Below are positions 1-64,000 of a stretch of 64,000 bases of DNA, in pieces. The stretch comes from Mobula birostris (taxonomy: Eukaryota). The stretch is taken from NCBI RefSeq assembly GCF_030028105.1, contig NC_092397.1, forward strand, positions 21,276,630-21,340,629, written 5' to 3'. Both the position numbers and the translations under genes were made by a program. Each line of letters opens with the position of its first letter. Position 1 is the stretch's first letter. The notes beneath the pieces were generated by a model. The model did no database searches. It was given only the letters and a program-made list of their open reading frames with translations, and was not told the origin of the DNA.

Positions 1-13149: not shown

Positions 13150-16100
13150 GTAAGACCATAAGACATAGCAGCAGAATTAGGCCATTTGGCCTATCGAGTC
13201 TGCCCCACCATCCAGTCATGGCTGACCCTTGTTTCTCCTCCTCAACCTCACTCCTCGGCCTTTTTCCTGAAGCCTTTGATGCCCCATCCAATCAAGAAAC
13301 TATCAAACTCTGCCTTAAATACACCCAACGACCTGGCCCCCACAGCTGCCTCTGGTAATAAATTCCACAAATTCACCACACTCTGGCTAAAGAAATTTCT
13401 CTGCATCTCTGTTTTAAATGGGCGCCCCTCTACCCTGAGGCTGTGCCCACTTGTCTTAGACTCCCTCGCCATGGGAAATGGGAAACGTCTTTTCCACATC
13501 TTTTCTGTCTAGTCCATTCAACATTTGAAAGGTTTCAATGAGATCCCCCCTCATCCTTCTAAATTCCAGTGAGTACAGACCCAGAGCTATCAAACATTTC
13601 TCAGAGGCTAACACTCTCAATCCTGGAATCATCCTTATGCACCTCCTCTGAACCCTCTCCAGTGCCACCACATCTTTTCTGAGATGAGGAGCCCAAAACT
13701 GTTCACTGTCGTCAAGGTGAGGTCTCACCAGTGCCTTATAAAGCCTCAGCATCACATCCCTGCTCTTATATTTGAGACCCCTTGAAAGGAATGTTAATTA
13801 TAGTATTTGCCTTCCTCATCACCAACTCTATCTACAAGTTAACCTTTAGGTTGTTCTGCACGAGGACTGCCAATTCCCTTTGCACCTCAGATTTTTGGAT
13901 TTTCTGCCCATTTAGAAAGTCTGCACATTTATTTCTACTACCAAAGAGCATGACCATGCATTTTCTGACATTGTATTTCATTCGCTACTCTCCTGCCCAT
14001 CTCCTGATCTGTTTAAGTCCTTCTGCAGCCGACCCATTTCCTCAACCCTGCCTGCCCCTCCACCAGTCTTCATATCATCTGCAAACTTGACAACAAAGTC
14101 ATCTATTTCATCATCTATATCATTGATATCCAGCATAAAAAGAAGCGGTCGTAACACTGACTCCTGCAGAACACCACTACTTACTGGCAACCAACCAGAA
14201 AAGGATCCTCTTATTACCACTCGCTGCCTTCTACCAGTCAGTCAATGCTTGTAACTTTCCTGTAATACTATGGGTTCTTAACGTGGTAAGCAGGCTCATA
14301 TGTGGCACCTTGTCAAAGGCCTTCTGAAAGTCCAAATATACAACATGGCAGCATCCCCTTTATCTATCCTACATGTAATCTTCTCAAAGAATTCCAACAG
14401 GTTCATCGGGCAAGATTTTCCCTTAAGGAAACCATACAGTATTTGTCCTATCTTGTTCTGTGTTTCCAAGTACTCGAGAACTTCATCCTTAACAATTGAC
14501 TCCAACAACTTCCCAACCACTGAGTTCAGGCTAACTGGTCTATAATTTCATTTCTGTTGCTTTCCTGGAGTCTTAAAGAGTGGGGTGACATTTGCAGTTT
14601 TCCAGTTATCTGGCACCATGCTAGAATCCAATGATTTTGAAAGATAATTACTAATGCCCTCACAATCTCTATTGCTATCTCTTTCAGAACCGTAGGGTGC
14701 AGTACATCTGGTCCGAGTGACATGTACCTTCAGGTCCTTCAGCTTTTTGAGCACCTTCTCACTTGCAATTGTAACTGCACTGATTTCTCTTCCCTCACAC
14801 CTTTACACCCTTTAAGGTGGGGGGTAATATGGGATGGAGAGTTTAAGGGGCAGCACAACATTGTGGGCTGAAGGGCCTGTATTGCGCTGTACTATTCTAT
14901 ATTCAATATCTGGCACACTGCTAGTGTCTTCTGCAAAGACTGATGCAAAATACCCATTTAGTTCATTAGCCATCTCCTTGTCCCCCTTTATTATTTCTCC
15001 ACCCTCGTATTCCAGCGGTCCTATATCCACTCTCATCTCTCTGTTATTTTTAACACACTTGAAAAAACTATTACTACGCACTTTGATATTGTTTGCTATT
15101 TGTTTTCACATTTCATCTTTTCCCTCCTGTTATTCTTTCTGTAGGCTGTTAAAAGCTTCCCAATCCTCTGTCTTACCACTAATTTTTGCATTGTTGGATG
15201 CACTTTCTTTTGCTTTTACATTAGCTGTGACTTCCCTCATCAGCCCCATTTTGCCATTTGAGTGTTTCTTCATTTTTAGGAAAACATCTATCCTGCATCT
15301 TCCTCATTTTTCCCACAAACTCACACCATTGCTTCTCTGCTTGATCCCTGCCAGCATCTGCTTCCAATTTACTTTGGCCAACTCCTCTCTCATACCACTG
15401 TAATATTCTTTACTTCACTGAAATACTGATACGTCAGACTTTTCTTTCTTCCTATCAAATTTCAAGTTGAACACAATCATATTGTCATCACTGTTTCCTA
15501 AGGATTCTTTTACCTTAAGCTCCCTAATCATCTCAGGTTCATTATATAACACCCAATCTAATGTAGCTGATCCCTGTTCTAAAAAGCCATCTTGTAGGTA
15601 TTCAACAAACTCACTCCCTTGAGATCTATTTCCAACCTGATTTTCCCAATCTATCTGCATGTTGAAATCTCCCATGACTATCATAACATTGCTCTTTGGC
15701 ACGTCTTTGCTATTTCCTGTTGTAATCTGTGGTCCATATCCAGGCTGCTGTTTGGAGGTCTGTATATAACTGCCGTCAGTGTCCTTTTACCCTTGCAGTT
15801 TCGAAACTCAATGCAGAATGATTCAGCATCTTCTGATCCTATATCACATCTTTCTACTGAATTGATGCCACCCCCTCTGCCTACCTTCCCATCTCTCTGA
15901 TACAACATGTAACCTTGGACATTTAGCTCCCAACTGCAAGCATCCTTCTGCCACGACTCAGCGATGGCCATGACAGCATGTCTGACAATCTGTAATAGGG
16001 CAATAAGATCATCCACCTTATTTCTTATACTCTGTGGGTAGAGATATAACACCCTGAGTACAGTATCGCTACCCTTTGATTCTGCATCCCTCATGCACTG

Positions 16101-16270
16101 ATACCCACCCTGCTGGCTGTGGTGATGTCCTATCATCTGCCTGCCCTTCCTGACAGTCTAATTGCATGCTATCTTTGCTTTTTTACCCTCCATCCTATCC
16201 TGAGTGCCTTCACTCTGGTTCCTACAACCCCACCCTTGCCACATTAGTTTAGCCCTCCCCTACCGCTCTA
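13150..16270 (-). mobile_element. Degenerate near-full-length CR1 ORF2 (APE endonuclease plus RT)
   Basis: Reverse-strand fragments SIRNKVD/YRPPNS/MGDFN (endonuclease), GPDVLHP, FADD and RVVNLWN; many frameshifts; small CR1 tail insert at ~14815-14900. Confidence 0.9.
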
Positions 16271-16539
16271 ACAAACCAGCAGTATACCCAGAAGAAAACT
16301 AATCTCAGGGTTGTATATGGTGACAGAAATATATTTTGATAATACATTTACTTTCAGCTTTGAACTTTGTAGCAGAGAGCCGGGTGTTGTACTGGTCTGT
16401 GTCCTCACTGGCCGGTGCTGTGCTCTGGCAGCTCAGTGTGCCTGGTATACAGTGTCAGTGTTTTTACTGAAGTGTGTCCTTATTACACAATTGACCTTGT
16501 CCAGCCTGGAGCTGAGAAGATTCAATGGCGACCAGAATG

Positions 16540-17060
16540 ATTTGTTTTGGTCACCCTGCTGTATGACAGACACCATTAAGCTGGAAAGAGTGCAGAGGAG
16601 ATTTGTGGAAAGGATTTTAGACAATTTTCCCTGGAATGTTGGAGAATGAGTTCTGATATTGCAGAGGCGTATAAATTCATGAGAAATCTGGGTTGGATCA
16701 AAGAGAACAGTCTTTTTGCCAGTGTTGGGGAATCAAGAACTGGAGGGCATTGGTTTAAGATGGGATGTAATAGGGACCTGAAGGGCAACTTTTCCACACA
16801 CAGGCTGATCAGTAAATGGAATGAGCTGCTATGGGGAGTGGTTGAGTCAGCTACATTAAAAAGGCACTTAGGCGGGTAGATGGAAAGGAAAGGTTTTGAA
16901 GGATATGGGTCAAATGGAAGGAAATGAGACAAGGGGGAGGACAACCTTGTTCATAATGTGGTGGTGAGGGGGTTACAGACCATGAGCTCAGATGGGAACT
17001 TTGGTCAGCATGGACTATTTGAGCTGAAGGGCTCGTTTCTGTGCTGTGTGAATTTGACTC
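16540..17060 (+). mobile_element. Old CR1 3' fragment
   Basis: LERVQRRF...GESRTGGH...KGNFSTHR motifs. Confidence 0.75.
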
Positions 17061-17964
17061 TAAACCCTGGTGACTTATTTCAATGACATTAAACTTTTCT
17101 AAATGACATTATTTCTTTATAGATTATAGACTCCAGTACCTGAAGTGAAGTTAACTGGACTACAGTTACCTGCTTTTCATCTTTCACCCATCTTCAACAA
17201 TGGTTTTCAACTCCACTGGGACCTTTCTGTAACAGTGAGTTTTGACAGACTTCAATGTCTCTACTTTCTCTCCAGACTTCCTGTGAAAGCCTCCAGTGCA
17301 GGTCTTTGGGACCAAGTAATGTTTGCGTTTAGTCCCATTAGTTTTTTCCCTCGTGATGGTGATTGTACGCATTATGGCACAATATTGAAATGTCACCATC
17401 TGTGGGATGTTTGCTGCGCCAGCACTGTGAACACTAATGCAAATTACTGGAGTTAACTTCTCTGCTTTTTCCTTGTTAGTTTTAGTTTTTGTCTCATCAC
17501 TGGTTCCTGGAAAAGTCCTGATCTTCTTGTCTGCCTCCTTTGACCACAGAATGTTCTTTGCTGTCTGTGATCCCTCTATCTAATTGGGATCAACGTCTGC
17601 TGAGTGTTACGAACACTCTCTCCTTAAACATCTGCCACTGCTCATTACTGACCTGTCCCTGAGCCTATTTACCCCATCTGCCCCAGACAACTCCACTGTC
17701 ACGTCTCTGTAATTGTCTTTATTTAGGTTGAGGACACTGGTTCTGACCTGGTGTTCACCCTCAATCTGTGGTCTGGAGATCTCCCACATTGTGATCACTT
17801 CTTCAGGGATCCTTCACCACAAGATCTCTCTGTAATCCCACCTCATTGCACAGATTACATCTGAAATGGCCCGTTCATGGGTAAGATACTGCTGTAGGAA
17901 ACTGTCTCTGACCATTCCACAAATTCCTCTTCCACTGTACCAGTTAGATTAGCTTAATCAATAC

Positions 17965-19170
17965 ACAGACTGAAGCAAACACACAGAAAATGCTGGAGGA
18001 ACTCAGCAAACAGTTGACATTTCGGGCTGAGAACGTTCATCGGGATTAGAAAGAAAGGGACAAAAGCCAGAATAAGGTGGTGGGGGAGGGGGAGGAGGAC
18101 AAGTGAGGGGTGGGGAACGTGTGGTTTGTGGAGGGATGATGATGTGAGGAGCTGGGTGACAGGCAGAAAAGGCAAAGAGATGGAGGGAAAGAAATCTAAT
18201 AGGAGAGAATGATGGACCATGGGATGACACGGAGGAGGTGGAGAACCACAGAGAGTTGATGGGCAGGTCATGAGGGTGCGTGAGGAGAGGTGGCAAAAGT
18301 CAGAAGAAAAGTAGTAGTTCACTGGGGGGGGGGTGGCAACAGAGGGTAATCATTTCTTGAATTTGGAGAAATCAGTGTTCATGCCTTCGAGGTCGGAGGC
18401 TGCACAGTCAGAATATGAGGATTTGCTCATCCAACCTGTACTTGGCCTCACTGTAGCGAGAGAGGAGGCCGTGTACGGACATGTTGGTGATGGCCCTCTG
18501 CAGGTCAGGGTCGATCATGGATATTGCACCCTAGTGTCAAAGTCAATATGTAAGTCAGGGAAGTGTGATATGTAAAGCAAGCAGTTGCCCATGCAGGGGC
18601 CCCTGCTCTCCACACAGCTGATGAATGCAAAGCAACGGCAGAGACCGATACAGTCAGGCACCAGCGGTGTTGCAGGATTGCCAGTCTGCATTGAACACAG
18701 GACCGACAGGGAATCCAGCTCCGGATTGTTCCTCAGGGTTTACTCCCGAAGTCTTCCCATGAATGGGTCTAGCCACAGCCCAGTGGAGGTTTGAGATCAG
18801 AATTTTTCTTCCACTGGATCTGCCAAGTATGGCTGAGGAGCCTCATCTGCCCATAGCAGTTGGTTATATGATGCCAATAAACCCATTTGCATCTTCCCCT
18901 GTCATTAGAAACAGTTTGTCGGATGTCGTAGCTAAGCCATATGTAAAAGCCAGGAGCTGGACTTGGTTGACAGAGACAATCTGAGGCACACACCATTGGC
19001 AGCATTTAATTGGAAGTGGGAGCTTTGCCCATTATTACCCCACCACCGGTTAAAACAGCTGTAAGGGACCGATATGTCGGTATGTGAATGGGAAACTCAA
19101 TTGGAATGGGTTGTCACCAGCAGATCATGGTTGTTGCAGCTCACAGAGCAAAGATACTCGATGCAGCGCT
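17965..19170 (-). mobile_element. Penelope-like 3' remnant interrupted by an RTE-like insert
   Basis: Terminal cacacagaaaatgctggagg; degenerate hammerhead at 18011-18047; purine-rich tract; sequence resembling the EEQHLIFRL...GMNIDF end seen at 25556-25700. Confidence 0.7.
18493..19068 (-). mobile_element. Non-coding insert resembling an RTE-clade LINE 5' UTR
   Basis: Reverse strand ...gaagaaaaattctgatctcaaacctccactgggctgtggctagacccattcatgggaagacttcgggagtaaaccctgagg... resembles vertebrate RTE 5' UTRs (recalled from memory, not aligned); imperfect flanking duplication gacatgttggt/gatatgtcggt. Confidence 0.5.
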
Positions 19171-19347
19171 ACCCTAATCTGCTTCTGATTAAATCTCTCA
19201 TGACAATCACAGTTCCATTCTCATCTCTCTTTGATATTTCCCCTCTTTGTGTTTTATCCCATCAGGAGGAACACCTGAGGATCTTGAGACCACTCCTCCC
19301 CATGTCTTCTTTCCCTCCCCCTTTCACCATCACTGTCGCTACATGTA

Positions 19348-20698
19348 AAGTGCCGATGAAAAGTATTCACGCCCCTTGGAAGTTTTCATCTTTTATTGTT
19401 TCACAACATTGAATCACTTTGGTTGAATTTGGCTTTTTTTTATACTGATCAACGGTAAAAAAAACTCATTTGTGTCAAAGTGAAAACAGATCTCTAAATT
19501 AATTACAGATATAAAAACATAAAACAATTGCCTGTATAAGTATTCACCCCCTTTAATATGACACACCAAATCATCACTGGTGCAGCCACTTGGTTTTAGG
19601 AGTTACATAATCAGTTTAATGGAGATCACCATGTGTAGTCAAGGTGTTTCAATTGATTGTAGTAAAAATATGTCTGTTTCTGGAAGGTCCAACTACTGGT
19701 GAGTCAGTATCCTGGGAGAAACTACAGCATGAAGACAAATTAACACTCCAAGCAGCTCTGCAAAAATGTTTTGGAAAAACACATGTCAGGAGATGGATTC
19801 AAGTCACTAAATACCCTTGGAGTACAGTTATGTCACTCATCCAGAAATGGGAAGAATATGGCACAGCTGTAAATCTGCCAAGAGCGGACCGTCCTCAAAA
19901 ACTGAGTGACCGTGCAAGAAGGGGACCAGTGAGAGAGGCTCCAAGTGACCTGTGACAACTCTGGAGGAGTTACAAGCTGCAGTGGCTGAGATGGGAGAGA
20001 CTGTGCACACAACAACTGTTGCCCAGGTGCTTCACCAGTTGCAGCTTTTTGGGAGAGGGGTGAAGAGAAAGCCACTGAAAAATGCTCTCATGAAGCCTTG
20101 CCTGGAATTTGCCAGAAGTGACAGACCCTGAAGTCAGCTGGAAGAAGTTTCTATGGTCTGACATAAACAAAATTGCCCTTTTTGACCATCAAACTGAACA
20201 CTAAGTTTGGCGGAAGCCAGTGATGGCAAACACAAAACCAAAGCTACACAGGAACACCTTAAAACAAAGTTAATATCCTGCAGCGGCCAAGTCAGAGTCC
20301 AGACCTCAATCTAATTGTGGCTGGACTTGAAATGGACAGTTCACACACAAACTGCATGCACTCTGACAGATCTTCAGCAGTTTTGTGAAGAAGAAGGGGA
20401 AAAATTGCAGTGTCCAGGTGTGCAAAGCTGATAGAGACCTATCCACACAGAGTCTACTATGATTATTGCCAAAGGTGCATCAACTAATTACTGACTTGAA
20501 GGAGGTGAATACTTATCCGTCAATTATTTTGTGTTTTATATTTGTAATTAAATTAGATCCCTTTTTAAAGATCTTTTCATTTCGACACCACAGTGTCTTC
20601 TCTGATGATCAGTGTTTTAAATTAAATCCACTATGATTCAACGTTGTAAAACAATAAAACATGAAAACATCCAGTGAGACTAAATACTATAGGCACTG
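19348..20698 (+). mobile_element. Tc1/mariner DNA transposon (IR/DR type), internally deleted
   Basis: TA-flanked ends ta|aagtgcc ... ggcactg|ta; ~200-bp TIRs with internal aagtattcac direct repeats; transposase N-terminal remnant PWSTVMSLIQKWEEYGTAVNLPRADRPQKLSDRARR. Confidence 0.9.
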
Positions 20699-20919
20699 TA
20701 TCCACCCCCTCACCAGCACATTATGAACAAATCCACTCGGCTCCTTTCCATTTTGCCGATTCCGTGTGGAACATGGAACATGATGGAAGGTTGAGTTCCC
20801 AGTCCCAGTCCCTGTAACCATGTCCCTGCAATACCTGGTAGATCAAACATATTCGTGAAAACGCAATTTGGAATAGGTGGCAACCTGCCCCTTGGCCCAC
20901 AATATACGTGCTAATCATA

Positions 20920-21410
20920 ATAATATTGAGAATTTATAAAGTACTGGTGTGGTCTCACTTGGAGTATTGTGAGCAGTTTTGGGCCCTTTATCTTAGGAAG
21001 GATGGGCTGAAACTGGATGGGTTTCAAAGGACGTTCTCAAAATTGATTCCAGGATTAAACAGCTTGTCATATGAAGAGTGTTTAGTGGCTCTGGGCCTGT
21101 ATTCACTAGAATATCAAATGGTGAAAGACCTTGATAAATTGCATGTACAGAGGATGGGAGTATCTAAGACCAGAGGACACAGGCTCAGAATAGAGGAGGA
21201 TCCTTGTAGAATGTGGAGATGAGGAATTTCTTGAGCCACAGAGTGGTGAATCTGTGGAATTCATTGCCAAAGGCAGCTATTGATCCAAGACTTCATGTAT
21301 ATTTATATGTAGAGGTTGATAGATTCTTGATTGGTCAGGGCATGAAGGGACACATGGAGAAGGCAGGAGATTGGGGCCGAGAGGAAAATTGGATCAGCCA
21401 CAATGCCTAA
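20920..21410 (+). mobile_element. CR1 3' fragment
   Basis: YKVLVWSHLEYCEQFW and RVVNLWNSLP motifs. Confidence 0.85.
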
Positions 21411-21499
21411 GCAGGCCATGCCTTTCCAAACGTGCATAAATCCTGTACCTCAATATCCTCCCCAGTAGCTTCTCTACCACTGAAATGAGGCTGCCCTGC

Positions 21500-24400
21500 C
21501 TATAGAAACACAGAAAACCTACAGCACAATACAGGCCCTTCAGCCCACCAAGCTGTGCCGATCATGTCCTTACCTTAGATTACCTCGGCTTACCCATAGA
21601 CCTCTATTTTTCTAAGCTCCATGGATCCATCCAGGAGTCTCTTAAAAGACCCTATTGTTTCCACCTCGACCACCGCCGCCAGAAGCCAAGTCATCGCACT
21701 CACCACTCTCTGCGTAAAAAAAAAAAAAAAAAATCTCTTCTGCACCTTCTTCCAGGCACCTTAAAACTATGCCCTCTCATGCTAGCCATTTCAGCCTTGG
21801 GGAAAAGCCTCTGATTATCCACACGATCAACGACTGTCATTATCGTGTACACACCTATCAGGTCACCTCTCATCCTCCGTCACTCCAAGGAGAAAAGGCC
21901 GAGTTCACTCATCCTATTCTCATAAGGCATGCTCCCCAATCCAGGCAACATCCTTGTAAATCTCCTCTGCACCCTTTCCATGGTTACCACTCCTTCCTGT
22001 AGTGAGGCGACCAGGATTGAGCACAGTACTCCAGGTGGGGTCTGACCAGGGACCTGCATATCTGCCACATTACCTCTCGGCTCTTAAGCTCAATCCCACG
22101 GTTGATGAAGGCCAATGCACCATATGCCTTCTTAACCAGAGTCCACCTGCGTAGCAGCTTTGAGTGTCTTATGGGCTTGGACCCCAAGATCCCTCTGATC
22201 CTCCACACTGCCAAGTGTCTTAACATTAATGCTATATTCTGACATCATATTTGACCTACCAAACTGAACCACCTCACACTTACATGGGTTGAACTCCATC
22301 TTCTACTTCTCAGCCCAGTTTTGCATCCTACCAATGTCCCGCTATAACTTCTGACAGTACTCCACACTATCCACAACACATCCACCCTTGGTTTTACCAG
22401 CAAATTTACTAACCCATTCCTCCACTTCCTCATCCAGGTCATTTATAAACATCATGAAGAGTAGGGGATCCCAGAACAGATCTCTGAGGCACACCAGTGG
22501 TCACAAACTGCCATGCAGAATATGACCCATCTACAACCACTCTTTGCCTTCTGTGGGCAAGCCTGTTTCTGGATCCACAAAGGAATGTCTCCTTAGATCC
22601 CATGCCTCCTTACTTTCTCAGTAAGTCTTGCATGGGGTAGCTTATCACATGCCTTGCTGAAATCCATATACATTATATCTTGGGCTCTACCTTCATCAAT
22701 GTGTTTAATGAAATCCTCAAAAAATTTAATCAGGCTCGTAAGGCACGACCTGCCTTTGACAAAGCCAAGCTGACTATTCCTGATCATATTATGCCTCTCC
22801 AAATGTTCATAAATCCTGCCTCTCAGGATGTTCTCCATCAACTTACCAACCACTGAAGTAAGACTCACTGGTCTGTAATTTCCTGGGCTATCTCTACTCC
22901 CTTTCTTGAATAAGGGAACAACCTCCGCAACCCTCCAATCCTCCGGAACCTCTCCCGTTGTTATTGATGATGCAAAGATCCTCGCCATAGGCTCAGCAAT
23001 CTCCTCCCTCACTTCCAGCAATAGCCAGGGTACATCCCGTCCAGTCCCAGTGACTTATCCAACTTGATGCTTTCCAAAAGCTCCAGTACATCCTTAATAT
23101 CTATATGCTCAAGCTTTTCAGTCACCTGCAAGTCATCCCTACAATCGCCAAGATCCTTTTCCATAGTGAATACTGAAGCAAAGTATTCATTAAGTACCTC
23201 TGCTATCTCCTTCGGTTCCATACACACTGTTCCACTGTCACACTTGATTGGTCCCATTCTCTCACGTCTTATCCTCTTGCTCTTCACATACTTGTAGAAT
23301 GCTTTAGGGTTTTCCGTAATCCTGTCTGCCAAGGCCTTCACATGGCATCTTTTGGCTCTCCTAATTTCATTCTTAAGCTTCTTCCTGCTAGCCTTTTAAT
23401 CTTCTAGATTCATATCATTACCTCGTTTTTTGAACCTTTCGTAAGCTCTTCTATCTTCTTGACTGGATTTACAACTGCCTTTGTACACCACGGTTCCTGT
23501 ACCCTACCGTCCTTTCCCTGTCTCATTGGAATGTACCTATGCAGAACCCCACACAAATATCCCCTGAGGATTTGCTACATTTCTTCCATACATTTCCCTG
23601 GGAACATCTGTTTCCAACTTATGCTTCCAAGTTTGCCTGAATAGCCTCATATTTCTCCTTACTCCGATTAAACGTTTCCCTAACTTGTCTGTTCCTATCC
23701 CTCCCTTATACTATGGTAAAGGAGATAGAATTGTGATCACTATGTCCAAAATGCTCTCCCACTGAGAGACCTGACACCTGACCAGGTTCATTTCCCAATA
23801 CCAGATCAAATACAAGTCTCTCCTCTTGTAGGGTTATCTACATATTGTGTCAAGAAACCTTCCTGAACACACCTAACAAACTCAACCCCATCTAAACTCC
23901 TCACTCTAGGGAGATGCCATTCAATATTTAGGCAAATTAAAATCTCCCACCACAACAACCCTGTTATTGTTACATCTTTGCAGAATCTGTCTCCCTACCT
24001 GCTCCTCGATGTCACTGTTACTATTGGGTGGTCTATAAAAAGCACCCTGTAGATTTATTGATCCCTTCCTATTCCTAACTTCCACCCACAGAGACTCTGT
24101 AGACAACCCCTCCCTCACTTCTTCCATTTCTGCAGCCATGATACTATCCCTGATCAACAGTGTCACGCCCATACCACTTTTGCCTCCTTCCCTGTCCTTT
24201 CTGAAACATCTAAAGCCTGGCACTTGAAGTAGCTATTCTTGCCCCTGCAACATCCAAGTCTCCGTAATGGCCACAACATCATAGCTCCAAGTGCTGATCC
24301 ATGCTTTAAGCTCATCCGCATTTTTCATAATATTCCTTGCATTAAAATAGACACATCTCAAACAATCGGTCTAAGTGCGCCCCTTGTCTATCACCTGCCT

Positions 24401-25110
24401 ATTCTCCTTTTCCAAGCTTTCTTTATCTGAGTGCCAACCTCCCTTTCCTCCGTCACTTCAGTTCAGTTCCTACCCCCTACAGTGCTAGTTTAAACTCTCT
24501 CCAACAGCCTTAGTAAACCTCCCCGCCAGGATATTGGTCCCTTTGGGATTCAAATGCAATTTGTCCTGTTTGTACAGGTCACACCTGCCCCAAAAGAGGT
24601 CCCAAAGATCCAGAAATCTGAATCCCTGCCCCCTGCTCCAATCCTTCAGCCAGGCATTTATCCTCCACCTCATTCTATTCCTGTACTCCTGAGATTACCT
24701 GTGAGGTCCTGCTGCTCAACTTCCTTCCAAACTCCCTGCAGTCTGTTTTCAGGACCTCCTCCCTTTTTCTACATATGTCATTGGTACCAATATGTCCCAC
24801 AACCTCTGGCTGTTCTCCTACCTACTTCAGGGTATCGTGGATGTGATCAGAAACTTCCCACACCCTGGCACCTGGGAAGCAAACTACCATCCGTGTTTCT
24901 TACCTGTGTCGACAGAATCGCTTGTCCAACCACCTAACTATAGAGTCCCCTATCACTGCTGCCATCCTCTTCCTTTCCCTGCCCTTCTGAGCCACAGGGT
25001 CAGGCTCTGTGCCAGAGGCGTGGCCACTGTTGTTTCCCCAGGAAGGTTGTTCACCCCCCCCCAACAGTACTCAAACAGGAGTACTTATTGTTATGTGTGA
25101 CAGAAACTGG
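21500..25110 (-). mobile_element. Near-full-length degenerate CR1 LINE (ORF1 esterase remnant plus ORF2)
   Basis: 24485-24673 NAWLKDW...GFRFLD...DLYKQDKLHLN (CR1 ORF1 SGNH esterase); 23921-24223 endonuclease FYRPPNS/GDFNLP; 22593-23021 RT PEDWR...NYRPVSLTSVVGK. Confidence 0.93.
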
Positions 25111-25118
25111 GGTACTCT

Positions 25119-26235
25119 CTAGCAACAGGAATTCTGCAGATGCTGGAAATTCAAGCAACAAACATAAAAGTTGCTAGTGAACGCAGCAGGCCAGGCAGCA
25201 TCTCTAGGAAGAGGTGCAGTCGATGTTTCAGGCCAAGACCCTTCGTCAGGACTAACTGAAGGAAGAGTGAGTAAGGGATTTGAAAGTTGGAGGGGGAGGG
25301 GGAGATCCAAAATGATAGGAGAAGACAGGAGGGGGAGGGATGGAGCCAAGAGCTGGACAGGTGATAGGCAAAAGGGATACGACAGGATCATGGGACAGGA
25401 GGTCCGGGAAGAAAGACAAGGAGGGTGTGGGGGGGGGTACCTAGAGGATGGGCAAGGGGTATATTCAGAGTGACAGAGTGAGAAAAAGGGGAGAGAGAGA
25501 AAGAATGTGTGTATAAAAATAAGTAACAGATAGGGTACGAGGGGGAGGTGGGGCATTAGCGGAAGTTAGAGAAGTCGATGTTCATGCCATCAGGTTGGAG
25601 GCTACCCAGACGGAATATAAGGTGTTGTTCCTCTAACCTGAGTGTGGCTTCATCTTTAAAGTAGAGGAGGCCGTGGATAGACATGTCAGAATGGGAATGG
25701 GATGTGGAATTAAAACGTGTGGTCACTGGGAGATCCTGCTTTCTCTGGCGGACAGAGCGTAGGTGTTCAGCAAAGCATCTCCCAGTCTGTGTCGGGTCTC
25801 GCCAATATACAAAAGGCCACATCGGGAGCACCGGACGCAGTATATCACCCCAGCCGACTCACAGGTGAAGTGTTGCCTCACCTGGAAGGACTGCTTGGGG
25901 CCCTGAATGGTGGTAAGGAAGGAAGTGTAAGGGCATGTGTAGCACTTGTTCCGCTTACACGGATAAGTGCCAGGAGGGAGATCAGTAGGGAGGGATGGGG
26001 GTGACGAATGGACAAGGGAGTCACGTAGGGAGCAATCCCTGTGGAATACAGGGTGGGGGGAGGGAAAGATGTGCTTAGTGTTGGGATCCCGTTGGAGGTG
26101 GTGGAAGTTACGGAGAATAATGTGTTGGACCCGGAGGCTGGTGGGGTGGTAGGTGAGCACCAGGGGAACCCTATTCCTAGTGGGGTGGTGGGAGGATGGA
26201 GTGAGAGCAGATGTACGTGAAATGGGGGAGATGTA
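25119..26235 (-). mobile_element. Penelope-like element 3' part (GIY-YIG endonuclease plus terminal repeat with hammerhead)
   Basis: FTCESAGVIYCVRCSRCGLLYIGETR GIY-YIG motif; GMNIDFSNFR stop; hammerhead motif at 25218-25253. Confidence 0.93.
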
Positions 26236-26239
26236 TCAG

Positions 26240-28410
26240 TATTACAATTGAACAAAGAGAACTATGGTGCTGTGAGGGAGGAGCTGGCCAAAGTTCAGTG
26301 GAACAATATCCTAGCAGGGATGACAGTGGAAAAGCAATGGCAGTGTTTCTGGGAATAATGCGGAAGGTGCAGGATCAGTTCATTCTAAAGAGGAAGGAAG
26401 ATCCTGAGGGGAGTAAGGGGAGGCATAGCTGACAAGGGAAGTAATGGACAGTATAAAAATAAAAGAGAAGTATAACATAGCAAAGATGAGTGGGAAGCTG
26501 GAGGATTGGGAAACTTTTAAAGAGCAACAGAAGGTAACTAAAAAGGCAATACGCGGAGAAAAAATGAGGTACGAAGATAAACTAGCCAAGAATATAAAGG
26601 AGGATAGTAAAAGCTTCTTTAGGTATGTGAAAAGGAAAAAAAAAAATAGTTAAGACCAAAATTGGGCCCTTGAAGACAGAAACGGGTGAATTTATTATGG
26701 GGAACAAGGAAATGGCAGACGAGTTGAACAGGTACTTTGGATCTGTCTTCACTGGAGAAGACACAAACAATCTCCCAGATATAATAGTGGCCAAAGGACC
26801 TAGGGTAATGGATGAAATGAAGGAAATTTATATCAGGCAGGAAATATTGTTGGATAGACTGTTGGGTCTGAAGGCTGATAAGTCCCCGGGACCTGATGGT
26901 CTGCATCCCAGGGTACTTAAGGAGGTGGCTTTAGAAATCGTGGATGCATTGGTAATCATTTTCCAATGTTCTATAGATTCAGGATCAGTTCCTGTGGATT
27001 GGAGGGTGGCTAATGTTGTCCCTATCTTCAAGAAGGGAAGAAGAGAGAAAACAGGGAATTATAGACCAGTTAGCCTGACGTCTGTGGTGGGAAAGATGCT
27101 GGAGTCAATTATAAAAGATGAAATTATGACACATCTGGATAGCAGTAACAGGATCGGTCCGAGTCAGCATGGACATACAAAGGGGAAATCGTGTGTGACT
27201 AATCTTCTGGAATTTTTTGAGGATGTATCTATGAAAATGGACAAGGGAGATCCAGTGGATGCAGTGTACCTGGACTTTCAGAAAGCCTTTCATAAAGTCC
27301 CACAAAGGAGATTATTGGGCAAAATTAGGGCATGTGGCATTGGGGGCAGAGTACTGACATGGATTGAAAATTGGCTGGCTGACAGAAAACAAAGAGTGGC
27401 GATTAACGGGTCCCTTTCGGAATGACAGGCAGTGATGAGTGGGTTACCGCAGGGTTCAGTGATGGGACCACAGCTGTTTACAATATATATTAATGATTTA
27501 GATGAGGGAATTATAAGTAACATTAGCAAATTTGCCGATGACACAAAGCTGGGTGGCAGTGTGAAATGTGAGGAGGATGTTATGAGAATGCAGGGTGACT
27601 TGGACAGGCTGGTTGAGTGGGCAGATGCATGGCAGATGCAGCTTAATGTGGATAAATGTGAGGTTATCCACTTTGGTGGTAAGAACAGGAAGGCAGATTA
27701 TTATCTAAATGGAGTCAAGTTAGGAAAAGGGGAAGTACAACGAGATCGAGGTGTCCTTGTACATCAGTCACTGAAAGCAAGCATGCAAGTACAGCAGGCA
27801 GTGAAGAAAGCTCATGGCATGCTGGCCTTCATAACAAGGGGAATTGAGTATAAGTCCTTCTGCAATTGTACAGGGTCCTGGTGAGACCACACCTGGAATA
27901 CTGTGTGCAGATTTGGTCTCCAAATTTGAGGAAGGACATTCTTGCTATTGAGGGAGTGCAGCGTAGGTTCACAAGGTTAATTCTCGGGATGGCGATGTTG
28001 AAAGATTGGAGCGACTGGGCTTGTATACTCTGGAATTTAGAACGCTGAAAGGGGATCTTATTGAAACATATAAGATTAAGGGATTGGACACGCTGGAGGC
28101 AGGAAGCATGTTCCTGCTGATGGGTGAGTCCAGAACCAGAGGCCACAGTTTAAGAATAAGGGGTAGGCCATTTAGACCGGAGTTGAGTGGTGGATATATG
28201 GAATGCCTGCCCCAGAAGGCTGTGGAGGCCAAGTCTCTGGATGCTTTCAAGAAAGAGATGGATAGAGTTCTTAACAATAGCGGAATCAAAGGTTATGGGG
28301 GTAAGGCAGGAACTGGATACTGATTGTGGATGATCAGCCATGATCACAGTGAATGGCGGTGCTGGCTCGACGGGTCGAATGGCCTACTCCTGCACCTATT
28401 GTCTATTGTA
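26240..28410 (+). mobile_element. CR1 LINE ORF2 fragment plus 3' UTR
   Basis: ORFs 26670-27425 and 27432-27884 with KSPGPDGLHPRVLKE, NYRPVSLTS and KFADDTKL. Confidence 0.95.
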
Positions 28411-28934
28411 TGTTCCTGCTCGTTTAAACCCTTCCGTGCAGCTGGAGGGAATCTCCCCGTAAACATATTGTCTCCCCTCCACCTTGGACCCGTCTCCCCT
28501 TCATTTCGAGAGTCCAATGATCCTTGTACCTGAAGCCCCCACCCACCTCACACCAGCTCCTCAGCCACACCTTTACCTGGGCTTTCGAAGGCGCCAGAAG
28601 CGCGGTCTATATATCTGGTTATGTATCCTGTTCCTGTATGTGACCGGTCTTTCATTTCCCTGGGGACTCAGAGGAACAAATGTTCTAATGAATCAATCCT
28701 CTCATCACTGGAAGTGACTGCACCCTCGCCCACCAACTGCTGTGTGTGAGGGCGCTCGCACTGGTCATGGAGCCGGGAGGGACAGACCGAGGTCCTCCGG
28801 GATTTGTAGAATGGAAAAGCACTTCCTATAATTTAAAGCAGGAAAATCAGCAAAAACCCAGAAACCGTTCAGTACGTACGTGGTGTGTGAGGGAGTTTTG
28901 TTTTTCGCTGGAGCGTTTTGTGTCGGATGAATCG

Positions 28935-29451
<517 letters not shown>

Positions 29452-29484
29452 AAATCTCCCACTTCCTCCCGAGCACGAAACAAC

Positions 29485-29500
29485 GGCTCTTTTAAGAGCC
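29485..29500 (+). terminator. Histone 3' stem-loop (H4)
   Basis: GGCTCTTTTAAGAGCC followed by ACCCA. Confidence 0.97.
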
Positions 29501-29849
29501 ACCCACCGCCTCACGGACGGAGCCGTATCCACACACAAAATTTTGATTATTTTTTATCGATACATTCACCTGAGTTACATTTGCAACAGATTAATCGGTT
29601 CCGCTTGAAATCAACCTGCGAACCTGCCTTTCCAGTCCGTGATTACAATAAAATCTCTGAATTCATTAAGGTCGATCTTAAACCTTTTATCCGTCTCGGA
29701 CAGAAATAAGTTCACTCGTTTAGAGAAACGATTCCGTAATTATGCATTTAAATCTTAACTGAGGGATTTAGATATTAAATAAAAGTGAAATTGTATAATC
29801 CGTGATAGAATTAATTGCAAATAAAAATAATCAGGCAGTTGCTGGCTGC

Positions 29850-30557
<708 letters not shown>

Positions 30558-30586
30558 ACCCGGCCTCCACACCAAGCACAAGAAAA

Positions 30587-30602
30587 GGCTCTTTTAAGAG
30601 CC
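30587..30602 (+). terminator. Histone 3' stem-loop (H3)
   Basis: GGCTCTTTTAAGAGCC followed by a purine-rich HDE (aaaggaaagggc). Confidence 0.97.
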
Positions 30603-31299
30603 ACTACCACAGCAAAGGAAAGGGCAGTCGCTTGCTGATCATTGTATTATCGTAGTGACGATCTGCCTTCCTGATGGGGTTATTTGGTTTTGCACTGATT
30701 GACCGCGATCATCAGCTGTTCTGTGCCGTCAGGTTGATTCAGCGAGGGAAAGGAGATGAACGTGCTCCCTCCCCGTCAGGGTCTTACCTGGCCCTTCATT
30801 TCTCCCACAAACCTGGCATGTACAGCTGCTGCGGCTGTTACCGTTTTGTTTGCTTTGGACATGCCCGGCTGTCCTTGCAGTGGGAGCATGTGGTCGCGCT
30901 GGGAACAGAGGGGGGTTTCCTGGAGCGGTGATCCCAGGCAATAGTGGTTATTGTTTTTTTTAATTTGCTTTCCCTCTCTTGTACATATTAGATGTTGGTG
31001 TTTTGTGTGAATAAACTTATGTAGTTTTGTGGCTGGTAACTGAATGAAGGTCAGTCGGCAATGTCACGGGGTAGTTTATCATATATCTTCCCCCTGCAGT
31101 CCATCCCCAGAGACAGATCCCTCTCTCAAGACGCCCCCTCCCCTCTCACATGGGTTTCAGCAGTTCCCAATCAACTCAGCAGAATCGGGCTTTGGGGTGT
31201 GAGGCGCGTAATCTCCGCTGGAGTCAGTGTCTCAGTCACTCTCTCCCGGCATGGGAGAAGGGACTGGGTTTACACCTACATCACATGTCTCTCAATCTC

Positions 31300-31301
31300 A
31301 A

Positions 31302-31335
<34 letters not shown>

Positions 31336-31336
31336 C
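31300..31336. repeat. (TC)n(CA)n microsatellite
   Basis: tctctctctctctcacacacacacacacacac. Confidence 0.9.
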
Positions 31337-31506
31337 CTGAGTGAAACTCAGTGTTTCACTTCAAATCTGGGACGTCACGGCGGCACCGAATGTCAGCGAA
31401 GTACCGGGAATATCGGGTTTTATGGGAGAAGTTCCCCCGGAAAACTAAGTCGGACCCGCAGCGGGAATCACAATATTTATGATCAGCTCTTTTCTGAGAT
31501 GTGGGT

Positions 31507-31522
31507 GGCTCTGAGAAGAGCC
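31507..31522 (-). terminator. Histone 3' stem-loop (H1)
   Basis: Reverse strand GGCTCTTCTCAGAGCC-ACCCA, then AAAAGAGCTG HDE. Confidence 0.97.
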
Positions 31523-31559
31523 GTTGGGTTCAAACACACACAAATGGTGTATTCTCGAT

Positions 31560-32195
31560 TTACTTTTTGACTGCTGTCTTCTTGGGCTTCGGCGCCGCTT
31601 TCTTGGCCGCTGATTTCTTCACTGAGACTTTCTTAGCCGCTGGTTTCTTCGCTGCCGCTTTCTTGGCCGCAGGTTTCTTGGCTGCCGCTTTCTTGGCCGC
31701 TGGTTTCTTCGCTGCCGCTTTCTTGGCCGCAGGTTTCTTCGCTGCCGCTTTCTTGGCTGCTGGTTTCTTCGCTGCCGCTTGCTTAGCCGCTGGTTTCTTG
31801 GCGCCAGACTTCTTGCTGGAAGATTTCTTTACCGATGGCTTGTTCGCTTTCTTCACTGTTTTCACGGCACTTTTTCCTTGACCGGATTTAAAGGATCCCG
31901 AAAGACCCGCGCCCTTGGTCTGAACCAAGGAGCCGCTTTCCACTCTCTTCTTGATGCACATCCTGATCTGGGCGCGACGTTTCCCCACATCGACACCGCT
32001 GCTGGTCAGAGCCTTCATGATGGCCACAGCGGACATCCCCTTCCTATCGCGACAACCCGCCACAATCTTATCGATTTGTTCGCCCAGCTTGGGACCGGCT
32101 GGTTTGCTCCGGGCGGCCGCCTTCTTCTTGGGACTCTTCTTTGCGGCGGCGGGTGCGGCTGGAGGAGCCGTTTCGGCGGGTGCTGTCTCGGTCAT
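31560..32195 (-). CDS. H1: Linker histone H1 (divergent, stem-loop type)
   Basis: 211 aa: MTETAPA N-tail, winged-helix domain ending [17 protein letters not shown]-rich tail; downstream stem-loop; H1 box AAACACA at 32336-32342. Confidence 0.96.
31629..31800 (-). repeat. 30-bp coding tandem repeat ([10 protein letters not shown]) in the H1 C-terminal tail
   Basis: About 6 near-identical 30-nt units. Confidence 0.92.
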
Positions 32196-32259
32196 GTCGG
32201 CAACTCTGGAAAATCCTTCTCACAATCAGACTGAATGAGAAATGAAGCGAAAGGCGGCG

Positions 32260-32350
32260 GCACAGAGCAATTTAAAGGCAGCGAGCGGACGGGGCGGAGA
32301 CATCCTCCTGTCAGATCCCGGAGACTTCATTTTTCTGTGTTTCTCTCTCC
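32260..32350 (-). promoter_or_regulatory. H1 promoter (H1 box, GC box, H4-box/HINFP-like site, TTTAAA)
   Basis: TGTGTTT 32336-32342; GGGGCGG 32291-32297; GCGGACG 32285-32291; TTTAAA 32271-32276. Confidence 0.7.
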
Positions 32351-32757
32351 TCGAAAACTCTCCAATTCCAATTAAAATCGGACATTCCGGAGACTCGGAC
32401 TGGCCCCTGTCCGTCACTGAGGCCGCAAAGTTCGCTGGAAATAAAAGTTTATTCAAGATTAAAGGCAGCTCTTTCTATTTTAACCCGTTTCATTATTGCG
32501 CTGCCCGCGATCTCTCTCCCGATCAGTGACCTGTTCTCTGCTTTTGGACTGTAATACTAAAAGTAACGAAAACTTTGCGGTTTATTCCAGCTTCAGGACT
32601 GAGTGGGAGAGTGAGGCGATTCCGTAACAGAGAATTTTTTTTCATTTTGTTTATCAGACGCTGGGAAATCCTACGATATGTTCGGACTCACAAACACAGC
32701 AACAGTAGTCTAAACCGCCCGCCCCTTTTACACACTCTCTCTGACATAATGCTCCCA

Positions 32758-32902
32758 GCAACACACACAGAAAATGCTGGTGAACGCAGCAGGCCAGGCA
32801 GCATCTATAGGAAGAGGTACAGTCGACGTTTCGGGCCGGGACCCTTCGTCAGGACTCTGGTGCTAAATGTGGCCTGACTTGCTGGGTTCCTCCAGCATTT
32901 TG
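32758..32902 (-). mobile_element. Short Penelope-terminus element, partly palindromic
   Basis: acacacagaaaatgctggtgaacgcagcaggcc...hammerhead...ggcctgacttgctgggttcctccagcatttt. Confidence 0.85.
32821..32856 (-). ncRNA. Minimal type I hammerhead ribozyme motif (intact core)
   Basis: RNA: AGUC-CUGACGA-A-GGGU(CCCG)GCCC-GAAAC-GUC^GACU; stems I and II, conserved core, palindromic ACGU stem III. Confidence 0.75.
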
Positions 32903-32979
32903 GCCATCAAAATTAACCGACAGTTTCCATGTCATATAACACTGATAAATCTGATTCTGATCCCAAGGAATAGAGGACA

Positions 32980-34810
32980 AAGGACATTGTCTGGCCAAAT
33001 TCTCTGTGTAACTGAGAACCTCAGGTTCGGGAAACATCATTGGAAATCTTTTCTGCACTCTCCCCAGTTTAACCCCGTTTCCTATAACGGTGACGAGAGC
33101 TGTACACAAATCAGCAAGTGTGGCCTCCGGTCACTTACACAACTCTATCATAATGTCCGAACTGATATACTCAATCCCCTGACTAATGAAGACCAGCATG
33201 TTACGTTCTGCATCACCCTGTCTACCAGTGATATCTCTTTCAATGACCCGTGTGTGCACTTTACCCCTAAATCTCTCCAGTCCATTCCACTCCCTAATGA
33301 CCGATCGTTCACAGTGTAAGTTGATTTAGGCCAGTTAGAAGAGTGGGCTGAAAGAACGCAGATGGAGTTTAATGTTCATAAATGTGAGGTGCTATATTTT
33401 GTTTGGACTAATCAAAATATGACATACATGGTAAATAGTAGAGCATTGAAGAATGCAGTAGAACAGAGGGATCGAGAAATAATGGTGCATAGTTCCGTGA
33501 AGGTGGAATCTCATGTTGATAGGGTGGTGAAGAAAGCTTTTGGTATGCTGGCCTTTATAAATCAGAGCATTGAGTATAGGAGTTGGTATATAATGTTGTA
33601 ATTGTACAAGGCATTGGTAAGGCCAAATTTAGAGTATTGTGTACAGTTCTGGTCACCGAATTATAGGAAAGATGTCAAAAAAATTGAGAGAGTACAGAGA
33701 AGATTTACTAGAATGTTACCTGGGTTTCATCTCCTAAGTTACAGAGAAAGGTTGAACAAGTTGGGTCTTTATTCTTTGGAGCGTAGAAGGTTGAGGGGGG
33801 ACTTGATAGAGGTATTTAAAATTATGAGGGGGATAGATAGAGTTGATGTGGATAGGCCTTTTCCATTGACAGTGGGACAGATTCAAACAAGAGGACATGA
33901 GTTGAGAGTTAAAGGGCAAAAGTTTAGGGGTAACATGACGGGGAACTTGTTTACTGGTAGCTCTGTGGAGTGAGCTTCCAGCAAAAGTGGTTGAGGCAGG
34001 TTCGATGTTGTCATTTAATGTTAAATTCAATAGCTATATGGACAGGAAAGGAATGGAGGGTTATGGGCTGAGTGCAGGTTGGTGGGACAGGGTGAGAGTA
34101 AGAGTTTGGCACAGACTAGAAGGACGGAGATGGCCTGTTTCTGTGCTGTAATTGTTATATGGTTATAAGTTCTACACTGGTTTGACTTTCCAATATGCAC
34201 CACCTCACACTTAACTGTATTGAAGTACATTTGCCACGCTGTGGCCCTCTTCCCGAAATGATCACGGTCCCCCTGTAATCTGCGACAATCTTCTTCGCTA
34301 TCAAGAACATTTGCTGATCATATGTAAATCAAATATACAAATAACAAATGCCGAGGCTCCAAACTCTGGCCCCTGCAGCTCACCGCTAATCACCAGCCTC
34401 CATTCTGTGAAACAACCTTCAAGCACAACCCTCTGCTTCCTACCACCAAGACAACTTTGAATCCAGCTGACTCGCTCACCCTGGATACAGTGGGGCCTAA
34501 CCTTCCAGACCAGGCTGCCATGTGAGACTTTCTCCAAGGTCCATATAATATCACATCTACCTTTTTACCCTCCTGCATCTTCAAAAACTCAGAGATTCTC
34601 CAACCACAACTCCCTGTGCACAAAGCCCTTATGACACCTAATTCGCTATTCAAATGCTGGTACATCGTGACTCAGAATCCTCTCCAGTAGCTTCCCCACT
34701 ACTGATGTCAGACTGACCTGCATGTAGTTCCCGGCTTGTCCTTGCAAATAATGGAAAAACATTCGCCTCTTTCCATTCTCCAGGACTTTCATCAGTGGTT
34801 TCTACCTCCC
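32980..34810 (-). mobile_element. Old CR1 remnant split by a younger CR1
   Basis: Reverse-strand RVQKRF (~33050) and KVSHGSLVWK...RKQRVV (~34400) motifs flank the plus-strand insert. Confidence 0.7.
33320..34165 (+). mobile_element. CR1 3' fragment
   Basis: ORFs 33362-33601 and 33602-33973 (YKALVRPNLEYCVQFWSP...RGDLIEVFK). Confidence 0.92.
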
Positions 34811-35729
34811 GTGAAGTAATTGCTCAGGTCCGGAGGATTTATCCCCCACCTAATGCATTGTATGGCCCTCCATTCTCTGCACATCCACGTACCTATCTGG
34901 GAGACTCTTGGATGCCTGTATTGTTCATCAGGCAAGGTGGTGCTGGTGATACACAGTGACATCGTGAGGGCAGCTCACAAAACATGTAGATACACTTCTT
35001 CTGAACTACTATCACTGCAAACTGCAGCCTGTAATTTCCATTTAAAGACATGTACTTATAAACCATTTGAAGAAATGAGCAATTTTCTGAGCTCTTTGTT
35101 GTCTCTGCAAACTTGACTCTTAGAAATGCAGGTATGGCACCTTGAAGTTCGAAGTTCAAATTCCAAAGTAAATGTTTTATCAAAATACTGAACATATATG
35201 TCACCATGTACAAACCTGACATTTGTTTTCCTGTGGGCATAGTCAGTCAATCCAAGAAACTAACAGAATCAATGAAAGACTGCACCCAACGAGATGGACA
35301 ATCAACCAATGTGCAAATGACAACAAACTGTGCAAATACCAAAGGAAAAATATCAGAAATAATAATAATAATTTAATAAGGAATAAACATCGAGAACATG
35401 AGATGAAAAGTCAGTGAAAGCAATTCCATAGATAGTGGGAACAGTTCAATGTTGGGATGAGTAAAGTTGAGTGAAGTTATCCCAACATATTCACATGCCT
35501 TTTGTACACTGGCCGTGATCAGTGAATGTGGTTAGTATCAGAATCAAAATCAAGTTTATTAATATGAATATATGTCATGAACTTTGTTGTCTTGCTACAG
35601 CAGTACACTGCAATTTATTAAAAAAAAACAGTTAAAATAAGAACTATACATTAAACTAAACAGTGTAAAAAGAGGATCAGGGAGGGATGTGAGCCCGAAG
35701 ATGAGAATGGGAAACATGATACCTGATCC

Positions 35730-37215
35730 ATTCTTGCCTCTTTTACTCTTTTCATGTCTGAAAAATAAAACTTTTAGTATCTTCTTTTATATCATTTCCC
35801 AGCTTACTTTTGCAATTCATCTGTTTCTCCAGTTTGCTATTGTAGTTGTCTTCTGTTGTTTTCTTAAGTTTCCTAATCCATTAATTTTTGTGATATTGTA
35901 TGCCCTCTCATGTTCTTTTATGCTGCCTTTGTCTTCTGTTGTTAGTGATATTTGCCTCATCCTCCCTTTCAAATACTGTTTCTGCTGAGGGATGAACTGA
36001 TCCTGCATCCGTCAAATTACTCCTGGAAACTCAAGTTTTTCATACAAAGGTAATCTGCTTAATACTGGGGAATCAAAATGCCCAACTGCTGTAAGCCTGT
36101 TCCCATTACCCCTCTGTGTGACTTACCAACACGTCTGGTCCATAATATCTCACCCTATCGGGAGACTGGCAGTATAATCCCATCAAAATCATCATACATC
36201 ATTTTATTTAAAACCTCTACTTACAAGACCTTATCAAAACCCTCACTTATTACTGCAGTGTTGGTCTCCTTAATCAAAGATGCAACACCCCCCACACCTG
36301 AGTCTGAGAGAAGTGAAATGTCTTTGAAGCATGATAACTGTGTCCTTGTTGACAACTTCCATGTTCAATATGTACTCCAGCATCTGTGTGGCAAAACCGT
36401 GACCCTCAGGTAGACTTTAAATGTTTCCCCTTCACCTTAAACAATTATCCTGTAGTTTTACACTCCCCTACCTTCACACATAGACTGGTCACCCAATGAT
36501 TTTATAAACCTCTGAATGGTCACAGCTTCTTATCATCTAGGGAGAGAAAGAGAGTCCCAGCCTATCCAAGCTTCTGCTAATAATTCAAGGCCTCCAGAGT
36601 CAGTGACATCCTCATTAAACTTCCCTCCACACTGTCCAGCTTTGTGACATCCTTCCTGCAAATGGGTGAGCAGAACTGTGCACAATACAGTGTGGTCTCA
36701 CTTTGACTTTTACAGTTGCCATATGACATCCCAAATTCTCTACTCAATTCCCTGACCAATGAAGACAAATAGGACAAACACCATCTTCACCATCCTGACT
36801 ACCTGTGTTGTCACTTTCAGTGAATGATGTTCCTGTATTCCATGGTCTTTCTGTTCTGTAATACTCTCCAAGGGACAATAATTTACTGTGCACATCCTTC
36901 CCTGGTTGAACTTCTCATAATGCAACACCTCAGCCTTGTCCATGTCAACATCCTTCTGCCATTCTTTGGCCAACTTCCCCAGTTCATCTCGATCCCATTG
37001 TACTCTCAGATAATCTTCACTGTCCACTCTACCACCAATGTTGTTGTCACCTGCAAACTCACTAATCACTTTAACAACAATGTCAGAGAAATTTTTAACA
37101 TACATGACAAATGACAGTACCAGCACTGATCCCTGTGAATGTGACTGGTCAGAGGCCTCCAACCTGAATAACAAGCTGCCACGACCACCCTCTGTCTCCT
37201 TCCACCAAATCAATT
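35730..37215 (-). mobile_element. Degenerate CR1 fragments
   Basis: QGSVLV...EFAGDNNIGG and LYCAQFCSPICRKD remnants. Confidence 0.7.
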
Positions 37216-37839
37216 TTGTGACGCTGATGTTAGGTAGTGTTGATAGTCCAGTTGGAAATCAGTTAGTGGAGAGGAGGAAGCTGTTCCTAAAACATTACGT
37301 GTGCGTTCAGGTTCCTGTACCTCTTCTCCAATGGTAATAATAAAAAGGGGGCACATCCTGGATGGTCCAGAGAGCAGAGCAGATACAGACCTGACATGGG
37401 AGGTTTGAAGGGGAAAGTGAATCCATTTCATGGGACTGGTGAAGCAGAGTGACTTGGAGAATTGATCAACAGGAGACATGGCCTTTCAGGAGAGCAGCAG
37501 CAGCTGGGTCTGTGATTCTGATGTACAGCAGGGGAGGGTGGAGACAAAGAGATCTGTAATCACTGGATTACTCCTGATGCCAAGTGCTGGTAAGGACAGG
37601 GCAGGTGGATGTGAGGATGAGGAGCTGGTACAGGAGAACAGGTTCAGGTTTCCAGCCACTGGGATCTCTGCTGGGGCAGAGGTGACCTGTAGAAGTGGGA
37701 CCGGCTGCACTTGAACCAGCCGGGTCAAATATGGGCAGATTTGTTAATGTGTCGCAGGAGGATTGAAATGATTCATCAGTGGGTTGGCAACCAAAATAGT
37801 GGTGTGGCAGATGATAGCCCTTTACTCTGCCATGATAGT

Positions 37840-38082
37840 GGCTCCTAAAAGAGCCTTTCGTTGTGTTTAGTGCCAGGGCCGGGTTCAGGCGGGCTCCCCA
37901 CAGAAGCACCAAGCCAGCTGGATGGTAACTTACTCGGCGTGGATGGCGCACAGGTTAGTGTCCTCGAAGAGCCCCACCAGGTAAGCCTCGCTCACCTCCT
38001 GCAGGGCCATGATGGCCGAGCTCTGGAAACACAGATGGGTTTTGAAGTCCTGAGCGATCTCCCGCACCAGGTGCTGGAAAGC
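37840..38082 (-). pseudogene. H3: Histone H3 pseudogene (3' half plus stem-loop)
   Basis: Reverse strand [63 protein letters not shown]: premature stop and loss of the MPKDI segment; stem-loop GGCTCTTTTAGGAGCC at 37840-37855; 5' half replaced by a LINE. Confidence 0.93.
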
Positions 38083-38084
38083 CG

Positions 38085-38830
38085 AGGATCCAGCTGCACA
38101 AGGAGGGACAGAGGCCTAGGTTCTGTAGCTATTTTATCAGGACGAGGAATGATGGTGTTAAATGCTGGGCTCTAGTCAATATACAGCATCCTGACATAGG
38201 TATTTGTATTGCCCAGGTGCTCCAGTACTGTGTGGAGAGCCACTGAGATCACATCTACCGCAAACATATTGTGGCGAGAGGCAAATTGCAGTGGGTCCCG
38301 GTCCTTCCTGGGACAGGTGTTCATTCTATCCATGACCAACCTCTCAAAGCATTTCATAACCGGAGATGTGAGTGCGACTGGACAATAGTCGTTAAGGCAG
38401 CTCACACTGACCTTCTTGGGTTCCAGAGCAGTTGTTGCCCTTTTGAAGCAGGTCAGAACTTTTGACTGCAGCAGTGAGAGATTGAAAATGTCTTTGACCA
38501 CTTCCAGCAGTTGGTAGGCACAGGTTTTCAGAGCCTTACCAGGTACTCCATCGGGCCCTGCTGCCCGGCGAGGGTTCAGCCTCTTGAAAGACAGCCTGAT
38601 GTCGGCCTCCAAGACAGAGATCACAGGGTCATCAGGCGCTGCACGTATCCTCATAGCTGTGGCTTTATTCTTCCTCTGAAAGTGAGCATAAAAGGGGTTG
38701 AGCTGGTCTGGTTGTGAAGCCTCACTGCCATTCATGATGTTGGGTTTGCTTTGTAGGAAATAATGGCTGCAACCACTGCCAGAGTTGACGTGCATCTGAT
38801 GCAGGGAACATCTGGAATTCTTTACCCGGT
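38085..38830 (-). mobile_element. Rex1/Babar LINE RT fragment abutting the H3 pseudogene
   Basis: ORF 38172-38888: AAGPDGVPG..LK.CA...LNDYCPVALTSPVMKCFERLV...DPLQFA. Confidence 0.9.
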
Positions 38831-38883
38831 GGGCATGAGGTCTGGATGAATGGACGGGTTTAAAGAGGAAGGGGTGGCACAGG

Positions 38884-38956
38884 AGCATCGTGGTCAGCGC
38901 AGTGGTGACAGTACCAGCGACCTGGGTTTAATTCCCACCGTTGTCTGTCAGGAGAG
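38884..38956 (+). mobile_element. tRNA-derived SINE head fragment (HE1/V-SINE-like)
   Basis: cgtggtcagcgcag...cagcgacctgggtttaattccc..tgtctgtcaggag with degenerate A and B boxes. Confidence 0.5.
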
Positions 38957-39285
38957 CGGTTCGCATCTGGAATTCACTGCCTGCAGGGGTTGTGGGAATA
39001 AACAAACAGGACGTTCAAAGCCGAATTTGTCAGATCCTGCAGAGTCAGGTATACTGGTTCCAAACCCTCCCCTCACCTCCCAGCAATGTTTAAAGTCCAT
39101 GGTAGACAAGGTTAGTTTGTGTAATAAAGACACTCTTCAGTAAAAGCACTGACACTGTATTTCAAACACACTGAGCCGCCAGAGCACAGCACCGGCCGTG
39201 AGGACACAGACCAGTACAGCACACAGCTCTCCAATAGAGATTTAGTAAAACACAATACTGACAGCCCAGAGCTGGACAACCCAGC

Positions 39286-39474
39286 ATTTCACTGTAACTC
39301 TGACCTATAAACATCATTACCCCATCTACAGTATTTCACTGTAACTCTGACTTATAAACATCATTACCCCATCTACAGTATTTCACTGTAACTCTGACCT
39401 ATAAACATCATTACTCCATCTACAGTATTTCACTGTAACTCTGACCTATAAACATCATTACCTCATCTACAGTA
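39286..39474. repeat. 47-bp minisatellite, 4 copies
   Basis: atttcactgtaactctgacctataaacatcattaccccatctacagt; period 47 (39291, 39338, 39385, 39432). Confidence 0.95.
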
Positions 39475-39477
39475 CAC

Positions 39478-40410
39478 ACTTCATAATTTTGTATACCTCT
39501 ATCTAATCTTGCAACAATATTCTGTATTCCAAGAAATAAAATCCTAACCTATTTGATCTTTCCAGAGAACTCAGGTCCTTAAGTCCCAGGAACATCCTTG
39601 TAAATTTTCTCTGTACTCTTTCAAGCTTATTTACATCTTTCTTGTGGGTAGGTAAACAAAACTGCACACAATACTCCAAATTAGGAGTCACCAATGTCTT
39701 ACACAACTTCAACATAACATCCATCTCCTGCACTTTGCCCTTTGTAAATCGAAGTACCATGTGCCTAAACTTTCTTTTTGACTTCATCTATCTGTGATAC
39801 CACTTACTAGGAATTATGAATCTGTATTTCCAGATCCCTCAGCTTTAATGCACTTTTCAGTGCCCGACTGCTCACCGTGTAAGACCTACCCTGGTTTGTC
39901 CTCCGAAAATGCAACACCTCATCCTTGTCAGCATTAAATTCCTGCTGCTCCAGATCACAGTGCAAGCTTTGAGCATCTTCCTCACTGTTCATTATACCTC
40001 CAATCCTGGTGTCATACGGAAAATTGTTGTCCCAGTTCACCACATTGTCATCTATATCAAAGATCTGGATGATAAACAATGGACTCAGACTGATTCCTGT
40101 GTCACATCACCAGTCACAGGCCTCCCGTCAGAGAGGCAATCATCTACAACCACTCTCGAACCTAACGCTTAATCCAATTTACTACCTCATCTTGATGCTG
40201 AATGACTGAACCTTCTTGACCAAGAACCCATGTGAGACCTTGTCAAAGGCGTTGCTGAAGCCCATGTAGGCTACATCCACTGCCTTGCAGTCATCAACTT
40301 TCCTAGTAACTTCCTCAAAAAAACTCTACAAGAGTAGTTAGACATGACGTACCATATACAAAACTATATTAACTATTCCCAATCAGTCCCTGTCTATCCA
40401 AATAATTATA
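39478..40410 (-). mobile_element. Degenerate CR1 RT fragment
   Basis: LVTPNLEYCVQFC...LERVQRKFTRM motif. Confidence 0.8.
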
Positions 40411-41149
40411 TCTATGGTTGTTATATCTAGAGTTTATGTCTGGATCCAGAGCAAGTGGGCAAGGGACTAAACCAGTACTTCACATCAGTATTCATCAATG
40501 TGGTCATCAAGGATAGTGAGATCAGAGAAGGGAATGATGCTGATATTCCAGGGCATGTTGTTCCTCAGGCAATAGAGACAAACCAGGAAATTATAGACTG
40601 GTGAGATTTGGATCAATGCTCGGGAAATACTCTTAGACGTAGGATCTCTCATAAAAGTTTGGAGGGTAAAATGAGGATATCAGGATTTGGAAGGCAAAGT
40701 GAGCAAAATCCCAAGAGATTCTCTCGGTATATTCATAGGAAAAGGGAAGTTAGACGGAAAATCATTCCCCATGGAGATGAACATGGCCTCGGTATGTGGA
40801 ACCGAAGGAAATAGGAGAGGCTTTCCACGAATATTTCCAACAGTTATCTCACCATTGAGAAAATGCGGAAGCTAAGGAAGTGACAGAAATGAGCTGCGAT
40901 GTCTTAGACCACATTCAAATGGGCAGGGATCTGTATTTGAGGTCTTAAGATTCATTAAGGTTGTTAAATCTCCAGGGTCTTATCAGGTACATTCTCGTAC
41001 TTTGTGGGAAGCTAGAGAATACACTGTGGGGGCCAGGGGAGAGAGGGGACATGTTCAGCCAGATGGGATCAGTTGTGGTCAGTGCAGACACTGTGGGCTG
41101 AAGGGCCTTTCCCTGTGCTGGACTGTCCCACGTGTGTTGTGTGTTGAAA

Positions 41150-41800
41150 CTCAGACGGACACTCACTGTTACCGGTCGGCAGGCAGGAAGAGAAGAAGCC
41201 GGTGTTCACAGTGGAGGTGCAGTCAGGTCCACCAGTCCGCTCCCACATCCACATGGCAATGGCAGAGAACAAGGAGCAGCTCGTCTCATCACCTCTGTGG
41301 CCCATTCCGTCACCCCTCATTCTTCCAAAGGGCAGCAGGTTCAGACCGACCCTTCAGTTCAGTCGCTGCCGCCCCGCCGGGGGGAGGAAGCCTCACCTCC
41401 GCCCCCGGGCCCAGGGCGCTCCCCCTCCCGCCTCCGCGGCCCGTTGCCGAGGAAACGAGACTCACGCTCCTCTGTGACGTCACAGGCAGCGACTCGGCAA
41501 CAGGACGGGAAGGCAGCGGCCCAGGAGGCGGGGCAGAGTGAGCTGTCAATCAGAGGAGCCGCTGGTAAAGCTGCAAATGGGTCAATGTACTCTTCATGAA
41601 AAAGGCCCGATCAGCGGGGGAAACCTCAACTCGACCCCGGGTCCAGAGCCCTCCCGGATCCTGGGGACTTTTCCAAGACTGCACTCTGGCTCTTGGACGT
41701 GTTTCCGCAAGATGCTGTCCTGTCACGTGATATCGCGGCCGCAGCCCGGGAGGAGGAGCGATGTAGCTGTCAATCAGAGGAGCGGCCCCGGGCCGTCACT
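41150..41800 (-). promoter_or_regulatory. CpG island promoter and putative non-coding first exon
   Basis: Minus-strand TGATTGACAG at 41543-41552 and 41767-41776, GC box, TGACGTCA 41475-41482, X-box GTTGCCGAGGAAAC 41443-41456, CACGTG 41724-41729, donor ACA|GTGAGT at 41166-41161. Confidence 0.65.
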
Positions 41801-42621
41801 GTGCTCAGAGGGATTTTGTTGTCAAACCTGTAACTGGAGGGAAAATGAACCTCTTGTAAACGAAAACAATAAAGATGTGGAAAATGGAAATGAGCGAGGT
41901 ACAGTATAAAACTAGACAGAAGGGAAAGCTAATGCTGAGATGTTTAGTATGAATCAATTTCAGACATTCCACCCTGCAAAAACTCATTTCAGAGAAATAG
42001 CATCACCATTTCAGGATTTCAGGGAGGTAGCACCGGCTCCGCTCCTCCAGCAAGCCCATATCCCCCCCCCCCACCCCCGGTCGACCTCCTAGGGCGCATG
42101 TATACGGGACATTTGATTATGAAAGAACACAACAATTTGACAAATATAGTAATTATTTACACACATACACATATATTATATATGTAATATACATACACAT
42201 ATTCCTTGTTGAGTATTTTGTTGGCAATCTCAATGTTAATGCAAATAACTTTTCTATTTCTTTTGCAAACTTTCCTTGTGCTGTGATGTGGCTCTGCTGA
42301 AAAGAACTGTGAAATACTTGAGCAGCCTTCCCTGCGATTAGCCTCCCTAATATGTTATGGTCCCTAAAAAAAAGCATAAGGTGTATCTTTATTATATTGT
42401 CTTATGTAATACTTTGTTTAGTGATTTTGTCTAATCTGTAAACTGGGTATCTGCAGAAAATGTGACATTAAAATATGTACTTATAGATTATTATGGAGTC
42501 ATTTTTTTATTCTATTGCAACTTTAAGCACGTGTACAGGGAGTCTGGCCTCGTCACATAGGACATCAATAGAGTAGCTCTTTAGCAGCTAGCCAGCTAGT
42601 TTAGATAACATTAGCTATGCT

Positions 42622-43230
42622 ACAGGAGCAGGGAGGTACTACTGCAGTTGTACAAGGCCTTAGTGAGACCACACCTGGAGTATTGTATGCAGTTTTGGTC
42701 CCCTAATCTGAGGAAAGACATTCTTGCCATAGAGGGAGTACAAAGAAGGTTCGCCAGATTGATTCCTGGGATGGCAGGACTTTCATATGATGAAAGACTG
42801 GATCGGCTAGGCTTATACCCTCAGGAATTTAGAAGATTGAGGGGGGATCTGATTGAAATGTATAAAATTCTAAAGGGATTGGACAGGCTAGATGCAGGGA
42901 GATTGTTCCCGATGTTGGGGAAGTCCAGAATGAGGGGTCACAGTTTGAGGATAAAGGGGAGGCCTTTTAGGACCGAGATGAGGAAAAACTTCTTCACACA
43001 GAGAGTGGTGAATCTGTGGAATTCTCTGCCACAGGAAACAGTTGAGGTCAGTTCATTAGCTATATTTAAGAGGGAGTTAGATATGGCCTTTGTGGCTAAA
43101 GGGATCAGGGGGTATGGAGAGAAGGCAGGTACAGGGTTCTGAGTTGGATGATCAGCCATGATCATACTGAATGGCGGTGCAGGCTTGAAGGGCCGAATGG
43201 ACTACTTCTGCACCTATTTTCAATGTTTCT
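42622..43230 (+). mobile_element. CR1 3' fragment
   Basis: ORF 42648-43142, closely similar to the 4810-5420 copy. Confidence 0.95.
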
Positions 43231-43504
43231 AATGAACGAATGACGCCTGTTAAACTCACCTCAACATGCCTTTTACAGTCTTAACCCACCATGGGCAATA
43301 GAAAAGTCATTGTTGCAAACAGGGCAGCGAGCAACACTGTTGTTATTTTTGACCTCTATTAGGCAGGAGTACACTTTAATGTAGTCTGCAGTGATGTAAG
43401 TTTTATATTTTCTTCTATTGAAACACTTTGCCATGGCGGTGCAGGACACGAAACTGAACTGATGGAGAGACAGAGGTCGACTGTAAAGCCCACCCACAGA
43501 GAAA

Positions 43505-45210
43505 TTGGATGTCCAGTCCCTATATACTTCCATCCCGCATCAGGAAGGTCTCAAAGCTCTCCATTTCTTTTTGGATTCCAGACCTAACCAGTTCCCCTCT
43601 ACCACCACTCTGCTCCGTCTAGCGGAATTAGTCCTTACTCTTAATAATTTCTCCTTTGGTTCCTCCCACTTCCTCCAAACTAAAGGTGTAGCCATGGGCA
43701 CCCGTATGGGTCCTAGCTATGCCTGCCTTTTTGTTGGCTTTGTGGAACAATCTATGTTCCAAACCTATTCTGGTATCTGTCCCCCACTTTTCCTTCGCCA
43801 CATTTACGACTGCATTGGCGCTGCTTCCCGCACGCATACTGAGCTTGTTGACTTCCTCAACTTTGTCTCTATCTCTGGAGACAGCTTATCTACTGATGTC
43901 TACTATAAGCCAACTGACTCTCACAGCTATCTGGACTATTCCTCTTCTCACCCTGTCCCTTGCAAAAACGCCATCCCCTTCTCGCAATTCCTCCGTCTCC
44001 GCCGCATCTGCTCTCAGGATGAGGCTTTTCATTCTAGGACAAGGGAGATGTCTTCCTTTTTTAAAGAAAGGGGCTTCCCTTCCTCCACCATCAACTCGGC
44101 TCTCAAACGCCTCTCCCCCATTTCACGCACATCTGACATCTGCTCTCACTCCATCCTCCCGCCCCCCCCCCGTAGGAATAGGGTTCTCCTTGTCCTCACC
44201 TACCACCCCACCAACCCGAGTCCAACATATAATTCTCCTTAACTTCCGCCACCTCCGACTGGATTCCACCACTAAGCACATCTTTCCGTCCTCCCCCCCA
44301 CCAGGGATCGCTTCCTACGTGACTCCCTTGTCCATTCATCCCCCCATCCCTCCCCTCTGAACTCCCTCCTGGCACTTATCCTTGTAAGTGGAACAAGTGC
44401 TACACATGCCCTTACACTTCCTCCCTTACCACCATTCAGGGCCCCAGACAGTCCTTCCAGGTGAGGCGACACTTCACCTGTGAGTCAGCTGGGGTGATAT
44501 ACTGCGTCCGGTGCTCCCGATGTGGCCTTTTATATATTGGCGAGACCCGACGCAGACTGGGAGATTGTTTCGCTGAACACCTACGCTCTGTCTGCCAGAG
44601 AAAGCAGGATCTCCCAGTGGCCACACATTTTAATTCCACGTCTCATTCCCATTCTGACATGTCTATACACGGCCCCCTCTACTGTCAAGATGAAGCCACA
44701 CTCAGGTTGGAGGAACAACACCTTGTATTCTGTCTGGGTAGCCTCCAACCTGATGGCATGAACATCGACTTCTCTAACTTCCGCTAATGCCCCACCTTCC
44801 ACGTGTACCCCATCCGTTATTTTTTTATATACACACATTCTTTTTCTCCCTCTCCTTTTTCTCCCTCTGTCCCCCTCACTATCCCCCTTGCCCATCCTCT
44901 GGTTTCCGCCCTCCCCCTTTTCTTTCTCCCTGGGCCTCCTGTCCCATGATCCTCTCATATCCCTTCTGCCAATCAACTGTCCAGCTCTTGGCTCCATCCC
45001 TTCCCTCCTGTCTTCTCCTATCATTTCAGATCTCCCCCTCCCCCTTTCAAATCTCTTACTAGCTCTTCTTTCACTTTGTCCTGACAAAGGATCTCGGCCC
45101 GAAACATCGACTGTATCTCTTCCTTGAGATGCTGCCTGGCCTGCTGTGTTCACCAGCAACTTTTATGCGTGTTGCTTGAAATTCCAGCATCTGCAGATTT
45201 CCTCGTGTTA
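43505..45210 (+). mobile_element. 5'-truncated Penelope-like element (RT plus GIY-YIG)
   Basis: DVQSLYTSIPH, QTKGVAMGTRMGPSYA, TDVYYKPTDSHSYL and VIYCVRCSRCGLLYIGET; mutated hammerhead at 45078-45112; flanking duplication ccacagagaaa (43494-43504 and 45214-45224). Confidence 0.95.
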
Positions 45211-45714
45211 ATGCCACAGAGAAAACTGATAGATCTATTTAGCACAAGGAGAGACCAATCAGGATGCTCGCTCCCAGTGTCCCTCTCATTTCCGGGATAT
45301 TGTATATAATTTGCGGGCATCAGGGAGCCGCTATTAATATGCGGGAGACTCCCAGAACTTCCGGTAAAGGTAGGATGTCTGCAACTGATTGCTGAGAATT
45401 TTAGCTTCATCGGTAAAGCACCGTGAGTCTAGGAGATGGTGCGAGAGTCAATGGCAGAAAATAAAGAGATAGTAGATTAACAAAGAGATGTCAGGCACCC
45501 GTTTGATAATATTTGGTTTCCCACACCACTGCATACTGGGTGCTGTTCTGATGGGCACACTGTAGGACGAACATGATTGCTCTGTAATCTGTGACCTGGT
45601 GCTCTCGTCCCCATCCCCCTGCCAATCCCCGGGAGCAGAATGAACCTGCCGGACAGTGTAGAGCAGGTTTACCAATTGTTGTCTGGGATGGAGCTCTTCC
45701 GTTGTGAGCCCATA

Positions 45715-46610
45715 AAATATAGGAGCAGAATTAGTCACTTTGGCCCATTGAGTCTGCTCTGCCATTTCATCCATTTCCCTGTCAGTCCCAATCTCCTGAT
45801 TAGTCCCTGTAATCCATCATGCCCTGAATAATCAAGAAACTAGCAGCCCCTGCCTCAAATATACTCAATGACAGCCTCGACATTAGCCTCTGGCAACAAA
45901 TTCCACTCTCTGGCTAAGGAAATTCCTCCTCATCTCTGTTTAAAGTCTCTCTATTCTGAGGCCATGGCCTCTGATCCTGGACTCCCCCTCCATTGGAAAC
46001 GTCATCTCCATATCCACTCGACCACGGCCTTTCTACACTTAAGAGGTTTCAATGAGATTCCTTCTCATTCATCTGAATTCTGGTGAGTACAGGCCCAGAA
46101 CATTCAAATGGTCTTCATATGATAACCCTTTCAATCCCAGAGTCATTCTTGTAAACGTCCTCTGAACCTTCACACCCTTCCTTAGATAAGGGCCTAGAAT
46201 TGCTCACAATACTCCAAGTGAGTCCTTACCAGAGCCTCATAAAGCCTCAACATTACATCCTTGGCTCTTCTATTCTAGTCCTCTCGACACTGTATCCCAT
46301 CTGCCATTAAATATCCATTCTCCTAATCCATCTAAGCCCTTCTGTAGCCTCTCTGATTCCTCAGCACTATCTGCCCCTCCATGTATTTTTGTACTGTCCG
46401 CAAAGCCATCAATTCCATCATTCTAATTACCGACATATAGCATAAAAAGAAGTGATCCAAAAACTGATCGCTGTAGAACTCTGCAGGCAACCAGAAAAGG
46501 CTCATTTTATTCCCACTCTGACTCCTGCAAATCAGCTATTATCTTTCCTGTAATATCATGGGTTCTTAACTTGTTAAGCAGCCTCATGTGCAGCACCTTG
46601 TGATATACAA
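45715..46610 (-). mobile_element. Degenerate CR1 3' fragment
   Basis: Similar to the 13150-14330 minus-strand copy. Confidence 0.75.
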
Positions 46611-49230
46611 AGGACCAGACAGGGCACTGAGTGTATTACAGATTGGAGTTTCAGTGAGGTGGTCTCTCCTGAGGTACAGGCAGCAGGTAGCTGAGTGACT
46701 GCGAGGAGAGGTAACGGGAACAGGCCCTCAGTACAGCAAGCTCCTGTGGCCATTCCCCTCGGCAACACTGAACCTCTTTTTGCTACTGCTGGGGGATGTC
46801 CTGTCACTGAGACTGGCTCTGAAGCTTACGGGGTGAGGGCCGTCAGCCAGGGTGATCGTTCTGAGTAAATGGATAGGTGAGTTGGTGGACATCAGTGAGA
46901 GATTCTGGATCCACAAAATGATGGTGTGTTGCCTCCCTGGTGCCAGGGTCAGGGACGTCTCAGAGCAGATACGGAACGGGGGCGGGGGCAGTGTTCATTC
47001 AGCCAGAGGTGGTGGTTGATGTCAGTTTCTAACAGACAGGCAGAAGAGGGAAGAGGTGCCACACAGTGAATATAGAGAGTTAGGGAAGAAGTTAAAGAGT
47101 GGGACCTGAAGGGTTGTAACCTCCAGGTAAATCCCAGTGCTGTGTGGTAGTGGTGTTAGGGACAGAAAGTTAGAGCAGATGAATGTGTGGCTGAAGAGCT
47201 GGTGCAGGGGCAGGTTTCAGGATTCTGGATCATTGGAACCTCTTCTGGTGACCTGTACAAGAGGGATGGTTTGCACCTTCACTGGAGGCGGGTCAGTATC
47301 ATGAGGTTCATTGCTGCTCCCTGGGAGGGCTGAAACGAGATTGACAGGGGGATGTGAACCGGAACACCAGTCACTGAATGGAGAGATTGAAGCTGAGTTT
47401 GATGTCATGCACAGTAATGCTGTAAGGATAGATTTTGAGGCAAACCCACATCTGACATGGAGTTTTTTTTAAAGACCAGCTGCACAGTGTTTCAGGGCCA
47501 GTTTGTTCCAGTGGGAGGGAGGGTCAAGGTCAGCAAGGTACAGGAACCTTGGATGATGAGAGAGGAAATTAATTTAGTCGAGGAGGAGGAAAAAGCATTT
47601 GTAAGGTTTAGGAAGCTGAAATCAAACAGGGTGAGGTGTCCAACAAGGTCCCACATGGTAGGCTCAACAAGGAGTTTAGAATGGGTCCACAGTGATGTGG
47701 CCTATTGTCTTTCCCACGGAAGGGAGTGGTTAGTGGTGCATGGGTCCTGTTCTGGGTGGAGGTCTGTGATGAGTTGTGATCCAGAGATGTTTGTACTGGG
47801 ACCTTGGTTACTCGTGATATAAATGATGTGGATAAAAATGTGGTAATGTAGGTTTACAGATGGCACACAGATTTGTGAACACTGTGCATTGCACAGAAGA
47901 GTTCCAAACGATACAGCAGGATATTGAACAGTTGCTGATATGGTAGGAACGTTAACAGTATTGACAAAGAGAAGGATGATGGAGTCCAAGCATACAGTCT
48001 CACTGAAACTGCGAGCACAGGTTGACAGGGAGGTGAAGTCGTGTATGACATGTTTGTCTTCCTCAGGCAAGGCATTGAGTTCAAGCACCAGGACATTATG
48101 TTACAGGTTTCTAAAAGCTGGTGAGGCCACATTGAGAGTACAGTGCTCAGTTCTGGTCACCTCATTATTGGAAGCGTGTGGAGGTTGTGGAGCAGGTGCA
48201 GAGGTGGTTTACCAGGATGTCTGGTCTGGAGGTGGTGTGTGGTGAGGAGAGGCTGTACATGCTGGAGCTTTTTCCTCTAGTGGCGTCAGCTCAGGAGAGA
48301 GTTGACAGAAATTTATAGATGTTTGCAGGTCATTGTTGGTGTAGATAGCTAGCAATACTTTTCACAGGCGTGAATTGCCTTCTACTAGTTGACATGTATT
48401 TAATGTCAGAGGAAGGAAGTGAAGAAAACAGAGTAGTGGAGGTTTCGAATGCACTGCCAGGGGTGGTGGCAGAGGCAGAGAACACAGGAGTATTTAAGGA
48501 AATCTCAGACAGGCACAGGAATATGTAGAGAAGGGCCAAAGTTCCACCCCTGTACTGTCCTGTGTTCATGAACAGCAGATGGCCCCGGGCATGGATTCAT
48601 GCACGAGGCTGGGGTATTATATCGCAAACAATAAATGGTTGTGCGAGGGGCAACAAATGCTACAAATACCTGTTGCATTTCACAGTACAAATGCTACAGG
48701 TATGATGCAGTGGAGGGAAGAGAGGAGGAAGAGATGTGCTTGATCAGAGAGAACATCTCAGTGGTACTTGGAGATTGTCCCAAAAATATTGAAGTAAGGA
48801 AGAGATAGCAAACACCAGAGGGCATATGGACAAAGTCAAGGGAGGGAAGTTTAGGGCAGACATTAGGGGAGGGGTAGTTCTTTTTTTAAAGAGGGTTGTG
48901 GGTGCCTGGAATGACTTGCCAGGGATGGTGGTGGAGGCTAAAACATTAGGGGTAATTTAAGAGCCTCTTGGACAGGCACATGGATGAAAGAAATACAGAG
49001 GGTTACGGAGTAGTGTGTGTTTAGTGCTTTTTTGAAAGGAATCTATGGGTCGGCACAACACCGAGGGCTGAAAGGCCTGTACTGTGCTGTGCTGTTCTAG
49101 GGTTTTGATGGGATTGTATTATTGGCCATCAAATATCAGGAGTCAACAAGGTTGTAATAGAGGGACATTTCAACTTCTCTCACGCTGACTGGGACAGCAG
49201 TAATGCCAAGGGTTTGGTGGATCAGAATTT
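46610..49230 (+). mobile_element. Highly degenerate CR1 pieces (ORF1 esterase and ORF2 remnants)
   Basis: gtgtgttgcctccctggtgccagggtc and gatgaatgtgtggctg ORF1-like segments, RT-like segments and 3' UTR hairpins. Confidence 0.65.
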
Positions 49231-49998
49231 ATTCAATGTGCCCAGGAGATTCTTCTCAATCAGTATTTCGAAGTTCCTACCAAAGACAGGACAACACTGA
49301 ACCGCTTTGTGGGAAATCAGACTCGACAAGTGACGGGTCCTTCGGTGCTGGAGACCTTGATCCACCCACCTACCCCCTCCCTGGCACAAACCAAAGTCTG
49401 TTCTCAGAGCGACCCACCGCCTGACAGAGGGAGCCTCTCGGGAAATCTGACCAAACTCCCTCGCAAAATATTCATTTATATTTCAGAGACCTGGGTGGAC
49501 GAGATTTCCAGTAAATACTGTCAGTTCCACAGGGTAAATGCACTTTTGTAGATAAATGTAAATATTATTGTTCTGTGAGGCGGTGGGAATTCTCATGAGG
49601 CAATGAACAGGCGATGTTCCCGCCTGCTGCACACCGGAACCGACACGGGTAACCCGCAATGTCAAACCCAGACAACGCGGATTTAGGTCATGAAGAGCGG
49701 AGTCGTACAATGATCGGATATTAAATTCTCTGTCCGGGGGCTGACTCTGGAAATTAATTTCACGACCCTAGGCCGAGTGAACCCGCTGACTCTCCGCAAG
49801 GGGAGAGCTGCATTGCGCCAGCAGAGAGGGGAAATGAGACAGGACCGAAGCGGACCGATTTCTGTGCAGATAGATATCGGTTTACTTCGCGGAAGAAACG
49901 TGACGGACATTGAACTGTCGTGACTGTGACAGATACAGAGTCCAGTTACTCTGAACGGAAATCACCCGCTGCTCAGCTCTTCCACAGGCACTGTGAGT

Positions 49999-50014
49999 GG
50001 CTCTGAAAAGAGCC
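49999..50014 (-). terminator. Histone 3' stem-loop (H2A)
   Basis: Reverse strand GGCTCTTTTCAGAGCC-ACTCA; HDE GGAAGAGCTG. Confidence 0.97.
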
Positions 50015-50044
50015 TTTGGGTAAATAGGTTCAGCTTACGTCGCT

Positions 50045-50428
50045 TCACTTACTGGCACCGCCGGTTTTCTTGGGCAACAGCACGGCCTGGATATTGGGTA
50101 ACACACCGCCCTGAGCGATAGTCACGCCTCCCAGCAGCTTGTTGAGCTCCTCGTCGTTGCGGACGGCCAGCTGCAGGTGTCTGGGGATGATGCGGGTTTT
50201 CTTATTGTCCCGGGCCGCGTTGCCGGCCAATTCGAGGATTTCGGCTGTCAGATACTCGAGCACAGCAGCCAGGTAGACCGGGGCTCCAGCACCCACCCGC
50301 TCAGCATAGTTGCCCTTTCTTAGGAGTCTGTGAACCCGGCCGACCGGGAACTGCAGTCCAGCCCGAGACGAGCGAGATTTGGCCTTGGACCGAACTTTGC
50401 CAGCGGTGCCTTTTCCACGTCCAGACAT
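50045..50428 (-). CDS. H2A: Histone H2A (replication-dependent), 127 aa
   Basis: [31 protein letters not shown]...[12 protein letters not shown]. The start is the ATG at 50428; the longer track ORF runs through the promoter. TATAAAA at ~50494-50500. Confidence 0.98.
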
Positions 50429-50489
50429 TTCCACAGTCACAACAATTGCTCCACCGAGAATGAAAGAATGTTCACCCCGCCCCAACTCA

Positions 50490-50690
50490 CCTTTTTTATA
50501 CCTTCTTTGAGAATGCAAACTGATGTTTGTGATTGGTGTAACCGTGCTTATTCTCATTGGTGAAGAGAAACGTCCCAATCGAAGAGCTGCCTTAATCACC
50601 AATCAGCAGTCCGTAAAGATAGAAGCGCGGAAAGTAACCGTGTCCTCCCCAAAGTACACTGAAATTTCGAAAAAGCCCGCCAAAAAAATA
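50490..50690 (-). promoter_or_regulatory. H2A promoter
   Basis: TATA box, octamer-like ATGCAAAC, four CCAAT/ATTGG boxes, TTGGCGG...TTCGAA at 50666-50683. Confidence 0.75.
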
Positions 50691-51310
50691 AATCTCTTGT
50701 TCAAATTTAATCAGAAATTAAATAATTGCTGATCTGTTTGACGATTGAGTGTTCGTACTTCCCCGTTACTGAAACCGGGCACATTTAATGCAAGTGTAGT
50801 TGATATTGAAATGTCTGGGAACTCAATTCTCTAATTTCTTTCAACCCGTAACGGAACCGAGTAAAACTGAATCTCAGCTTCTGCCCGCGGTCGGTCATTG
50901 TGTAAACGTTATCAGGTTATGGACAAACGGCTCTTCTCAAACTGTGATCAGCGGCTAGTCTGCAATTTAAAAATGTTCTATGAAACAATCATGAACTCGT
51001 TCAGGCCTCGCATTGAAATAATATTCAGAGAAGTTACCCAACTGTAACTAATAAACTCCTGAACCCACAGCTAAAACAGCAACGGCAGCAATCCTCCGCT
51101 CGACATGGATACCGGCAGGGGCGGACTGATGAGGATGGGAAGGTAACAAGTCCGTGTCAGTGCAGTGGGAGGAATGTAAAACACCGGGATTATACGGAGA
51201 TGAACCGGATACTCCAACCCTACCTTAGCTCTTGTAAAAGACACCAGACATAAAATGTGTGCAATTTAGTGTCTACATTTTAGTACAACCCTCTTAGTGA
51301 AATTGTGAGT

Positions 51311-51680
51311 GGCTCTTAAAAGAGCCGTTTTGTTTTCGATCATCGCACTGGAGAGCTTTACTTGGAGCTGGTGTATTTGGCAGCAGGCGCACGGCGGTCT
51401 GGATCTCCCGTGAGGTGATGGTTGACCGCTTGTTGTAGTGGGCCAGGCGGGAAGCCTCGCCCCCGATTCTCTCGAAGATATCGTTGACGAACGAGTTCAT
51501 GATGCTCATGGCCTTGGAGGAGATGCCAGTATCGGGGTGAACCTGCTTCATCACTTTGTAGATGTAGATGGAGTAACTCTCCTTCCTCAGCCTCTTGCGC
51601 TTCTTCCCTGCCTTGCCTGCTGGTTTGGACAAAACTTTCTTGGTGCCCTTCTTCGGAACGGATTTCGCAGGCTCAGGCAT
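51311..51680 (-). pseudogene. H2B: Histone H2B with a 52-nt frameshifting deletion
   Basis: MPEPAKS...[10 protein letters not shown] jumps directly to CC AAA TAC ACC AGC TCC AAG TAA, losing [17 protein letters not shown]. Stem-loop intact at 51311-51326; promoter has TATTTAA and ATTAGCAT. Confidence 0.88.
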
Positions 51681-52376
51681 TTCTTCCGTCGGTTTCAGAC
51701 CCTGAAGAAGCAGAACCGACTCGGAGCACGAATTAAATAGGCAGCGCCCGGAACAGTATGCTAATGAGGGATGGGATGCCTTGGATTCCCAATGGCTATT
51801 TGAAGATTCTATTCATACAGTAAAGTCATTTGATTGGCTCTCTGAAGGCACACGTACAACCAATCAGAACTCTATCTCTCTGAACTGCCCCGTGTTCGCT
51901 TGGGTAAAACTGCGGACTGGGAACTGGCGCTGATCTGGTGAGTTACCGCTGCCGGTTCATTCCGCGGGAAGGAAATCTAACACACAAAATGGACCATAAG
52001 GCACAGGAGCAGTATTCGGCATTTGGCTCATTGTGTCTGCTAGAAAAGCAGAAGGAATGAGAAAAACACACACTCGATAATATAAAACGTTTATGTAATG
52101 AAACAGGGCAGCAGGAGATCGAAGGTCCAATTGTCATCATGAGACCCATTTCTGTGTGAGGTTAAAAGTCGTTTATTGTCATTTGCAACTTGCTTGCAGC
52201 AGATTCATAGACACACAGTTTCAGAGACACACCATTCACAAAATAAAAACATACTCTACAGAATTACAAACAGGTAACAGAATTTGAACAAGAGTCCATT
52301 GTAGTGTAAAGTGGTCAAAGTGGTGCTGTACTGAGATGGTGATGAGGGTTGTCCAGGTTTGTTAAACAACAGAATG

Positions 52377-52503
52377 TCTGTACCCGTCAGTCTCTGGTAC
52401 AGTGTGAGAGTGTGGGGTTCATTCTGCACCCGTCGGTCTCTGGTACAGTGTGAGAGTGTGGGGTTCAGTCTGTACCTGTCAGTCTCTGGTACAGTGTGAG
52501 AGT
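52377..52503. repeat. 46-bp minisatellite, about 2.7 copies
   Basis: tctgtacccgtcagtctctggtacagtgtgagagtgtggggttca at 52377, 52423 and 52469. Confidence 0.9.
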
Positions 52504-52614
52504 TGGACTTCACAATGTATCTTCCAATCTCTCATGCAGTCTAAATTTATAACGTTCTCAGAGACTCATTCTTACAATTGAACTCTTTGATTAAATCAAG
52601 TTTGCTTTTTAAAT

Positions 52615-53082
52615 AAAATCATACAATGCGATGAAGCTACACAGCTTGGAAGAACAATATTTTCTGTCTGGGTAACTTTCAAACTGATAGCATGAACATT
52701 AAATTTTCAAACTTCTGGTAATGCTCCCCCCCCCTCACCAATTCTCATCCCCTTTTCTTCTCTCATCTTGCCCACCCATCACCTCCCTCTTGTGCTCCTC
52801 CCCCCTTTTCTTCCATGGCCTTCTCTCTCTTTCACCAATCAACTTCCCAGCTCTTTACTTCATTCCTCCCCTTTCAGGGTTCACCTATCACCTTGTTTTC
52901 TCTCATCCCTACCCCCACCTTTTAAATCTACTCCTCGTCTTTTCATCTCCAGTCTTGCCGAAGGGTTTTGGACGGAAACATTGACTGTATTTTTTTGTTC
53001 TACAGGTGCTCCCTGGCCTGCTCAGTTCTTTTGTCTGTGTTGATTGGATTTGCAGCAACTGCAGATTTTCTCCTGTTTGTGC
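52615..53082 (+). mobile_element. Penelope-like 3' remnant
   Basis: Degenerate EEQ..F.LG..Q.D.MN coding end, pyrimidine tract, decayed hammerhead at 52950-52987. Confidence 0.8.
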
Positions 53083-54387
53083 CACAATGCTGTACATCAG
53101 TGTATCAGCGATGATGTGTCTGGTTACATTGTACTAATCTGAATGGACTGTGGAGCAGAGCATCCAGAGCAACAAGTCCAGACTATTGAATCCAACTCTG
53201 GTCTTGTGATAAATATGTAACTTTCCTCGAGTCTCTGCATGGCGGGGGGGGGGGGGGGCGGGGTTGAATAGTGTGTAGCGTGTAGCAACATTCGGCCTGA
53301 TGGAATTGAGAATGATTTTGACTGTAGATACGTAACCCATGTGTCCACAGTGATCAGTGATGGGACCTCTGTCTGATCAGATTAAAACACACATGGGCTG
53401 ATCAGATCGCTGATGACACAAATGTGGGTGCAGTTGTGGGTGGTGAGGAAGTTTGTCAAACAGACAGAACTGGATGTAGATCAATTGGAATCATGGATGA
53501 AGAAATGGGGGACAGAGTTTAATCTGGACAAGTGTTTCGGAGTTTACAGGTCCAATGTTGGAGGAAACTCCACAGTAAATGGCAACACCCTTGGAAACAC
53601 TGATATATCTTGATGTGTTTGTCCATAACATCCTACAAGTGAAATTGAAAGGAAATAAACTGCTATAAAGATCACAAAGTGAGAGGACTTGGGGGGAAGG
53701 GGGTGTCTGTGTAGGGTAATGAAATGGGTGGAAACACGCAGAATTAACAACCACCAACATTGAGCTGTGTTTCTCTTTAAGAGGCTGGACAGATGTTATG
53801 ATGTAATTAGGTGATTTTTTTAAAACCGTGCTTTGTTTCTGTGTTTGGAGAACAATAAATGAGTCGTTATAGTTGTCCTTAAACATAAAATGCCTCATGC
53901 CATTTTATTTGCAAAAACCCACAATAACATACTGGGTACCAGTAGCATTCACACCACAAGAATATCGCAGTGTCAAGCTGCACCCAGAAAGCCTGATCAC
54001 ATTCCCTTCAGCTTCAGTGGCGTTGCTGAATCTGAGTTTACCATGGTCAAATGCCAGCAGGGTCATAATCAGCAGAAACTCTCACAAAGCAGCTCTGTTT
54101 GTATTGTGTGATTAGTAGGTCTGTGGGAGATACCCAGAATGTGAAGCTATACTAATGGAGAGAGACACACTGACCCAAGTCACAGCTTGATGGGCAGAGA
54201 GGAAAACAGAGAATTTGATGTTGTGTCCTGATGCCTGAACTATGCCCAGTTACAAATGTTGTTCCTCCAAACTGTGTTCAGCCTCACTGTAACAGTGTGA
54301 CATCAGACATCAACATGAAAACTAAAATAATCTCAGCTGAGGTGTATTCTCTTTCACCTGTTGATCTTCTTTGCAAACATTTTACAG

Positions 54388-55230
54388 GGCAGAAAAGACA
54401 GAATTTCTGTCTGAGAATCTCAAACACAACAGTGTGTCGGTTCTCACGTGTTTGTCAGTTCCCCAACGTTCGAATGCTACCAACCATTGAATGTGAAGGA
54501 TGAGATGGTTGAGAAGACAGCACACCAGTCTTTGCAAGGAGAACCCCAATATGTGGACATGTCCTTGATCTGACCTGATAAATGGCCAGTGTTGATACTG
54601 GTGAGCTGACATTCACCGCAAGGGATTCACCAGGCCACTGTACCCGCAGATACACCAGCAAGTTCACACGGGAAGAGGCCATTCACCTGCTCCATGTGTG
54701 GGATGAGATTCATTCAGTCACATGAGCTATTACAACACCAGCCAGTTCACATGGGAAGAGGCCATTCACCTGCTCTGTGCATGGAACGGGATTGATTCAG
54801 TCACATGACCTCTTAAAACACCAGCAAGTTCACACGGGAAGAGGCCATTCACCTGCTCCGTGTGTGGGACAGGATTCATTCAGTCACATGAGCTATTACA
54901 ACACCAGCCAGTTCACACGGGGAGAGGACATTCACCTGCTCCCTGTGTGGGGCGGGATTTATTCAGTGACATGAGCTATTACAATACCAGGCAGTTCACG
55001 CCGGTGAGCAGCTGTACTTGGCTCTGTTGTCTCGGTCTCTCAGTACAGCTTCACACCTGCTCCGAGTGTGGGAGGAGATTCATTCAGTTGACCCACTTTG
55101 TGAGGCTCCAGTGAGTTTATAATACATAGAGGACACACTTCGGTCTTGTGTCGGTAAGGAAGTTTATGCAGTCATCCCACCTGCTGAAACACTGGCAACT
55201 TCACAGCAGGGAGGAAGTTGAAATAAGCTC
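54388..55230 (+). pseudogene. C2H2 zinc-finger array exon, pseudogenised
   Basis: Polypyrimidine acceptor tttacag|g at 54387; repeated PFTC.VCG..FIQSH.L..HQ.VHTG units with a frameshift in each linker, stop codons and a small insertion. Confidence 0.88.
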
Positions 55231-56021
55231 CATGTGAACATTTTAATCATCATGGTGACTGAATCTAGTTGGAAGTTCATGTGAGACTGTTAATGTCAGA
55301 TTCTGCAGATATTGCAACTGATCACTGAGCATTGGAGGGTTCGTTCTGCTGATGTTAGTTTTAAGCAACACTGGTGTTTAATATTATGGATCTGTGACAA
55401 ATTAATCAGTTCTATTTCAAATCCTGTGTGTCAGGTGCTTCCCGCCTGTCACACAGCTAATGTACAGTAGACAGGCCACTCAGTTCATCTGGTACCTGCT
55501 CATATTCCTGTTGCACAGCAGAGCTTTCAAATCCATCCCTGCTGTTCACCACTCACTCACCCTATAAAATTCAGCTTGCAACTGCTCACCGGTCTGTGAA
55601 TGAACAGGTTTACTTTGAATTAAATCCCGAACTTTCTGGAAACTGCAGAAGATGAATTCACGAGGGTTTTGTCCCAAATATTCCTCATCCCTCACAGCTC
55701 TGGACCAAGGATGAAGTCTTGTGTGCTTAAAATCTTCCTGTGCTGCTCTATTCATTGTTTTGTGTCATTTTCACTGATTTCGAAGGGCTGTGCCTCACCC
55801 TGCCGGGCTGTTGCAATACAACACTCTCCTCTAAAGTACGACAGCAGAATGGTGGAGCAGAAACAAGAGGAGTCAGCACAAATGAGGGCTTTGGGGCTCC
55901 AGATGTGATGGAGGCTCGAGTTTACGTGGAGTAGAAGGAGGGAATCAGACCAGGAGGATGAGGCTGCAAATGAAAGTTCAGCAACATTTGGAAACTGATT
56001 GAAAAAAAGAGGTTTATGTTT

Positions 56022-56220
56022 GCAAAGTGCTGGAGGGAGTCAGTGGCCCTGGCAGCATCTATGCAGAGGAATAAATAGTTGATATTATGGGCCAAGACAC
56101 TTCATCCTATCTAGACTGTTTATTCCTCTGTTTAGCTGCTGCCTGACCTGCTGAGTTCCCGCAGTACTTTGTGTGTGTTAGTTTACAGTTTATTCCCAGC
56201 ATCTGCTGAACCTCGAGTTT
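56022..56220. mobile_element. Palindromic Penelope-terminus element
   Basis: caaagtgctggagggagtcag...gcagcatcta and tagctgctgcctgacctgctgagttcccgcagtactttg form inverted arms. Confidence 0.75.
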
Positions 56221-56289
56221 CATATCTGCATTTCGAAGTGAGTGGGACTTTGACAGCTGTCACACAAAATGCCTGTTGACATTGAGTAA

Positions 56290-56825
56290 TAAACAGGAGA
56301 AAATCTGCAGATGCTGGAAATCCAAGGAACACACACAACATGCTGGAGAAACTCTGCAGGCCAGGCAGCATCTGTGGATAAAACTACAGCCGATGTTTTG
56401 GGACAAGGTTCTTCAGCAGGACTGGAGAAAAAACAATGAGGGGTAAATTTTAAAGGTGGGGAGGGGAGAGAGAAACACAAAGTGACAGGTGGAACTGGGA
56501 GAGGGAGGGATGAAGTAAAGAGCTGGGAAGTTGTTTGGTGAAAGAGATACAGGGCTGGAGAAGGGGGAGTCTGACAGGAGAGAACAGAAGGCCGTGGATG
56601 AAAGAAAAGGGGGGAGGAACACCAGAGGGAGGCGATGGACAGGCAATGAGAGGGAAAGGGGGATGGGGAATGATGAGCGAGGGGAGGCATGACTGGAAGA
56701 TCAAGAAGTCGATGTTAATGCCATCAGATTGGAGGCTACCCAGACAGAATACAAGGTGTTGTTCCTCCTACCTGAGTGTGGCCTCATTGCGACAGTATAC
56801 GAGGCCATGGATTGACGTCTCCATT
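56290..56825 (-). mobile_element. Penelope-like 3' remnant
   Basis: Terminal repeat, decayed hammerhead at ~56388-56425, purine tract, coding end homologous to 25556-25690. Confidence 0.85.
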
Positions 56826-56829
56826 GAGT

Positions 56830-58932
56830 ACACTGTTTGTGGAAGCTTGCTGTGTTAAAGTAGCTGCTGAGTTTTCTGCATAAAATCATTGACTGATTTT
56901 GAAACAAGTGGCGTGCAACCAGCACTTGCCCCTCAAATTAATCCAGTATGTTAACAACAGCACATCACCTCCCTTTTCCAAAATATAATTCAACCACACT
57001 ATTACCATCCATTTCGTAAGTTTATACAAATGGGACGTCAGTGATATTGGTCTATAACTAGAAGGATCCAACAGGGGTTTCCCAGGTTTTAGAACAGACT
57101 CTACAATTGCCATTTTCCATGAGGATGGAAGATGGCCTGAATTCCAATTATGATTCAGAAATGTAATATTATCTCAAGAGAGCTGTTGGCCATATGTTTA
57201 AACATGCAATAACATGTATCTGTTGCACAGACGTGGTTGGGGATGAACCCAAGTGCAGGACACAGGCACTGAGGCAGAGTTGTGAGGCGTTAGTACCACC
57301 ATGAACGGGGAACAAGTATCCAGGAGAGTCTTTACACAGAGACAAGGGTCACGTAGTGTATCCAGGAAACGATGCAGAACTTAGAACTGACAGTCCTCAG
57401 GAATCAGATTTACTCACATGAGAGTTGACCAATGAATTGGCAGCTCCTTGTTGTGATCACAGTGTCTTTATCCTGCATTTCCTGATGGAAAGCAGGTGTG
57501 TGCAGTTAGTGGAACCTGGGAATGATTGGAAATTCAATGAGGGAATTGAGGCCCAATTGCTGAGGTAACTAGCAAGGTCGGGGATTGCCAGAAGGGACCA
57601 TGACAGTACCATCCTTTCCCGGAGCCACCTGACCTGTTCTATTAATAACTTTCTTAAACTCACACAAAGAAAATTCTACTTCGTTATCACTGCTACAGCT
57701 GATTTCCAACACGTTGGGGTATTCTCTTAAAACCTTATCCCTACATTGTTTAGTCTCTTCATTATTTTGATTATGAATTGCAGAAAAGGACCGAGCCAGT
57801 AACTAAACCCTCTCCATTTCAGTAACAATTGTATTACCTTCTTTAATCAATACTGGGAACCCTATGAATCCCACACCCCTATTTTCTTAATCATTCCTCA
57901 AACATCTCCAAGTTTAATAGTCCTTCCAATACTTTCACAATATGACCTCGCGTAAATCTTTTTCACAACCTTCATTACTTTCCTCACCATGGTCTGTGAC
58001 CTGTTACACTTAATATGATCATGCAGAGAGTGATATGCATAACTTTCTGAAATGCCTTATTTCTCTCAATAATTGCCTCTGCACACTCCTTCATCACCCA
58101 TTGTCCAGCTTTTCTCCTATTACTGCACTATGAATCTCTTCCACCACAATCTGATGAATAACATGACAGCGTTTCTTTGCAGAAATCCACATCATCCTCA
58201 CCATTCAGCCCAGACAGACGCTCACCACATAAAACATTCAAACTTCTCCCAAATTGCTTTACCAAAGTTCCACTTCCTAAAAGTGGCCTCCTTTCCCCTA
58301 CATAAATCCAAACCCAAGCTTATAAATACAGGAAAATGATCGCTCCCCAATGCTTCATCTCCCATGGCATTCCACACACTCATTGCAGCCTGAATGTTTG
58401 AAATTAAAGTTAAATTTACAGCAGTTTCAGAACTATTATGAACATTAAATCTCGCAACTGTCCCACCAGTAAGACACAAGATGTGAACTGTCTAAAACTC
58501 TTCTACAATCAAACCATCACCATCATTCTGAGAACAACCCCACAGTGAACTGTATGCATTAAAACCCCCACACCACACAACCCTTAGTGAGCTAGAGCTA
58601 CATATACTGTCCAACAAATCAATCGAAAGCTTTCCATAGTGGTTATAATATACCACTTTACTGTCCTTACCTATTGAATCAAATATTTCTACAAGTGCCT
58701 TATACATTTCATTTACATCTACAACTCCATGCCCTCTCCCTTTCTTTATAAAACTTGCAACACCACTTCCTGTACCAACTAATCTATCACGCCTAATTAC
58801 AATTTAATCCTGGAAGAAAGAATTTAAATGCGGTAACAACCAGGTTTCCTCAATACATACAACGTCGGATAGATTTGATAAATCAGAAATAAACTTCAAG
58901 TCTTCACCATTAAAAATCAGGCTTCTAGAAAT
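56830..58932 (-). mobile_element. I/Nimb-clade LINE ORF2 remnant (APE endonuclease to start of RT)
   Basis: RSLIFNGEDLKFI...DVVCIEETWL, VVWCGGFNAYSSLWG, LGSDHFPV and KPGKP..PSSYRPISLTS motifs. Confidence 0.85.
57221..57605. mobile_element. Solo LTR inserted in the LINE
   Basis: TGT...ACA ends; near-identical 5-bp flanks gtatc/gtacc; LINE sequence resumes on both sides. Confidence 0.65.
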
Positions 58933-58934
58933 AT

Positions 58935-59145
58935 GCCTTATCGCCCTTCCTTATACAGTCTGGAGGATAGTCGTGGGGCGTTTATGATTGGTGAAACAGT
59001 GCCTTATCTGATTGGAAAGATGAAGTATTCTAATCAGAGAGCTGCTTTATTCACCAATCAAGAGACAGCAACGGCAGAAGCGCGGAAAATAACCGTTTAA
59101 CCGCTGAAATAAACTGAAATTTGCAAAAGACCGCCAAAAAAGCCG
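58935..59145 (-). promoter_or_regulatory. Orphan H2A-type promoter (paralog of 50490-50690) with no H2A CDS
   Basis: Colinear TATA (58951-58955), CCAAT boxes, agaagcgcggaaa, ctgaaattt and ccgccaaaaaa. Confidence 0.8.
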
Positions 59146-59683
59146 TTGCTGTTGAAATTAAACAGGTTTGTTTGTCGACCCTTTACCCCCGTTACTGGAG
59201 TCCGACACATTTAAACCGGGTGTAGTTAATACTGCGATGGTGTCTGGGAACTTAGTTCACCGATTTCTTTCAATTGATAAACGATTGGAATAAAACAGAT
59301 TCTCAACTTCTGTTCGCGGTCGGTCATTGTGAACGGGTCGCCCTTCAGAAAGTGGAGCTTTAACAAATACTCTGAACGAACCGTGACTGTGTTCAGCTCT
59401 CGCGTTGGAATGGGGTTAAGAGAAGTAACCAAAATGGGACAAAGCTTAAGGAACCGCATTCTCCAGGGCAATTAAACCAGAAACAATTAGTGTCCTCTTC
59501 AGGGAAATATGATGAACGAGAGAAAACGACGGGGAAGGGGTGCGTAACGATTCCGTGCTGTGCAGTCGGTTGGGATATAACAGAGAAATCAGACTATACT
59601 GAGCAGTGGACAGCAAGCTCTGATTAACGGAGATAAGATTCTGAAATGAGATCAAAAATAACTCTTTTAATGAAGCCGTGAGT

Positions 59684-60102
59684 GGCTTTTAAAAGAGCCT
59701 TTGATTTTCTGGTTTGTTTTGTCAGTGAACTTGGAGCTGGTGTACTTGGTCACCGCCTTTGTCCCTTCGGACACGGCGTGCTTGGCCAGCTCCCCAGGTA
59801 GCAGCAGCCGCACGGCGGTCTGGATCTCCCGGGAGCTGATGGTGGACCGCTTGTTGTAATGGGCCAGGCGGGAAGCTTCGCCCGCGATGCGCTCGAAAAT
59901 ATCGTTGACGAATGAATTCATGATGCTCATGGCCTTGGAGGAGATGCCGGTGTCGGGGTGAACCTGCTTCATCACTTTGTAGATGTAGATGGCGTAAGTC
60001 TTCCTTCCTCGACCTCTTGCGCTTCTTGCCAGTCTTGCTCGCTGGTTTGGACAAAGCTTTCTTGGCGCCCTTCTTGGGAGCGGGTTTCGCTGGATCCGGC
60101 AT
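59684..60102 (-). pseudogene. H2B: Histone H2B with a +1 frameshift, lost stop codon and mismatched stem-loop
   Basis: ATG at 60102 ([12 protein letters not shown]...KRSRKE), then one extra base at ~60000; the rest of H2B is intact in another frame; native stop reads TTC; stem-loop GGCTCTTTTAAAAGCC at 59684-59699. Confidence 0.88.
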
Positions 60103-61529
60103 TTCCTCGTCGGGTTCAAACACAATAATAAGCAGAAGCTGTTCGGAGCGCGGATTAAATAGGCAGCGCCCAAAAGGGTATGTTAATGAGGATGGGAATG
60201 CTGAGCATTTCCATTGGCTGTTTGGAGAAATGAATCACCAATTGGAACGCTGGGGGATGGGAAGCGGCGCCAATGGGTGGGGTTTACCGCTGTCGTTTGA
60301 TGCGGTAGGGAGTACTGAAGGGCAGAGACAGGCCGGGGTGCGGGCTGAAATTGAAAAGGGAAAGGCAAATTTCAAAAGCAGAATTAAATAAAATCAGATG
60401 AAATATTGTAAAATTAAACACTAGGCCATTTAGTTCATGACATAGGGCTGCAGGAGAGTGAAGGAGAGATGTGGACATTTCAGTGTCAATTTTAAATCGA
60501 GTTTATTTATGCACAGGTGAAAGGAACAAAGTCTTTGTAGCAGCATCACAGACATATTGCCTCAGAGACACAGCATTGACAAGAAACACTGAAATTAAAT
60601 ATGAATTATACCAAAATATTCAAAGAGATAGAAGACTATCAGAACAAAATCAAACTAACAAACAGATTATGCGGGCAGTGGGAGAATCATCCCTCTTGTG
60701 CTTCTTCATCTCGTCACTCTGGATTCAGTGTCACACAACGCTGCCACTTTGATCTGGTCCATGCCTTCATTAACCAGGTCCAACACTTGCCTTTATTGCA
60801 TCTTCCTTCTCCTTACACTGGTCATCGGGTTTGTGGGGGTGTGCCCAGGGTTAGTGGGGGTGTGTGCCCCCTTGGACCTCAGGATTAGGTTTGAGGGTAG
60901 GGCTGGTGGATGTATATGCGGGGCTGGGAGAGATAATGCTGTGGAGTTTAGTATGGTGAGATATGTGGGGCTATGGTGGATAGGGTAGTGTAGTGGAGTC
61001 ACTTCAATCTGGCCCATTCCCTTCATTAATGTGGCCTGACACCACTTGGCTTAATGAACCGGGTGTTGCAAAGGGACACATCGTCAGTAATGCAACCTGG
61101 GGTCATTGGGTGTTTTGGGTCTTTAATCATGAGACATCCTCACCCAGGCGACCCAGCCAGGGTTAATCAGTCCGCTTGTGTTTATCCCATGGATCAAGGT
61201 AATGAGAGGCATGTAACTCTGCATGTTGTGGGTATTTTAAACCTTGTTACTTGGCTTTATTTTGACCATTTGGGGAGTAGAATGTTCTGAGGCCTAGTAA
61301 TCAGGCTTTACCTCCACTAAGGTTCAACTTTCCTACTTTCAATTTAGAATTGTCTTTATTTTGCATCTGTATGCCTGGGATTGCATGGGTTAAATTAACA
61401 GTGTTCACTGCAGTACAAATTAGTGATTAAGGTTGTGCAGATTGATCCATAATTCCAAAATGCAAACATCTCTGAAATCCAGAATTTTTTGTTTTGACAT
61501 GACGTCACAAATGGAGAATTTTACTCAGG

Positions 61530-61975
61530 GTTATATGGCTTGTCTAATGAAGAGAGTTTTACGGCTCTGAGCCTCTATTCACTGGAACTTCGAAGAAAGA
61601 AGTCAAACCTATCAAATAGTGAAAGGGTTTGATTGAGTGGATGTGGAGAGGATTTTTCCTGTGGTGGGAGTGTCTAAAACCGGACCACACAAATTCAAAA
61701 TAGAGGGGCATCCTTTTAGAATGGAAATAAGGAGGAATTTCTTCAGCCACAGAGTGGTGAATCTGTGAATTTTTTTGCTACAGGCAGCTGTGGAGGCCAA
61801 ATCACTGCGTAAAGGCAGAGATTGATAGATTCTTGATTGGTCAGGGCATGAAGGGATACAATGGAAGGCAGGAGATTGGGGCTGAGAGGAAAAATTGATC
61901 AGTGATGATGAAATACCAGAGAAGGCTCGACAGGCAAAATGGCCAAATTCTGCTCCTATATCTTATGGTCTTACG
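61530..61975 (+). mobile_element. CR1 3' fragment
   Basis: ttcttcagccacagagtggtgaatctg and 3' UTR with tcttatggtctta tail. Confidence 0.8.
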
Positions 61976-62141
61976 GACTCACTTAGTGACTAAATCTCTC
62001 CCAGAAACTGTTGATCTCAGCTTTGACTCAACCCAGCAACTGAGGCTCCACATTACTTATATAAGGAATACTGAGATGCTTTGTTCTTTGATTAACGAAA
62101 TATCTCATTTCCATCCTGAATGCTTGTCATCTCATTCTGAG

Positions 62142-62378
62142 CAACAGACACAAAATGCTGGAGGAAGTCAGCAGGCCAGGCAGCACCTATGGAAAAGAGT
62201 AACGAGCCGATGCTTCGGGCTGAGAACGTTCACGCTGAGATCTGATGAAGGGTCTCGGCCCAAAGTGTCGACTGTTTACTCTTTTCCTTAGGGTCTGCCT
62301 GTCCTGCTGAGTTCCTCCAGCATCTTGTGTGTGTTGTGTTTGATTCCCAGCATCAGCAGATTATCTCGTGTTTGTGAT
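62142..62378. mobile_element. Palindromic Penelope-terminus element with TSD
   Basis: Inverted arms acacaaaatgctggagg...gcagcacctatggaaaagagtaa and ttactcttttcc...ctcctccagcatcttgtgt-like; TSD ctcattctgag (62131-62141 and 62385-62395). Confidence 0.85.
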
Positions 62379-62439
62379 TTATGCCTCATTCTGAGGGTAT
62401 TTTCCTCAGTTGTGGAGTTCTCATTCAGCAGAAAGATTC

Positions 62440-63870
62440 TCCCTGCCGACTGCCTGTCACATCCTGAAAGAATCTAACAGATTTCCTCGTTTTCTCATGA
62501 ACGCCAGGGAATACAGACCCAGCCCACTCACTCTCCTCTCATATAACCAACCTTCCATCCCCGGAACCAGCCCAGTCAGTGTGGGGAACAGTCACTGCAC
62601 TCCCTCTATTTCAGGGATATCCTTCCTGAAGAAGTGTGACTAAACCTGGACACGATACTCAAGGTGTGCTCTCACCAGGGCCCCTATATAATCCCAGTGA
62701 GACATCTGTACCCTCTTCTCCACTCCTCCTGGACCACAGGACAAAATACTGTTTGCCCCTCTCATTACTTGTTGTATCTGCATGTAAACTCAAGTGATTT
62801 GTTTACAAGGATGCCCAGGTCCCTCTGAACATCCCTGTGTGGAAATGACTCTGAAAGTTTGTTCCTGAGGTTGGGTGATCTCACATTTCCCCACACTCAT
62901 TTCCATCTGCCACATTCTCAACCATTCACTCTCCTGTCTACATCCCCCAAACCTTCTCACTACTGACACTGTCCCTCCTGCTCTGCCACAGCACAGATGT
63001 AGTCACTAAGTCATGCAGCACAGAAACAGGCCCTTCAGCCCAACACATCCATGCTGACCAAGTGGCCAAACAAAACCATTGTCAGTTGCCTGCATTTGGC
63101 CCATGTCCCTGTGAAACTTCCCTCTCCACAGTCCAAGAGATATTGCAACTGTGCTGACCTATACCACCACTTGGGGTAGTTTGGTCCATGTAAACAGCAC
63201 ATTCTGTGTATAAAACCTGATCCTCAGGGTCCCATTTAAATCTTTCCTCTCTCACTTTATATCTGCAATCTCTCGCTTCCAACTCTATAACCCTGGAGAT
63301 AACAGATTCACTATTGACTGTATCAATGACTGCCATTATTTTCTCACCTCTCTTATATCACATACACTCTGGTCCTGGCCTATCCAGCCTCCTGTTAAAT
63401 CCCTTTTGCACCCTCTCCAGTTTAATGCACCCTCTGATCCCAGGGCAACTATAACTGTACTCCGTGCTCCGAGAGTAGTTTCCCCGAGGCTGGTAGAGCT
63501 GTAATGTGACGTCACAGTCCAGTGCCCGATACTCTGACCGATGAATGCGAGTGTGGCGAACTCCTTCTTCACCGTCCTGCCTACCTGTGTTTACACTCTG
63601 AAGGAATTCGATATCTGCACCCCGATATCTCTGTTTTACAGCACTCCCAGGGACAGACCATTCCCCATGGTAGTTCTGCCCTGATTCGTCAATGACAATG
63701 GAACATCTCACATTTATCTGTCATTCCTCAAATCAGTGACCTCATTGATCACCGTCCTGTTGTAATGTTAGTTACATTTTTCACACTCCACCATATCACC
63801 AACTTTAGTGACATCGATAAATTTGCTGAGCCGGGCAGTGACGTTATCAGCCGAGTCTTTAATAAATGGA
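62440..63870 (-). mobile_element. Old degenerate CR1 fragments
   Basis: IKLERVQKGF, LAFIGQSI and SKFIDVTKVG remnants. Confidence 0.65.
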
Positions 63871-63924
63871 CGACAGCAGCAGCCCTGACTCAGCTCCCGG
63901 GCTTTTCCTCGCAGCGATACACGC

Positions 63925-64000
63925 GCAGTGCTGGAGGCACTCAGCAGGCCAGGCAGCATCTATGAGAAACTGGAAACAGCCAACGTTTCAGGCCGAGACC
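63925..64000 (-). mobile_element. Penelope terminus cut off by the window edge
   Basis: gtgctggaggcactcagcaggccaggcagcatctat...aacgtttcaggccgagacc. Confidence 0.75.

Follow-up and report, generated by a model that had tools for sequence, protein, structure and literature searches.

A minimal hammerhead motif upstream of histone H1 in Mobula birostris belongs to a Penelope-like retrotransposon and is most likely a neutral passenger

Features of the locus

The stretch analyzed here (the window) comprises 64,000 nucleotides of the Mobula birostris genome and includes a histone H1 gene and, upstream of it on the same strand, a hammerhead ribozyme motif lying among retrotransposon remnants (Table 1). 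At least 45 near-identical H1 genes occur in large duplicated histone units (G000:C33:19-43 Mb), and separate H1 groups were found on C13 and C34. The window also carries H4 and H3 genes on the plus strand, H2A and two H2B-like genes (both apparently irregular at one end) on the minus strand, and a GUC-anticodon tRNA gene (window 29140-30627, 49974-51680, 59660-60102, and 2860-2930), as well as a truncated H3 fragment with a histone stem-loop (window 37814-38080, minus strand) that is cut off by a LINE-like piece.

Table 1. Features of the H1 locus and of the Penelope-like element copies in the window
Feature	Position in window	Strand	Remarks
Second broken copy of the parent element	25123..26250 (5' edge approximate)	-	hammerhead at 25218-25253, helix III palindrome lost
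H1 3' stem-loop	31484-31527		
Histone H1 gene, 211 aa	31560..32195	-	PF00538
Old-tail remnant and TGTGTC target at the right junction	32740..32756	-	empty site GTGTGTC/AG in distant loci
5'-truncated young-subfamily copy, hammerhead plus 64-nt tail	32757..32856	-	98-99% identical to dispersed copies L002 and L006; paralog alignment
Minimal type I hammerhead motif of the Penelope-like element pseudo-LTR	32821..32856	-	descriptor; same motif in long-ORF loci
Inverted arm and spacer of the older insertion, old-subfamily tail reversed	32857..32901	+	private change CTGACTTGCTG
Parent-element copy, longer but broken: partial RT, zinc-finger linker, GIY-YIG end, 3' UTR	43530..45209 (left edge approximate)	+	decayed hammerhead at 45077-45112

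Anatomy of the hammerhead motif

Read on the minus strand, the motif has a 4-bp stem I (AGUC/GACU), a 4-bp stem II (GGGU/GCCC), the core boxes CUGACGA and GAAA, and a UH cleavage site. It also has an unpaired extra A9.1, a G10.1-C11.1 pair, and a palindromic 15.2-16.2 (ACGU), and there is no loop 3. C17 sits at 32825, with the predicted cut between 32825 and 32824, and the 3' end of the motif lies 626 nt from the H1 ATG (32195). Our re-reading agrees with an earlier reading made from the sequence alone (the sequence-only reading) in coordinates, strand, anatomy, and predicted cut, as well as in the distance to H1, which it had put at about 630 nt. It had also singled out this copy as the only one without a core or CpG mutation, which holds among the ∼10 family copies in the window.

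Such a motif could in principle be a chance look-alike, and the loose core pattern on its own does occur at chance level in the window (6 matches versus 8.5 expected). The sequence-only reading had proposed a search with hammerhead models as a check; a scan of Rfam 15 at E ≤10 returned no hammerhead family match, and the full minimal-hammerhead descriptor matched at 32821-32856 and nowhere else in the 64-kb window. Since the descriptor also matched none of 200 dinucleotide shuffles, the motif is not attributable to chance. Its sequence is, moreover, the majority sequence in both old and young subfamilies of the element despite their differing tails, and its pseudo-LTR position is that of published hammerheads of Penelope-like elements (PLEs). 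The chance reading, refuted by this position and by the descriptor test, retains a negligible probability. The motif is a genuine, textbook minimal type I hammerhead, predicted to self-cleave.

The parent Penelope-like element

Upstream of the motif, dispersed copies continue into a 3' UTR and an open frame. A protein search of the genome yielded 61,798 first-look candidates, 150 of which were scored, and in 10/10 loci picked for long frames (746 to 1,014 codons) the hammerhead lies ∼300 nt past the PLE stop codon. Based on the 1,014-codon frame of one such locus (L041), the parent has a single ORF in which a reverse transcriptase (RT) is followed by a GIY-YIG endonuclease (EN), with matches that both fall below the curated cut-offs (Pfam RVT_1, E = 1.6e-5; GIY-YIG, E = 0.0025). 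The linker joining RT to EN reads CKRNKCYTC (CX4CxxC) and agrees with the CX2-5CxxC definition of the Neptune and Nematis clades. In 118 places, the tail that follows the hammerhead runs on into the 5' UTR and the start of the ORF, which is the pseudo-LTR arrangement, and the family shows pseudo-LTR tandems, inverted 5' copies, and 5' truncation. These frames, the hammerhead's position past the stop codon, and the pseudo-LTR tails bear out the proposed Penelope-like origin: the motif at 32821-32856 is the pseudo-LTR hammerhead of an abundant Penelope-like retrotransposon with an RT, a CX4CxxC linker, and a GIY-YIG endonuclease.

The family is variable in its ribozyme. The longest-frame subfamily (L041-L050) has G10.1-U11.1 instead of G-C in 9/10 loci, and the same pair dominates young copies (86 of 129 pairs counted); this change would be expected to weaken a hammerhead. 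Stem changes among the 129 copies, which come mostly from one young subfamily with few old ones, are one-sided only (G-C/G-U and U-G/U-A). We also observed a retrozyme-like array of five tandem 154-nt units (L231:1356-2100; G000:C12:128,936,855-128,937,600), a natural multimer that stands behind an inverted copy and in which each unit starts at the 5' edge of the hammerhead.

Abundance of intact copies

Genome-wide, there are 153 occurrences of the exact 36-mer, 6,548 of a 34-mer that leaves two positions free (0.10 per 64 kb), and 75,046 of the young tail. For comparison with the window, we used random DNA taken as stretches at round coordinates (390 of 400 kb, one all-N 10-kb stretch being left out) and found 59 family copies, 7 of which match the descriptor intact, or ∼1.1 per 64 kb (about one per 60,000 bases). 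Under a stricter test that includes G10.1-C11.1, 2/44 copies from random DNA pass. One intact hammerhead copy in a 64-kb window is therefore average for this genome, and an intact ribozyme near a gene is the default expectation in such genomes.

History of the insertion site

We aligned the site across 46 close H1 loci, namely, 45 matches of at least 91% and one found by DNA, all on one contig (C33), and the element is present in all of them. Thirteen loci, the window included, combine a young tail with the same intact 36-mer. The other 33 carry an old-subfamily copy that reads GAAAU and has lost the helix III palindrome, so that 0/33 are strictly intact, and 14 of them also break stem I. The inverted arm at 32871-32901 is present in all 46 loci, and its private change, CTGACTTGCTG, recurs in the old tail wherever the tract was not replaced (33 loci) and is absent from the young tail, which together indicate that the old state is ancestral. 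In a midpoint-rooted tree built from the flanks only, the 13 young-type loci group as a single clade within the old-type loci, and its sister, L064, is itself old-type. Replacement begins somewhere in the first 8 nt of the hammerhead, a stretch that old and young copies have in common, and ends against the old-tail remnant. The 13 young-type loci and L064 share an 81-nt deletion at window 32902/32903, which took away the target copy on the left and some of the inverted arm. A repeat finder run at the locus reported the short inverted arm and no tandem unit, and the outlying loci L097 and L245 carry an old copy with damaged stem II.

These patterns outline a three-step history. An old copy with an inverted arm sits in a TGTGTC target upstream of one H1 lineage, and the H1 unit bearing it now numbers at least 46 loci, all of them on one chromosome. 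In one sublineage, ∼100 nt, from the hammerhead start to the tail, have been replaced by young-subfamily sequence; the mechanism may have been gene conversion, or else target-primed insertion in which homology guided the joining. The intactness of the motif at 32821-32856 is thus most likely explained by a younger copy overwriting the right half of an older, decayed one. The sequence-only reading had offered a choice between a recent insertion and a retained element, which proves to be a false one: the alignments point to an old insertion that had its right half overwritten by a young copy and was afterward amplified as part of the histone duplicon.

Away from this family, we examined 18 of 28 further H1 matches; 14 have an empty site that reads GTGTGTC/AG, 2 have an old copy, 1 could not be aligned, and 1 has an independent insertion. 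The last (L242, at a C13 H1 locus) is of the same family and in the same TGTGTC target, with the target sequence duplicated on both sides, and has no same-strand hammerhead. A second young copy lies inside the old one at L096, and at L097 another young copy lies closer to the gene in the opposite orientation. These repeated insertions indicate that the site attracts the element, which explains its placement without selection. Contigs from other organisms, which attest presence at the junction and in no case span the whole hammerhead, have the old tail in organisms C, D, and E and the young tail in B and F, and one contig of organism D has an empty site. The spread of old and young tails over organisms B to F indicates that both the insertion and the overwrite predate the species splits. 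The locus therefore offers a clean natural record of one site repeatedly struck and overwritten by the same element.

Prospects for cleavage

In a study of PLE hammerheads (PMC4209133), single minimal motifs showed no cleavage and dimers showed low cleavage. We searched the window for a dimer partner on the same strand; the nearest copies lie 7.6 kb downstream, beyond H1 (the broken parent copy at 25123..26250), and ∼23 kb upstream, and both are defective. With no same-strand partner within 7 kb, the dimer needed for cleavage is unlikely to form in cis. The H1 site holds a single unit, whereas a retrozyme is defined by a tandem of at least two units that each bear a hammerhead. Folding prediction for the monomer pairs the core (−11.9 versus −7.9 kcal/mol), and when the inverted arm is included the predicted stem I probability falls to 0.09-0.16. 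These energies disfavor the active monomer and the active dimer alike, but they ignore tertiary contacts and carry little weight. Unless aided by a second copy or by the protein of the element itself, a lone copy lacking helix III would probably show little cleavage or none, and the natural job of the hammerhead would be in tandem transposon RNA rather than in control of H1.

We also looked for a genomic footprint of cleavage in the 5' boundaries of copies across the genome. The cut site itself had 303 boundaries, compared with 216 at the position four nt upstream and 192 at that four nt downstream; after correction for pattern degeneracy the counts were 1,077 versus 512 and 455, respectively, the upstream control tail being 3 nt shorter. 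The excess at the cut is at most twofold, with no sharp spike. Among 30 inspected cut-site boundaries, 23 were fold-back junctions, which arise there because of microhomology in stem I, and 0/30 copies with the 5' UTR, read by eye, begin at the cut. In young copies (L019-L040, L101-L140, and L141-L200), 12 of 51 5' ends fall in the first 12 nt of the hammerhead versus 9 in the 280 nt upstream, in a search that excluded copies truncated further in. Of the 30 copies with the 5' UTR, 11 begin within the 5' part of the hammerhead. The element RNA may begin at the 5' edge of the hammerhead, or the cDNA may fold back at stem I.

Conservation and possible function at H1

The sequence-only reading had suggested that the ribozyme could cut upstream or read-through RNA entering the H1 promoter. 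As a retained regulator, the hammerhead would do so with the help of the PLE protein or of trans pairing with RNA from other copies, and the overwrite would have restored a failing motif; we consider this quite unlikely. The relevant conservation tests are post hoc, and the paralogs that they compare are nonindependent and exchange sequence. All 12 catalytic-core positions are invariant in 46/46 close loci (for the 33 old-type loci, P ∼0.02 versus flank rates, CpG-adjusted), yet over its full length the hammerhead of the old group is about as variable as its flanks (7 of 36 columns versus 9.8 expected), the helix III palindrome is gone in 33/46 loci, and stem I is broken in 14 of those 33. The young tract is also invariant, with 0/100 variable sites in 12 loci versus 32 private changes at 663 flank sites (Fisher p 0.01; p 0.03 when L063 is included), but its 64-nt nonribozyme tail is as invariant as the hammerhead, for which the result alone is not significant (p 0.18 and 0.07). 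These core and young-tract invariances remain as weak, confounded hints of retention.

The distribution of the element can likewise be read both ways. None of the close C33 loci has lost it and it is present in organisms B to F, as a retained regulator would predict, whereas 14/18 distant H1 loci are without it and stem II is broken in both outlying loci, which count against retention. Protein-assisted cleavage has been reported for another PLE hammerhead (PMC11167929); here, the inverted arm reduces the predicted pairing of stem I, and the truncated H3 fragment, 5 kb away, was the sole histone feature noted on the same strand in the nearby upstream region. The suggested cutting of RNA entering the H1 promoter is left without support: helix III is broken in the majority of close loci, most of the distant loci examined are empty, and there is no dimer partner nearby.

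Domesticated host hammerheads (RECK/HH9-type, Clec2) conserve their structure at the host locus across paralogs and species and, within a host transcript, can fold as monomers by means of helix III and loop contacts. When we looked among the H1 paralogs for conservation of this kind, no old-type locus was strictly intact and most distant loci were empty; the motif beside H1 has no helix III, and its site is upstream of the gene.

The 100-nt tract might instead be kept or refreshed for a reason at the DNA level, either because tens of thousands of near-identical donors repeatedly convert it or because it serves as an upstream promoter-like element facing H1. The equal invariance of tail and hammerhead in the young group, the repeated strikes at the site (L096 and L242), and the pileup of young-copy 5' ends in the first 12 nt of the hammerhead, as if transcripts begin there, are all consistent with this, but the young tract keeps private letters in 12/13 loci, which argues against constant refreshing from outside, and the organism F contig differs at 3/38 tail sites, similar to the flank rate (9/∼100). 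We judge this explanation, too, to be improbable.

The evidence as a whole favors, with high probability, a known kind of element that is most likely a neutral passenger beside H1, intact by way of the overwrite. In the boldest alternative, a transposon hammerhead would have been kept, with its core frozen, upstream of an entire 46-copy H1 family in rays, would have been repaired once by a fresh transposon copy, and would cut upstream RNA together with PLE protein or trans-pairing RNAs, tying H1 expression to transposon activity. We regard that scenario as very unlikely; if retention were true, it would represent a domesticated minimal hammerhead acting at a promoter. The literature searched yielded no specific report of a hammerhead at a histone promoter or of a domesticated minimal hammerhead at any promoter.

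Comparison with known systems

Minimal hammerheads have been described in PLEs, including the Neptune elements of fishes (Cervera and de la Pena 2014; PMC4209133). The motif beside H1 shares with those the core boxes, the unpaired base between positions 9 and 10.1, G10.1-C11.1, the palindromic 15.2-16.2, and a short helix I; like them, it lies in a pseudo-LTR and its family consists mostly of single truncated copies, with thousands per genome described for coelacanth and Xenopus. Helix II differs, with 4 bp here versus 7 to 8 bp in the Schistosoma motifs, and the estimated copy number, tens of thousands of intact copies, is above the cases given in that study. Two of its three supplement files contain no mention of shark, skate, or Callorhinchus, and the literature searched held nothing specific on a shark or ray PLE hammerhead.

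The parent element resembles the endonuclease-bearing (EN+) PLEs of the Neptune/Nematis type, for which a CX2-5CxxC linker between RT and EN is described (Craig et al. 2021; PMC8557442). Both have an RT with a DKG motif, a C-terminal GIY-YIG domain, and this linker, and both show 5' truncation, partial tandems, inverted 5' copies, and an optional tail. The likeness is one of described features rather than of placement in an RT tree, and the longest-frame subfamily here departs from it in having mostly G10.1-U11.1.

In Poseidon of Anolis carolinensis, the hammerhead was found to cut only in the presence of the PLE protein and to be dispensable for insertion, and RNA ends mapping to the cut were absent (Frangieh et al. 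2024; PMC11167929). The arrangement in the ray is similar in that the hammerhead stands at the junction of pseudo-LTR and ORF, copies include sequence beyond the cut site, which implies uncut RNA as the template, and cleavage has no sharp genomic footprint. Poseidon belongs to a different clade, and the hammerhead here lies well upstream of the presumed start codon.

PLE-derived retrozymes have been reported in one cartilaginous fish (bioRxiv 10.64898/2026.07.22.740005). Non-LTR retrozymes (PMC7229834; bioRxiv 10.64898/2026.07.22.740005) have a type I hammerhead and are PLE derived, as here, and the array of five 154-nt units on another contig shows that the family can take a similar form; the copy beside H1 differs in being a single unit without a tandem array.

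In the hybrid Alu elements described in PMC1266357 (citing Kass et al. 1995), replacement or gene conversion provides a parallel to the overwrite. In both cases, an older fixed element has a 3' part with the diagnostic letters of another subfamily; here, the element is a PLE, and segmental duplication of the histone unit made many copies of the hybrid. Overall, the locus adds to the known Penelope-like hammerheads an example from a cartilaginous fish, where copies are very numerous.
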